DNA from: Candidatus Dadabacteria bacterium UBA1144
GTDB taxonomy: Bacteria; Desulfobacterota_D; UBA1144
Assembly (NCBI GenBank): GCA_905181755.1
Contig: CAJIYY010000024.1
Location: forward strand, 1-44,964
DNA: 44,964 nt
Reading direction: 5' to 3'
In this document: positions 1 to 44,964 of the stretch, piece by piece
How the letters are laid out: every line of letters starts with the position of its first letter
How positions within the stretch are numbered: position 1 is the first letter of the stretch
The notes under the pieces: model-generated
Told to the model about the DNA's origin: nothing
Database searches by the model: none
Seen by the model: only the letters and a program-made list of their open reading frames with translations
Made by a program: the position numbers and the translations under genes

Positions 1-178
1 TGTTTTCGAATACTGGAACTACTTTTTCATCTTCTTTTAGAATATAAAATAAATCTTTTAATTCTCCATTAACTTCAGCTCCAATTAGGGACTTATCATA
101 TTCTAAAGCACAAAAAACTTCGCCTATAGTCTTGCTAGATTCAACCTGATGCTGCTTATTCTTTATATATATATTCAT
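1..178 (-). CDS. thrS: Threonyl-tRNA synthetase, N-terminal (TGS domain) fragment; gene continues beyond the window edge
   Basis: Manual reverse translation from the ATG at 178-176 gives MNIYIKNKQHQVESSKTIGEVFCALEYDKSLIGAEVNGELKDLFYILKEDEKVVPVFEN. The A-x-VNGEL-x-DL pattern is typical of the ThrRS TGS domain. The ORF is open to the window edge and too short for the ORF track. Confidence 0.6.
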   Translation of the reverse strand, partial: MNIYIKNKQHQVESSKTIGEVFCALEYDKSLIGAEVNGELKDLFYILKEDEKVVPVFEN

Positions 179-191
179 AAATACTATAAAA

Positions 192-263
192 TGAGCACGA
201 GTGGATTTGAACCACCGACCTCTTGCATGTCAAGCAAGCGCTCTCCCCCTGAGCTACGCGCTC
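192..263 (-). tRNA. tRNA-Val, anticodon GAC
   Basis: The reverse complement folds as a 72-nt cloverleaf: acceptor GAGCGCG/CGTGCTC (one G-U), D arm GCTC..GAGC, anticodon stem CTTGC/GCAAG with loop TTGACAT, T arm GGTGG-TTCAAAT-CCACT, discriminator A. CCA is not encoded. Confidence 0.9.
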
Positions 264-347
264 ATACTTCCTAAATGAAATATTGTATAGAGGACAAAAA
301 TATAAATCAAATTTTGTTCTTTGCTCTCATTAATTTATAATTGTTTA

Positions 348-1241
348 ATGGATATAGAAAATAAAAATATTATATTGGAAACTAACTTAAAAAATCAAAA
401 TCTAATCAATCGCGGCAAGGTAAGAGATTTATATGATATGGGCGACTCACTATTAATTGTATCAAGTGATAGAATATCTGCTTATGACTCAATTCTTCCA
501 ACTGGTATTTTAGGTAAAGGTGAAGTTCTTACAAAATTATCTAAATTTTGGTTTTCTCTTACAGAAAATATAATTCAAAACCATTTTATAACTGACGATA
601 TTATTAAGCAGTACCCTAAACTTAAAGAGCACGAAGAAACACTTAAAGGTAGATCTATGATAGTAAAAAAAGCTAAACCATTAGCTGTTGAATGTATCGT
701 TAGAGGTTATATTACTGGCTCTGGGTGGTCTGAGTACAAGAAACAAGGAACTATTTGTGGCATTAAACTTAAAGATGGACTAGTAGAATCAGAAAAACTT
801 GATACACCAATTTTCACCCCTTCTACAAAAGCTGAGCAAGGAGAGCGCGATGAAAACATTGATTTTGAATCATGTGTTGGAATAATAGGCCAAGAACTTG
901 CTGAGAAAGTTCGAGATTTTTCTATAGAGATATATTCTACTGCTCATGACTATGCAAAAGAAAAAGGAATTATCATTGCGGATACAAAATTCGAATTTGG
1001 CCTTATAGGTGATGAACTTATCTTAATTGACGAGGTATTAACACCAGATTCCTCTCGATTTTGGCCTAAGGATTTGTATGGTGAAGGTCGAGGACAAGAA
1101 AGTTATGACAAGCAATTTGTTAGGGATTACCTAACTTCTGTAGGCTGGGACAAAAACCCACCGGCACCAGAGCTTCCAAAGAATATTGCTTCACTAACTT
1201 CTGAAAAATATATCGAAGCCATAGATCTGCTAACAGCTTAA
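348..1241 (+). CDS. purC: Phosphoribosylaminoimidazole-succinocarboxamide (SAICAR) synthase
   Basis: The translation has RGKVRDLYD, SSDRISAYD, ECIVRGYITGSGW and DSSRFWP, the characteristic long-form PurC blocks. I prefer the ATG at 348 over the TTG at 321 used by the ORF track. Confidence 0.9.
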   Translation: MDIENKNIILETNLKNQNLINRGKVRDLYDMGDSLLIVSSDRISAYDSILPTGILGKGEVLTKLSKFWFSLTENIIQNHFITDDIIKQYPKLKEHEETLKGRSMIVKKAKPLAVECIVRGYITGSGWSEYKKQGTICGIKLKDGLVESEKLDTPIFTPSTKAEQGERDENIDFESCVGIIGQELAEKVRDFSIEIYSTAHDYAKEKGIIIADTKFEFGLIGDELILIDEVLTPDSSRFWPKDLYGEGRGQESYDKQFVRDYLTSVGWDKNPPAPELPKNIASLTSEKYIEAIDLLTA

Positions 1242-2224
1242 TGGATCTAATTACACAAGAAACTATCTTTCTTTTCTTATATACAGTTGCATCAATCGGG
1301 ATGCTATATTTTGGAGCAGATTTTTTAATTTCAGGTGCACTATCTACTGCTGCTAGATTAAAAATATCTGAGATGGTTGTCAGCATAACTCTTATAGCTT
1401 GGGCAACATCCCTGCCAGAATTATTTGTCTTATCCAAAGCCATTAGTCTTCCTAATGGATCCACTATTGCTTATGGAACAATTATAGGAAGCAACTTTGC
1501 AAATCTATGCTTAGTATTAGGTCTTTCAATATTAATAAAATTTAAACAAAGATCTTCTTTTAATTTCTTTGCATTTAAAAACTTCATACCAATTAGCATC
1601 TTTTCAACTTTAATCTTTTGCATCTATGGATTAAATCTTTTCGACTCTTTAGTAGTTAAAAAACTACTTTCTGTATTGATGATTATTGCAGTAATAATTC
1701 TATACGTCTTTAAAGCTAACAAAGAAACTAATACCTATTTAAAACAAGAAACAAAAGCTTTCTCAATAAGAAGAACCTTGCTTTATGTAATTATAGGCAG
1801 CCTTCTTTTAGCCTTAGGTTCTGAATTTCTTGTGAAGACTGGATTAATGCTGCAGAACGATTTTGGGGTTCCTGCTTCATTTATAGGTTCGATATACTTT
1901 GCTTTGGCCTCATCTTCTCCAGAAATATTCACCTCGTTATTGGCTATATTTAAATATAAAAAACATGATGTCGTAATTGGTAATGTTATAGGAAGCAATT
2001 TGGCAAATATATGCATATTTGGAATTATAGCCTTAATATTTAATACGAAATCCATTATGCTAGGCTCCTCTCCTTCACTTCTATTAGCATCTTTGGAGAT
2101 AGCTATTTTTGGAATCTTTATTCTTTACTATTTCAAAAGTAACAAAGAAAAAACAATACGTGTTCATTCTATTGTTGGATTTTTATTATTTTGTGTTTAC
2201 TATTTATTCTATAAATTCTTATGA
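1241..2224 (+). CDS. Ca2+/Na+ antiporter family (CaCA/YrbG-like) membrane protein
   Basis: Polytopic hydrophobic protein with two alpha-repeat-like motifs (ATSLPELFV; ASSSPEIFTS) followed by G-x-IGSN-x-AN segments. The start overlaps the purC stop (TAATG). Confidence 0.75.
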   Translation: MDLITQETIFLFLYTVASIGMLYFGADFLISGALSTAARLKISEMVVSITLIAWATSLPELFVLSKAISLPNGSTIAYGTIIGSNFANLCLVLGLSILIKFKQRSSFNFFAFKNFIPISIFSTLIFCIYGLNLFDSLVVKKLLSVLMIIAVIILYVFKANKETNTYLKQETKAFSIRRTLLYVIIGSLLLALGSEFLVKTGLMLQNDFGVPASFIGSIYFALASSSPEIFTSLLAIFKYKKHDVVIGNVIGSNLANICIFGIIALIFNTKSIMLGSSPSLLLASLEIAIFGIFILYYFKSNKEKTIRVHSIVGFLLFCVYYLFYKFL

Positions 2225-3177
2225 GCCTTGTATTAGATTCTATAACTGAAGATAAACTTACTTTCGATAATGTAAATTTGTTTAAAATTTTAAATGGTAC
2301 AAATCAGTCTAATATTATAACAATCGAAAAGCTGCTGGACATTAAGATACATTCCAAGGGAAATGAGTTAATTTTAACCGGTCCCTCTAAAGAAGTTAGT
2401 TTAGGAAAAGATTTAATTCAGAATTTTTATAAAATAATATCTAAGGGCTACTTCCCCTCAGAGAATGATTTCAAGTCAGGGTTAAAGATAATTAGCGAAA
2501 AAACTCATACTATTGAGGACATTTTTCTTGATACTATTTGTGTAACAACAGGTCGGAAAACTATAGCGCCCAAAAGTATTAATCAGAAATTATATATAGA
2601 TTCAATAAAGAAAAACGATATTGTTTTTGGTATAGGGCCAGCTGGTACAGGAAAAACTTACTTAGCGGTTGCAACTGCAGTTGCATCCTTAAATATGAAG
2701 AAAGTAAAAAAAATAATACTTACGAGACCTGCTGTTGAAGCAGGAGAAAAACTTGGTTTTTTACCTGGAGATTTAAATGAAAAAGTTGATCCTTATCTTA
2801 AACCTCTATTTGATGCCCTTAACGATATGCTAGATTCTGAAACAGTCTCAAGATTGATTGACAAGCAAACTATTGAGATAGCTCCTATTGCATTTATGAG
2901 AGGAAGAACTTTAAATGATGCATTTATAATTTTAGACGAAGCTCAAAATACTACTTCCTCGCAAATGAAAATGTTTCTTACACGAATTGGATTTAATTCT
3001 AAGTGTGTAATCACAGGAGATGTAACACAAATTGACCTAGATAGAAGTTCTAAGTCAGGCCTTATAGAGGCTCAATCAATTTTAAAGGATATTGATGAAA
3101 TAGAATTTTGCTCTTTTGACGAAAATGACGTGGTACGTCATAGATTAGTAAAGAAAATAATAGAAGCTTACAAATAA
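2221..3177 (+). CDS. phoH: PhoH-like ATPase
   Basis: Walker A GPAGTGKTYLAVA, GFLPGD, ILDEAQN and GDVTQIDL are all PhoH family signatures. The start makes a 4-nt overlap with the upstream gene. Confidence 0.9.
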   Translation: MSLVLDSITEDKLTFDNVNLFKILNGTNQSNIITIEKLLDIKIHSKGNELILTGPSKEVSLGKDLIQNFYKIISKGYFPSENDFKSGLKIISEKTHTIEDIFLDTICVTTGRKTIAPKSINQKLYIDSIKKNDIVFGIGPAGTGKTYLAVATAVASLNMKKVKKIILTRPAVEAGEKLGFLPGDLNEKVDPYLKPLFDALNDMLDSETVSRLIDKQTIEIAPIAFMRGRTLNDAFIILDEAQNTTSSQMKMFLTRIGFNSKCVITGDVTQIDLDRSSKSGLIEAQSILKDIDEIEFCSFDENDVVRHRLVKKIIEAYK

Positions 3178-4448
3178 ATTATTTCGTCTCTTTCAGGGCC
3201 TATAGAGATCATCGTAACCTTGACCTTCAGAAAAGATTCGACAAACTTAATTAGAGATTTTAGACTTCTAGGAACTTTATTTGTAGATAATTCATCCATA
3301 GACCAAGAAGGAAATTCTTTATAAATAGGCTTTACTTTAGCTAGGTCTTCTAATCTTAATGGATATGATGATAGTTTTTTATTTTCTAATTTATATCCCG
3401 TGCAAACTCTAATTTTCTTAAAAATTGACAGTATATCAACTTTTGTGAGAACTAATGAATTTATACCAGAAACTGTAACGGCATATTTCAGAGCCACAAG
3501 ATCTAGCCATCCACACCTTCTAGGTCTTCCGGTTGTTGCCCCATACTCAGTACCAAACTCTCGAAGAGTTAAGCCTTGGTCGTCAAACATCTCGGTCGGA
3601 AATGGACCATGTCCGACTCTAGTAGTATAGGCCTTAGATATACCGGTTACATCTCCAAGCTTTGAGAATGAAACACCGCAACCAGCTGAGGCATTAGAAG
3701 AGATAGTTGAAGAAGAGGTTACGAAAGGATAAGTGCCAAAGTCTAAATCTAGCATAACTCCCTGTGCACCTTCGAATAAAACTCTTTTATCTTTAGCTAT
3801 ACTTTCATTTAGAAATTTCCCTGTATCTGAAACAAACTCTCTAAGGTACCGATAATTTTTATATAGATCTTCTACTATAAGCTTCTTGCTCAGTCCTTTT
3901 TTGTTAAATATTTTAGAAATAATCTTGTTTTTTTCTTTTAATATATTATTAATCTTTTCGTTTAAAAGCTTCTTGTCTTCTAAATCAATAACTCTTATAC
4001 CCTGCCTTGAAACCTTATCCTCATAAGCTGGTCCAATTCCTCTACCTGTAGTTCCTATTGCATTGTTACCCTTCATTAATTCTCTTTCTTGATCGATTAT
4101 TTTATGATAGGGGGCAATAATATGAGCTAAGGAGCTTAATTTTAAATTCTTACCTGTAACATTAAAGCCGCTTCTTCTCAGTCCCTTTATTTCCTTAACT
4201 AGAGTAGCTAAGTCGACAACTGTACCATTGCCGATGACAGAAACTTTTCCTTTTCTTAATACTCCTGAAGGAATATGATGTAAAACAATTTTTTTATTTT
4301 TAATAATGATTGTATGGCCAGCGTTGCTTCCACCCTGAAAACGAGCAATAATATCATAGTTCTCAGAAACCAAATCTATTATTCTTCCCTTACCTTCGTC
4401 GCCCCATTGAGCACCTACAAAAACTGAGTTTTTCATTTTCTTAGTCAA
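3168..4448 (-). CDS. purA: Adenylosuccinate synthetase
   Basis: GAQWGDEGKGRIID, GGSNAGHT, TTGRGIGPAYEDK and ATTGRPRRCGWLD; full length 426 aa. Confidence 0.95.
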   Translation of the reverse strand: MTKKMKNSVFVGAQWGDEGKGRIIDLVSENYDIIARFQGGSNAGHTIIIKNKKIVLHHIPSGVLRKGKVSVIGNGTVVDLATLVKEIKGLRRSGFNVTGKNLKLSSLAHIIAPYHKIIDQERELMKGNNAIGTTGRGIGPAYEDKVSRQGIRVIDLEDKKLLNEKINNILKEKNKIISKIFNKKGLSKKLIVEDLYKNYRYLREFVSDTGKFLNESIAKDKRVLFEGAQGVMLDLDFGTYPFVTSSSTISSNASAGCGVSFSKLGDVTGISKAYTTRVGHGPFPTEMFDDQGLTLREFGTEYGATTGRPRRCGWLDLVALKYAVTVSGINSLVLTKVDILSIFKKIRVCTGYKLENKKLSSYPLRLEDLAKVKPIYKEFPSWSMDELSTNKVPRSLKSLIKFVESFLKVKVTMISIGPERDEIIYL

Positions 4449-4449
4449 A

Positions 4450-5664
4450 TTAAAAATCCTCTTTTTGTAATTCAGAAAAGGTTTTGAAGGAAGCTATTTT
4501 TAGATTTTTATTATCATACAGGTCCAATCTACCACTTTTTGAAATCTTAATTCTCAAATCAAATTTATCGTCATACTTATTTTTTCTACTAGACATAACT
4601 GAAATAAAACCTTGAGAAGTAAAAAACTCTTTTACCTCAAGTGACGAAATGAAGGATTCTATCTCCGCTGACTCAACAACAACGATAGGTGCTCCTAATT
4701 CATCACTCTTTATAGTTTTAATTAAAGGTAAAATATTGATTCCAAGTCCGACTGCAGGGAAACTGTTTCCATATCTTCCTATGAGTTCATCATATCTTCC
4801 ACCAGATAAAACTATTTCTGAAATTTCTTTAACCGCAATATCAAATGTCATTCCCGAGTAGTAATCAAAGTTCTTAACATCCAAGAAATCTACTCTTAAA
4901 TCCAAAGAAGAATTTGCCCTTGATAATATCTCTGCGATTGAATTTATTCTAACAATATTCTGTCTAATCTTAGCTGGTAATGATTTAGACAAAATACTCT
5001 TGTTCTGCATTAAGGGTATTAAATATTCTTTAATGAATGCCTTTTGAAGACTATTTAATCTATTATCAAGACCAAATTTTTTAATTGATTTGTAATCTTT
5101 CTTATGAAAGAGCAACTTTATATCCTCTTTAATTGGGTCCAAAGAATCAAATATAAAATTTAGCAATATAGAAGAATTCAGTGTTACGACCTGATTAGTA
5201 AATCCCAATTTTTTTAGAATAGACGTTCCCAATAGGATGATTTCCAAGTCTGATTCAATCGAATTGGAACCAATAAGTTCGCAACCAACCTGAAAAATCT
5301 CTCTCTTCGTTCCGGTTTCCTTGTAATTGTTCCTTACGACTCTTTCATTGTAGGTGAGGCGTAGTGGAATTTTCTCATTCTTGTAATTGCTAGATACATA
5401 TCTAGCTATCTGCGGTGTTACATCAGACCTCAAGCCCAAAACGTCCCCATTAAGTGGGTCAATGAATTTTATTGTCTTATTTATTGTTTCTTCTTTTAAT
5501 CCAACATTTAGGGAATTAATATTTTCAAAAATAGGTGTAATTATCTTCTCAAATCCCCACAACTCAGACTCCTCTAATATAACAGAGGATATAAAATCAA
5601 TTTTTTTTACATCTTTAGTTGTGTATTCCTTAATTCCTACTGGCAGCGAAAACGATTTTATCAT
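4450..5664 (-). CDS. hisZ: ATP phosphoribosyltransferase regulatory subunit (HisRS paralogue HisZ); a true HisRS is not fully excluded
   Basis: Class II HisRS-like fold (GGRYDELIGRYG, FPAVGLGINI), but the motif 2 region is degenerate (YNERVVRNNYKETGTKREIFQVGCELIG). It sits immediately upstream of purA, a common hisZ-purA arrangement. Confidence 0.6.
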   Translation of the reverse strand: MIKSFSLPVGIKEYTTKDVKKIDFISSVILEESELWGFEKIITPIFENINSLNVGLKEETINKTIKFIDPLNGDVLGLRSDVTPQIARYVSSNYKNEKIPLRLTYNERVVRNNYKETGTKREIFQVGCELIGSNSIESDLEIILLGTSILKKLGFTNQVVTLNSSILLNFIFDSLDPIKEDIKLLFHKKDYKSIKKFGLDNRLNSLQKAFIKEYLIPLMQNKSILSKSLPAKIRQNIVRINSIAEILSRANSSLDLRVDFLDVKNFDYYSGMTFDIAVKEISEIVLSGGRYDELIGRYGNSFPAVGLGINILPLIKTIKSDELGAPIVVVESAEIESFISSLEVKEFFTSQGFISVMSSRKNKYDDKFDLRIKISKSGRLDLYDNKNLKIASFKTFSELQKEDF

Positions 5665-7262
5665 CCAAAAATTACCTGATCTACACTTTTAACTTCGGAC
5701 AAATTAGCAATAGCTTCCAAGGTGTCCTCCGAAACCGGTGAGTCAACCGAGATGAAAGCTAGAGCGTAATCTTCCTTCTCAGAGTTCTCCTGCCTACTTA
5801 GATATAACCTGGCTATATTTATATTTTTCTCCCCCAGAGCTGCTCCAAGAAGTCCTACGACTCCTGGTTTGTCATAGTTTTGTATCATTAGAATATTCCC
5901 TTCTGGTATCAGGTCTATAGGCTGGTTGTTTAATTTTATAAATCTTGCTTCTTTCATCCCAAAAAGAGATCCAGAGATTGATAGTTCTTCTGAATCGGTC
6001 TTTATAATAACCGAAACAAGACTAGAAAACTCATCCTCATTAGATACTTTAGCTTCAGTAAGCTTTATACCTCTTTCTTCCGCAATCAAGGGTGCATTTA
6101 CGTAAGTAACAGGAGCGCTCATTATAGGAGATAGATACCCCTTTAGAGCAGTTATGGTCAATGGTGCCACATTAGTCTCAGCGACATTCCCACTATATTC
6201 AACAATAATTTCCTTAACGCCTGATTTACATGTTTGACCCATAAAAATTCCAAGTTTTTCACATAGGTTTAAATATGGACTAATCTCATTTAAAACCTCG
6301 TTGCTCATCGAAGGCATGTTTAAGGCATTTGATACAACTCCGTCGTTTGCAAACTCAATAACTTGTTCAGCCATAGCAATTCCAACTTTCATCTGAGCTT
6401 CCTGTGTTGAGGCTCCCAAGTGTGGTGTAAAGACTACCCCTTCTTGAAGGTTAAAAATTGGCGACTTAAAATCGGGTGGCTCAGGATTAAAGACATCTAT
6501 AGCAAGGCCTCCAACTTTTCCTGATGAAATAGCTTCTGCGATATCTTCCTCGTTTACTATGCCGCCCCTCGCGCAATTAATAATCATAACTCCGTCTTTC
6601 ATCATTTGTATAGAACCCTTAGAAATAAGATTCTTCGTTGTAGAAGTTAGAGGAGCATGGACAGATATAACATCTGAAAGCTTAAATACTTCATCCATAT
6701 CCACCAGTTCTACTGGCATGTTTAAATTAGTACCTTTTGCGATATATGGATCATGTGCAATAACCTTCATCTTTAAACCAAGAGCTCTTTCCGCAACCAG
6801 TCTTCCTATGTTACCCATTCCAATCAATCCAATAGTTTTTCCATACAACTCTGTTCCTTGAAACTTTGGACGCTCCCACTTCTTAGACTGCATAGACATA
6901 TGAGCTTGAGGAGTTTTCCTTGCTAAAGAAAAGAGGAGAGCAATAGTGTGCTCGGCGGTAGTGATAGCGTTTGCCGAAGGAGTATTCATTACAATAATTC
7001 CTTTTTTCGAAGCTGCTTTTATATCAACGTTGTCAACACCAATCCCAGCCCTTCCAATTAGCTTGAATCCCTCATCCAACAACTCGACAATTTCAGAATC
7101 AATAGTTGTAGCGCTTCTTATTATTACCGCTTCGTAATTATTTATTATTTTCTTAAGCTCTTCTCTATCTGTCTTCTTTCTAACATCAACCTCTATGTTC
7201 TTATGATTAGCAAACAAAGCTAATCCCTCTTTTGAAAGGCCGTCAGTAATTAATATCTTCAA
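5661..7262 (-). CDS. serA: D-3-phosphoglycerate dehydrogenase, long form with C-terminal regulatory domains
   Basis: NAD-binding GLIGMGNIGRLVA, catalytic-region blocks (NCARGG, TPHLGAST), and a 533-aa length consistent with the ASB+ACT long type. Its 3' end makes a 4-nt overlap with the hisZ start. Confidence 0.9.
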   Translation of the reverse strand: MKILITDGLSKEGLALFANHKNIEVDVRKKTDREELKKIINNYEAVIIRSATTIDSEIVELLDEGFKLIGRAGIGVDNVDIKAASKKGIIVMNTPSANAITTAEHTIALLFSLARKTPQAHMSMQSKKWERPKFQGTELYGKTIGLIGMGNIGRLVAERALGLKMKVIAHDPYIAKGTNLNMPVELVDMDEVFKLSDVISVHAPLTSTTKNLISKGSIQMMKDGVMIINCARGGIVNEEDIAEAISSGKVGGLAIDVFNPEPPDFKSPIFNLQEGVVFTPHLGASTQEAQMKVGIAMAEQVIEFANDGVVSNALNMPSMSNEVLNEISPYLNLCEKLGIFMGQTCKSGVKEIIVEYSGNVAETNVAPLTITALKGYLSPIMSAPVTYVNAPLIAEERGIKLTEAKVSNEDEFSSLVSVIIKTDSEELSISGSLFGMKEARFIKLNNQPIDLIPEGNILMIQNYDKPGVVGLLGAALGEKNINIARLYLSRQENSEKEDYALAFISVDSPVSEDTLEAIANLSEVKSVDQVIFG

Positions 7263-7366
7263 TATATTCCTCCGATGTTACAAAAGAAAAATATATTTTA
7301 GCAATCAAGCAATGTCAATCAAAAGGATTAATTGTAAAAGGAAATAGGTAGGTATAAAATTTAACA

Positions 7367-8095
7367 ATGGGCGCAGAAGAAAAAATGACATTCCTAGAAC
7401 ATTTTGGAATTTTGAGAAAAAGCTTAATAAAAATTGTTTTGTTAATGATCATATTGTTTATTCCCGCATTCTATTATAGAGAGCTAATAATGGAGTTAGC
7501 GCTCGTACCGATATCAAGCTCTTTACCTTCTGACTCTAAAATTATTTTTACAAGACCAATCGAAGGACTATCGTCGAATGTCAGAATATCATTCCTAGCA
7601 AGCTTTATTTTAACGTTCCCTTTAATTATTTATGAAATATGGTCATTTATTAAGCCAGCTCTTTATGAACAAGAGAAGAAAACCTCTGCAATTGTTATTA
7701 TTTTAGGAACGTTACTATTTTTTATTGGTGCATTTTGTTGCTATAAATTTGTCGCACCAGTTACTTTTAATATTCTGATTAATGAATATTCTTCAGACTC
7801 TATTACAGCTCTTCCAAACATAAGCGATACTCTAGGATTCTTATCCTCACTAATTCTCAGTTTTGGAATAATATTTGAATACCCTCTAATAATTTATATT
7901 CTTTCTAAATTTGGAGCTACGTCTGGAAAATTTCTATCCTCAAAAAGGAAATACTCTATACTTATTTCTACTGTAATTTCGGCCGTCCTAACCCCAACAA
8001 CCGATGTATTTTCTATGCTTTTCATGCTAATTCCACTAGTTGTGTTCTATGAAATAGGGATACTTGTTTCATACCTAACCTATAAAGAGGATTGA
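7367..8095 (+). CDS. tatC: Twin-arginine translocase subunit TatC
   Basis: N-terminal FLEHFGILRK matches the TatC hLxELRxR-type start. Six hydrophobic segments and about 240 aa. Confidence 0.85.
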   Translation: MGAEEKMTFLEHFGILRKSLIKIVLLMIILFIPAFYYRELIMELALVPISSSLPSDSKIIFTRPIEGLSSNVRISFLASFILTFPLIIYEIWSFIKPALYEQEKKTSAIVIILGTLLFFIGAFCCYKFVAPVTFNILINEYSSDSITALPNISDTLGFLSSLILSFGIIFEYPLIIYILSKFGATSGKFLSSKRKYSILISTVISAVLTPTTDVFSMLFMLIPLVVFYEIGILVSYLTYKED

Positions 8096-8143
8096 AAAGA
8101 ATGGGAAAAATTGTAATCTTACTTAATTATTTCGGAGGAACAA

Positions 8144-9286
8144 ATGGATTTGGTTTCATCAAAACATATAGAAGAATTTATACCAGGGGAAATACTGTAT
8201 CATGGAGCCATCCAGGTTACCCCATTTAGAAATAAGGAATATATCAAAAAGTTTAGTAAAAACTACGAGCTTGGCACAGACTCAAAACTAGCTCAATTTT
8301 TAGGATATGTTGACCCAAACATTGAAATTAAAAAACAAAATTTTGGAATTAAGACTCCAGATTTAATAAGCCAAGGATATCTTTTTAATGTTGGATTTGG
8401 ACTTAGCGTGCATGACATATCATTTAATGCTATTGCCAATCTCTCTTATAAAAATTTAAGGTATGGAATTCCCGCTTACGAAGGCGATATTTTATTCGCT
8501 ACATCAGAAGTGTTGGGTATTGAAGTTAAGAAGGATGGCGCCACCAATGGCTCTGTTCAAGTTCGTACAACAGTAACTAATCAGGACAACAAAATTGTTC
8601 TTGAATACGTTAGGCAAGTTTTAGTTAGAGCATCCAAAGGAAAAACACTTGATGCTCAGTCCAATGTTCAGGACCAGCCTGAAAGAATACATCTTACAGA
8701 AAACATGATGCCCTTGGAGTTTAAAGGTTTACCAAAGAGCTTAAATGGTGCACCGGTAAAGTCTTTTGAAGACTTTGAGATAGGCAAGACTTATGATGGA
8801 AATTTTTCAAAATCAATAAATCTTGTCGATTTTAGCTGGCTACAGATTTCTACTCTCAATGATGCAAGTGTTCATCATACTCCAAAATCAAACTTTATTG
8901 GATATGGAGGGGCTATCAAATCTACTGTTGAAGGAGAGGTAAGCTCTCATCTTCCATATGCATACTTTCTGGGAATGAATTCAGGCTCACATGATGCGCC
9001 CACATACCCAAGTGACATAGTTCAATCAATATTTGATTCACAAAATAAAGATGATGAAAAGATTATTGGCTCTTTTAAAGTTGAAAATAAAGATGCTATA
9101 GAGAGCAGAGAAGATTTTGGAATTTTAACTATCCAACTTTGTGGTGACAAGATTGTTACAGAGGCTGGTCTAAGTGCTTATGAAAAAGCTGGGTTTAAGG
9201 GCATATCAAAAATTCAAGATAGTAGAATTAGAGTTTTAACTATGGAAATGGTTGTAGCGGTTCCAACTAGGAAGGCTTTTCAATAA
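8144..9286 (+). CDS. Double hotdog-fold (MaoC-like) acyl/enoyl-CoA dehydratase-hydratase family protein; substrate unknown
   Basis: Two halves each resemble MaoC/hotdog modules (first: PAYEGDILFATSEVLGIEVKKDG..VQVRTTVTNQDNKIVLEY; second: FEDFEIGKTY...LNDASVHHT). A strong GGAGGA SD precedes the ATG. The stop overlaps the start of the CoA ligase. Confidence 0.5.
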   Translation: MDLVSSKHIEEFIPGEILYHGAIQVTPFRNKEYIKKFSKNYELGTDSKLAQFLGYVDPNIEIKKQNFGIKTPDLISQGYLFNVGFGLSVHDISFNAIANLSYKNLRYGIPAYEGDILFATSEVLGIEVKKDGATNGSVQVRTTVTNQDNKIVLEYVRQVLVRASKGKTLDAQSNVQDQPERIHLTENMMPLEFKGLPKSLNGAPVKSFEDFEIGKTYDGNFSKSINLVDFSWLQISTLNDASVHHTPKSNFIGYGGAIKSTVEGEVSSHLPYAYFLGMNSGSHDAPTYPSDIVQSIFDSQNKDDEKIIGSFKVENKDAIESREDFGILTIQLCGDKIVTEAGLSAYEKAGFKGISKIQDSRIRVLTMEMVVAVPTRKAFQ

Positions 9287-10980
9287 TGTCTAAGAAAAAA
9301 TTCCCAATCAAAGACTTGGCTTATCCAACAACCTATAAGTGGAAAAATAAATTCGACTATGATTGGAATACAAAAAGCGATCAAAGAAATTGGACACTTC
9401 CTAAGGTTCTTAGAGATCAGGCTAGTTCCAACCCAAATAAAGATTTTTTACAATTCAGCAACAATAAAGCTCTAACCTTTTCTGAAGTTAATATTCAAGC
9501 AAATAAAATTGCAAACTCTTTGGATAAGCTGGGTATAAAGAAAACAGATAAAGTATCTGTTTATATGCCAAACTCGCTAGAGATATGTCTCGCCTGGTTT
9601 GGGATTTTAAAAAATGGGTCCATCATGGTTCCTGTTAATACCGCCTATGTGATGGATTTTCTTCAATATATAATTGAGAGCTCAGACTCTAAAATAATCA
9701 TCATTGCCGAAGAATATTTAGAGCGCCTGGCAAATATTCAAGATAGAATTCCAAAGATTGAAAAAGTAATTGTATGGACTAGAAACAATGAGGACAATTT
9801 TGATTCACATGGTTTCAACAAAATTGAATCCATGTCATGGAATAAATTCATATTAAATGGCTCAGAAGATGAGCCGAAAGTTGAAATTACACACATGGAC
9901 CATGCTAGACTCATGTATACATCTGGTACCACTGGTAAATCTAAAGGTGTTGTTAGGCCATGTGCTGCAGATTATTCATCTGCACAGAATTACTCCTCTA
10001 TTATGGATCTCACAGAAAGTGATACTGTTTTTACATGTTTACCTCTTTTTCATTCTAATGCAATGGTTATGGGAGTCTATCCTGCTATGATAAGCGGCTG
10101 CAAAGTTGTAGTTGAAGAGAAGTATTCTGCGAGTAAATTTTGGAAATGGATGAAAGATTATGAAATAACCAAATTCAATCTTGTTGGAGTAATGTCTTAC
10201 TTCATGTGGAATGCCCCCAAAGTTCCTGAAGAGAAACAACATAAAGTAGAGCTGGTCCTTGGAAGCCCTGCACCTCACGATATCATTGAAGAATTTATGG
10301 ATAGATTTAACATTCTTTTTACAGAAGGATATGGACTAACAGAAGTAGGACAATGTACTTTTACTAGGCCTAATGAGCCTTTTAGGGTTGGATCTTGCGG
10401 AAAAGAGTCTCCAGGATACGAAATAAAAATTGTTGATCCTGAAACTGATAAAGAACTTGAAAGGGATACGCCTGGTGAACTTGTTTTGAGACCAAGAATT
10501 CCAAATATCTGCCTTCATTATTATTATAAAATGCCTGAAAAGACAGTTTCAGACTTTAGAAACTTATGGTTTCATACTGGGGACTTGTGCAGAATGGATG
10601 AGGATGGCTACATATTTTTTATGGATAGGGTGAAGGATTACATAAGAAGAAGAGGTGAGAATATTAGCTCTTTTGAAGTTGAAAATCTCATATCTACCCA
10701 TCCAAGCATCGAAGAGTCCGCAGCAATAGCAGTGAAGCTAGACGAACAAGGGCGTCATTCAGAGGATGAATTAATGATTGTGCTTGTTCTAAAAGAAAAT
10801 ATGGACCTTAGTCCTGTAGATTTAATAGAGTTTTTAAAGCCAATAATGCCTAAATTTATGATTCCAAGATTTGTAAGATTCCGAGATTCTCTACCAAAGA
10901 CACCTACCAATAGAGTTCAAAAGGTGAAGCTAAGAGAAGAAGGAATAACCAAAGACACATGGGATTCCCTCAAAAAATAA
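9286..10980 (+). CDS. AMP-dependent acyl-CoA synthetase/ligase (CaiC-like subgroup)
   Basis: AMP-binding motif MYTSGTTGKSKGV, plus LPLFHSNAM, GYGLTE, HTGDL and a C-terminal PKTPTNRVQK lysine motif. Confidence 0.85.
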   Translation: MSKKKFPIKDLAYPTTYKWKNKFDYDWNTKSDQRNWTLPKVLRDQASSNPNKDFLQFSNNKALTFSEVNIQANKIANSLDKLGIKKTDKVSVYMPNSLEICLAWFGILKNGSIMVPVNTAYVMDFLQYIIESSDSKIIIIAEEYLERLANIQDRIPKIEKVIVWTRNNEDNFDSHGFNKIESMSWNKFILNGSEDEPKVEITHMDHARLMYTSGTTGKSKGVVRPCAADYSSAQNYSSIMDLTESDTVFTCLPLFHSNAMVMGVYPAMISGCKVVVEEKYSASKFWKWMKDYEITKFNLVGVMSYFMWNAPKVPEEKQHKVELVLGSPAPHDIIEEFMDRFNILFTEGYGLTEVGQCTFTRPNEPFRVGSCGKESPGYEIKIVDPETDKELERDTPGELVLRPRIPNICLHYYYKMPEKTVSDFRNLWFHTGDLCRMDEDGYIFFMDRVKDYIRRRGENISSFEVENLISTHPSIEESAAIAVKLDEQGRHSEDELMIVLVLKENMDLSPVDLIEFLKPIMPKFMIPRFVRFRDSLPKTPTNRVQKVKLREEGITKDTWDSLKK

Positions 10981-10983
10981 CTT

Positions 10984-12333
10984 TTATTTATCCCAAGGAT
11001 GTTTCTTCTCGGGTTTCTGCGTATAAGGATTTTCTTTATCAGGATGAAAATACTTGAAGGTATTAACGTGTTGATCAGTATAAGAACCTGGAGGATAATA
11101 TTTATCATAAAAATCCAAATCCATATTCTGAGCCTGGAAAACTAATCTCATATACATTGGATCGACATAAGCTGGAAAGGATCCATAGGTATTGTAAATA
11201 TAGTCGGCAACAGACTTAACAATCTCATTTGTTGTATCGGTAGGTCTTGGTGCCTTAACTAAATGTTTATCTGGCTCTGCATAAGGAAAAGGTTTTTTAC
11301 TATCCCAAGCAGCCCATTTATGTTCATCCATTTTATCAAAAGCTTCTGACATATCTTTGTAATAAGGAGGGCAGTACCCTTCAAAAATTCCATCTTTACC
11401 AACAGGTCTAGTAGGACCAGACTTTGGTTGTTCAAATCTAAAACCTAACCCTTTAAAGAGTTCCGGATTTGATCCTAGGGTAAACCTTGGTATAAGACCA
11501 GTGAATGTCCAACCACCTAACCCAAGAGCTTGAAGTGCTAGTGACATATTCTGGCAAATAAATGCTTGTTCAACATTGAGACCTGTAAGTATTCTGACCT
11601 CAAGATCATAGAGTGACATTTTGACTTCTTCTTTTATTCTTCCAGAAGCAATCCATTTGTCTTGACCGCAAGAGCGATTATTTTTTTCATCCCAAATATT
11701 GAAGGCATAAGTACTACTACAATAAAGTGTTAGTAAATTTAAATACTCCTCAGTTATATCAGTGACAGGAATAAATGTTGTAGTCCCTGGCTTGTTCGTA
11801 TTCCATTGATTAAAGTCAAAGAGGCCTGGCATCTTGTCTGGCAAATTAGCCCTACCGTCTTCAAGCTTAACAAGTCCTTCTCTATATAGTTCTAACAATC
11901 TGTCAATTTTATCATTAACATCTAGCCTAAAAAAGACATCTAGTTCTTTGTCTTTTGGCAACATGTTTTTAACATCCACATAATAAAGACCAGAGTCATT
12001 AGTAAAGAATAGCTCTGTACCGTGGTTATTACATGCAGATGGCCAAGTTCTACCGGTCCATTGACACAGCAAATCAATTCCATTCTCTGGTGGTAAATCT
12101 GCTAAACACAATCCTGTTAATCCTGTTCCTGCCCAAACCAGCATAGCTTCCTGAAACTCTGTCAAAGGGACTGGATCTATTTTTGATTTATAGCCTAGGG
12201 AACTATCGGATGGTAGCTCCATACCCAAACCAAACCTTCTGGATCTTCTATTAAAAATAGCTTCGAAGAGTGGATATTTTAAAGCTGCTTCGTAATTTAT
12301 TTTACCTTTAGTTTTTCCATTTTTTTTTGTCAT
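10984..12333 (-). CDS. SagB-type / nitroreductase-superfamily-like protein with long insertion and C-terminal extension; function unknown
   Basis: Nitroreductase-fold hallmarks: LFEAIFNRRSRRF near the N-terminus, RTWPSACNNHGTELFF..GLYYV (PSAG-like block), and QNMSLALQALGLGGW at about residue 261-275. I prefer the ATG at 12333, preceded by GAGGTG, over the upstream ATG at 12372 in the ORF track. Confidence 0.55.
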   Translation of the reverse strand: MTKKNGKTKGKINYEAALKYPLFEAIFNRRSRRFGLGMELPSDSSLGYKSKIDPVPLTEFQEAMLVWAGTGLTGLCLADLPPENGIDLLCQWTGRTWPSACNNHGTELFFTNDSGLYYVDVKNMLPKDKELDVFFRLDVNDKIDRLLELYREGLVKLEDGRANLPDKMPGLFDFNQWNTNKPGTTTFIPVTDITEEYLNLLTLYCSSTYAFNIWDEKNNRSCGQDKWIASGRIKEEVKMSLYDLEVRILTGLNVEQAFICQNMSLALQALGLGGWTFTGLIPRFTLGSNPELFKGLGFRFEQPKSGPTRPVGKDGIFEGYCPPYYKDMSEAFDKMDEHKWAAWDSKKPFPYAEPDKHLVKAPRPTDTTNEIVKSVADYIYNTYGSFPAYVDPMYMRLVFQAQNMDLDFYDKYYPPGSYTDQHVNTFKYFHPDKENPYTQKPEKKHPWDK

Positions 12334-12393
12334 ACGGACACCTCGCTTGTCAACTAAGTAAGTATAAATCAAAAGAATGGGTTTGAAAATGAA

Positions 12394-12822
12394 TTAGGCT
12401 AAAGCAAGCTTTTTAGTTTCTTCTCTTTCTAGCTCTCTTATGGCTAATTTAACAGTTGAGATTCCTAGAGTGGAGCATTTTGGACGAGAGAGAGCAAGCT
12501 CTTCACCAATAATATCGGTGATAACCTCAGGCCCCATGCTTAAGACTTCTTCTTTGGACTTCCCGATTACCACTTCAGATATAATCGAAGTACCTGCCTG
12601 ACTAACAATACAACCCTCACCTTCAAACTTAAAATCGGTAATAATTCCATCTTGGAATTGAAGACAAACAGTAACAATATCTCCGCACCCTGGGTTGCCA
12701 CCATTCTGCTTAATATCACATTTGTGCGCATCTTCACTTACATCATTTAGAGAACCCGCATTTCTGGGGTTCTCATAATGATCTAGTATAAAGTCCATCA
12801 ATTCCTGCTTATCTTTTGTCAA
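12394..12822 (-). CDS. sufU: SufU/IscU-type Fe-S cluster scaffold / sulfur acceptor (NifU N-terminal-like)
   Basis: ILDHYENPRN, NPGCGD, GEGCIVSQAGTS and SRPKCS give the three conserved Cys ligand blocks of SufU-type proteins. A GAGGA SD lies in the 11-nt gap after the rhodanese stop. Confidence 0.8.
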   Translation of the reverse strand: MTKDKQELMDFILDHYENPRNAGSLNDVSEDAHKCDIKQNGGNPGCGDIVTVCLQFQDGIITDFKFEGEGCIVSQAGTSIISEVVIGKSKEEVLSMGPEVITDIIGEELALSRPKCSTLGISTVKLAIRELEREETKKLALA

Positions 12823-12833
12823 TAAAATCCTCT

Positions 12834-13676
12834 TTATTTTTCAATTGGTGCTTGAACCAAATTTCCCCACTCGGTCCAAGATCCATCATAATTTTTGACG
12901 CTCTTATATCCAAGCAAATAGGTTAAAACAAACCAAGTGTGTGAAGATCGTTCACCTATTCTACAATAAGCAATAACATCATCCTCAGGCTTAAGCCCAG
13001 CTCCACCTTGATATATCTCTAATAATTCATCAGCAGACTTGAATGTACCATCCTCATTTGCGGCAGTAGCCCACGGTACACTTTTTGCATTAGGTATATG
13101 ACCGCCCCTAAGCGCACCTTCTTGAGGGTAAGCTTCCATATGCAACATTTCACCACTAAACTCTTTTGGTGATCTAACATCAATCAAAGAACCCAAAGCA
13201 GCGCTATGTTCTTTAACTTCTTCTCTAAAGGCTCGAATATTCAAATTAATATCGCTGACTTTATAGTTTGTATTTTCTGAAGCTGGAACGTCTCTAGTCA
13301 CGGGCTTATCTTCTTGAACCCATTTCTGTCTTCCACCATTCATAATAAGACATTTGGCATGTCCATATATTTTAAATGTCCAAAGAGCATAGCATGCCCA
13401 CCAATTGCTTTTGTCACCATAAAACACTATCGTATCTTCAGGTGAAATACCTTTAGAAGACATAAGTTTTTCAAAATTTTCCTTATTAACATAGTCTCTT
13501 ATTAGACTATCCTGAAGCTCAGTCTCCCAATCTAATTTAATTGCGCCTTCTATATGACCAATGTCATACAAAAGAATATCCTCGTTAGATTCAACTATCT
13601 TAATTCCTGGCTTATCTTTATTCTCAAGAACCCAATCGGTTGAAACTAACAACTCGGGATTTTTATATTCTGCCAT
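12834..13676 (-). CDS. Two-domain rhodanese (thiosulfate/3-mercaptopyruvate sulfurtransferase family)
   Basis: Active-site loop [13 protein letters not shown]-terminal [10 protein letters not shown], and a tandem rhodanese architecture of 280 aa. A GGAGG SD lies at 13683-13687. Confidence 0.85.
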
Positions 13677-13688
13677 TTTATTCCTCCA

Positions 13689-13715
13689 TCTGACTTTACT
13701 ACAAGTGAAGTCAGA
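13689..13715 (-). promoter_or_regulatory. 8-bp stem / 11-nt loop hairpin one nucleotide upstream of the rhodanese Shine-Dalgarno; candidate translational or attenuator element
   Basis: Inverted repeat TCTGACTT (13689-13696) / AAGTCAGA (13708-13715). There is no following U-tract, so it is not a classic intrinsic terminator. It lies between the poly-Cys sORF stop and the rhodanese SD. Confidence 0.45.
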
Positions 13716-13746
13716 AAATATTTAAATTTTAATCTTATAACTAGAA

Positions 13747-13836
13747 CTATTTGTAGTTACAACAACACAAGTTTGAGATTCTACAACAACAAGTAGCAGC
13801 AAAGCTAACAAAATTGATACTTACTGTCTTAGACAT
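13747..13836 (-). CDS. 29-codon poly-cysteine small ORF (leader peptide or small Cys-rich peptide): MSKTVSINFVSFAATCCCRISNLCCCNYK
   Basis: Hand-translated: AGGAG (revcomp of 13843-13847), 6-nt spacer, ATG at 13836, TAG at 13749-13747. Six UGU Cys codons fall in two triplet runs. It is co-oriented with, and 70 nt upstream of, the rhodanese gene. Confidence 0.6.
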   Translation of the reverse strand: MSKTVSINFVSFAATCCCRISNLCCCNYK

Positions 13837-13952
13837 AACAAACTCCTAATCTTTAATTTGTAACTCAAAGAGGAAAGGCATTGAATAACACCTTTGCCCT
13901 ATTTAGCAATTCTTTAAAGTCGCTGCAATTAGAGTTAAATGACGACATTAAT

Positions 13953-13982
13953 ATTATAGCACTTAAATAAAATAAAAATCAA
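13953..13982 (-). promoter_or_regulatory. Putative sigma70-type promoter with extended -10 for the sORF-rhodanese-sufU operon
   Basis: On the minus strand: TTGATT (13982-13977), 18-nt spacer, TGcTATAAT (-10 at 13958-13953). An AT-rich background makes chance matches likely. Confidence 0.35.
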
Positions 13983-14024
13983 TATTATATTTCAATAAGA
14001 TAATCAGTAGGTTATTATTAAGCC

Positions 14025-14267
14025 ATGAGTGAAAATGAAGAAAAACCAGTTGAAGAGCCTTCTAGTAAGGCCAGCACTGAGCCTGAAGCTTCAGAAGCAG
14101 AGTCTAGCGAAGTAGGTGAGGAATCACATACTGTACTAGATTACCCCGATAGAGTTCCCAATGCTGAAAGAGGTGCAAGCCATTCCCATTCATATGTGAT
14201 GCTTAAAATATTAGTTCTTATGATATTTTTTTCTCTACTAATGGCCAAATTTACTTCACCTTTCTAG
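14025..14267 (+). CDS. Hypothetical small protein: acidic low-complexity N-terminus plus a single C-terminal transmembrane helix
   Basis: 80-aa ORF. The E/S/P-rich first 35 residues are followed by VMLKILVLMIFFSLLMAKF. It fills what would otherwise be an unusually long non-coding gap. The SD is weak and I recognise no homology. Confidence 0.4.
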   Translation: MSENEEKPVEEPSSKASTEPEASEAESSEVGEESHTVLDYPDRVPNAERGASHSHSYVMLKILVLMIFFSLLMAKFTSPF

Positions 14268-17012
14268 TTCTTTAATGTGTGCTCTTAAAAATTTAGCAGT
14301 CTCAGAATTCTTAGCTGAAAGAAAATCTTTTTTTAAGCCCTGAAATGTTAAATACCCACCTGAAGCTCCACCGTCTGGTCCCAAATCCAATATGTAGTCT
14401 GACGCATTAACTATTTCCATATTATGCTCGATAATGACAACAGTGTTACCAAGGTGTCGCAACTGATATATAACGCTCAAAAGCTTATCTATATCTTCAT
14501 AATGTAGGCCGATTGTGGGCTCATCTAGTATATAAAAAGTTTTACCCGTATTTTTTTTAATCAACTCCTTGGACAATTTAATTCTCTGCGCTTCACCGCC
14601 AGAAAGCGTAGTAGCATCTTGTCCTAATTTTAAATATTCGAGTCCAACAGAATTGATCACATCAATTTTATTTTTTAATAATGGGAAGCCTGAAAAAAAA
14701 CTTGCAGCATCAAGAAAATTCATATCTAAAACATCTGCGATATTTTTACCTCTATAAAAAATACTTAACGTCTCTTGATCAAATCTTTTTCCCTCACAAG
14801 ATTCACACTGAATATTTACGTCAGGCAAAAAACTCATCTCGAGCCTTATACTTCCGGCTCCTGAACATTCTGAGCAACTTCCATCTTTTACATTAAAGCT
14901 AAATCTGCCTGCCGAAAATCCTTTCATTTTTGATTCAGGCAATGAGGCGAAAATCTCCCTTATTGTTCCAAAAATAGCAGTATATGTTGCAGGGTTAGAT
15001 CTTGAAGTTCTTCCTATCGGTGATTGATTGATGCTGATAATTTTATCGAAACTATCAGCCCCTTCAACCCCAGCAACGAAGTCAGGAAGAAATTTATTCT
15101 TAGAATTTAACAAAACTGATAATAATTCATAAATTGTTTGTACAACTAAAGTACTCTTTCCCGAACCCGAAACCCCTGTTACACATGTAATTTTTCCTAC
15201 TGGTATAGAGATATCAATATTTTTTAAATTATTTAAAGTTGCCCCTCTTACTGTAAAAAAGCTTTCTATTTCAGTTTTGCTTTCAACAATCTTTATCTTC
15301 TTTTTTTTCGAAAGATACAGTCCTGTTAGAGAAGTTGGAGTTTGAGCAATCACCGCCGGAGTACCCTGTGCAACAATCAATCCTCCTCTAAATCCTGCAC
15401 CTGGCCCTATATCAATGACATAATCCGCACTCTTAATAGTTTCCTCATCGTGCTCTACAATTATTACTGTATTCCCTTTTTCCTTTAATAATCGCAAGGA
15501 CTTTAAGAGCATCTTGTTGTCTCTTGGGTGAAGACCAATGGTGGGCTCATCTAAGACATATGTTATTCCAGTAAGATTAGCTCCCAACTGAGAGGCAAGC
15601 CTTATCCTTTGTGCTTCGCCACCAGACAATGTTGGTGCAGTTCTGTCCAAACTTAAATATCCCAAGCTTACATTTAATAAAAAATCTATTCTTGAAGTGA
15701 TTTCATCTTTTATTTTTTCCCAGATTAAGCCTGAGGTTCCACTAAAATTAATATCTTTAAAAAACAAAGATGCATTCTCTATGGTTAAGCCACAAACTTG
15801 AGAAATATTCAGTCCTTTCACGTAGACACTCAAAGCCTCCTCTCTAAGCCTTTGGCCATTGCAACTAAAACAGCTCTCTATCCGTCTATACTTAGAAAGA
15901 CCACTTTTAACTTCCTCAGCTCTAGACGATTCAAACCACTTTTCTAGAATTGCGACAACCCCTTCAAATTCTTCGCTGTTGCCCTCAATAATGAGTTGCT
16001 GAGATGCCAACGAAAGTTCTGCAAATGGTTTAGTTTCACTAATATTATTTCTTAAGATAAATTCTTTGAGTATTTTTTTATAAAAAGCTGACCTCTTAAA
16101 TGGGGCCACAGCTCCTTCCTTTATAGACTTAGAAGAATCAGGAATTACTAATTTAGGGTCAAACATCTCAAAGTACCCCAAGCCTTCACACTCCTCACAT
16201 TGGCCATAAGGACTATTAAACGAAAAAAATCTTGGGGATATCTCTGGAAAAGTATTGCCGCAGTTTGAACAAGCCATGTTTCTATTAAAAATCTTTCTAG
16301 TTCCTTTTGCTTCTATAACTACGATTCCATTCCCGAAATTTAATGATGTTTTTATTGAATCTGAAATTCTTTGAAAATTCTTTTTTTGAACCTTAACGCT
16401 GTCAACATAGACATCTATTATATGCTCTTTTTGTTTTTCTAATTCAATCACATCATTTAAAGAAAACATTTTGCCGTCTATCTTAACCTTAGAAAATAGC
16501 TTCGCAGCATCGGCTATCTCTTTCTTAAACTCTCCCTTCTTTCCAATTGCTATTGGAAAATAAATTTCTAGATTATCACCTTGATAATCCTGACTGACGA
16601 TAGCTACTATAGAATCCAAAGAAGTTGAATCTATTAAACAGTCGCACTGATAGCATCTGATTTCACCAACCCTAGCAAATAAAAGTCTAAGGAAATCATA
16701 AATCTCAGTTATTGTGGAAACGGTTGACCTAGGATTTCTCATAAATGTTTTTTGATCAACTGAGATTGTTGGAGAAAGCCCGGAAATAAAGTCCAAATCA
16801 GGCTTTTCAAATTTATCTATAAATTGTCGTGCGTAGTTTGATAGTGATTCCAGATACTTTCTTTGTCCTTCTGCAAAGATAGTGTCAAAAGCTAGAGTAG
16901 ACTTCCCTGATCCGCTTACCCCAGTCAAGACAGTTATCGCTCCGCGTGGAATACTTACATTAATGTTCTTTAAATTGTTTTGCCTAATCCCTTTAATGTT
17001 TATATATTTCAC
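14256..17012 (-). CDS. uvrA: Excinuclease ABC subunit A
   Basis: Two ABC modules (GVSGSGKSTL twice, LSGGEAQRI twice), CxxC zinc modules, and an N-terminus (IKGIRQNNLKNINVSIPRG) typical of UvrA. GTG start at 17012. Confidence 0.92.
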   Translation of the reverse strand: MKYINIKGIRQNNLKNINVSIPRGAITVLTGVSGSGKSTLAFDTIFAEGQRKYLESLSNYARQFIDKFEKPDLDFISGLSPTISVDQKTFMRNPRSTVSTITEIYDFLRLLFARVGEIRCYQCDCLIDSTSLDSIVAIVSQDYQGDNLEIYFPIAIGKKGEFKKEIADAAKLFSKVKIDGKMFSLNDVIELEKQKEHIIDVYVDSVKVQKKNFQRISDSIKTSLNFGNGIVVIEAKGTRKIFNRNMACSNCGNTFPEISPRFFSFNSPYGQCEECEGLGYFEMFDPKLVIPDSSKSIKEGAVAPFKRSAFYKKILKEFILRNNISETKPFAELSLASQQLIIEGNSEEFEGVVAILEKWFESSRAEEVKSGLSKYRRIESCFSCNGQRLREEALSVYVKGLNISQVCGLTIENASLFFKDINFSGTSGLIWEKIKDEITSRIDFLLNVSLGYLSLDRTAPTLSGGEAQRIRLASQLGANLTGITYVLDEPTIGLHPRDNKMLLKSLRLLKEKGNTVIIVEHDEETIKSADYVIDIGPGAGFRGGLIVAQGTPAVIAQTPTSLTGLYLSKKKKIKIVESKTEIESFFTVRGATLNNLKNIDISIPVGKITCVTGVSGSGKSTLVVQTIYELLSVLLNSKNKFLPDFVAGVEGADSFDKIISINQSPIGRTSRSNPATYTAIFGTIREIFASLPESKMKGFSAGRFSFNVKDGSCSECSGAGSIRLEMSFLPDVNIQCESCEGKRFDQETLSIFYRGKNIADVLDMNFLDAASFFSGFPLLKNKIDVINSVGLEYLKLGQDATTLSGGEAQRIKLSKELIKKNTGKTFYILDEPTIGLHYEDIDKLLSVIYQLRHLGNTVVIIEHNMEIVNASDYILDLGPDGGASGGYLTFQGLKKDFLSAKNSETAKFLRAHIKELER

Positions 17013-17051
17013 TTTAATAGGTTAACTAAAATAATCCTGATTTATTTTTGT

Positions 17052-17747
17052 TTATTGTTCGATGAGCCATTTAAAAACTTCAAAATCTGATTTTGCCTTA
17101 GAAAGTTCAGGGTGCCACTGAACTCCCAGGACCCTCCCACTCTTGTCTTCAAAAGCTTCAATAATTCCATCCTTCGATTTCGCAGAAACAATCAAGGAAT
17201 TTCCCAAAACCTTGATCGCCTGATGATGATAACTATTAACAGTTCCTATTGATTTGCCAAAGAACCTATAGAGTATTGAATCTGGAGCAATACGAATTGT
17301 ATGTCTCACACCTTTTTTACTATCTGAACTGCTATTATGATTAATGGATTTAAGGATGTTCAACTCTATATCTTGATAAAGACTCCCCGAAAAGGCTACA
17401 TTTATTAGCTGCATACCGCCGCAAATTCCCAGTATCTTTTTATTTTTTTTCTTCATAATATTAATATATAGAAGTTCACTCAAGGTCCTATCTTTATCAA
17501 GCTCATTTATAGACCTAGATTTCTTTTCTCCGTAGAAAGATGGGTCTATATCTCGGCTACCTGTAACGATTAAACAATCAAGACAGGCAGCAATCTTTGA
17601 TACGTTTTTCTTTGTTGTATCCATAGGCAAATAAAAAGGTACTGCTCCGGCATCTATTACTTTTTGAGAATAAATAATCTCAGATTCAAAGAATTTTCCT
17701 TTTATATCACACGTTATGCCAACAATCTTCTTTGTCATATGAATCAT
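17052..17747 (-). CDS. Class I glutamine amidotransferase, gamma-glutamyl-GABA hydrolase (peptidase C26 / PuuD-like) family
   Basis: Nucleophile elbow GICGGMQLIN, then SYHHQAI and GVQWHPE. Confidence 0.75.
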   Translation of the reverse strand: MIHMTKKIVGITCDIKGKFFESEIIYSQKVIDAGAVPFYLPMDTTKKNVSKIAACLDCLIVTGSRDIDPSFYGEKKSRSINELDKDRTLSELLYINIMKKKNKKILGICGGMQLINVAFSGSLYQDIELNILKSINHNSSSDSKKGVRHTIRIAPDSILYRFFGKSIGTVNSYHHQAIKVLGNSLIVSAKSKDGIIEAFEDKSGRVLGVQWHPELSKAKSDFEVFKWLIEQ

Positions 17748-17814
17748 TATCTAGTATTTTCAGCAGATTTAAAATTCTTTTATTTTTTTAATTTTCATAT
17801 AAGATTTAAAAATC

Positions 17815-19701
17815 ATGATTTTAACTGAATTTGACGTAATAGTAGTTGGTGGAGGTCACGCTGGATGCGAAGCAGCTCTCTCTTCTGCCAAGTTGGGGAC
17901 AAAAACTCTACTTCTAACTGCCAATATTGATACAATCGGAATCATGTCCTGCAATCCATCTATAGGTGGCGTTGGGAAGGGTCACCTTGTAAGAGAAATA
18001 GATGCTCTTGGTGGAGAAATGGCTAAAGCAGCCGACTTCTCTTCAATTCAATACAGGCGACTGAATACTAGAAAAGGTCCTGCCGTTCAGGCCACTAGGG
18101 TGCAGGCCGACAGAAACCTTTATAGAATACATATGAAGAAAGCTATTGAAAGCCAAACAAACCTGGTAGTCAAACAAAGACTGATTCATTCTTTAGTAGA
18201 AAAGAACGGTCAAATTGTTGGTGCACGAACGTCTTACGGAGAAACTTTTTATTGTAAATGTCTTGTTATTACTCCAGGAACGTTCCCAAATGGTCTTATA
18301 CATATAGGGGATAAAAAAACTAGTGCAGGTCGGGCTGGAGAAGCTCCGACTAGAGAGATATCAGACTCCTTTAAAGAACTAGGTCTTAATTTAGGTAGGC
18401 TAAAAACTGGTACTCCTCCAAGATTAGACGGAAAAACAATTAATTGGTCTCAGACTATTGAGCAGCCTGGGGATCTTAATCCTTTACTTTTTTCATTTGA
18501 AAGCTCTTCAGTTCAGAACAAACAGCTGCCCTGTCATATAACTCATACAAACTTGAAAACACACGAAATAATTAGAGCAAATATTCACAAGTCTCCAATG
18601 TACTCTGGTCAGATTGAAGGTATAGGGCCAAGATATTGCCCCTCAATTGAAGATAAAATTGTAAAATTTGCAGACAAGGATAGACATCAGGTGTTTCTCG
18701 AACCGGAAGGATTAAGTACCACCGAGATTTATCCAAATGGCATATCTACAAGTCTTCCTGTTGACGTACAAATTAAAATAATTAATAGCATAAAAGGTCT
18801 AGAAAATGCTGAAATTATGAGACCTGGATATGCTGTAGAGTATGATTATTGTGACCCTAGAGATCTTAAAAACTCACTTGAATCCAAAAAAATCAAGAAT
18901 CTTTTTATGGCAGGACAAATAAATGGAACAACTGGGTACGAAGAAGCTGCTGCCCAAGGATTGGTTGCTGGTATTAACAGCTCACTAAAGGCTAGAAGTT
19001 TAGACCCTGTAATTTTAAAAAGATCCGAATCATACATAGGAATATTGATTGACGACCTGGTTACCCTTGGTGTTGATGAACCTTATAGGATGTTCACTTC
19101 TAGAGCCGAGCATAGGCTTTTACTTAGAGATGATAATGCCGATTTTAGGCTAACTCCAATTGGCTTTAAGCTTGGGCTAGTAAGTCAGGAAAGATTCGAT
19201 GCGTTTACTGCTAAGAGAAAGTCGTTTGACAGCATAATGAAAAAACTTAATGATGCCAAGATTGTCCCCAACAAGAAAAATAATGATTTCCTGATTGGAA
19301 TAGGTACTAAATCTTTAAAAAAACCAACTTCATTTAAAGAAATTCTCAGAAGACCAGAAGTTTTTTATGATAAATTAATTCAACTTAACCCCGAGCTTAA
19401 TAAAATTGAGGATCAAATAATACAATCATTGGTAGAAAATGAAATTAAATACGAGGGCTACATAGCGAGACAAAACGCGGACATAGAACAAGCTTCTAAA
19501 CTTCAGGAAACGAAAATACCGACTAGTTTGAATCTAGATACAATTCCAGGTTTATCGAATGAATTAAAACAAAAACTAAATAAGATTCAGCCAGAGACCA
19601 TAGGGCAGGCTTCAAGAATTTCCGGTATAACTCCCGCCGCAATAAACATACTTATGGTTTATATTAAAAAAAATCAAAGCCCCGCAGAAATGAAAATATA
19701 G
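17815..19701 (+). CDS. mnmG: tRNA uridine 5-carboxymethylaminomethyl modification enzyme MnmG (GidA)
   Basis: [19 protein letters not shown] motif, [38 protein letters not shown]; 628 aa. Confidence 0.95.
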
Positions 19702-21792
19702 CTACTCTAATATTTCCCTTACCTCGTTCAAAGATGAAACTGGAAGATTGCAAGAATAACCCTTGCAAATATATACTTCGAATTTATCAGAAACTTTAGG
19801 TAGGAAATCATCAGAGCCTTTAAAAATTTGCTTATAACTTTCTAAGTCATGATCTGAAGCAATATAGTAGACTAGCTTGTTGTCATGATTAAAATCTCTT
19901 AGATAATTAACAACCTCGTTGTCGAAACTTAGGTCTTTGTGAGGATTAATGATTACAATTTGAACACTTTCACATAAAAGAGCAAGGTGATTTGCTAAAA
20001 ATTGAGCAAGGTTAATTGGGAATTTTTTTGCCATTTCCCCCAGCTGTAGAGATAGCTTTCTGGCATTAGACAGAACAACTGGATCATTACAATACCCACC
20101 AACTTTAGCTAGCCCAAACAAGGCAACAGAGTTGCCAGAAGGTATCGCTCCATCTAATAAATTTTTCTGTCTTACTATTACATCCATGGAGCTTTCGGGT
20201 GTTGCATAAAAAGAGCCTTTCTCATTATCCCAAAAAAGTTCTATCATTTTATCGCAAACTTTTCTGCCTAAAGCCAAAACAGAAACATCTAAAGTTGCCT
20301 CATACAAATCTACACATGCTTTCGTAAAAAAAGCATAGTCATCTACTAATCCCTCTATGCTGGCATCATCATTCCTATAGCAATGCAACAATGAATAGTC
20401 TTTCTGAACCATCTTCTTCTTAATAAATTCGAAACTTTCAATTGCTAGCGCCAAATAATCCTCTCGTCTAAACACAACTGATGCTTTAGATAAAGAAGAA
20501 ATCATTAAACTGTTCCAGTCTGTAAGCACTTTATCATCTAGACTTGGTCGAACCCTTTTATCTCTAACTAATTTTATTTTTTTCTTGATTCTATTTGACT
20601 CTTCTAAGATAGACTGATGATCAATAGAAAAAATAGAAGAAAAAGTTTCCAGCTCATCTTTCAAATAAATTATGTTTTTACCGTTTCTTTTATTGGTGAC
20701 TTCTTCATTAAAGTTTCCATCTGACTCAAGACTAAAGAGGTGTTGAAAAAAAGCAGCTTCGTCTTTAGTTAAGATGCTTTGAATCTCTTCTAACTCCCAT
20801 GTGTAAAACGCTCCTTCCTCACCTTCGCTATCTGCATCCTCTGCAGAAAAAAAGCCCCCCTCCTCAGACTTAAGAACTTCCTTAACATATAAGTAGATCT
20901 CTTCCACGGTATTTTTAAATAATTCCTTCTTAGATAGGCCATGAGATTCAACCAATGCCTCCATAATCATTGCTTGGTCATAGAGCATTTTTTCAAAATG
21001 CGGAACAAGCCATTTGACATCGGTAGAATATCTATGAAACCCAAAGCCTACGTGATCAAAAATTCCACCTAACCGCATCATTGTCAAAGTCTGCTCTACC
21101 ATCCTTAATGAGTCCTTTTGTTTAAATAATTTATAAAACTTAGACAAAAAAATCAGATTCTGTGGACTAGGAAATTTCGGCGCCTCTCCAAAGCCTCCGT
21201 ATTTTTCGTCATAAAAATCTTTGATACTTTCGAATATTTCTTTTAAATCTTCTTTCTCAACAAAACTATCTGGTATGTTGGGGTTGGCAACCTCTTTTAA
21301 AGACTTAAAGATAGAGTCACAAGACACAAGGATGTCCTTTCTATTTTTATCCCAGACTTCTTTAACCTTCGGCAAAAACTCACAAAGCCCTACAGAACCC
21401 TTAGTTGAAGTCTTTGGGAAATAAGTACCAGCAAAAAATGGGATTTTGTCAGGTGTCAGAATTACAGTTAGGGGCCAACCACCTCTTTTTGTCATCATCT
21501 GGCAAACCGCCATGTAAATACTGTCTAAGTCTGGCCTTTGTTCTCTATCTACTTTTATTGAAATAAAACTTTTATTTAAAATTGTGGCTACTTCTTCATC
21601 TTCAAAAGACTCTTTTTCCATGACATGGCACCAGTGACATGTTGAATAGCCTATGGATAAAAAAACAGGCAAGTCCTTCTCTTTAGCCAGGGAAAAAGCT
21701 TCCTCTCCCCATGGATACCAGTTGACCGGATTAGATGCATGTTGTAGCAAGTATGGGCTATTCTCCCCAAAAAGTTTATTCTTCACTGGCAA
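19702..21792 (-). CDS. Thioredoxin-domain / six-hairpin glycosidase-like protein (DUF255, YyaL family)
   Basis: N-terminal [22 protein letters not shown] and [11 protein letters not shown] motifs typical of the YyaL/SPATA20-like family; about 700 aa. Confidence 0.8.
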
Positions 21793-22357
21793 CCTCCTTC
21801 ATGACCATTTGCATATCTTCCCAGACCAATCTTTTCTTTGAAGAGTCTTTAAGCAGGAGCGATAAATCTAATGTACACAATAGTTTAGCTCCCAGGAAAT
21901 TAAAGAACTTATTTCTCTGGTTAGTCACCGAAGCGTTAGACTTTAACAAGATTTGAGAAATTTTACTACCAAAAGAAACCAAAACAATTGGTTCAGTTCT
22001 CTTAACTTCTGCATCTAGCAAGTCTACGAACATTTTATTGCCATTGAGCTTGTAGTCCATAAAAGACAGAGTATCTACATCTAGAATCTTAATGTTTACA
22101 GCAGGGATATTCATTGCCTTAACTATATTCTTAAATAGAAAGCTTTCTTTAGAATCTGCTGAGTCCAGCCCCTCTCCAATAAAGAGAACTTTCGTTGTTG
22201 TTAATTGATTTTGTTGGATAACATTCTTATCAATTAAACTATTAAAGTCAGCCTTTTGTTGCAAAGAAATAAATAAACCGTCAATCCCCAAAGATTTAAG
22301 CATTCGGGTCTTCTTTTTGATCTTATCCTTCTTTAAATTTTTATCTTGAAGATTCAT
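21776..22357 (-). CDS. Hypothetical protein with degenerate uracil-DNA glycosylase (family 4-like) fold features
   Basis: [26 protein letters not shown] aligns by eye with the UDG family 4 block (iGEaPG..E...G.PF.G.aG.LL) but lacks the catalytic residues. A later [13 protein letters not shown] block and a C-terminal KKRLVWEDM also resemble UDG-fold blocks. Weak. Confidence 0.35.
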
Positions 22358-22405
22358 GTTATATATATAAAACTAAACTATAAATTATTTTTGGCAAAGA
22401 AGAGT

Positions 22406-24844
22406 ATGGAATATAATTTTTTAAATATTGAGGCAAAATGGCAAAAAAACTGGGAAAACAGCTCTCTTTTCTGTCCAGATGAAAATAGTAAAAAACCAAA
22501 ATATTACATTCTAGAGATGTTTCCTTACCCCTCTGGGAAAATACACATGGGTCATGTTAGAAACTATGCGATAGGAGATGTTTCAGCAAGATTCAAAAGA
22601 TCACAAGGGTTTAATGTTCTTCATCCCATGGGTTGGGATGCGTTTGGTATGCCAGCAGAGAATGCAGCTATGAAAAACGAAATTCATCCTAAAGAATGGA
22701 CATATCAAAACATTGAGGCCATGAAGAGTCAGCTCAAACAAATGGGTCTTTCTTATGACTGGAGCAGAGAAATAAGAACGTGCGATAAAGAATATTTTGT
22801 CCACGAACAAAAATTCTTTTTAGAGCTTTACAATGCCGGCTTAGCCTATAAAAAAGAATCCTTTGTAAATTGGGACCCGGTAGACCAAACAGTTCTTGCA
22901 AATGAACAGGTCATAGAAGGGAAGGGATGGAGGTCTGGGGCATTGGTTCAGCAGAAGAAGTTGTCCCAATGGTTCTTAAAAATAACAGATTTTGCTGAAG
23001 AGCTTTTAATAGGGCTGGAAGACTTAAAGCTTTGGCCAAAAAAAGTTTTATCTATGCAAGAAAATTGGATAGGTAAATCTGTTGGAGCTACAATTAAATT
23101 CAAAATTATCGACTCTGAAGAGTTTATTGAAGTATTTACAACTCGTCCTGACACAATTTTTGGTGCTTCATTTATAGGACTATCTGCTGATCATATTATC
23201 TGTACTAATCTTACAGAAAAAAATAAAGAAGTTTCCGAATTTATTAAACTCTGTAAAAAAGCAGGAACAACTAATGTAGAACTAGAAAAAGCAGAAAAAA
23301 TTGGGATCAATACTGGGGTCATGGTCGAGCATCCTTTTACCAATGAGAAACTGCCTGTTTACATAGCTAACTTTATTCTTATTAACTACGGAACTGGTGC
23401 AATATTTGGCTGTCCCGCACACGATCAAAGAGACTTTGAATTTGCCAAAAAATATAACCTTGGTGTAAAGCAAGTAGTTGGCAAGAATGAAAAAGAAGTT
23501 GAGCTTGTTGAAGCATTTGTCGAAAAGGGTGTAATGATTAACTCTGAGTTTTTGAATGGTTTGGACATAGAGAGTGCGAAACTAAAAGTTGTAGAAAAGC
23601 TAGAAAAGAAGAATCTTGCTCAGCCTTCGGTGAAATACAAACTAAGAGATTGGGGCATCTCAAGACAAAGATACTGGGGGACCCCTATCCCGATATTATA
23701 CTCAAAAGATGGCAACACTATCCCTGTAGAAGATTCCGATTTACCTGTAGAGCTACCAAAAGAAATGGATTTTAATCACAATGGGAACTCGCTGGAGTCT
23801 CATCCAACATGGAAGCATGTAAAAAATAAAGATGGGAGCGGGAATCTAACAAGAGAAACAGATACTTTTGACACTTTCTTTGAATCTTCCTGGTACTTTG
23901 CGAGATTTTGCTCACCCCAGTCAGAACAAATGATTGATAAAGGTTTCAAGAAATGGATGCCTGTCGACCTATATATAGGAGGGGTTGAACATGCGATACT
24001 CCACCTACTCTACTCAAGATTCTTTACTCACGCTTTAAACAGACTTGGAAAAAGTCATATAACAGAGCCTTTTAAAAAATTAGTTACTCAAGGAATGGTT
24101 CTTAAAGATGGGGCAAAAATGTCAAAATCCCTAGGCAATACTGTAGACCCTGAAGAAATAATAAAAAAATATGGTGCAGATTCTGTGAGAATTTTTATTT
24201 TATTTTCTGCTCCTGTTGAAAAAGACTTAGAATGGAACGAAAAGGGAATTGAGGGTGCAAGCAGATTTTTGAAAAGAATGTGGAAAATAATTCATGAAAA
24301 CCTTGAAATAATAAGTCCATCTTTTGATGAAGATATTAACTCAATTAGCAATGAGGAAAAAAGTTTTTTAATTAAAATCCATAAAACTACAGAAAAAATC
24401 ACTAAGGATATAGAGAATCTCCAATTTAATACTTGTATTGCTGCTCTAATGGAACTTCTAAATTTTGCATATAAATTTACAGAAAAAAATACCAACCACA
24501 AGCTTTTTGGCTTCTTTGTTTATCAATTTCTACAATTAGCTAATCCATTTGTTCCACATATAACAAATGAGCTTTGGGAATTAAGTAAATTTAAGAATAA
24601 TGATATTAATTTAATTTGGCCAAAGTTTGACCAAAAGATAATTGAAAAAGACGAAATTATTATAGCTGTTCAAATTAACGGTAAAACCCGAGGTTCAATT
24701 CCCTTATTATTTGAAGAAGAAAGTGAGGAAGAGTTAAGTGCACGAATTTTTAAATCACAAGATTTTATAAAATTTTTAGATAACAAGAAGGTTGTAAAGA
24801 AAATCTATGTTAAGAACAGGCTTATTAATTTAGTAATTAAATAG
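22406..24844 (+). CDS. leuS: Leucyl-tRNA synthetase
   Basis: N-terminus [21 protein letters not shown]-type motif HMGHVRNY, and KMSKS present literally. I prefer the start at 22406 over the upstream in-frame ATG at 22346. Confidence 0.95.
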
Positions 24845-26000
24845 TTAGCTTCTTGATTCTTTCAACAGCCTCTGCAAGTCTTTTATCATCCAAAGTAACA
24901 GAAGCTCTAGTGTACCCCTCTCCATATGCGCCAAAACCAGTACCAGGTGTCATGACTATTCCGGCATCCTCTAAAAGACTATTTGCAAAGTCCTTTGATA
25001 AGATCCCGTTTGGATTTTTAAACCAAACATAAAAAGTTCCCTTAGGCTCGTAAACCTCAATTCCAATTGATCTAAGACCAGAAGATAAGAGTTGAGACCT
25101 TTTCTTGTATACATCAATTCTATCTTGTAGCTCATCCTGATAATTTCTCAAAGCCTCGATTCCTGCTTCTTGAACTGCTTGAAATGCTCCTGAATCAATA
25201 TTTGTTTTAACCTTTCCGATTGCGGCTACAGCACTTTCATTTCCAGCGACATGTCCCAGTCGCCAACCAGTCATACTAAATGTCTTAGAAAGACTATGAA
25301 ACTCAATCCCTACATCGATTGCTCCATCATACTCTAAAAAACTTTTTGGTTTTTCTTGAAAATACACCTCTGTATATGCAGCATCATGGCAAATCAAAAT
25401 ATTATTTTTATAAGCAAAATCTATTGCCTTTTTAAAGAACTCATCCGTGGCAAAGGCGGATGTTGGGTTATTTGGATAATTAAGAAACATTATCTTTGTT
25501 TTTTTTAAAATATCATCAGGGATAATTTCTAAATCGGGCATGAAACCATTTGACTCTAGCAATGGCATCACATAAGGCGTACCCCCTGCAAACTCAGTAG
25601 CAACGCTGTATACAGGGTATCCAGGATCTGGTACCAAAGCTATATCGCCAGGATTAACAAAAGCTAGAGGTGCATGCGCTACACCCTCTTTTGAGCCTAT
25701 TAAAGCAATTACATTTTTTTTTCCTTCTAGATGAACATCGAAACGTTTTTTATACCAAGTTGCAACTTCATTTCTAAAAGACATCATTCCTGCATAAGAA
25801 GGATATCTATGATTTTCTGGATTCATTGAAGACTGATGAAGGGCGTCAATAATTCTTTTAGGTGTCGGTATGTCTGGATCACCAACTCCAAGATCTATTA
25901 CATCTACACCTTTTGCTAATAAAGCATCTTTTTTTGCATCTATTTCTGCAAACAAATAAGGTGGCAGGTTCTTTATTCTATCTGACCATTGAATCTTCAT
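24837..26000 (-). CDS. Class I/II PLP aminotransferase, LL-diaminopimelate aminotransferase (DapL)-like
   Basis: [30 protein letters not shown], and the PLP-lysine block [14 protein letters not shown]. Confidence 0.7.
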
Positions 26001-26047
26001 AACAGCGTTAATTTTAACGTAAAAAAGTATTACTTCAAATTTCTTTT

Positions 26048-27094
26048 TTAAACTTCAAAAATAATAAATTTAAACTTCTCTCCTAAAAGATTAGGTGAAA
26101 TTAACTTCTTAATATCGTCTGGAAATTTGGAATCATGATTTTGTTCTAATTTTATTATAAGATTAGCAATCTCGCTTATCAAAAAGAAACTAGCTTGAGA
26201 AAAAAAACCTATTTCGCTTAATCCATATCTCTCTGCCGACAAAGATAGCAATGTAAAATTAACATCACAGGTTATGTCCTGTTTGCATATATTATTAAAG
26301 AAATCTCTAGAGACCTCATGTTCAAAAAAACACCTTGAGGTACCAAAAGGGTCAGGAGAAGAATGAAACCAGTTTGACTTGTCTCCATAATCGTTAATCA
26401 AAAAAACAAACCTTGAAAACTTGTCAGTTAAAAGCTCAAAATATTTCTCATACTCCCGAACAGGAAGCTCGAAGTAGAAGTCTTCTCTCATTTCTAATCC
26501 ATACTCAGCAACTTTACCAATTAAAGCTTCATCTGCTACATCAAGGCACTCGATGATAGTATTTTCTTTTTGTTCAACATTAACCTGATACAAAATACCT
26601 TCCTTCAATATGCATCTATCAAAGATTAAGGCGTCAAAAAATTCATTGCAAAAAACAAATCCGTCCTGGTCTATATCTTTTAGCGACTCAATTGAAGAAG
26701 AAACGGTTAGAACCCCACTATGACTTTTTAAATTTTTCAAAATTTCTTTGTGAAGACGGGAATTCTGTTCAATTAAAATAATATCTAGTTTTGCATATAT
26801 TTCAGGAGAGGTTTCTTTAATATGCTCTAAAACAGACAACATGAGAACCCCAGTGTTCGCCCCTAGTTCCAAGAATGAAATCTTACTTGATTTACAATTA
26901 GGAAAAACTTTAGAAATAAAAAATTCAGCAATAGAATATCCATAAATCTTAGAAATAGATGGTGATGTCAAAAAATCTCCGTTTCTAGAGATTTTAGACT
27001 CGCCTTGATAATAGCCATTTTTACTATACAGGGCATAGTTTACAAAAGATGAAAATGGAACTTTCTTCCTATAATTAAATAAATCACCAAACAC
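26048..27094 (-). CDS. SAM-dependent methyltransferase, MidA/NDUFAF7-like (DUF185) family
   Basis: N-terminal F-x-x-Y-x-x-x-ALY..NGYY and DFLTSPSIS blocks, a LELGANTG SAM-binding-like loop, and NEFFDA. Confidence 0.6.
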   Translation of the reverse strand: MFGDLFNYRKKVPFSSFVNYALYSKNGYYQGESKISRNGDFLTSPSISKIYGYSIAEFFISKVFPNCKSSKISFLELGANTGVLMLSVLEHIKETSPEIYAKLDIILIEQNSRLHKEILKNLKSHSGVLTVSSSIESLKDIDQDGFVFCNEFFDALIFDRCILKEGILYQVNVEQKENTIIECLDVADEALIGKVAEYGLEMREDFYFELPVREYEKYFELLTDKFSRFVFLINDYGDKSNWFHSSPDPFGTSRCFFEHEVSRDFFNNICKQDITCDVNFTLLSLSAERYGLSEIGFFSQASFFLISEIANLIIKLEQNHDSKFPDDIKKLISPNLLGEKFKFIIFEV

Positions 27095-27156
27095 AAGATA
27101 AGAATAACAAATATCCTTAAAATTGTTTAGACCTTTCCTATAAGTTAAAATAAGAC

Positions 27157-27717
27157 ATGGCTAAAAAAATGCGTATATCAAAAGTTTATACAAAGTTTGG
27201 TGACAAAGGTGAGACAATGCTTGTTGGTGGCGAAGTGGTTTCGAAGAGCTCTACAAGGGTCGCTTCATATGGCGAAATTGATGAGCTAAACTCAGCACTA
27301 GGAGTTGCTCAAGCAAACAAGATGTCAGATGATGTAAAAAAAATTATTACTATGGTTCAAAATGATTTGTTTATAATTGGGGCCGATCTAGCCTCAACAA
27401 AGAATACAAAAGTTCCAAGAATAAAAAAAACCAAAGTAAACAAGATAGAAAGAGTTATTGATAAATACAATTTAAAAGTTGGTCCTCTTAAAGAGTTCAT
27501 TCTTCCTTCGGGCTGTATTGCTGGAGCGAGCCTTCATTTGGCTAGAACAATATGCAGAAGGGCTGAAAGAAATATTGTTGCACTAGTAGACGTCGAGTGG
27601 GTAAATCCAAACGTATTAATCTATATTAATAGACTTTCTGATTTACTTTTTGTGTTAGCTAGAAATGAAAACAAAATAAGCCATGAGGGCGAAGTTTATG
27701 TTAATTTTAGAAAATGA
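27157..27717 (+). CDS. ATP:cob(I)alamin adenosyltransferase, PduO type
   Basis: VYTKFGDKGETML N-terminus, LNSALG, LFIIGADLA and ARTICRRAER are characteristic PduO-type blocks. Confidence 0.85.
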   Translation: MAKKMRISKVYTKFGDKGETMLVGGEVVSKSSTRVASYGEIDELNSALGVAQANKMSDDVKKIITMVQNDLFIIGADLASTKNTKVPRIKKTKVNKIERVIDKYNLKVGPLKEFILPSGCIAGASLHLARTICRRAERNIVALVDVEWVNPNVLIYINRLSDLLFVLARNENKISHEGEVYVNFRK

Positions 27718-30251
27718 CAAGTAATTTTACTACTAAGTTTCAAGCTATTTATGGTGAAATTAAAGACTCCCATCTATCTAAAGAAAATTCTGGAACGCAC
27801 GTTGTTAACAACTACTCTAACCAAATAGATAAGCTTATTTCATCTGAACTAAATATTAAGTATAAGAATAAAGGTATTGCCATTTTGGCTCTTGGAGGCT
27901 ATGGAAGAAGGGAGCTGTGCTTAAAGTCCGATATAGATATTCTTATATTATATGAAAAAACAAAACAAACTGAAGCCAAGGCTATTGGGGAAAATATATT
28001 ATATAAACTTTGGGATACCGGCCTAGAAATAGGGAACTCCATGAGAACAATCGAAGACTGCCTAGAGCTTGCAAGTACTCAAGATTCAACAATATTGACA
28101 TCACTTTTAGACTTAAGAGCAATTGCAGGAGATTCACTTCTACATATGAAGCTTCAAAATGATATCAATAGAAAATTGCTTCCAAATATTTCTCAAAACT
28201 TTATAAATGAGAAAATATTAGAAAGGAAAAAAAGGCACTTAAAATATGGCTCACCAAGCTATTTAACAGAGCCCGACATAAAGGAAGGAAGAGGTTGTCT
28301 TAGGGACATACATTCTATATTCTGGATTTTAAAAGCATTTCATTCCCAAATCGAGATTAATAAATTTCTAGGTGGTGGTTTTTTAAATAAGTATGAATTA
28401 AAGACAATAAATGAATCACTAAACTTTCTTTTAACAATTAGAAACCACTTACACATAAACAAGAAGAGTGAGATCGACATTGTCGACTTTAAATCTCAAA
28501 TTGAAGTAGCAGACTTTTTTAGAATAAAAAATGAATCTTTTTTAACCAAAGAAACTCTTTTTATGAAAAGACTATATGGGAATATAAATAAGGTTGAGGA
28601 ATTAACTGACAAAATAATAGAAAAAACTATAAGTAAAAAGGTGTTCTCTTCTAAAAGAATTCAGAATCTTAACGATTTTTTTATTATTCACAGAGGGAAG
28701 CTAAGAGCGATAAACCCAAGCATCTTGTTCAAAAACACAAGGAATATTTTAAAAGCATTTGAATATTCTGCGGCACATGATGCGGAGATATCAGACGATG
28801 TTCTGAAAGAAATGAGAAAAGTAAAAGTAAATAAATTTTCAAAATTAGAGATTAAGACATTAAATCTTCACTTTGTAGAAATTCTAAAAAAAGGTAAAAA
28901 TATTTACAAGATTCTTTCTAGTCTAAATAAAAACAATATTTTATCTTTTCTAATCAAAGAATTTGAAACTATAAAAGATCTTCCGTTGGCTGACCCATCT
29001 CACATTTATACTGTAGATGTTCATTCTATTTTACTTGTTAAAGAATTTGAAAAGCTTATTAGCGGATCATATAAGAAAGAATTTCCATTTGAAACCTCTG
29101 TGGCACTTAAGCTTAAGAAAAAGGAAATTTTCTATCTAACTTGTCTACTGCATGATATTGGAAAAGGATACGGCAACAGTCATGCACAAAGAGGAGCAGA
29201 TATTGCAAAAGAAGTATGTAAAAACCTTAAGTGTGAGGATGAAACAGCCCAAAAGGTTGAGTTCTTAATTCGAGAACACCTATTAATGTCTAACTATTCT
29301 CAGAAAAGAGACCTTGATGACCAGCAGCTAATAAAAGAATTTAAAGAAAGAATTAAGTCTCAGGAAAAGCTTCAATATCTATTTGTTCTAACTTTTTGTG
29401 ACCTAAGAAGTGTAGCGCCTGATGTATGGTCAACATGGAAAGGAAACCTTTTATCTCAGTTATTTAAAAAGGCTGATAGCCTTTTTAAAAAATCTAAATC
29501 GAAACAACAAACTTCTTTACATAAAAACAGCAAAAGGGACATGGTGTTTAAGTCGATAGATGAAGGGGCATTTAAAAAAGTAGCTGGAAACTCTTTTGCA
29601 ACATACTTTAATACTTATAAAGAAGATGAGCTTAAATATCAGATAAAGATCTTAATGAATCAGGCGAGTGATGTTTCTCTACAGATAAGATACAGCCAAA
29701 AGAATAATTTTGACCATGTCACTATTTGGTCAAAGAAAGAAAAAATCGGTTTTGCAGAAATCTGCGGCAAGCTTTCTTCGGCTAGTATAAATATTTACTC
29801 GGGTAGAATAACTTTTGTGAAAAAAAATCTTGCACTCTACACATTTGAAGTTAGCAGGTTTGGAAAGTCTACCTTTAGAGACAGAGGTCTATGGCGAACC
29901 ATGCAACTTGAGCTCGAACAAGAAAAACTTGAGTTTGAAAAAAATAAAATTAATAAAAATATTAGTTCTGACTTTAAGGGTCCTAAAGTTGAAGCTAAGA
30001 TTAAAATTGACAATGTCTCTTCTAAAAATTTTACAATCATAGAAATTACTTCTAATGACAAGCCTGGTTTGCTTTACGAAATATCAAAAAATTTAAAAGA
30101 TGAAGGTTTGACAGTTGGCTTAGTTAAAATCTCAACAAGACGTGGGTCGGTAGACGATTCTTTTTATGTAAAAAAAGTTACTGGAAAAAAGTTGACTACA
30201 GTCGATGATATTCAATCAGTCAAAGAAAGTTTAAAAAGAGTACTCTCATGA
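27714..30251 (+). CDS. glnD: [Protein-PII] uridylyltransferase / uridylyl-removing enzyme
   Basis: Nucleotidyltransferase motif ALGGYGRRELCLKSDIDILIL, HD domain (CLLHDIGKG), and two C-terminal ACT-like repeats; 845 aa. Makes a 4-nt overlap with both neighbours. Confidence 0.85.
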   Translation: MTSNFTTKFQAIYGEIKDSHLSKENSGTHVVNNYSNQIDKLISSELNIKYKNKGIAILALGGYGRRELCLKSDIDILILYEKTKQTEAKAIGENILYKLWDTGLEIGNSMRTIEDCLELASTQDSTILTSLLDLRAIAGDSLLHMKLQNDINRKLLPNISQNFINEKILERKKRHLKYGSPSYLTEPDIKEGRGCLRDIHSIFWILKAFHSQIEINKFLGGGFLNKYELKTINESLNFLLTIRNHLHINKKSEIDIVDFKSQIEVADFFRIKNESFLTKETLFMKRLYGNINKVEELTDKIIEKTISKKVFSSKRIQNLNDFFIIHRGKLRAINPSILFKNTRNILKAFEYSAAHDAEISDDVLKEMRKVKVNKFSKLEIKTLNLHFVEILKKGKNIYKILSSLNKNNILSFLIKEFETIKDLPLADPSHIYTVDVHSILLVKEFEKLISGSYKKEFPFETSVALKLKKKEIFYLTCLLHDIGKGYGNSHAQRGADIAKEVCKNLKCEDETAQKVEFLIREHLLMSNYSQKRDLDDQQLIKEFKERIKSQEKLQYLFVLTFCDLRSVAPDVWSTWKGNLLSQLFKKADSLFKKSKSKQQTSLHKNSKRDMVFKSIDEGAFKKVAGNSFATYFNTYKEDELKYQIKILMNQASDVSLQIRYSQKNNFDHVTIWSKKEKIGFAEICGKLSSASINIYSGRITFVKKNLALYTFEVSRFGKSTFRDRGLWRTMQLELEQEKLEFEKNKINKNISSDFKGPKVEAKIKIDNVSSKNFTIIEITSNDKPGLLYEISKNLKDEGLTVGLVKISTRRGSVDDSFYVKKVTGKKLTTVDDIQSVKESLKRVLS

Positions 30252-31855
30252 ACAAGTCCAAAATTCAGGAAATGGAAACAGATTTTCTAATAATTGGATC
30301 AGGATTGTCTGGCCTTTATGCGGCTATATATGCCTCGAACTTTGGAAAAGTTTCATTAATCACAAAATCTTCTATTCAGGAAAGTAATTCGTACTGGGCT
30401 CAAGGTGGAATAGCTGCTGCAATAAATGATGATGACTCAATTGAAATCCACAAACAAGACACCTTGTCAGTGGGTTGTGGTCTGAATAACGTGGGGGCTG
30501 TCGACGTCATGGTCTCAGAAGGCACAAAAAGAGTCCTTGAGCTAATAGAACAAGGAATGGAGTTTGATCGTGTTGAATCTGGCTTTGACTTTGGAATTGA
30601 AGGAGGTCATAGCAGAAGAAGGATTTTGCACGCCCTTGGTAACGAAACAGGGAAGGCTGTTGTAGACTTCTTATGCAAAGAAGTTCAAAAAAACAATAAA
30701 ATATCAATTTATGAGAATTCTTTTGTAATAGATTTGTTTTCAAACTCTAAAACTTGCTTTGGATGCCTTCTTTTCTCTGACAAGAAAAAAAACAAGATTA
30801 GCATCCACTCAAAAGCAACAATACTAGCAACTGGGGGAGGCTGTGGTCTATATTCTCAGTCATCTAATCCATCAAGCACCTCGGGTGATGGAATAGCCTT
30901 GGGCCTAAATGCGGGTGCAACAGTAAGAGATATGGAGTTTATACAGTTTCATCCAACAGTTTTTTCAAAAGATGGTGCACAGAACTTTCTTATATCAGAG
31001 GCAATCAGAGGAGAAGGTGGCCAACTAGTTAATCATTCCAAAGTTAGATTTATGGAAAACTACTCTAAGCAATTAGAGCTTGCGCCTCGAGATGTTGTTG
31101 CCAAAGCAATATTTAACGAAATGAGAACAAACGGGGAAAAGAATGTCTTTCTATCTTTAAAACATCTCAAATCAAGCTTAATCAAGAACAGGTTCAAAAA
31201 TACATTTGAACTATGTCTAAGAGAGGGATTAGATATAACAAAAGATGATATTCCAGTTTCGCCTGCAGCACACTACATGATCGGTGGAGTTAAAACTAAT
31301 ACTTTCTCTGAAACCAACATTAAGAATCTCTACGCTTGCGGAGAAGTTGCTTGTGCTGGTGCGCATGGTGCAAACAGATTGGCAAGCAACTCACTTCTTG
31401 AATGCCTGGTGTTTGCAAAAAGAGCCGTAGATTCTGCGCTAAGGCTATCAAAAAAACTAGAACAAATTCCACCAAACCTAATAGAAAAGGCAAAAAAATG
31501 CTCCCTTATTTCTTCTGATAAAAAGGTTGAAAGATATCTGAGCTATAGAATATCGCTCTCACAAATTATCAACAACTACGTTGGAATACTAAGAAACAAA
31601 AAAGACTTACTCCTTGCACTAAATGAAATTTCCTCTATAAAGAGAACAAATTTAGACGAATTTGACCTAATTGACAAAAGACTTATGAACCTAAAAAGCC
31701 TAACCTATTTGATTACTAAGTCTGCACTCCTTAGAGAAGAGTCAAGAGGGTCACATGTACGAGAAGACTTTTCAACTCAATCAGCGAAGTGGATAAAGCA
31801 CATAAGCTGGAAGCTTAATGATGGAACCTTGAGATTTTCTTATTCAAAACAGTAA
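30248..31855 (+). CDS. nadB: L-aspartate oxidase
   Basis: FAD motif DFLIIGSGLSGL, plus AQGGIAA, HPT, RGEGG, GANRLASNSLLE and RGSHVRED. Confidence 0.9.
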   Translation: MNKSKIQEMETDFLIIGSGLSGLYAAIYASNFGKVSLITKSSIQESNSYWAQGGIAAAINDDDSIEIHKQDTLSVGCGLNNVGAVDVMVSEGTKRVLELIEQGMEFDRVESGFDFGIEGGHSRRRILHALGNETGKAVVDFLCKEVQKNNKISIYENSFVIDLFSNSKTCFGCLLFSDKKKNKISIHSKATILATGGGCGLYSQSSNPSSTSGDGIALGLNAGATVRDMEFIQFHPTVFSKDGAQNFLISEAIRGEGGQLVNHSKVRFMENYSKQLELAPRDVVAKAIFNEMRTNGEKNVFLSLKHLKSSLIKNRFKNTFELCLREGLDITKDDIPVSPAAHYMIGGVKTNTFSETNIKNLYACGEVACAGAHGANRLASNSLLECLVFAKRAVDSALRLSKKLEQIPPNLIEKAKKCSLISSDKKVERYLSYRISLSQIINNYVGILRNKKDLLLALNEISSIKRTNLDEFDLIDKRLMNLKSLTYLITKSALLREESRGSHVREDFSTQSAKWIKHISWKLNDGTLRFSYSKQ

Positions 31856-31871
31856 ATTATATTCATTTTCA

Positions 31872-31899
31872 TTGTATTAAATAAAAAAAATGCTATAAT
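31872..31899 (+). promoter_or_regulatory. Putative sigma70-type promoter with extended -10 upstream of korA
   Basis: TTGTAT (31872-31877), 16-nt spacer, TGcTATAAT (-10 at 31894-31899), about 80 nt upstream of the korA ATG. The AT-rich background lowers specificity. Confidence 0.4.
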
Positions 31900-31979
31900 T
31901 TTTTGCGGTGCATTCCAGTTCTGTATTTACTGAAAGTACTCTATAGATAATTTATATTTTAGCTTAAAGGTGAAGTTTA

Positions 31980-33839
31980 ATGGCTGTTGAAAAACAATTA
32001 GAAGAACTAGAAATGGTCACTGTCAAATTTGCTGGTGACTCAGGGGACGGGATACAAATTACAGGGGATCAATTTGGTAATACAACTGCTATTGCCGGAA
32101 ATGATTTTTCTACATTTCCAGATTTTCCTTCAGAAATTCGTGCTCCTCTTGGAACAACATATGGAGTATCCTCATATCAAATACAATTTGCATCTAAAGA
32201 CATATATACACCTGGAGACACTCCTGACGTACTTGTCTGTTTTAATCCTGCTGCTTTAAAAGTTAACATGGGAACAGTCAATAAAGGTGGAATAATCGTA
32301 GTCAACGAAGATGAGTTTGTAGAAAAGAACCTTAAAAAGGCTGGGTTTGAATCTAACCCGCTAGACCCTAACGATACGACACTTCAAGACTTCAGGGTTC
32401 ACAAAATTCCCATAACAACTCTTACCTTAAAAGCTTTAGAGGATATGAAAGACTTTGGTCATGCCGACAAACTTAGGTGCAAGAACTTTTTGGCACTAGG
32501 TGTAGTCTCCTGGCTATTCCAAAGACCTTTAGAGCCAATTGAAAAATTTTTAAAGAAAAAGTTTGGTAAAAAGCCACCAATTTTAGAAGCCAACACTAGG
32601 GTCCTACATGCTGGTTACAACATGTGTGACACTATGGAAATTTTCCCAATAATGTATAAAATTCCTCCTGCAAAGCTAGAGCCCGGAACTTACAGAAATA
32701 TTAATGGTGCGTTGGCAACTTCATATGGCCTTTTAGCTGCTGCAGAAAAAATAGAGCTACCAATTGTTTATGCGGGGTATCCGATAACACCTGCAAGTGA
32801 AGTTCTTCATACTCTTGCTGCGCTAAAGCAATTTGATGTAGCAGCAATACAAACAGAAGATGAAATTGCCGCCGTAACAATGGCCCTTGGGGCATCTTAT
32901 GGTGGATCTTTGGGCATAACAGGAAGCTCGGGACCTGGGATTGCATTAAAAATTGAGGCTATTAACTTGGCTGTAATGACCGAACTACCTCTAATAATAT
33001 TCAATTTTATGAGATCTGGAATCTCAACGGGTATGCCTACTAAAACCGAGCAAGGAGATCTTGCAATGGCACTTTTTGGGCGTCCTTCTGATTCTCATTT
33101 AATAGTTTTGGCTCCTGAATCTGCCTCCGACTGTTTTTGGATTTCGATTGAAGCAGTAAGGCTGGCAACTAAATACATGACCCCAGTGATGGTTCTTTCG
33201 GAAGGCTTCTTGATAAACGCATCTGAGCCGTGGAAGCTCCCTGATTTAGATACGATACCAGAAATGAAAGCTTCTTTTAGAACAGACCCTAAAGACTATC
33301 TTCCTTATAAAAGAAACAAAGATACTCTTGCCCGCGACTGGGTAAGAATAGGGACTAAAGGCTTAGAGCACACAATCGGTGGGCTAGAAAAAATTAACGA
33401 AACGGGAGAAATTTCTCAAGATCCTGAAAACCACGACCTTATGACTAGGATAAGAGCTGAAAAAGTTGAAAGAGTTCAAAACGATATTCCAGACCTTGAA
33501 GTATTGGGAGACAAAGACGCCGACCTTCTTCTTGTGGGCTGGGGAAGCTCTATTGGCAGCATGAGGGCATCTGCAGAAGTAATTGCAAAAAGCGGGAAAA
33601 AGGTGGCGATTATAAACCTAAGATATTTAAATCCTTTTCCTAAAAATCTTGAAGAAATCTTAAGAAGCTATAAAAAAGTAGCTGTAGTTGAATTAAACTT
33701 AGGTCAACTGAATATGATTATAAGGTCTAAATTTATGATTGACACCTCATTCCTAGGAAGAGTTACTGGGCAACCAATTTCTGTGGTTGAGATGGTAGAT
33801 TTTATTAATAATGAGTTAGACTTATTAAAAGAACATTAA
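31980..33839 (+). CDS. korA: 2-oxoglutarate/2-oxoacid:ferredoxin oxidoreductase, fused alpha(gamma) subunit
   Basis: 619-aa OFOR alpha-type protein: FAGDSGDGIQ N-terminus (gamma-like domain), GYPITPASE, and SGPGIALK. Confidence 0.8.
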   Translation: MAVEKQLEELEMVTVKFAGDSGDGIQITGDQFGNTTAIAGNDFSTFPDFPSEIRAPLGTTYGVSSYQIQFASKDIYTPGDTPDVLVCFNPAALKVNMGTVNKGGIIVVNEDEFVEKNLKKAGFESNPLDPNDTTLQDFRVHKIPITTLTLKALEDMKDFGHADKLRCKNFLALGVVSWLFQRPLEPIEKFLKKKFGKKPPILEANTRVLHAGYNMCDTMEIFPIMYKIPPAKLEPGTYRNINGALATSYGLLAAAEKIELPIVYAGYPITPASEVLHTLAALKQFDVAAIQTEDEIAAVTMALGASYGGSLGITGSSGPGIALKIEAINLAVMTELPLIIFNFMRSGISTGMPTKTEQGDLAMALFGRPSDSHLIVLAPESASDCFWISIEAVRLATKYMTPVMVLSEGFLINASEPWKLPDLDTIPEMKASFRTDPKDYLPYKRNKDTLARDWVRIGTKGLEHTIGGLEKINETGEISQDPENHDLMTRIRAEKVERVQNDIPDLEVLGDKDADLLLVGWGSSIGSMRASAEVIAKSGKKVAIINLRYLNPFPKNLEEILRSYKKVAVVELNLGQLNMIIRSKFMIDTSFLGRVTGQPISVVEMVDFINNELDLLKEH

Positions 33840-33860
33840 CTAACAAACAAGGGAGCTTAT

Positions 33861-34874
33861 ATGAGTACTACCGCTGAAACAATTAAATACAAAGCTAATG
33901 ATTTTAAATCAACTGCTGAGCCAAGATGGTGTCCTGGATGCGAAGATTATGCTATATTGAAAGCTGTTCAAACTGCTATGGCTCAAATTGGGAGACCTAG
34001 CAACGAGCATGCAGTTGTTTCAGGAATTGGTTGCTCATCTCGTTTTCCTTACTATATGGGAACTTACGGCTTTCATACTATTCACGGAAGACCTCTGCCT
34101 ATTGCCACAGGACTAAAGATATCTAACCCTGAACTTGCTGTATGGGTTGTTACAGGCGACGGGGACGGTATTTCGATTGGTGGAAATCATTTAATGCATG
34201 CACTTAGGAGAAATGCCGACATAACTATACTCCTTTTTGATAACAGAATTTATGGATTAACCAAAGGTCAATACTCGCCAACAAGTGAAAAGGGTAAAAT
34301 AAATAAAACTGCTCCTTATGGAACAATCGAAGAGCCAGCAGATCCAACGGGGCTAGCAATAGAATGCGGAGCATCCTTTGTTGCCCAAATTTCTGCGACC
34401 TACGTTAAAGAGCTCGTTAATGTTTTAGTTGAAGCATACAACCACAAAGGAACATCTTTTGTCCATATATATCAAAACTGCTACATATATAACAATGGAG
34501 CATTTGATGGATTTACAGAAAGGTCTATCCGAGACGACAACAATATTAAAGTTGAGCATCAAAAACCTCTTGTTTTTGGAGAAAAGAACAATAAAGGTCT
34601 AGTTATGGGTTATGGCAAACTTGAGATAGTAGAGTTTGAACCAGAAAATGTTCCTGACAGCGTTATCATTTATGATGAAACAGATTTATCACTTGTTAGA
34701 ATGATTTCCGATATGAAGTTTCCTGAATTTCCTGTTCCAATGGGTGTTATCAAAAGAGTAAAGAGCCCAACTTTTGACGACGCAATTCATGAACAAATTG
34801 AATCGGCAAAGACAAAATTTAAGCCTGATTTAGAGAAACTTATTTCATCTGGAGATACTTGGGAAGTTAAATAG
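33861..34874 (+). CDS. korB: 2-oxoglutarate/2-oxoacid:ferredoxin oxidoreductase, beta (TPP-binding) subunit
   Basis: PRWCPGCEDYAIL, GIGCSSRF, and the TPP loop TGDGDGISIGGNH..N..YGLTKGQ. Confidence 0.85.
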   Translation: MSTTAETIKYKANDFKSTAEPRWCPGCEDYAILKAVQTAMAQIGRPSNEHAVVSGIGCSSRFPYYMGTYGFHTIHGRPLPIATGLKISNPELAVWVVTGDGDGISIGGNHLMHALRRNADITILLFDNRIYGLTKGQYSPTSEKGKINKTAPYGTIEEPADPTGLAIECGASFVAQISATYVKELVNVLVEAYNHKGTSFVHIYQNCYIYNNGAFDGFTERSIRDDNNIKVEHQKPLVFGEKNNKGLVMGYGKLEIVEFEPENVPDSVIIYDETDLSLVRMISDMKFPEFPVPMGVIKRVKSPTFDDAIHEQIESAKTKFKPDLEKLISSGDTWEVK

Positions 34875-34879
34875 GCTTA

Positions 34880-35722
34880 ATGAATAGCGCTTTAAAAAGA
34901 AGTGTTAAAACAATTCTAAAATCTTCTATCGAGGAAGATAAAACCTTTTTTGATATAACCAGCAAGTCCTTACTAGACTCTTCTCCTTTAAGGTGCGAGC
35001 TACTTTTTAAGGAAAATGGAATTCTTTGCGGTACAAAGATAATCGAATACGCTATAAAAAGCTTTAATAAGAAAATCAATATTAGTTGGGACTTTAACGA
35101 AGGTGACTACATTAAGAATAAAAACAAAGTTGGCACCATTGTTGGCCCTGCAAATCTAGTACTTTCATTTGAAAGAATACTTTTAAATTTTTTACAAAAG
35201 ACTTGTGGCATCGCAACAACAACCTTTGATTTATCTAGGGCTATAAAAAATAAAAAAATTAAACTTTTAGATACCAGAAAAACCACCCCTGGGTGGAGGC
35301 TAATAGAGAAATACTGCGTAGTGGTAGGTGGTGGAGAAAACCATAGAATGAACTTGTCTGAATTAATTTTAATAAAAGATAATCACATATTGGCTTGTGG
35401 AAACCTAAATTCCGCTATGACAAAAATTATCAAAAAAAGAATTAAGGCTCCTATAGAGGTTGAAGTAAAGTTCTTAAATCAGGTAGAAGAGGCTTTAAAG
35501 TTTAAAATAAAAAGGATTATGTTGGACAACTTTTCAATATCAAATATTAAGAAAGCCATTTTAATGATTAGAAAATCCCCTGGAGTGGAAATTGAGGTTT
35601 CAGGAGGAATCGATAAAACAAAAATAAAAAATATTTCTCATCTTGATATTGACTATATTTCTGTTGGAGCCCTTACCCACTCATCACCTTCAATCGATAT
35701 TTCCATGAATGTGTTAAAATAA
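34880..35722 (+). CDS. nadC: Nicotinate-nucleotide pyrophosphorylase (quinolinate phosphoribosyltransferase)
   Basis: DTRKTTPGWRLIEKYCVVVGGGENHRMNLSELILIKDNH and a C-terminal SVGALTHS. Confidence 0.9.
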   Translation: MNSALKRSVKTILKSSIEEDKTFFDITSKSLLDSSPLRCELLFKENGILCGTKIIEYAIKSFNKKINISWDFNEGDYIKNKNKVGTIVGPANLVLSFERILLNFLQKTCGIATTTFDLSRAIKNKKIKLLDTRKTTPGWRLIEKYCVVVGGGENHRMNLSELILIKDNHILACGNLNSAMTKIIKKRIKAPIEVEVKFLNQVEEALKFKIKRIMLDNFSISNIKKAILMIRKSPGVEIEVSGGIDKTKIKNISHLDIDYISVGALTHSSPSIDISMNVLK

Positions 35723-35725
35723 ATC

Positions 35726-36661
35726 ATGAACTTAAATACGCTAAAACAAATATCAGAACTTAAGAAAGCTAAAAAAGCAGTTATCTTGGCTCATAATTAT
35801 CAGATACCAGAGATTCAAGATATAGCCGACTTTGTAGGTGACTCGCTAGGGCTTGCGAGGAAAGCTCTAGAAGTAGAGGCCGAAATAATAATTTTTTGTG
35901 GTGTCCACTTTATGGCAGAGACCGCCTCTATACTTTGCCCTAATAAAAAAATTCTTTTACCTGATCTTGATGCAGGATGCTCTCTCGCTGACTCCATAAA
36001 TGTATCTCAGCTGAAAGAATGGAAGTTAAAAAATCCTGGCGCTGTTGTTGTTTCATACGTTAACACAACAGCAGAAATTAAGGCTGAAAGCGACTACTGT
36101 TTTACATCATCAAATGCCGTAAAAATAGTTGAATCTATAGACAAAGAAAAGAAAATACTTTTTTTACCTGATATGTTTTTAGGTGCATATGTCCAGAAGA
36201 AAACTAAGCGAAAAATTGAAATTTGGCCTGGTGAATGTCATGTACATGCTGCAATGACTTATGAAGAAATAAAAAACCTTAGGGATGAATATGACAACAA
36301 CGAAGTCTTAATTCATCCTGAATGTGCATGTGGTTCTGAAGCAATGTATTACTCAGAAAAAAATAATGACAAGAACGTCCACTTTCTATCCACAGAAGCA
36401 ATGATGAATAAAGCTAAAGACTCAACTTCTGAAAATATTATTGTTGCAACCGAAACAGGGGTTATCCATAAGATGCAGAAAGCATCACCAGACAAAAACT
36501 TTATTCCAATTAACACCTCGGCTACATGCAAATATATGAAAATGATAACTGTTGAAAAAGTTCTAGAATCTTTAAAAACTGAAGGACCAGAGGTAAAAGT
36601 ATCAAGAGAGATAGCTATAAAAGCAAAGACAGCAATTGATAGAATGGTAGAAACAGGTTAA
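35726..36661 (+). CDS. nadA: Quinolinate synthase
   Basis: ILAHNYQIPEIQDIADFVGDSLGLA, VHFMAET, GECHVH and HPEC blocks; 311 aa. Confidence 0.92.
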   Translation: MNLNTLKQISELKKAKKAVILAHNYQIPEIQDIADFVGDSLGLARKALEVEAEIIIFCGVHFMAETASILCPNKKILLPDLDAGCSLADSINVSQLKEWKLKNPGAVVVSYVNTTAEIKAESDYCFTSSNAVKIVESIDKEKKILFLPDMFLGAYVQKKTKRKIEIWPGECHVHAAMTYEEIKNLRDEYDNNEVLIHPECACGSEAMYYSEKNNDKNVHFLSTEAMMNKAKDSTSENIIVATETGVIHKMQKASPDKNFIPINTSATCKYMKMITVEKVLESLKTEGPEVKVSREIAIKAKTAIDRMVETG

Positions 36662-36733
36662 TGGCCGTGGGAAGAATCGAACTTCCGACATACGCCTTAT
36701 GAGAGCGTCGCTCTACCCCTGAGCTACACGGCC
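36662..36733 (-). tRNA. tRNA with CAT anticodon (elongator tRNA-Met; a lysidine-modified tRNA-Ile2 cannot be excluded)
   Basis: The reverse complement folds as GGCCGTG-TA-GCTC-AGGGGTA-GAGC-G-ACGCT-CTCATAA-GGCGT-ATGTC-GGAAG-TTCGATT-CTTCC-CACGGCC-A. The 1:72 G-C pair and the lack of a GGG/CCC anticodon stem argue against an initiator. Confidence 0.88.
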
Positions 36734-36796
36734 GATGGATTTTGAGTTTATCATGTCACAAAAGAGTTTCAAGGAATGGTAGTCTAATTAATAGCA

Positions 36797-37531
36797 ATGG
36801 AATCCTATACTAGAAAAAAATACGCTAAAAGACGGAGGGTTGTTTTATTGCTGCTTTCAGCAATTTTTATCTCTTCTATGACAATGCTGAATCTCCTGGG
36901 CACATCTAGATTTCTGGATTTAAGCTTTAGCTTTTTTGGAGTTGAAATTCCTATGATTTTAGCCGTCGGTGTTCTTCCCTATCCGATAACATTTCTATGT
37001 ACCGATATAATATCTGAAGTTTATGGAGAAAAAAAAGCTTCTGAGCTCGTCTGGGCTGGACTAATCGTCAACCTATGGCTAGGAATAATTTTATGGCTAG
37101 GTGGGATAATTCCAAGCTATACAACAAGCAACCTGAGCATTGACTCAAATGATGCCTTTATGACAATTAGAGCGTTATCGCTGAGCACAATAACTGCGTC
37201 TATGGTGGCCTACTTTTTTGCTCAGTACTCAGATGTGAAAATATTTCATTTACTGAAAAAATACACTAAAGGGAAAAAACTATGGCTTAGAAATAATGTT
37301 TCTACAATGGTTGGACAGTTGATTGACACTGTGTGCGTTATCTCTATTACATACTTTTTATCAAAAACAATTCCAATTCCTGAGGGAAAAAGTGAGCTAG
37401 AAGGCTTATTTTTACTGATAATGTATGCGTATGTATTCAAATTTTTCATCGCTTTACTCGATACTCCGATCTTATATGGTGCTGTAAAATATTTAAAAAA
37501 ATATTTAGGAATTGCTGAAGACAATATCTAA
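36797..37531 (+). CDS. yhhQ: Queuosine-precursor transporter, YhhQ (DUF165) family
   Basis: Polytopic membrane protein with LPYPITFLCTDIISEVYG, and GQLIDT in the C-terminal half. Confidence 0.75.
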   Translation: MESYTRKKYAKRRRVVLLLLSAIFISSMTMLNLLGTSRFLDLSFSFFGVEIPMILAVGVLPYPITFLCTDIISEVYGEKKASELVWAGLIVNLWLGIILWLGGIIPSYTTSNLSIDSNDAFMTIRALSLSTITASMVAYFFAQYSDVKIFHLLKKYTKGKKLWLRNNVSTMVGQLIDTVCVISITYFLSKTIPIPEGKSELEGLFLLIMYAYVFKFFIALLDTPILYGAVKYLKKYLGIAEDNI

Positions 37532-37559
37532 GTAGACAAACTATTGTTATAATAACAAG

Positions 37560-38918
37560 ATGGCTATAAATCTAAAGAACCTACCCCAAAACAATGAGGC
37601 CGAACAAGCTGTTCTTGGGTCAATACTAATTGATCAACAAGCAATGAACTTGGCATTGGAAGAAATAGCAGAAAATGATTTTTACGATGAGAACCACAAG
37701 AAAATTTTCTCGGCAATGATAGACCTGGACAAAGAAAGCAAGCCTATTGATATTTTAACCTTATATGAGAAGTTGAAGTCTAAGAAGTCTCTTCTTAAGG
37801 AAGTTGGAGGAAGCTCTTATTTAAGTCAACTAATAGAGATTGTTCCAAGCTCATCTAATGTGCTTTTTTACGCAAAATCAGTAAAAGAAAAATCTATTCT
37901 TCGTAGCATGATTAAGACTGCCTCTGAAATTATAGACGAAGGTCAGACAGATCAAGTTGAGGTAGATGAATTTGTTGATCAGGCGGAAAAAAAATTATTT
38001 GAGATAAGCCAAAACAAGAAGAGGTCTGGGTTTGTTTCAACCGGCGAACTAGCAGCAGAAACAATAAAAATAATAGAAGGCCTAACGACTAGAAAAATGG
38101 CAATAACCGGTATCGCAAGCGGTTTTAAAAAACTTGATAAGATGACTGCTGGGTTTCAAAACTCCGACTTAGTTATAATAGCTGCAAGACCAGGGATGGG
38201 CAAAACTTCGTTTAGCTTAAACATAGTAATGCATGCAGGCCTAACCCATGGGCTTAAAGTTGGTTTCTTTTCATTAGAAATGGCAAAAGAACAGCTGATG
38301 ATGAGGATGCTTTCTGCAAAATCCAAAATAAATTTTGGTAAAGTCAGAACAGGGTTTTTGTCTGACTCTGAATTTCAAAAAACAGTAGATGCAGCTGAGT
38401 CTCTTCAAAAAGCCCACATCTTTATCGATGACACTCCTGCCCTAACCTCTTTAGACCTCAGGTCTAGGACAAGGCGCCTTAAAAGCGACAAAGGGCTTGA
38501 TATTTTAATTGTAGACTATCTCCAGCTCATGCGTGGGCACTCTAGAACCGATAATCGTGAAAGAGAAATTGCAGAAATTTCCTTATCTTTAAAAGCTCTA
38601 GCAAAAGAACTTAAAATCCCCATCATAGCAATATCACAACTGAGCAGGCAAACTGAAGCCAGGACTGATAAAAAACCGCAACTCTCAGACTTGCGTGAAA
38701 GTGGTGCGTTGGAGCAAGACGCTGATATGGTAATTTTTCTTCATAGGGCAGATGCCTATAAAAGAATTGCTGATGAACGTGACGGATTGGCAGAAGTAAT
38801 TATTGGGAAGCAAAGAAACGGGCCTACAGGAACAGTTTCTTTAGCCTTTTTAGACAACCAAGGTGTACCCAGCTTTGAAAATCTTGCAGAAGAATACACT
38901 GAACAACCAAGTGAATAA
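37560..38918 (+). CDS. dnaB: Replicative DNA helicase
   Basis: PQNNEAEQAVLGSILID N-terminus, Walker A AARPGMGKTSF, SLEM, VDYLQLM, and QLSR; 452 aa, no intein. Confidence 0.95.
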   Translation: MAINLKNLPQNNEAEQAVLGSILIDQQAMNLALEEIAENDFYDENHKKIFSAMIDLDKESKPIDILTLYEKLKSKKSLLKEVGGSSYLSQLIEIVPSSSNVLFYAKSVKEKSILRSMIKTASEIIDEGQTDQVEVDEFVDQAEKKLFEISQNKKRSGFVSTGELAAETIKIIEGLTTRKMAITGIASGFKKLDKMTAGFQNSDLVIIAARPGMGKTSFSLNIVMHAGLTHGLKVGFFSLEMAKEQLMMRMLSAKSKINFGKVRTGFLSDSEFQKTVDAAESLQKAHIFIDDTPALTSLDLRSRTRRLKSDKGLDILIVDYLQLMRGHSRTDNREREIAEISLSLKALAKELKIPIIAISQLSRQTEARTDKKPQLSDLRESGALEQDADMVIFLHRADAYKRIADERDGLAEVIIGKQRNGPTGTVSLAFLDNQGVPSFENLAEEYTEQPSE

Positions 38919-38919
38919 A

Positions 38920-39678
38920 TTATAACTTTATCGAAACAGGACAATGGTCGGAGCCAAAGACATCATTGTGAATTCCAGCACCAGCAATCTTTTCAATTTG
39001 AGATACCCAAAAATAATCTATTCTCCAGCCAACGTTGTTTTGTCTTGCATTTCGCATATAAGTCCACCAAGAATATTTGATTTCTTCGGGATAGAAGTGT
39101 CTAAAGGTGTCCACGAAACCTTTTTTTTCAAACTTATCCAACCAATCTCTTTCTATTCTTAGAAAGCCGGACGTATTTTGATTTGGCTTAGGATGCTTAA
39201 GGTCTATTTCATTATGTGCAATATTATAATCACCGCAAATAATTAAATTCTTCTTTTTTCTCTTTAGCTTAAGAACCTTCTTGTATACTGCCTCATGAAA
39301 TCTTAACTTATACTTTAAGCGCTGATCGTTCATCTGACCATTGGGAAAATAAAAATTCAAAAGAAAAAAGTCTTCGTATTCCGCAATAAGAGTTCGGCCT
39401 TCTTGGTCTAAATCTTCGTCTGACCCCAAAACAGTAGAAACATCTATAGGCTTCTTTTTAGAATATATAGCAACCCCTGAATAACCTTTTTTGAACTTGG
39501 GTGAATCGAAATAAGAAAAATATCCCTTTGGGCTTAATAGATCATCCCCCAGTTGTTCTACATGTGCCTTTGTCTCTTGCAGACATAGTATGTCAGGATT
39601 ATATTGAGAAATAAAATCCAAAAAACCTTTCTTTTTTACCGCCCTTATACCGTTAACGTTCCAAGAAAAAATATTCAT
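38920..39678 (-). CDS. xthA: Exodeoxyribonuclease III
   Basis: SWNVNGIRA, LCLQETK, GDYNIAH, WRIDY and SDHCPV are the EEP-family ExoIII motifs. Confidence 0.9.
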   Translation of the reverse strand: MNIFSWNVNGIRAVKKKGFLDFISQYNPDILCLQETKAHVEQLGDDLLSPKGYFSYFDSPKFKKGYSGVAIYSKKKPIDVSTVLGSDEDLDQEGRTLIAEYEDFFLLNFYFPNGQMNDQRLKYKLRFHEAVYKKVLKLKRKKKNLIICGDYNIAHNEIDLKHPKPNQNTSGFLRIERDWLDKFEKKGFVDTFRHFYPEEIKYSWWTYMRNARQNNVGWRIDYFWVSQIEKIAGAGIHNDVFGSDHCPVSIKL

Positions 39679-39726
39679 TAAATTAGTTTATAATAATTCT
39701 TGCAATCATGTTAGTGGAATTTAATT

Positions 39727-40332
39727 ATGAAATTTATTATTGTACCTTTTAAAAATTATAAATCGGCCAAATCAAGAATGAGAAAAGATTTGTCGGATGA
39801 AGAAACTGAGAAAATCGTCGAGAACATGTTGAGACACGTGTTAACAGAAGTATCAAAATCTCAAATGTCAGATGCAAGCTTCCTTATAACTAAGGATGAA
39901 GAAGCTATTTCTCTTGCGAAACAAATTGGGGTTGAAACAATAGAAGAAAAAGAGCAGATTAACGAGAGCACCTCTGTGGATTTGGCAACGAAGATATTAA
40001 TCAGAAGGGGAGCTACAAGTGTTCTAAGGATTCCTGGTGACCTTCCTCTTCTAACATACAATGACATAGACATTGTCTTTAGAGAGTCAATAGAGACAAA
40101 TTCTTGCATACTTGTACCTTCAAAAAGCGGAAAAGGAACAAATGCTATCCTAAGAAGGCCTCCTGATATTATCAAGTCTTGTTTTGGAGAAGACAGTCTA
40201 AGAAAACATAAGAAAGAGTTTGATAGAAAACAAGTTCAATATAAAATAGTCAAAAATAAAAATATTGAACTCGACTTGGACTGCCTAGAAGATCTTCAAG
40301 AATTTAAAAATCTACATAAAAAAATTAGCTAA
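39727..40332 (+). CDS. cofC: 2-phospho-L-lactate guanylyltransferase (CofC/FbiD)-like nucleotidyltransferase
   Basis: IVPFKNYKSAKSRM (the IPvK..AKSRL motif), IPGDLPLL and GKGTNAIL (dGGTNaL-like) blocks, about 200 aa. Another MobA-like NTP transferase cannot be excluded. Confidence 0.5.
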   Translation: MKFIIVPFKNYKSAKSRMRKDLSDEETEKIVENMLRHVLTEVSKSQMSDASFLITKDEEAISLAKQIGVETIEEKEQINESTSVDLATKILIRRGATSVLRIPGDLPLLTYNDIDIVFRESIETNSCILVPSKSGKGTNAILRRPPDIIKSCFGEDSLRKHKKEFDRKQVQYKIVKNKNIELDLDCLEDLQEFKNLHKKIS

Positions 40333-40627
40333 TAATTGCCAAGATATCTCTTTCTTCAAGCACCATAAGGTCTTGATGTTCAATATTAAATTCAGCACCA
40401 CCAAATTTGCTAAAAAGAACTCTGTCGCCCTTTTTAACTGTTAACGATGTAATATTTCCCTTTGCGTCAGCCCTTCCTCGTCCCACTGCAACAACTGTTG
40501 CTTCAAGTGGCTTTTCTTTGACGGCATCAGGGATTATAATCCCACCTTCTGTTTTGCCTTCTGCCTCATTTCTTTTAACTAAAACAAAAGCTCCTAAAGG
40601 CCTTACACTTTTTTTTGATTTACCCAT
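40325..40627 (-). CDS. groES: Co-chaperonin GroES
   Basis: RPLGAFVLVKR, the mobile-loop region EGKTEGGIIIPDAVKEKPLEATVVAVGRG, and GDRVLFSKFGG; 100 aa. Confidence 0.9.
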   Translation of the reverse strand: MGKSKKSVRPLGAFVLVKRNEAEGKTEGGIIIPDAVKEKPLEATVVAVGRGRADAKGNITSLTVKKGDRVLFSKFGGAEFNIEHQDLMVLEERDILAIIS

Positions 40628-40693
40628 CTTGTTAAACTCCCATTAAACTTTGATTATTATAAAGTAATCATGTTTCCTGAAGATTCAAGTAAA

Positions 40694-41347
40694 TTAAATA
40701 AATTTAATTGAAAATTCATGCTTATGCTTCTTATTCATGTTAATTATCAACGGAGTAATAGCCTCTATCATTGAAGAAATTTCAAGTGGTCCTGCATCTA
40801 TAGCTTTAAGGCTTGGCATTTCTTCGGTTAATCTTGAAACTACTCCCTTAGCTTCGTCATCATTGCCACAAATAACAACGTCATAATCTAATGGTTTTTC
40901 AAAATTAGCTAACCCTTTTGCCGGAATATTATGATACGCGCTTACGACCCTTACTGTATCAGGCAATACGTTTTGAATATCGATAGCAGCAGACCCTGAC
41001 TCTGGTGGGTCATACGAAACAACTTTTCCAAATTTCATTGGAACAACGGGGGAAATCACAATTTGATTTGTGAACGAACTAGAAATACCTTCTAAGGTTG
41101 CCCTAGTGTATTCAGGGGGCAAACAAACAACAACCACTTCGCTTGCTTTTGCAGCTTCTCCATTTTCCATACCAACAATGCTTCCTTCAACACCCTGTTC
41201 TTTTGCTTTCTCTTTTATCTCTGCGGTAGCGGCATCTGCTTTTTCTTGAGTTCTAGAACCTATTAAAACTTCGTGGCCTACCTTTGCCCATCTTATTACA
41301 AGACCTTCAGCAAAAGACCCCGTACCACCTAATAAACTGATTTTCAT
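40694..41347 (-). CDS. fno: NADPH-dependent F420 reductase (F420H2:NADP+ oxidoreductase, FNO/NpdG type)
   Basis: Matches the FNO pattern along its length as I recall it: LLGGTGSFAEGL, GHEVLIGSR..EKA, VISPVVP, VVSAYHNIPA, ICGNDDEAK, DAGPL, ITPLIIN, and a C-terminal IKF. Confidence 0.7.
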   Translation of the reverse strand: MKISLLGGTGSFAEGLVIRWAKVGHEVLIGSRTQEKADAATAEIKEKAKEQGVEGSIVGMENGEAAKASEVVVVCLPPEYTRATLEGISSSFTNQIVISPVVPMKFGKVVSYDPPESGSAAIDIQNVLPDTVRVVSAYHNIPAKGLANFEKPLDYDVVICGNDDEAKGVVSRLTEEMPSLKAIDAGPLEISSMIEAITPLIINMNKKHKHEFSIKFI

Positions 41348-41382
41348 TTAATTCTCCTTTAATTTGAATCTGGTTTCCAATA

Positions 41383-41643
41383 TTATAACAGTTTTTTTAA
41401 AGCTAAGTTGAGTTTGTTAGAAGGGCAGTCTATCTCTAAAGTTTTAATTTTGGACTTAAATCCTCTAGTTATTGATATTCTGGACTGTGGCACTCCAAAA
41501 AACTCTCCAAGAACTCTAACTAGTTCTTTGTTTGAGGCCCCTTTGTGTGGAATGGCGGCGACCTTAACTGATAAGACTTGAGAATCAAAACTAACCACTT
41601 CTGATTTAGCAGACCTGGGTTTAACTGAAGCTAGAATTTTCAC
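41383..41643 (-). CDS. yggU: DUF167 (YggU) family protein
   Basis: The V-K-P-x-A-K pattern, V-x-A-x-P-x-x-G-x-A-N-x-E-L, and a RGxxSKxK-like C-terminal block (ITRGFKSKIK). Confidence 0.75.
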   Translation of the reverse strand: MKILASVKPRSAKSEVVSFDSQVLSVKVAAIPHKGASNKELVRVLGEFFGVPQSRISITRGFKSKIKTLEIDCPSNKLNLALKKLL

Positions 41644-41645
41644 AG

Positions 41646-41936
41646 CTAAAAAATACTGGCAAGCTCATACAGAGACTTAATTAGGAAGCTTTTAAAAAAC
41701 TCAATTGCCAAAAGAACAACTATCGGGGAAATATCAAGTCCGCCCAAGTTTGGCATAACGCTTCTCACTAAACTTAGGACTGGCTCTGTCACTCTATATA
41801 GGAATTGGTACAAAGAAGTATAAGGATCAGGATTAAACCATGAGATTAGGGCTCTAATAATTATAAGCCAAAAAAACAAAGACATCGCCAGGTCTAAAAC
41901 TCTTGCAATAGCTATTAGTAAATTCGAAATAATCAT
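41646..41936 (-). CDS. yggT: YggT family membrane protein
   Basis: 96-aa two-TM protein with IIRALISWF..DP..........TEP.L...R and GLDISPIV blocks. It sits in the conserved position after yggS-proC. Confidence 0.8.
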   Translation of the reverse strand: MIISNLLIAIARVLDLAMSLFFWLIIIRALISWFNPDPYTSLYQFLYRVTEPVLSLVRSVMPNLGGLDISPIVVLLAIEFFKSFLIKSLYELASIF

Positions 41937-41937
41937 A

Positions 41938-42753
41938 TTAATTTTTTTCTAAAACCAACTTGTCAGCAATTTCCTTTGATTTTTTTGAAGCAGAATCAAA
42001 ACACTTAATTATAATATTTGTAAATTTTTTATTTTTCAATACATTGACACCCTCAACTGTTGTTCCCCCAGGAGAAGAAACAAGGTCTACGAAGGCACTT
42101 GGCGAAATTCCCGTAACTTTCAAGTATTCAACAGCTCCTATTATAGTTTCAAACACTAGTTGTTTGGCTAAAGATGAAGAAAGGCCTTTGGAGCCTGCGT
42201 ACACAAGCTGGGCAGCGATGTATTCTGCCAGAAAAGCCGGCCCTGAGCCACTTATTGCGGTAATATAATCAAAGTCTTTTTCTTTTTTAATTTCAAATGC
42301 TTTTCCAACAGTAGAAACTAAAAGTAGAAAACTTTCTATGTCTTTTATATTGGCCCTACTATTTGCCTTAAAACCAAAAACCCCCTTTGAAACCAAACAA
42401 GGCAAGTTGGGCATTGATCTGATAATTTTAAATTTTCTTCCTATATATTTTTCAATGTAGGAAATTTTTACCCCTGCTGCAATTGATACCAACAGCTTTT
42501 TGGGGGTCAGAGTTTTTTTTATTTCTTCTAAAACTATTGATACCGAATTAGGCTTAACACAAAGAAAAATTATTTCTGATTTTTCTACAACCTCTTTATT
42601 GTTAGTTGCGATTTTAACTCCACCTGCTTTCTTGAAAAAGCTTAATTTTTTTGAATCCAAATCAAAACAATAAATTTTGTTTTTCTTTTGACTCTGGAAC
42701 CCTTTAATTAAGGAGGAGGCCATGTTTCCAGTACCTATTATTCCAATTTTCAT
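41938..42753 (-). CDS. proC: Pyrroline-5-carboxylate reductase
   Basis: IGIIGTGNMASS Rossmann motif, RSMPN, and SSPGGTT near the C-terminus. I prefer the ATG at 42753, 1 nt after the yggS stop, over 42786. Confidence 0.88.
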   Translation of the reverse strand: MKIGIIGTGNMASSLIKGFQSQKKNKIYCFDLDSKKLSFFKKAGGVKIATNNKEVVEKSEIIFLCVKPNSVSIVLEEIKKTLTPKKLLVSIAAGVKISYIEKYIGRKFKIIRSMPNLPCLVSKGVFGFKANSRANIKDIESFLLLVSTVGKAFEIKKEKDFDYITAISGSGPAFLAEYIAAQLVYAGSKGLSSSLAKQLVFETIIGAVEYLKVTGISPSAFVDLVSSPGGTTVEGVNVLKNKKFTNIIIKCFDSASKKSKEIADKLVLEKN

Positions 42754-42754
42754 T

Positions 42755-43438
42755 TTAAGCACGTTCTCCAAAAATTTTAGAGCCAACCCTTATGATCGTT
42801 GACCCCTCATCTAAGGCTACCTTATAATCCCCACTCATGCCCATTGAAAGCTCCAACTTTACACCATGTTCGTTTTCTATCTTACTAGCAAGATTTTTCA
42901 TGTTTCTATAGTGGGACCTTGAGTCTTCTGGATCTTCTGAATACTTAACTATTGTCATAAGTCCGCAAACCTTGACCCTTTCAAGGTTGGAGACTTCTTC
43001 GAACAAAAGAGCTGCTTCTTCCTGACCAATTCCACCCTTGGAAGAATCGTCGGAAATGTTGATTTGTAATAGAATGTCTTGATATAAATTTTTTTTGGAA
43101 CAATAAGCGTTGATCATCTGTGCTTTTTTGATGGAGTCTATTGTATGAATTAATATTGCTTTTCCGACAATATATTTAATTTTGTTTTCTTGAATCTGAC
43201 CGATATAGTGCCAACTGATTTCAATGTTGCCCGCGGAAGCCTCTTTTGCCTTATCTCTTAATTCTTGTGCATAATTTTCTCCGAAATCTCTTTGGCCTAA
43301 ACTATAAGCCTTCTGAATGTATTCCAAAGATTTAGTTTTAGAGACTGCTACAAGCAAAGCTCGCCTTCCGATAGCCTTTGAATATTCCTCAAATTCTACT
43401 AAAAAAGACCTGTATCTCTGCTCGACATCCGTAATCAT
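42755..43438 (-). CDS. yggS: YggS-family pyridoxal-phosphate homeostasis protein
   Basis: LVAVSKTK (PLP lysine), FGENYAQE, WHYIGQIQ.NK, LSMGMSGDY, and RVGSKIFG. I prefer the ATG at 43438 over 43480. Confidence 0.85.
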   Translation of the reverse strand: MITDVEQRYRSFLVEFEEYSKAIGRRALLVAVSKTKSLEYIQKAYSLGQRDFGENYAQELRDKAKEASAGNIEISWHYIGQIQENKIKYIVGKAILIHTIDSIKKAQMINAYCSKKNLYQDILLQINISDDSSKGGIGQEEAALLFEEVSNLERVKVCGLMTIVKYSEDPEDSRSHYRNMKNLASKIENEHGVKLELSMGMSGDYKVALDEGSTIIRVGSKIFGERA

Positions 43439-43471
43439 GATTAAATAATAATATAATATATAATCTAATAA

Positions 43472-44329
43472 ATGAATCATTCAATTGGATCTGTATTAAT
43501 AAAAGGGGCTGAAATTTTAAAAAAATCTAAAATTGCAAACTTTAAACAAGAAGCAAATGAGCTACTAGAAAGCCTTCTAAATAGGTCTCCAGAGGAAATT
43601 TTTTTATCAAAGGGAAAAAGTTTAAGTAATAAATTGCAAGAAGCTTTTTTTAAAAGGATAGGTAGGCGCGAGGTGGGGGAGCCACTTCAATACATTACAA
43701 AGGTGGCCCATTTTTACTCTAGAAAATTTACAATAACAAAGGGGGCACTGATTCCAAGGCAAGAAACAGAAATTCTTGTAGAAAAAGTTTTAAAACTAAT
43801 AGATGGAAAGAAAAACATGTGTTGCCTTGATATGTGTACCGGAAGTGGGTGCATTGGAATTACTCTTGGTCTAGAAAATAAACAATTCAAAAAAATATTT
43901 TTGGTAGACAGTAGCAAAAAAGCTCTCGAATGCTGTAAAAAGAATGTGGAAATTTTTGGTTTAGAGAAAACAACAATTCTAATTTTATCGAACCTCTTCA
44001 GCTTGGTTCCCAAAATTAAATTTGATGTTATCTGCGCAAATCCGCCATATGTTAAAGAAGATGATTTTCATAGTCTTGACAGGACCGTCCGAGAACACGA
44101 ACCCAAGGCTGCTCTTGTTAGCAAAAAAAATGGGTTTTTTCATATTGAAAAAATTGCTATAGAGGCTCAATCGTTTTTAAAAAAGGACGGTATTCTTGTT
44201 TTTGAGGTTGGGGTTAACCAGGCCCAGGAAGTAAAAAAAATTCTTATTAAAATTGGATACTCTAGCTTGGTAATTTATAATGATTTGAACAAAATAGAAA
44301 GAGTGGTGATGGCTAAATGGAAAAAATAA
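43472..44329 (+). CDS. prmC: Release-factor glutamine N5-methyltransferase
   Basis: EPLQYI, LIPRQETE, DMCTGSGCIGI SAM loop, and NPPY catalytic motif. Confidence 0.88.
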   Translation: MNHSIGSVLIKGAEILKKSKIANFKQEANELLESLLNRSPEEIFLSKGKSLSNKLQEAFFKRIGRREVGEPLQYITKVAHFYSRKFTITKGALIPRQETEILVEKVLKLIDGKKNMCCLDMCTGSGCIGITLGLENKQFKKIFLVDSSKKALECCKKNVEIFGLEKTTILILSNLFSLVPKIKFDVICANPPYVKEDDFHSLDRTVREHEPKAALVSKKNGFFHIEKIAIEAQSFLKKDGILVFEVGVNQAQEVKKILIKIGYSSLVIYNDLNKIERVVMAKWKK

Positions 44330-44964
44330 TAATTAGTGGTGGCTTTCCTCTTAAAGGTAGAATTAAAGTCTCTGGATCAAAGAACTCTGCTTTACCAATT
44401 CTAGCTGCAACTGCTGTTTATCCTGGAAAATACAAACTTAACAATGTCCCTGACATACAAGATGTCCGAACAATGTTACAGCTTTTAAAAATACTGGGCT
44501 GTACATACAAGTTTCAAGCAAACAAGGTAGAAATTAATACAGAAAAATTAAATAAATTTGAAGCACCTTATGATTTGGTTAAGACAATGAGGGCTTCAGT
44601 GTTGATATGGGGAGCCTTGCTAACCCGACACAAGAAAGCAAAGATTTCTTTTCCTGGCGGATGTGCAATAGGTGACAGGCCCGTTGATCAACACTTGGCA
44701 GGCTTTAAGTCGATTGGCTTTTCGACAACCGTAAGCTCTGGATATCTTGAATCAAGAGCTCTTAAACAAATAGGTGGAACATTTAAATTTAAAGTGAAAA
44801 GTGTAACGGGAACAGAAAACTTAATTTTAGCGTCAATAATGGGGGACAAACAAACTGTTCTAGAAAACTGCTCCTTAGAGCCCGAGGTGGATGATTTAAT
44901 CTATTTTTTAATTTCCTTAGGAGCAAAAATAAAAAGAAAAAAAGAAAAAATTATAATTTCACCC
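44317..44964 (+). CDS. murA: UDP-N-acetylglucosamine 1-carboxyvinyltransferase, N-terminal 216 codons (runs off the window)
   Basis: Hand-translated from the ATG at 44317: MEKIIISGGFPLKGRIKVSGSKNSALPILAATAV..., with KTMRAS and GGCAIGDRPVDQHL further on (catalytic Cys loop). Overlaps the prmC stop by 13 nt. Confidence 0.9.
   Translation, partial: MEKIIISGGFPLKGRIKVSGSKNSALPILAATAVYPGKYKLNNVPDIQDVRTMLQLLKILGCTYKFQANKVEINTEKLNKFEAPYDLVKTMRASVLIWGALLTRHKKAKISFPGGCAIGDRPVDQHLAGFKSIGFSTTVSSGYLESRALKQIGGTFKFKVKSVTGTENLILASIMGDKQTVLENCSLEPEVDDLIYFLISLGAKIKRKKEKIIISP

Follow-up and report, generated by a model that had tools for sequence, protein, structure and literature searches.

A predicted nitroreductase-superfamily enzyme, distinct from SagB-type dehydrogenases, in a sulfur-relay operon of Dadabacteria

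Introduction

Is a long protein with nitroreductase-type motif blocks, encoded in one operon with a poly-cysteine short open reading frame (sORF), a peptide-modifying dehydrogenase of the SagB type, or does it serve a different chemistry? The question is raised by a single gene, here called the target, of a marine Dadabacterium, the source of the 44,964-nucleotide stretch of DNA that we refer to as the window. We propose that the target is an enzyme from a branch of the nitroreductase superfamily, that its gene belongs to a sulfur-relay operon preceded by a cysteine-sensing leader, and that the enzyme processes persulfide. To this statement as a whole we assign a probability of about 0.5.

Results

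The target gene starts at an ATG on the minus strand and encodes 449 amino acids, a length that is also given by public gene calls on identical contigs. A GAGGTG Shine-Dalgarno sequence lies about 7 nt upstream of this ATG, and an alternative TTG start would extend the open reading frame to 12372. The gene is genuine, as its product has 1,986 homologs with identities of up to 96% in related genomes. Translation returned the open reading frame and every motif block that a sequence-only reading had quoted, at the residues given there: F27-NRRSRRF-34, W97-PSACNNHGTELFF-110 followed by G115-LYYV-119, Q261-NMSLALQALGLGGW-275 and the C-terminal end KPEKKHPWDK. The final 174 residues are richer in aromatic residues (F/Y/W 17.8%) and proline (11.5%) than residues 1-275 (10.9% and 4.4%, respectively). 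The features of the gene are as follows.

10984..12333, minus strand: target coding sequence, with a divergent nitroreductase-superfamily core and a family-specific C-terminal domain
12235..12249, minus strand: R29-R30-S31-R32-R33, N-terminal motif of the FMN-phosphate type (conservation; match to NfsA HRSIRHF)
12013..12042, minus strand: P98-S-A-C101-N-N-H104-G-T-E107, predicted flavin-side active-site segment (conservation; low-confidence hhalign)
11509..11553, minus strand: Q261-N262...G271-L-G-G-W275, end of the central helix and strand, the hallmark nitroreductase block (profile matches)
11029..11376, minus strand: C-terminal domain, residues ~320-435, with PPY, YGRFP and Q..HxD..FY motifs (conservation; AF2)

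Which fold does this protein adopt? Searched by itself, the target matched no Pfam model even at E <= 10, PF00881 included, and no NCBIfam model at E <= 0.1, while phmmer with the target and a narrow family profile returned nothing useful from the PDB sequences. A first AF2 model, built from a shallow alignment of 32 sequences, reached a pLDDT of 81, was poor at residues 73-103 and gave no Foldseek match below 1e-3; it was replaced by a model built from 91 sequences (pLDDT 95.1, pTM 0.93). With the latter, the best 50 PDB matches in Foldseek were all members of the nitroreductase superfamily, at TM scores of 0.5-0.6 on the target, headed by BT_0217 (8cqs, E 1.6e-5), BF3017 (3hoi, 2.2e-5) and Reut_A1228 (3hj9, 1.7e-4). 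The family profile reached Frp, NfsA, NfrA1 and AlbA among the PDB sequences through the Q261-W275 block, Frp and NfsA at 5.6e-5, and was aligned to NfsA by hhalign with a probability of 80%. RRSRR (29-33) was in register with HRSIR of NfsA, and the GLGG strand with the GLGG of NfsA. Thus the nitroreductase-like fold noted at the outset was borne out by the structural model, the family profile and transitive Pfam matches; of the profile searches that had been suggested as a check, the one with PF00881 failed for the target itself and succeeded for 12 of 63 distant family members, which matched the model independently (best 4.7e-6).

Judged from the model and the conserved residues, the target belongs to a divergent branch within the superfamily of FMN-dependent nitroreductases and is predicted to bind flavin. 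With PF00881 proteins it shares the core fold, the N-terminal Arg/Ser-rich FMN-phosphate motif, an R-x-Ar-P-S segment and a central helix that ends in QN and is followed by the GLGG strand. Its closest relatives are BT_0217, BF3017 and Reut_A1228 by structure, and NfsA and Frp (1bkj) by sequence profile. However, it falls below every curated model and is about twice as long as a usual nitroreductase. The atypical architecture remarked on earlier is real and comes from an insertion of ~100 residues, with conserved N175, W177, N180, G183, P189 and D215, and from an additional, conserved C-terminal domain of ~120-170 residues.

This domain was modelled at a pLDDT above 90 and is well conserved across 63 sequences of the broad family: P322/P323 in 59, G384 in 56, P387 in all 63, Q400 and D405 in 53 each and Y409 in 60. 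In the core, the conserved positions are RRSRR (R30 in 59/63, R33 in 60/63), R95, N262 (59/63) and the G271-G273 stretch of the GLGG strand (G271 in 63/63). The family holds 1,710 representatives at 50% identity and about 2,000 clusters at 90% identity, and it extends to cultured Rhizobium, Rhodobacter, Nonomuraea and Haladaptatus, where its members are labelled 'hypothetical protein'. Plasmid homologs that carry an annotation gave the same label, in mixed contexts. By its conservation pattern, this is a large unannotated family that is defined by a conserved C-terminal domain of its own. The predicted active-site segment is more variable: C101 and H104 are invariant in subfamily A1 (32/32), whereas in the broad family Cys occupies position 101 in only 19 of 63 sequences, with Asp in 24, and His occupies position 104 in 21. 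In hhalign, P98-N102 fell on P38-N42 of NfsB, its PSSTN active-site segment, at a probability of 3%; this is a low-confidence placement, as alignments to single-sequence NfsB or McbC are unreliable at the residue level outside the central helix.

The profile matches also bear on an explanation that we consider doubtful, yet worth weighing throughout: the target could be a general stress-type NAD(P)H:flavin/quinone/nitro reductase like NfsA, Frp or NfrA, or could feed reduced flavin to a partner oxygenase. Indeed, Frp, NfsA and NfrA1 were the best sequence-profile matches. However, typical flavin reductases comprise ~200-250 residues and have neither the insertion nor the conserved C-terminal domain, and the invariant Cys/His pair of the subfamily is foreign to the active-site segment of NfsA or Frp.

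Is the target a SagB-type dehydrogenase, as the sequence-only reading had it? The likeness to this group goes beyond the common superfamily. Foldseek also listed BmdC, ThcOx and McbC, which are azoline oxidases, as neighbours (E 1e-3 to 2e-2), at a comparable structural distance. The target segment R-x-W-P-S-x7-E-L-F is spaced as R-P-Y-P-S-x7-E-V-F in McbC, and 7 of the 63 distant relatives weakly touch TIGR03605, the model of SagB family peptide dehydrogenases (E >= 7e-4). McbC uses Lys201-Tyr202 as its catalytic pair and Arg233 to stabilise N1 of FMN; it also has Arg82 and R117, the latter a ligand of the FMN phosphate (PMC6395948). The RRSRR motif of the target lies in the region of Arg82, and R95 is in the same register as R117. 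However, the catalytic residues are replaced: in a helix register anchored on E213/E255 and Q219-N220/Q261-N262, K201, Y202 and R233 of McbC align to D243, L244 and W275 of the target, positions at which the subfamily keeps D/E, L and W. The target itself has no match to TIGR03605, and hhalign gave McbC a probability of 5.9% (A2) or 0.2% (A1), compared to 80% for NfsA.

A partner for such an enzyme was sought as well. The precomputed Pfam calls for positions 984-43839 of the window comprise housekeeping genes only, with no YcaO, SagC/D, radical SAM or lanthipeptide enzyme, in agreement with the earlier remark that such genes are missing nearby. A tblastn search with McbD and McbB over the window and 99 related loci (1.45 Mb) was likewise empty, at a sensitivity that is limited because McbD is divergent. 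On the strength of the TIGR03605 and hhalign results, the catalytic residues and the YcaO searches we rejected the assignment as an azoline dehydrogenase; by its sequence features the target is not a SagB-type peptide-modifying enzyme, and it should not be annotated as a RiPP (TOMM) biosynthetic gene, an error that this analysis averts. Two alternatives had been offered for the lack of a YcaO partner, and the evidence favours the first, a fold recruited for different chemistry, over the second, a partner encoded elsewhere.

With which genes is the target associated? Whereas SagB, ThcOx and McbC work with a YcaO or scaffold partner, the conserved context of the target is a sulfur relay. Two genes upstream of it on the same strand were confirmed:

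12394..12822, minus strand: SufU-like (NifU_N) sulfur-transfer protein, immediately upstream of the target (PF01592, 1.5e-22)
12834..13676, minus strand: SseA/CysA2-type thiosulfate sulfurtransferase, a two-domain rhodanese whose gene is the first in the operon to encode an enzyme (PF00581)

The SufU-like protein scored 2.7e-21 against TIGR01994 (SufU), which is below the cut-off of that model. The rhodanese has the active-site loop CRIGERS and matched PDB entries 1uar (3e-109), M. tuberculosis SseA (3hzu, 1e-103) and CysA2 (3aax, 4e-93). Among 79 Dadabacteria loci, 42 carry the rhodanese and the SufU-like gene upstream of the target on the same strand, with the SufU-like gene directly adjacent; SufE occurs in 30, Pyr_redox in ~30 and a NapH-like gene in 30. 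When only loci with full flanks were counted, rhodanese and SufU were present in 37 of 63, and Pyr_redox together with the NapH-like gene in 28; 14 ortholog loci of this set, one of them in a closed 2.67 Mb genome, have no recurrent neighbour. The usual order in Dadabacteria is the SseA/CysA2-type sulfurtransferase, sometimes SufE, the SufU-like gene and then the target, and in one locus (L076) stop and start codons overlap. Soil lineages have two more genes downstream of the target, one for a flavoprotein reductase that depends on NAD(P)H and one for a membrane Fe-S protein of the NapH-like kind. These reductase partners are absent from the window, as is SufE, which was lost in its marine clade. 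The label 'orphan' therefore does not hold, since the target belongs to an operon that is conserved and includes a sulfur relay. Taken together, the target very probably represents a new family of the nitroreductase superfamily that is separate from SagB and linked to the sulfur relay.

The stress-reductase reading would explain this adjacency by co-regulation in thiol and oxidative-stress homeostasis, with no direct sulfur substrate. Several contexts fit it. In one paralog group, the cluster has Fur and rubrerythrin upstream, with a luciferase-like monooxygenase on one side of the paralog and cytochrome c peroxidase/OsmC on the other; a Rhizobium member shares an operon with peroxidase and cytochrome c genes; and an HpaB-family gene directly follows the target in three loci (L022, L026 and L031), with an HpaB-family cluster near the target in six. 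In M. tuberculosis, Rv3284, the SufE-like neighbour of SseA, activates this enzyme, and the SseA-SufE system is linked to redox homeostasis (PMC12375888). Against this stands the tight, often overlapping placement of SufU upstream and of a separate NAD(P)H flavoprotein downstream, which suggests that electrons are supplied by a partner and thus fits poorly with the target as an NAD(P)H oxidase.

Further neighbours lie on the other side of the target as a convergent pair:

8144..10980, plus strand: MaoC-like hydratase (8144-9286) and AMP-forming acyl-CoA ligase (9286-10980) (Pfam, NCBIfam)

Both genes are kept beside the target, in differing arrangements, in the marine clade and in loci L004, L024, L027 and L030, and in L003 and L091 distant family members likewise have AMP-binding genes beside them; other subfamilies adjoin acyl-CoA ligase, thiolase or aldehyde dehydrogenase genes. 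The pair is a conserved neighbour whose functional link to the target is unproven. Might the target, then, act on a CoA-activated carboxylic acid, as an enoyl/enone reductase or dehydrogenase that works with the ligase and the MaoC-type hydratase? In favour of this, at least four lineages have an AMP-binding ligase next to a family member, in a convergent arrangement in the window, L004 and L024, a divergent one in L030 and a co-directional one in L003 and L091. Neighbouring genes further include those for MaoC-like hydratase, HpaB/4-hydroxybutyryl-CoA-dehydratase-family, thiolase-like and aldehyde dehydrogenase proteins, and Foldseek listed the enone reductase CLA-ER as a structural neighbour. 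Organosulfur-acid catabolism, with the sulfur passed on into the relay, was considered as one form of this reading. However, the ligase and hydratase of the window are on the opposite strand and hence in a separate transcription unit, the ligases are not orthologous between lineages (that of L003 has 32% identity), and ~30 soil loci combine the relay with the reductase genes but have no ligase next to them. Moreover, AMP-binding genes are very common, so that some adjacency by chance is to be expected. We regard a role in CoA-acid chemistry as quite unlikely.

What is the function of the poly-Cys sORF? The sORF pointed out in the sequence-only reading does exist in the operon, within a leader region with the following elements.

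13953..13982, minus strand: promoter-like site upstream of the leader, TTGATT, 18 nt, TG-TATAAT (10 of 12, extended -10)
13747..13836, minus strand: sORF of 29 codons with two runs of three Cys codons, candidate cysteine-sensing leader peptide (AGGAG Shine-Dalgarno; conservation)
13735..13762, minus strand: leader hairpin 2, formed by the end of the second Cys run and the sequence immediately after the sORF stop (RNAalifold)
13690..13714, minus strand: leader hairpin 3, immediately upstream of the Shine-Dalgarno sequence (13681-13688) of the rhodanese gene (consensus hairpin)

Six Cys in 29 codons correspond to P ~9e-7 per open reading frame, given the 1.16% Cys of the window's proteins. The two CCC runs lie 70 nt upstream of the CysA2/SseA-type rhodanese gene. 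Apart from the window, only five very close relatives (L007-L011) have the sORF; in these sequences the Cys runs and the stop codon are kept, the N-terminal half varies, and a conserved AGGAG/TGGAG Shine-Dalgarno sequence precedes the ATG, i.e. the start is not leaderless. Neither L012-L020 nor soil relatives have it, and orthologs that are 85-92% identical retain the operon but lack the sORF. RNAalifold predicted three conserved hairpins, of which two contain covarying pairs, and placed the Cys runs within hairpin arms; 9 pairs of hairpin 2 are kept in most of the 6 sequences, and hairpin 3 has two covarying pairs (GC<->AU) and no U-tract after it. The predicted fold is not more stable than shuffled sequence (z = -0.64), no classic transcription terminator was found in the leader, the consensus hairpins demonstrated no pairing of leader RNA with the rhodanese Shine-Dalgarno sequence, and no Rfam riboswitch was found upstream of the operon in the window or the five relatives. 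The promoter-like site is the best match in the region, where overall counts were not above chance.

Precursors of RiPPs usually conserve their leader region, and the pattern seen here is the opposite; the reading of the sORF as a RiPP precursor was rejected on this ground. Since only the Cys-codon runs and the stop codon are conserved, a cysteine-sensing leader fits better, and the operon would be controlled by cysteine. The same pattern, with the operons that persist without the sORF, also argues against the last form of the SagB hypothesis, in which the target would oxidise thiazolines on the poly-Cys peptide and YcaO would be encoded elsewhere. The presence of a Cys-rich sORF speaks for this hypothesis, which we nevertheless regard as largely refuted.

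A precedent for the leader is found in mycobacteria, where a poly-Cys sORF attenuates the cysA2 operon (bioRxiv 10.1101/834739). Like Ms5788A/Rv0815A, the sORF described here is a short reading frame that ends in Cys-codon runs directly upstream of an operon, the rhodanese is close to CysA2/SseA, and hairpins adjoin the downstream ribosome-binding site. In contrast to the mycobacterial sORFs, it starts from a Shine-Dalgarno sequence, has two runs of three Cys in place of one long tract, and belongs to another phylum and a single shallow clade, in which the regulation is a prediction.

Discussion

How could these elements work together? We speculate that scarcity of charged tRNA-Cys would stall ribosomes in the leader and thereby raise expression of the operon. 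The rhodanese would draw sulfane sulfur from a donor such as thiosulfate and hand it as a persulfide to the SufU-like protein. The flavoenzyme, with Cys101 and His104 in the segment predicted to line the flavin, could then accept the persulfide and reduce it or process it by other redox steps, so that sulfide or cluster sulfur would be supplied without consumption of cysteine. Our best guess is thus that the target is a flavin-dependent redox enzyme that processes the persulfide of the relay; that it specifically reduces persulfide is a tentative proposal, possible at most. Several observations weigh against the scheme: 14 full-flank loci have no recurrent neighbour; other subfamilies differ in gene context, and one member is fused to an MpaB/Lcp oxygenase; C101 and H104 are not conserved throughout the family, and their placement at the flavin is of low confidence; the leader fold is no more stable than shuffled sequence and has no terminator; the sORF is confined to a few close relatives; and the window has none of the reductase partners of soil lineages. 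Less probable still is a cysteine-sparing sulfur route of Dadabacteria that would act when cysteine is limiting and operate without a cysteine desulfurase. It would be composed of a poly-Cys stalling leader, here in a phylum other than the Actinobacteria, a thiosulfate sulfurtransferase, a SufE/SufU relay and a nitroreductase-fold flavoenzyme as dedicated persulfide reductase or processor, which would provide sulfide for Fe-S clusters or for making cysteine. Under this reading the route would exist in marine Dadabacteria and, in a fuller form, in soil Dadabacteria.

Parts of this scheme resemble known systems. In ~30 soil Dadabacteria loci the gene after that of an SseA-type rhodanese encodes a SufE-family protein, as with SseA and Rv3284 of M. 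tuberculosis; however, the relay of Dadabacteria continues into the SufU-like protein and the nitroreductase-like enzyme, and the marine window lacks SufE. For the proposed chemistry, flavin-dependent persulfide reductases such as CoA-persulfide reductase may serve as an analogue in function only: there, as proposed for the target, a single active-site Cys beside the flavin converts persulfide to sulfide, but the fold, that of pyridine nucleotide-disulfide oxidoreductases, is unrelated. A literature search for nitroreductase-like proteins tied to rhodanese, SufE or SufU relays returned nothing.

A very large unannotated family now has a clear fold, a conserved signature and active-site residues that can be tested. 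Should the association with the relay prove functional, persulfide trafficking would gain an electron-transfer step that has been missing, and this could explain how streamlined marine heterotrophs supply cluster sulfur when cysteine is scarce. If the poly-Cys leader is functional, cysteine-responsive attenuation by ribosome stalling would extend beyond mycobacteria.

Finally, the window also holds CofC and F420_oxidored genes. Because of these, and of the luciferase-like gene beside a paralog, a link to F420 was considered.

The gene and its product

The sequence-only reading had proposed a SagB-type gene at 10984-12333. Indeed, a real gene lies there on the minus strand, and the gene calls made on public contigs of identical sequence agree on a product of 449 aa; an alternative TTG start at 12372 would add 13 residues. 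It belongs to a co-directional block:

10984-12333, minus strand: nitroreductase-like gene, ATG start preceded at about 7 nt by a GAGGTG ribosome-binding site
12394-12822, minus strand: SufU-like gene upstream of it (PF01592, 1.5e-22)
12834-13676, minus strand: two-domain rhodanese gene
13747-13836, minus strand: poly-Cys sORF upstream of the rhodanese gene, 29 codons with six Cys, Shine-Dalgarno present
13982-13953, minus strand: promoter-like site upstream of the sORF, the best match of the region

All motifs quoted for the protein were found at their residues, namely F27-NRRSRRF, W97-PSACNNHGTELFF...GLYYV, Q261-NMSLALQALGLGGW and the C-terminal ...KPEKKHPWDK; the observation itself is confirmed. 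F/Y/W make up 17.8% and Pro 11.5% of the C-terminal 174 residues, compared with 10.9% and 4.4% of residues 1-275.

A nitroreductase-superfamily family without a curated model

Pfam and NCBIfam scans of the protein were empty, even with the threshold set at E <= 10, and so was a sequence search of the PDB. A word-indexed search returned 1,986 homologs, all unnamed or 'hypothetical' and none with a Pfam domain, and an exhaustive profile search gave 1,710 representatives at 50% identity (E <= 1e-3), 200 of them below 1e-30. Members annotated 'hypothetical protein' occur in cultured Rhizobium, Rhodobacter and Nonomuraea and in the archaeon Haladaptatus.

Given 32 close sequences, AlphaFold produced a mediocre first model (pLDDT 81); a second model, built on 91 diverse ones, had pLDDT 95.1 and pTM 0.93. 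Searched against the PDB with Foldseek, the second model retrieved nitroreductase-superfamily proteins only, with BT_0217 (1.6e-5), BF3017 (2.2e-5) and Reut_A1228 (1.7e-4) at the top, followed by BmdC, NfrA1, ThcOx, Ava_2154, CLA-ER and McbC between 1e-3 and 2e-2. Sequence evidence agrees with this placement: although the protein itself matches neither PF00881 nor the SagB-family model TIGR03605, 12 of 63 distant family members match PF00881 unaided, a broad family profile detects the PDB entries of Frp, NfsA, NfrA1 and AlbA (best 5.6e-5), and hhalign pairs the family profile with E. coli NfsA at 80% probability. The protein is thus a member of a new, unannotated family, which has no curated model, within the known nitroreductase superfamily.

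The atypical architecture noted earlier is likewise borne out. An RRSRR motif of the FMN-phosphate type, R95-x-x-P-S, N262 and a GLGG strand are conserved family-wide, and family-specific positions are found both in the insertion (N175, W177, N180, G183, P189, D215) and in the C-terminal part (P322-P323, Y383-G-R-F-P387, Q400, D405, Y409). The C-terminal 'extension' is thus an integral, family-defining domain. Only the subfamily of the window has Cys101 and His104 without exception (32/32); outside it, Asp is commoner than Cys at position 101.

Is the protein a SagB-type enzyme?

The motif resemblance to the azoline oxidase McbC is real, with RRPYPSGGALYPIEVF in McbC and GRTWPSACNNHGTELF here at identical spacing, and R95 is in register with R117 of McbC, which binds the FMN phosphate (PMC6395948). 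However, the defining SagB tests fail. TIGR03605 was touched weakly by just 7 of the 63 distant relatives, and hhalign gave McbC a probability of 5.9%, compared with 80% for NfsA. McbC has the catalytic pair Lys201-Tyr202 and also Arg233 (PMC6395948). With the central helix anchored on E213/E255 and QN219-220/QN261-262 (McbC/target), these positions hold Asp243-Leu244 and Trp275 in our protein. Precomputed Pfam calls from public contigs identical to the window, spanning 984-43839, list housekeeping genes only and no YcaO, SagC/D, radical SAM or lanthipeptide enzyme, in line with what had been noted from the sequence; a search of limited sensitivity found no YcaO-like or McbB-like sequence in the window and 99 other loci (1.45 Mb). 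We therefore file the protein as a new nitroreductase-superfamily family, not as SagB/ThcOx, and reject a SagB-type identity.

The poly-Cys sORF would have been the substrate of such chemistry. At the 1.16% Cys frequency of the window, six Cys in 29 codons have P ~9e-7. The sORF is confined to the window and the five relatives nearest to it; orthologous operons at 85-92% identity lack it, as do soil relatives. Among the six sequences its N-terminal half varies freely, while nucleotide-level conservation covers the stop codon and both Cys-codon runs with their spacing. This pattern is what would be expected of a regulatory leader peptide, not of a RiPP precursor, and the precursor reading was rejected. 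Taken together, SagB-type chemistry on this peptide appears highly improbable, and the earlier interpretation as a whole is only partly supported, its fold, its atypical architecture and its missing YcaO being the points that stand.

A cysteine-responsive leader?

The sORF has a mycobacterial parallel in Ms5788A, a poly-Cys sORF that attenuates a cysA2-containing operon in response to cysteine by a translational mechanism (bioRxiv 10.1101/834739); the sORF of the window likewise precedes an operon with a CysA2-type rhodanese. The consensus fold of the leader comprises three hairpins, with both Cys runs within hairpin arms; the third hairpin, which has two covarying pairs, immediately precedes the ribosome-binding site of the rhodanese gene. 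In energy the fold does not stand out, and no terminator or riboswitch was found in the leader. We propose that limiting cysteine would induce the operon; a possible cysteine-sensing leader outside Actinobacteria could add to its significance. Both marine pelagic Dadabacteria clades are reported to lack the scored sulfate-reduction and sulfide-oxidation functions (ISME J survey, PMC8115339), which is compatible with, but no proof of, a need to scavenge reduced sulfur.

Upstream of the sORF, a further hairpin (13872-13896, minus strand) shows apparently compensatory changes among the six close relatives and is followed by an invariant CTTTCCTCTTTGAGTTACAAA; a TTCCTC stretch there is the complement of GAGGAA, the rhodanese Shine-Dalgarno located some 180 nt further downstream. 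The element may be a 5'-UTR structure, a terminator or an anti-SD element.

A probable link to a sulfur relay in Dadabacteria

The genomes that match best (85-96% identity) are MAGs of marine Dadabacteria, e.g. TMED58 and UBA1144 relatives, and the best 80 loci all come from Dadabacteria or 'Thermodesulfobacteriota' MAGs. We surveyed neighbourhoods by searching these loci with the neighbours from the window and by clustering all adjoining ORFs. A co-directional block was conserved, with the rhodanese in 42 of 79 loci, the SufU-like gene directly upstream of the target in 42 of 79, and SufE between the two in 30. A Pyr_redox_2 flavoprotein gene follows directly downstream in about 30 loci, and a NapH-like membrane 4Fe-4S protein gene comes after it in 30. 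Among 63 loci with full flanks, 37 carry rhodanese and SufU, 28 the two reductase genes and 21 both sets; 14 have no recurrent neighbour. In one locus (L076) the target, Pyr_redox and NapH-like genes have overlapping stop/start codons with no relay genes upstream. The marine clade, window included, lacks SufE and both reductase genes. Close homologs of the rhodanese (loop CRIGERS) are SseA (1e-103) and CysA2 (4e-93) of M. tuberculosis, a species in which SseA has been demonstrated biochemically to partner with SufE (PMC12375888). The searchable literature yielded no link between nitroreductase-like proteins and rhodanese, SufE or SufU relays. We put at roughly 80% the probability that this family is new within the nitroreductase superfamily, distinct from SagB and tied in function to a sulfur relay in Dadabacteria.

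The specific role is more tentative. The nitroreductase fold, the retained FMN-phosphate-type residues, the Cys-codon-rich leader ORF of the window's clade and a conserved operon with a persulfide relay, joined in many relatives by an NAD(P)H flavoprotein and a membrane Fe-S protein, suggest that the protein may bind flavin, accept the relay persulfide and reduce it with electrons from partner reductases. Cys101 and His104 would line the flavin, judged by motif register and by an hhalign to NfsB, at 3% probability, that sets C101 on the active-site residue T41. Persulfide reduction is one possible role, held with low confidence. The profile matches to NfsA and Frp would suit an NfsA/Frp-like stress or flavin reductase, a rival reading that is likewise held with low confidence. 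This large and well-conserved family is still uncharacterised, and the persulfide hypothesis is concrete and testable.

Acyl-CoA neighbours and other contexts

An acyl-CoA-directed redox enzyme tied to the convergent ligase and hydratase genes is a further alternative:

8144-10980, plus strand: MaoC-like hydratase and acyl-CoA ligase genes, overlapping stop/start ATGA at 9286

The marine clade retains this pair, four other loci (L004, L024, L027, L030) have it in a different arrangement, and an HpaB/4-hydroxybutyryl-CoA-dehydratase-family gene lies near the target in six loci. These neighbours recur less consistently than the sulfur-relay block, and we consider the alternative unlikely. The ligase stop lies just 3 nt from that of the target gene; the hydratase has weak RipB/Ich and mesaconyl-CoA hydratase matches.

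Within the family, the relay link is specific to the orthologous group of the window. Because distant subfamilies have other gene contexts, the family is probably functionally diverse. A 55% identical Dadabacteria paralog (P0079 group; L087-L090, ~4700-11400), in which PCSC replaces PSAC, sits in an apparent peroxide-stress cluster, ordered Fur-family regulator, rubrerythrin/ferritin, luciferase-like oxidoreductase, paralog, 106-aa protein, cytochrome c peroxidase, OsmC and FNR-like reductase. One family cluster combines thiolase-like, OB-fold and AMP-binding genes. At L003:1130-3787, two tandem paralogs of 440 aa each lie 12 nt apart, flanked by an aldehyde dehydrogenase on one side and an AMP-binding gene and SSF transporter on the other, which may mean that the two products form a heterodimer in that lineage. 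In Rhizobium phaseoli pRetR611c (L094, 1807-8323), a distant member stands at the end of a co-directional block, after a 942-aa peroxidase-family protein, cytochrome c and a 195-aa protein, with a tyrosinase gene nearby. The metagenomic representative P0183 (863 aa) fuses an MpaB/Lcp-type oxygenase catalytic domain (PF09995, 7.9e-27, residues 101-315) to the family domain (430-858).

Further features of the window

14025-14267, plus strand: ORF of 80 aa, acidic Ser/Glu-rich N-terminus, C-terminal transmembrane helix
39778-40332, plus strand: gene with a CofC domain (Pfam PF01983, F420 biosynthesis guanylyltransferase)
40694-41347, minus strand: gene with an F420_oxidored domain (Pfam PF03807)
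192-263 and 36662-36733, minus strand: two tRNA genes (Rfam)

The 80-aa ORF overlaps the uvrA 3' end on the opposite strand and is divergent from the operon leader. It is called as a gene on public contigs, where it has no Pfam match, and a similar ORF lies at L036:3363-3602; its product looks like a conserved small membrane protein. The CofC and F420_oxidored domains may point to synthesis or use of coenzyme F420 in this Dadabacterium, which could bear on the cofactor choice of the lineage's nitroreductase-fold and luciferase-like proteins.

Follow-up and report, generated by a model that had tools for sequence, protein, structure and literature searches.

A conserved polycysteine open reading frame behind a SAM-II-like aptamer candidate in the leader of a marine Dadabacteria sulfur-transfer operon

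Does a 29-codon open reading frame (sORF) with two runs of three cysteine codons, placed directly before a sulfur-transfer operon in a marine Dadabacterium, act as a sensor of cysteine supply or as a gene product in its own right? The locus lies in a 44,964-nt stretch of contig CAJIYY010000024.1 (Candidatus Dadabacteria bacterium UBA1144; hereafter the window), 93% of which is taken up by ORFs of at least 100 aa. The gap that holds the sORF is the sole interior gap not occupied by small genes, in agreement with the original prediction that this DNA has almost no non-coding sequence. A leader region of about 350 nt had also been proposed; the gap does measure 348 nt (13677-14024), but it is a divergent intergenic region, and the transcribed leader would span about 270 nt. 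On the minus strand, the sORF is laid out as described earlier (Table 1), with a Shine-Dalgarno sequence (SD) 6 nt ahead of an ATG (13836-13834), 29 codons closed by a TAG (13749-13747), UGU runs whose starts are 8 codons apart, and 70 nt between the stop codon and the rhodanese ATG at 13676. The motif TGYTGYTGY occurs six times in the window against 2.15 expected, a count reached in three of 100 shuffles, and Cys accounts for 6/29 of the sORF codons compared with 1.15% of long-ORF codons.

Three co-oriented genes follow the sORF (Table 1). The rhodanese has sub-threshold NCBIfam matches, and identical proteins are named thiosulfate/3-mercaptopyruvate sulfurtransferase in their sources. The second product scores 76 bits against the SufU family TIGR01994 (cut-off 92.5). 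These rhodanese and SufU-like assignments stand as first made; the 'SagB-like' label of the third gene is not established, since the 462-aa protein has no match in Pfam, NCBIfam or a PDB-sequence profile search, and its AlphaFold model (pLDDT 65) shows only a weak nitroreductase-like fold (best Foldseek E-value 0.044, with McbC lower down at E ~2.3). A SagB identity was rejected on these grounds. The protein has 709 homologues, mostly in MAGs labelled Dadabacteria or Thermodesulfobacteriota.

Table 1. Features of the polycysteine leader and its operon (positions in the window)
Feature	Position	Strand	Remarks
Promoter-like site	13953..13982	-	-35 TTGATT, 18-nt spacer, TG-extended -10 TATAAT
SAM-II-class riboswitch aptamer candidate	13882..13956	-	Full-length match to Rfam RF00521
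Hairpin directly 3' of aptamer	13876..13893	-	5/7 pairs with changes on both sides
Shared expression platform UUCCUCU-UUGAGUUACAA	13858..13875	-	Nearly invariant across sORF leaders
sORF Shine-Dalgarno AGGAG	13843..13847	-	UGGAG, GGGAG or CGAGG in relatives
Polycysteine sORF, 29 codons + stop, MSKTVSINFVSFAATCCCRISNLCCCNYK	13747..13836	-	19 distinct homologous peptides
Cys run 1, UGU x3	13783..13791	-	1 to 4 Cys codons in relatives, at times UGC
Inter-Cys spacer CAAACUU	13769..13775	-	Predicted partner: sORF SD and spacer GAGUUUG (13845-13839)
Cys run 2, UGU x3	13759..13767	-	UGU throughout in variants with listed codons
Long-range helix, 3' strand UUGUAACUACAA (last Cys codons and Asn-Tyr-Lys)	13751..13762	-	Predicted partner 13868-13858
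AU-rich spacer, sORF stop to pre-SD hairpin	13716..13746	-	Highly conserved
Hairpin just before rhodanese SD	13689..13715	-	3 pairs change on both sides
Rhodanese SD GGAGGAA	13681..13687	-	Complementary to anti-SD UUCCUCU
Two-domain rhodanese, thiosulfate/3-mercaptopyruvate sulfurtransferase type, first regulated gene	12834..13676	-	Pfam PF00581, 4.5e-31
NifU_N/SufU-like protein	12394..12822	-	Pfam PF01592, 1.5e-22
462-aa conserved protein, last operon gene	10984..12372	-	No family match

An aptamer pattern (four N before TGCTAAA) gave 39 loci in a metagenome scan; L081, L090 and L102 lack upstream sequence and are uninformative for the leader. The 24 distinct sORF-bearing leader sequences encode 19 distinct peptides, in which the SD, ATG, frame, stop and Cys runs persist. 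These variants carry 5-10 Cys in 21-29 residues, with at least two Cys at each run position in all but L121; run 1 consists of 2-4 Cys codons in every variant except L121, run 2 is shortened to two codons in L141, and L123 has one single run of five. As the sequences come from one narrow clade, part of this conservation reflects shared ancestry. In sequence, the N-terminal stretch is less conserved than any other part of the leader. Its codons 2-14 are 44-62% identical between lineages, which matches the identity of rhodanese third codon positions (53-62%) and indicates that selection does not act on the amino acids of the peptide's N-terminal half. The frame is kept throughout this drift: zero in-frame stops occur in the variable stretch in 12 divergent lineages (product of shuffle probabilities 2.7e-7, the lineages being partly dependent), the other two frames hold one to three stops in most or nearly all of the 12, and sORF indels are multiples of three. 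The original prediction held that a genuine element would keep its SD, frame and Cys runs in relatives while other positions drift, and the 19 variants bear this out, with the N-terminal half drifting at the rhodanese synonymous rate.

The 3' half of the sORF has a different history. Its only amino-acid changes, Asn to Ser and Tyr to Phe (both in L003), fall at a wobble-compatible position and a bulge of the predicted RNA. Near the 3' end, Asn and Tyr are encoded by the rarer AAC (33% of Asn codons) and TAC (28% of Tyr codons) in all variants but the L003 type (AGC UUC) and two with early stops; run 2 keeps to UGU, which accounts for 56% of Cys codons genome-wide. Retention of the rarer C-ending codons points to constraint at the RNA level, and the conserved 3' half is better explained by RNA than by peptide.

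The promoter-like site, which is kept in relatives, would place the start of transcription near G13946, 7 nt past the -10 box, where helix P1 of the aptamer has its first base. Two further short ORFs in this region, an 11-codon mini-ORF (MPFLFELQIKD, start ~13881; its ATG is missing in L001) and a 27-codon ORF (13948-13865) overlapping the aptamer, were rejected: in both the ATG lies within the hairpin/aptamer, and their frames and lengths are not conserved. A scan of 13600-14100 detected no terminator-like site, including after the sORF, and a hairpin followed by UUUCCUCUUU past the aptamer fails the scan criteria; transcription attenuation was rejected on this basis. In L123 only, a terminator-like hairpin can be seen by eye 3' of the sORF.

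The candidate aptamer (13956-13882), overlooked in the original prediction, scores 33.9 bits for RF00521, whose gathering score is 36 (E 4e-6 to 7e-4). Full-length SAM_alpha matches in the window and relatives range from 29.6 to 35.4 bits (L083 35.4, L123 31.3, L091 29.6; E-values 3e-4 to 1e-2 in searches of 32-64 kb), and every Dadabacteria-type copy scored misses the Rfam gathering threshold. The sequence can form the H-type pseudoknot typical of SAM-II: P1 pairs 13946-13942 with 13923-13919 around the loop CAUUUAACUCUAAUUGCAG, and the 3' tail AAAUAGGG (13904-13897) is able to form P2 with that loop, while AUUU, UUGCA and GCUAAA are conserved in the model alignment. P1 is pairable in 100% and P2 in 93.5% of cells across 11 leaders, without covariation. 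Marine loci whose platform is a hairpin with poly-U carry an identical aptamer core, and in L126 the same core is followed by a second aptamer above the gathering score for RF01726. A scan of viral contigs for the aptamer found none, and a viral origin was rejected accordingly.

Aptamer and sORF are closely associated. The aptamer precedes the sORF in 24/24 sORF-bearing leaders, and both are absent from relatives L006-L014, which share the same synteny. The whole cassette, from promoter to second SD, also stands before an SBP56/methanethiol-oxidase gene (L121); in a homologue search on the lineage of this locus, the closest relative (90% identity) does not carry the cassette, and those after it are ~69% identical, some of them labelled Chloroflexota. 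With a different 3' part, the cassette precedes a sulfite-reductase gene (L123), within which that locus ends. The aptamer and platform occur without the sORF before a ThrC-like PLP enzyme (L130, L136). The SAM-II candidate is found in the 5'-UTRs of rhodanese, SBP56, sulfite-reductase and ThrC-like genes, and, among the loci sampled, Cys codons accompany it where the regulated gene is one that may supply reduced sulfur.

Conserved cysteines are expected equally of a functional small thiol-rich peptide. Such a peptide might carry persulfide or polysulfide, bind metal or buffer redox state; its gene would be the first in the operon under SAM-riboswitch control, and it would work with the sulfur enzymes; a thiolate carrier was among the products first suggested for this sORF. 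The Cys runs and the C-terminal CCC-N-Y-K are indeed kept in most variants, with up to 10 Cys, the SD is good, and the neighbouring rhodanese and SufU-like proteins handle sulfane sulfur. Moreover, the sORF occupies the position that the ThrC-like gene takes behind the same platform in L130 and L136; in L136 that gene starts at the corresponding point in a similar GGAGUUUG-N-U-AUG context. This reading is nevertheless unlikely. Besides the neutral N-terminal half and the RNA-level constraint on 3' codons, the number of Cys per run varies from one to five, and the terminal YK is dispensable, being lost through early stops in L128 and L123. The sORF stands before three unrelated enzymes and is missing in close relatives that retain them. 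The peptide matches no NCBIfam family, precursor families included, and exact peptide look-up returned one variant, solely as an unnamed JGI prediction. To make a peptide that contains 5-10 Cys when sulfur is limiting would also be wasteful, and its induction at low levels of sulfur metabolites would be counter-intuitive. The sORF is real and conserved, and its most likely role is that of a sensor, not of a product.

How a sensor might act is suggested by the pairing potential of the leader. The expression platform comprises an anti-SD stretch (13875-13869) followed by the 5' strand of a long-range helix (13868-13858), and it is also present in the sORF-less ThrC-context leaders. RNAalifold pairs UUGAGUUACAA with UUGUAACUACAA and stacks this helix on UUCCUCU:GGAGGAA; the 11 pairs of the former and the seven of the latter are pairable in 100% of cells in 11 leaders. 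Among 19 leaders, each long-range pair forms in 18-19, with one G·A mismatch and one gap, and one or two pairs are lost without compensation in L128 and L121. Because these pairs are invariant, the two long-range helices have no covariation support. The inter-Cys spacer and its partner contribute seven pairs (96% of cells), with one-sided wobble-compatible changes and one two-sided change (L121). On the aptamer side, the tail and the following U/C-rich stretch may extend the adjacent hairpin in an alternative, ligand-free pairing (pairable in 97% of cells). A change of UA to CG in the tail, together with U to C in the platform, appears by eye to be compensatory for this tail/platform pairing in L130 and L136. 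Hairpins similar to that before the rhodanese SD are also seen by eye in several sORF-less relatives.

The probable, if far from certain, explanation is a ribosome-mediated cysteine attenuator that resembles the polycysteine sORFs of mycobacteria and is joined to a SAM riboswitch platform. The reading first given to the sORF, a cysteine-sensing leader, remains the best supported, but not as a stand-alone device, as the sORF lies within the expression platform of the SAM-II-like aptamer in all 24 leaders. On this proposal, the sORF would be a translated regulatory ORF in a composite leader of ~270 nt that controls the rhodanese, SufU-like and 462-aa genes through translation initiation. The transcript would begin at ~13946 and run straight into the SAM-II-class pseudoknot. 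With SAM bound, the tail AAAUAGGG would pair with the aptamer loop; without SAM, it would pair with the downstream pyrimidine stretch UUCCUCUUU. Locking of the tail in the pseudoknot would free UUCCUCUUU as an anti-SD, which, stacked on the 11-bp helix UUGAGUUACAA/UUGUAACUACAA, would sequester the rhodanese SD ~190 nt downstream. Ribosomes translating the sORF would have to melt that helix. When Cys-tRNA is plentiful, they would terminate quickly and the repressing fold would re-form; when it is scarce, they would stall on the UGU runs, and a stall at run 2 would cover the helix, keep the structure open and expose the rhodanese SD. With an aptamer and ribosome pausing in one leader, SAM and cysteine status would be integrated, perhaps by OR or AND logic, to set the expression of sulfur-acquisition genes.

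Thermodynamic modelling of four states gives effects in the expected direction that are small and variable, and thus lends weak support. Over 24 leaders, the mean unpaired probability of the rhodanese SD is 0.30 in the free state, 0.12 with the aptamer locked, and 0.22 with the aptamer locked and a ribosome masking run 2; the modelled relief by a stalled ribosome is modest and variable, and in some leaders there is none. The same model has the SD of the sORF itself opening slightly, rather than closing, on locking of the aptamer, which counts against the preferred explanation.

It is quite unlikely that the riboswitch alone regulates the operon, with the ORF an untranslated or irrelevant by-product of a structured platform whose UGU-rich strands read as Cys by chance. 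Consistent with such a by-product, predicted helix strands (UUGUAAC, CAAACUU) fall on the conserved 3' part of the ORF, and the sORF-less platform of L130 contains UACAA...UUGUA, a possible small local hairpin by eye, which suggests that UGU-containing strands are older than the ORF. However, structure alone would not account for an SD and ATG kept at the correct spacing, for the stop-free frame and triplet indels described above, or for Cys run 1, which lies outside the predicted helices yet is kept in nearly all variants. Very improbable is a streptolysin-S/TOMM-like RiPP precursor processed by the 462-aa protein as a SagB-type dehydrogenase, as had been raised in the original prediction: beyond the Cys-rich peptide and the weak Foldseek matches to nitroreductases and McbC, the processing protein is not demonstrable as SagB, the three-gene operon holds no YcaO or other cyclodehydratase, the 462-aa gene occurs in 455 genome loci with the sORF in just 5 of 80 examined, the SBP56 and sulfite-reductase loci carry the sORF without the 462-aa gene following, as far as the L123 locus extends, and conservation is reversed relative to a precursor with an N-terminal leader (variable N-terminus, conserved C-terminus).

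For the attenuator fused to the SAM platform, a broader proposition is plausible though short of probable: marine Dadabacteria may use a portable cassette of ~300 nt (promoter, SAM-II aptamer, anti-SD platform, polycysteine sensor ORF and SD) as a two-input translational gate, in which SAM and Cys-tRNA act on the same RNA strands. Placed before the rhodanese operon, methanethiol oxidase and sulfite reductase, it would define a 'sulfur ribulon', with SAM-only versions controlling homoserine-branch genes. If confirmed, the range of cysteine-sensing leader ORFs, for which mycobacteria were the only characterised case in the literature searched, would widen to a marine phylum that is uncultured and genome-streamlined. 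Both end-products of sulfur assimilation would be read within a single short leader, SAM directly by the RNA and cysteine by the speed of the ribosome. Acquisition of sulfur from thiosulfate, methanethiol and sulfite in streamlined marine bacteria could be regulated by the mRNA leader itself, with a bearing on marine sulfur cycling. The cassette is small, self-contained and modular, and possibly useful as a synthetic two-input part. Sub-threshold riboswitch matches and ORFs of fewer than 30 codons can conceal such coupled regulators from standard annotation. The literature searched held nothing relevant on SAM riboswitches combined with Cys-rich sORFs, or on riboswitches in Dadabacteria.

Leaders in which the position of a ribosome on a short ORF selects the RNA fold include those of ermC and cat and of the trp, his and leu operons, and in ermC a downstream SD is exposed as a result, as proposed here. 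The trigger in ermC is antibiotic-dependent arrest of the nascent chain, unlike the Cys-tRNA shortage envisaged for this leader, and the trp, his and leu leaders work through terminator and antiterminator hairpins, whereas nothing terminator-like follows the sORF in the window.

The closest likeness is to the leaderless polycysteine sORFs of mycobacteria (Ms5788A/Rv0815A, the 'Cys ribulon'; Canestrari et al.), which are attenuators before sulfur genes and in which a stalled ribosome relieves sequestration of the SD, a translational mechanism (bioRxiv 10.1101/834739). In both cases, a short unannotated ORF with at least two to three consecutive Cys codons near its 3' end (here CCC-x5-CCC) lies co-oriented before sulfur or cysteine genes, the device recurs before several such genes, and positions other than Cys may be under nucleotide-level constraint. 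In each, the sORF's 3' part is predicted to belong to an SD-sequestering structure that a stall for Cys-tRNA would open. The original prediction further held that the Dadabacterium leader controls a different gene set, which does not stand: a putative thiosulfate sulfurtransferase gene, cysA2, belongs to the prototype operon behind Ms5788A (bioRxiv 10.1101/834739). The differences lie elsewhere. The mycobacterial ORFs are leaderless, whereas this one is SD-led and lies behind an aptamer, ~110 nt past the predicted transcription start. They have one terminal Cys tract rather than two runs, and here the tract is predicted to pair with an upstream strand beside a separate anti-SD, not with the SD. 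Fusion to a SAM-II-like aptamer sets this leader apart as well, as does its host, an AT-rich marine Dadabacterium rather than an actinobacterium.

With SAM-II riboswitches, for which occlusion of the ribosome-binding site is the expected output (PMC6061858), the leader shares the H-type pseudoknot potential, the three conserved motifs and a 5'-UTR position before methionine or sulfur genes, as well as the core found in the marine hairpin and poly-U loci and, in L126, ahead of a second above-threshold aptamer (PMC11508383). It differs in its sub-threshold score and in that the SD lies outside P2a, the tail being predicted to release or capture a separate anti-SD. The regulated SD may also be ~190 nt away, with the sORF in between.

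As a combination of inputs, the nearest parallel is offered by the Salmonella mgtA and mgtCBR leaders, in which an ion- or metabolite-sensing RNA is joined to the proline-codon-rich sORFs mgtL and mgtP (PMC3641672; mgtA/mgtL after its citation of Park et al. 2010). Neither the sequences nor the hosts are related; the inputs described there are Mg2+ or ATP with proline, whereas SAM with cysteine is predicted here, and the output described there is transcription elongation or Rho-dependent termination, whereas translation initiation is predicted here. In the Salmonella leaders, an RNA that senses its ligand directly and an ORF whose rate of translation reports the charging of a single tRNA species work through common alternative structures within one mRNA leader (PMC3641672), as is proposed here.

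The cysteine-rich short open reading frame (sORF) of the rhodanese leader has the structure given in the original prediction, namely a minus-strand Shine-Dalgarno sequence (SD), a 6-nt spacer, an ATG, 29 codons and a TAG, with the stop 70 nt upstream of the rhodanese start codon as proposed. Its product is MSKTVSINFVSFAATCCCRISNLCCCNYK, and Cys accounts for 21% of its codons, versus 1.15% in the long ORFs of the window. In the window, 93% of the sequence lies within ORFs of 100 aa or longer, and the predicted scarcity of non-coding DNA holds there: the gap holding the sORF is the only sizeable non-coding stretch, the other interior gap containing two small ORFs of 86 and 96 aa, the latter resembling a membrane protein.

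Features of the sORF leader, its neighbours and related loci on metagenome contigs
Feature	Contig	Coordinates	Strand	Details
Promoter-like site	window	13982-13953	minus	TTGATT, 18 nt, TG-extended TATAAT; predicted
SAM-II-like aptamer	window	13956-13882	minus	RF00521 match
Aptamer P1				RNAalifold
Hairpin directly 3' of aptamer				RNAalifold
Anti-SD UUCCUCU with rhodanese SD GGAGGAA	window	13875-13869; 13687-13681	minus	RNAalifold pairing
UUGAGUUACAA with UUGUAACUACAA	window	13868-13858; 13762-13751	minus	RNAalifold pairing
sORF SD	window	13847-13843	minus	AGGAG; read from sequence
sORF SD and spacer GAGUUUG with inter-Cys spacer CAAACUU				RNAalifold pairing
sORF ATG	window	13836	minus	6-nt spacer after AGGAG
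Cys run 1	window	13791-13783	minus	UGU x3
Cys run 2	window	13767-13759	minus	UGU x3
sORF stop	window	13749-13747	minus	TAG, after 29 codons
AU-rich spacer	window	13716-13746	minus	UAGUUAUAAAyUUAAAAUUUAAUUUUUUU
Hairpin directly 5' of rhodanese SD				RNAalifold
Rhodanese ATG	window	13676	minus	
462-aa protein gene	window	10984-12372	minus	third gene
80-aa ORF	window	14025-14267	plus	divergent from leader
86- and 96-aa ORFs	window	41383-41936	minus	other interior gap
sORF cassette, SBP56 context	L121	2932-3187		also L135
Aptamer, reductase context	L123	1024-1063	minus	CCCCC sORF
Aptamer, ThrC context	L130	2568-2607	minus	no sORF
Aptamer, ThrC context	L136	5910-5949		no sORF; also L139
Aptamer	L133	2871-2910		no sORF
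Tandem aptamers	L126	322-361; 412-470		
Aptamer, Lys-rich ORF context	L103, L107, L114-L120, L122, L124, L126, L127, L140			same SAM-II core

Upstream of the sORF lies a SAM-II-like aptamer that the original prediction had missed. With the gathering cut-off lifted, Rfam gave a full-length match to the SAM-II model RF00521 at 33.9 bits, below the gathering score of 36. E-values ran from 4e-6 in a local search to 7e-4 in one of 64 kb. The sequence agrees with the model at the conserved AUUU, UUGCA and GCUAAA positions. The predicted transcription start is the first G of P1, and the candidate aptamer would therefore form the 5' end of the mRNA, with the sORF SD ~50 nt past its 3' tail. P2, between the aptamer loop and the tail AAAUAGRG, is pairable in 93.5% of cells; alternatively, the tail pairs with UCCUCUUU and extends the next hairpin (97% pairable). 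The leaders of a ThrC-like gene on contigs L130 and L136 have the tail AAACGGAG and the platform CUCUUCG, a two-sided change (A-to-G in the tail, U-to-C in the platform, read by eye) that keeps the alternative pairing, and the SD region of the L136 gene, ACGGAG, duplicates this tail. These pairings fit a three-part switch, in which SAM would lock the tail into the pseudoknot, freeing a pyrimidine stretch to capture an SD.

By the 462-aa protein encoded by the third gene of the operon, the organism belongs to the marine Dadabacteria/Thermodesulfobacteriota, and the closest metagenome-assembled genomes share 94-97% identity in this protein. The order uvrA, small divergent ORF, leader, rhodanese, SufU-like and 462-aa genes is common to 14 loci (L001-L014); aptamer and sORF are both present in L001-L005 and both absent from L006-L014, where the intergenic region is shorter and rhodanese identity is 79-84%. 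With further leaders drawn from contigs carrying close rhodanese homologues and from an aptamer-anchored metagenome scan, the sample comprised 24 distinct sORF-bearing leaders and 19 distinct peptides, among them MVKTLFVSLVSEVDTCCCNFSNLCCCNYK, MVEIISVLHACLADTCCCNFTNSCCCNYK, MLRTICSFVYDSNTCCCCISNLCCCNYK, MINLICIFCSCDENTCCCCLPSSCCCNYK, MLSIFNLKVENLCCFNISNSCCCSFK, MVKTSCVLFASVANTCCCDLSNSCCNYK, MVKTLSVLLANVTDICCCNFSNSCCCN, MTKLSFDTMNLLMNRDCYNLSSCCCNYK and MIKEKNIIFLFIAAPCCCCCN.

No part of the leader is less conserved than codons 2-14 of the sORF. At 44-62% identity between lineages they are as diverged as rhodanese third codon positions (53-62%), and the N-terminal half is therefore without visible amino-acid constraint. 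Despite this drift the frame is open in all variants, whereas the two alternative frames contain 1-3 stops in most of 12 divergent lineages; the product of shuffle-based probabilities across these lineages, 2.7e-7, overstates the significance because they are related. Length differences are whole codons, and the SD varies (AGGAG, UGGAG, GGGAG, CGAGG) while its spacing and the ATG are retained. This pattern is the signature expected of an ORF whose translation is required while its product sequence, cysteines aside, does not matter.

RNAalifold, run on 11 and then 19 leaders, predicted the same fold each time. Compensatory changes are genuine in both local hairpins (five pairs changed on both sides after the aptamer, three before the rhodanese SD). 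The long-range helices are fully pairable yet invariant, so covariation gives no verdict on them either way. The UUGUAACUACAA strand comprises the end of Cys run 2 and the Asn-Tyr-Lys codons, and codon choice lends indirect support to its pairing: the paired codons are AAC (33% of Asn codons genome-wide) and TAC (28% of Tyr), and Cys run 2 is always UGU, though UGC makes up 44% of Cys codons. Amino-acid changes in this conserved stretch are confined to L003, where Asn is replaced by Ser and Tyr by Phe; the first turns a U-A pair into U-G and the second falls on a bulged base. The C-terminal YK can be dispensed with, since the sORFs of L128 and L123 stop at CCCN*. The conserved 3' half of the sORF is better explained by RNA constraint than by peptide constraint. 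Against the helix, L128 and L121 each lose one or two of its pairs without compensation. The anti-SD can also form 5 bp with the SD of the sORF itself. The AU-rich spacer that links the stop of the sORF to the hairpin before the rhodanese SD is nearly invariant, more conserved than the N-terminal codons of the sORF; no pairing partner was found for it.

We consider the leader to be, with somewhat better than even probability, a composite translational attenuator. With SAM bound, the freed anti-SD, stacked on the sORF 3'-end helix, would sequester the rhodanese SD, and ribosomes translating the sORF would melt that helix. When Cys-tRNA is ample they would terminate and the repressing fold return; when it is scarce, stalling on the UGU runs would leave the rhodanese SD exposed. 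The two inputs may combine as OR, either shortage inducing, or as AND. A stalled ribosome on Cys run 2 was modelled by masking ~28 nt around its first codon. Averaged over the 24 leaders, the probability that the rhodanese SD is unpaired was 0.30 without constraint, 0.12 with the aptamer locked and 0.22 with lock and mask together, an effect in the expected direction, modest in size and variable between sequences.

Most informative of all is the modularity of the cassette. In the aptamer-anchored scan the shared aptamer and platform turned up in five contexts; the aptamer pattern had no match in viral contigs. Besides the many loci with sORF and rhodanese operon, the sORF with the same spacer, hairpin and SD precedes an SBP56/methanethiol-oxidase-family gene (Pfam 1.8e-181), and a CCCCC sORF precedes a sulfite/nitrite-reductase-family gene, separated from it on L123 by terminator-like CUCUUUUUAAUUAAAAGAG, then UUUUUGUG. 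In the fourth context, aptamer and UUUCCUCUUCGAGUUACA platform lead without an sORF into a ThrC-like PLP enzyme, which carries a Cys-rich motif at its N-terminus. In the fifth, the same core is followed by a different tail (AAACCGAG), a GC-rich hairpin and a U7 tract (terminator-like), then Lys-rich small ORFs of ~28-75 aa, most with a motif like LKRLNLDTxPE[YW][ST]I; the one tested had no Pfam match. On L126 the first of two tandem aptamers is the shared core with a terminator-like hairpin, and the second passes the gathering score of RF01726 (SAM-II long loop; 44.7 bits versus 44). On L133, aptamer, hairpin and platform run into unrelated sequence, reflecting either rearrangement or assembly chimera. 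An SBP56 gene with 90% identity (L142) is without the cassette, and so is rhodanese in L006-L014; the sORF thus moves together with the riboswitch leader rather than with any one enzyme. In this sample it precedes genes tied to reduced-sulfur supply, not the homoserine-branch gene.

These data bear on what else the sORF could be. A functional thiol-rich peptide is unlikely, given the neutral N-terminal half, Cys codons that vary in number, a C-terminus that can be lost, constraint at the nucleotide level and enzyme partners that change between loci. Slightly less probable again is an untranslated by-product of the platform, against which stand the maintained ORF, SD and ATG. A RiPP precursor is highly improbable, the sORF showing none of the RiPP features that could be tested.

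Downstream, the first gene encodes a two-domain rhodanese (PF00581) and the second a NifU_N/SufU-like protein. The 462-aa protein has no match in Pfam, NCBIfam or PDB sequences, and its AlphaFold model (pLDDT 65) gave weak nitroreductase-like Foldseek matches only; the proposed SagB-like identity is therefore not established. Its family, represented also at loci L027 and L015-L080, numbers 709 homologues in a protein search and is strongly conserved: the segments around RRSRRFG and QWTGR-WP do not vary, nor do Cys114 and His117. Two paralogues occur together on some contigs (e.g. P0016 and P0088 on one of 2.67 Mb). Non-marine relatives have ~500 nt extra between the rhodanese and SufU-like genes. 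At its 3' end the divergent 80-aa ORF overlaps the end of uvrA, which is encoded on the other strand. Its product combines an acidic N-terminus with a conserved ...YPDRVPNAERGAxHxHxYVM... motif and a hydrophobic C-terminal helix, and has no match in Pfam or NCBIfam; the ORF is kept in place across the marine Dadabacteria loci L001-L014, and counterparts are called as 80-102 aa genes on several metagenome contigs.

In the literature searched, neither the coupling of a SAM riboswitch to a Cys-codon sORF nor any riboswitch in Dadabacteria was described. SAM-II/SAM-V riboswitches normally occlude the SD inside or beside P2a (PMC6061858), and the L126 tandem is similar in arrangement to the SAM-II/SAM-V tandem published for Pelagibacter (PMC11508383). 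The Salmonella mgtA and mgtCBR leaders, which combine an RNA that senses a ligand and an sORF that senses an amino acid (PMC3641672), are a precedent for the proposed two-sensor leader. The closest known system is that of the mycobacterial polycysteine leaderless sORFs, in which ribosome stalling within the Cys tract blocks the structure that sequesters the RBS downstream; the prototype operon contains the sulfurtransferase gene cysA2, and the device is common to several sulfur loci (10.1101/834739). In contrast to these, the sORF of the window is SD-led, has two Cys runs and an indirect anti-SD arrangement, and is fused to a riboswitch candidate in a different phylum.
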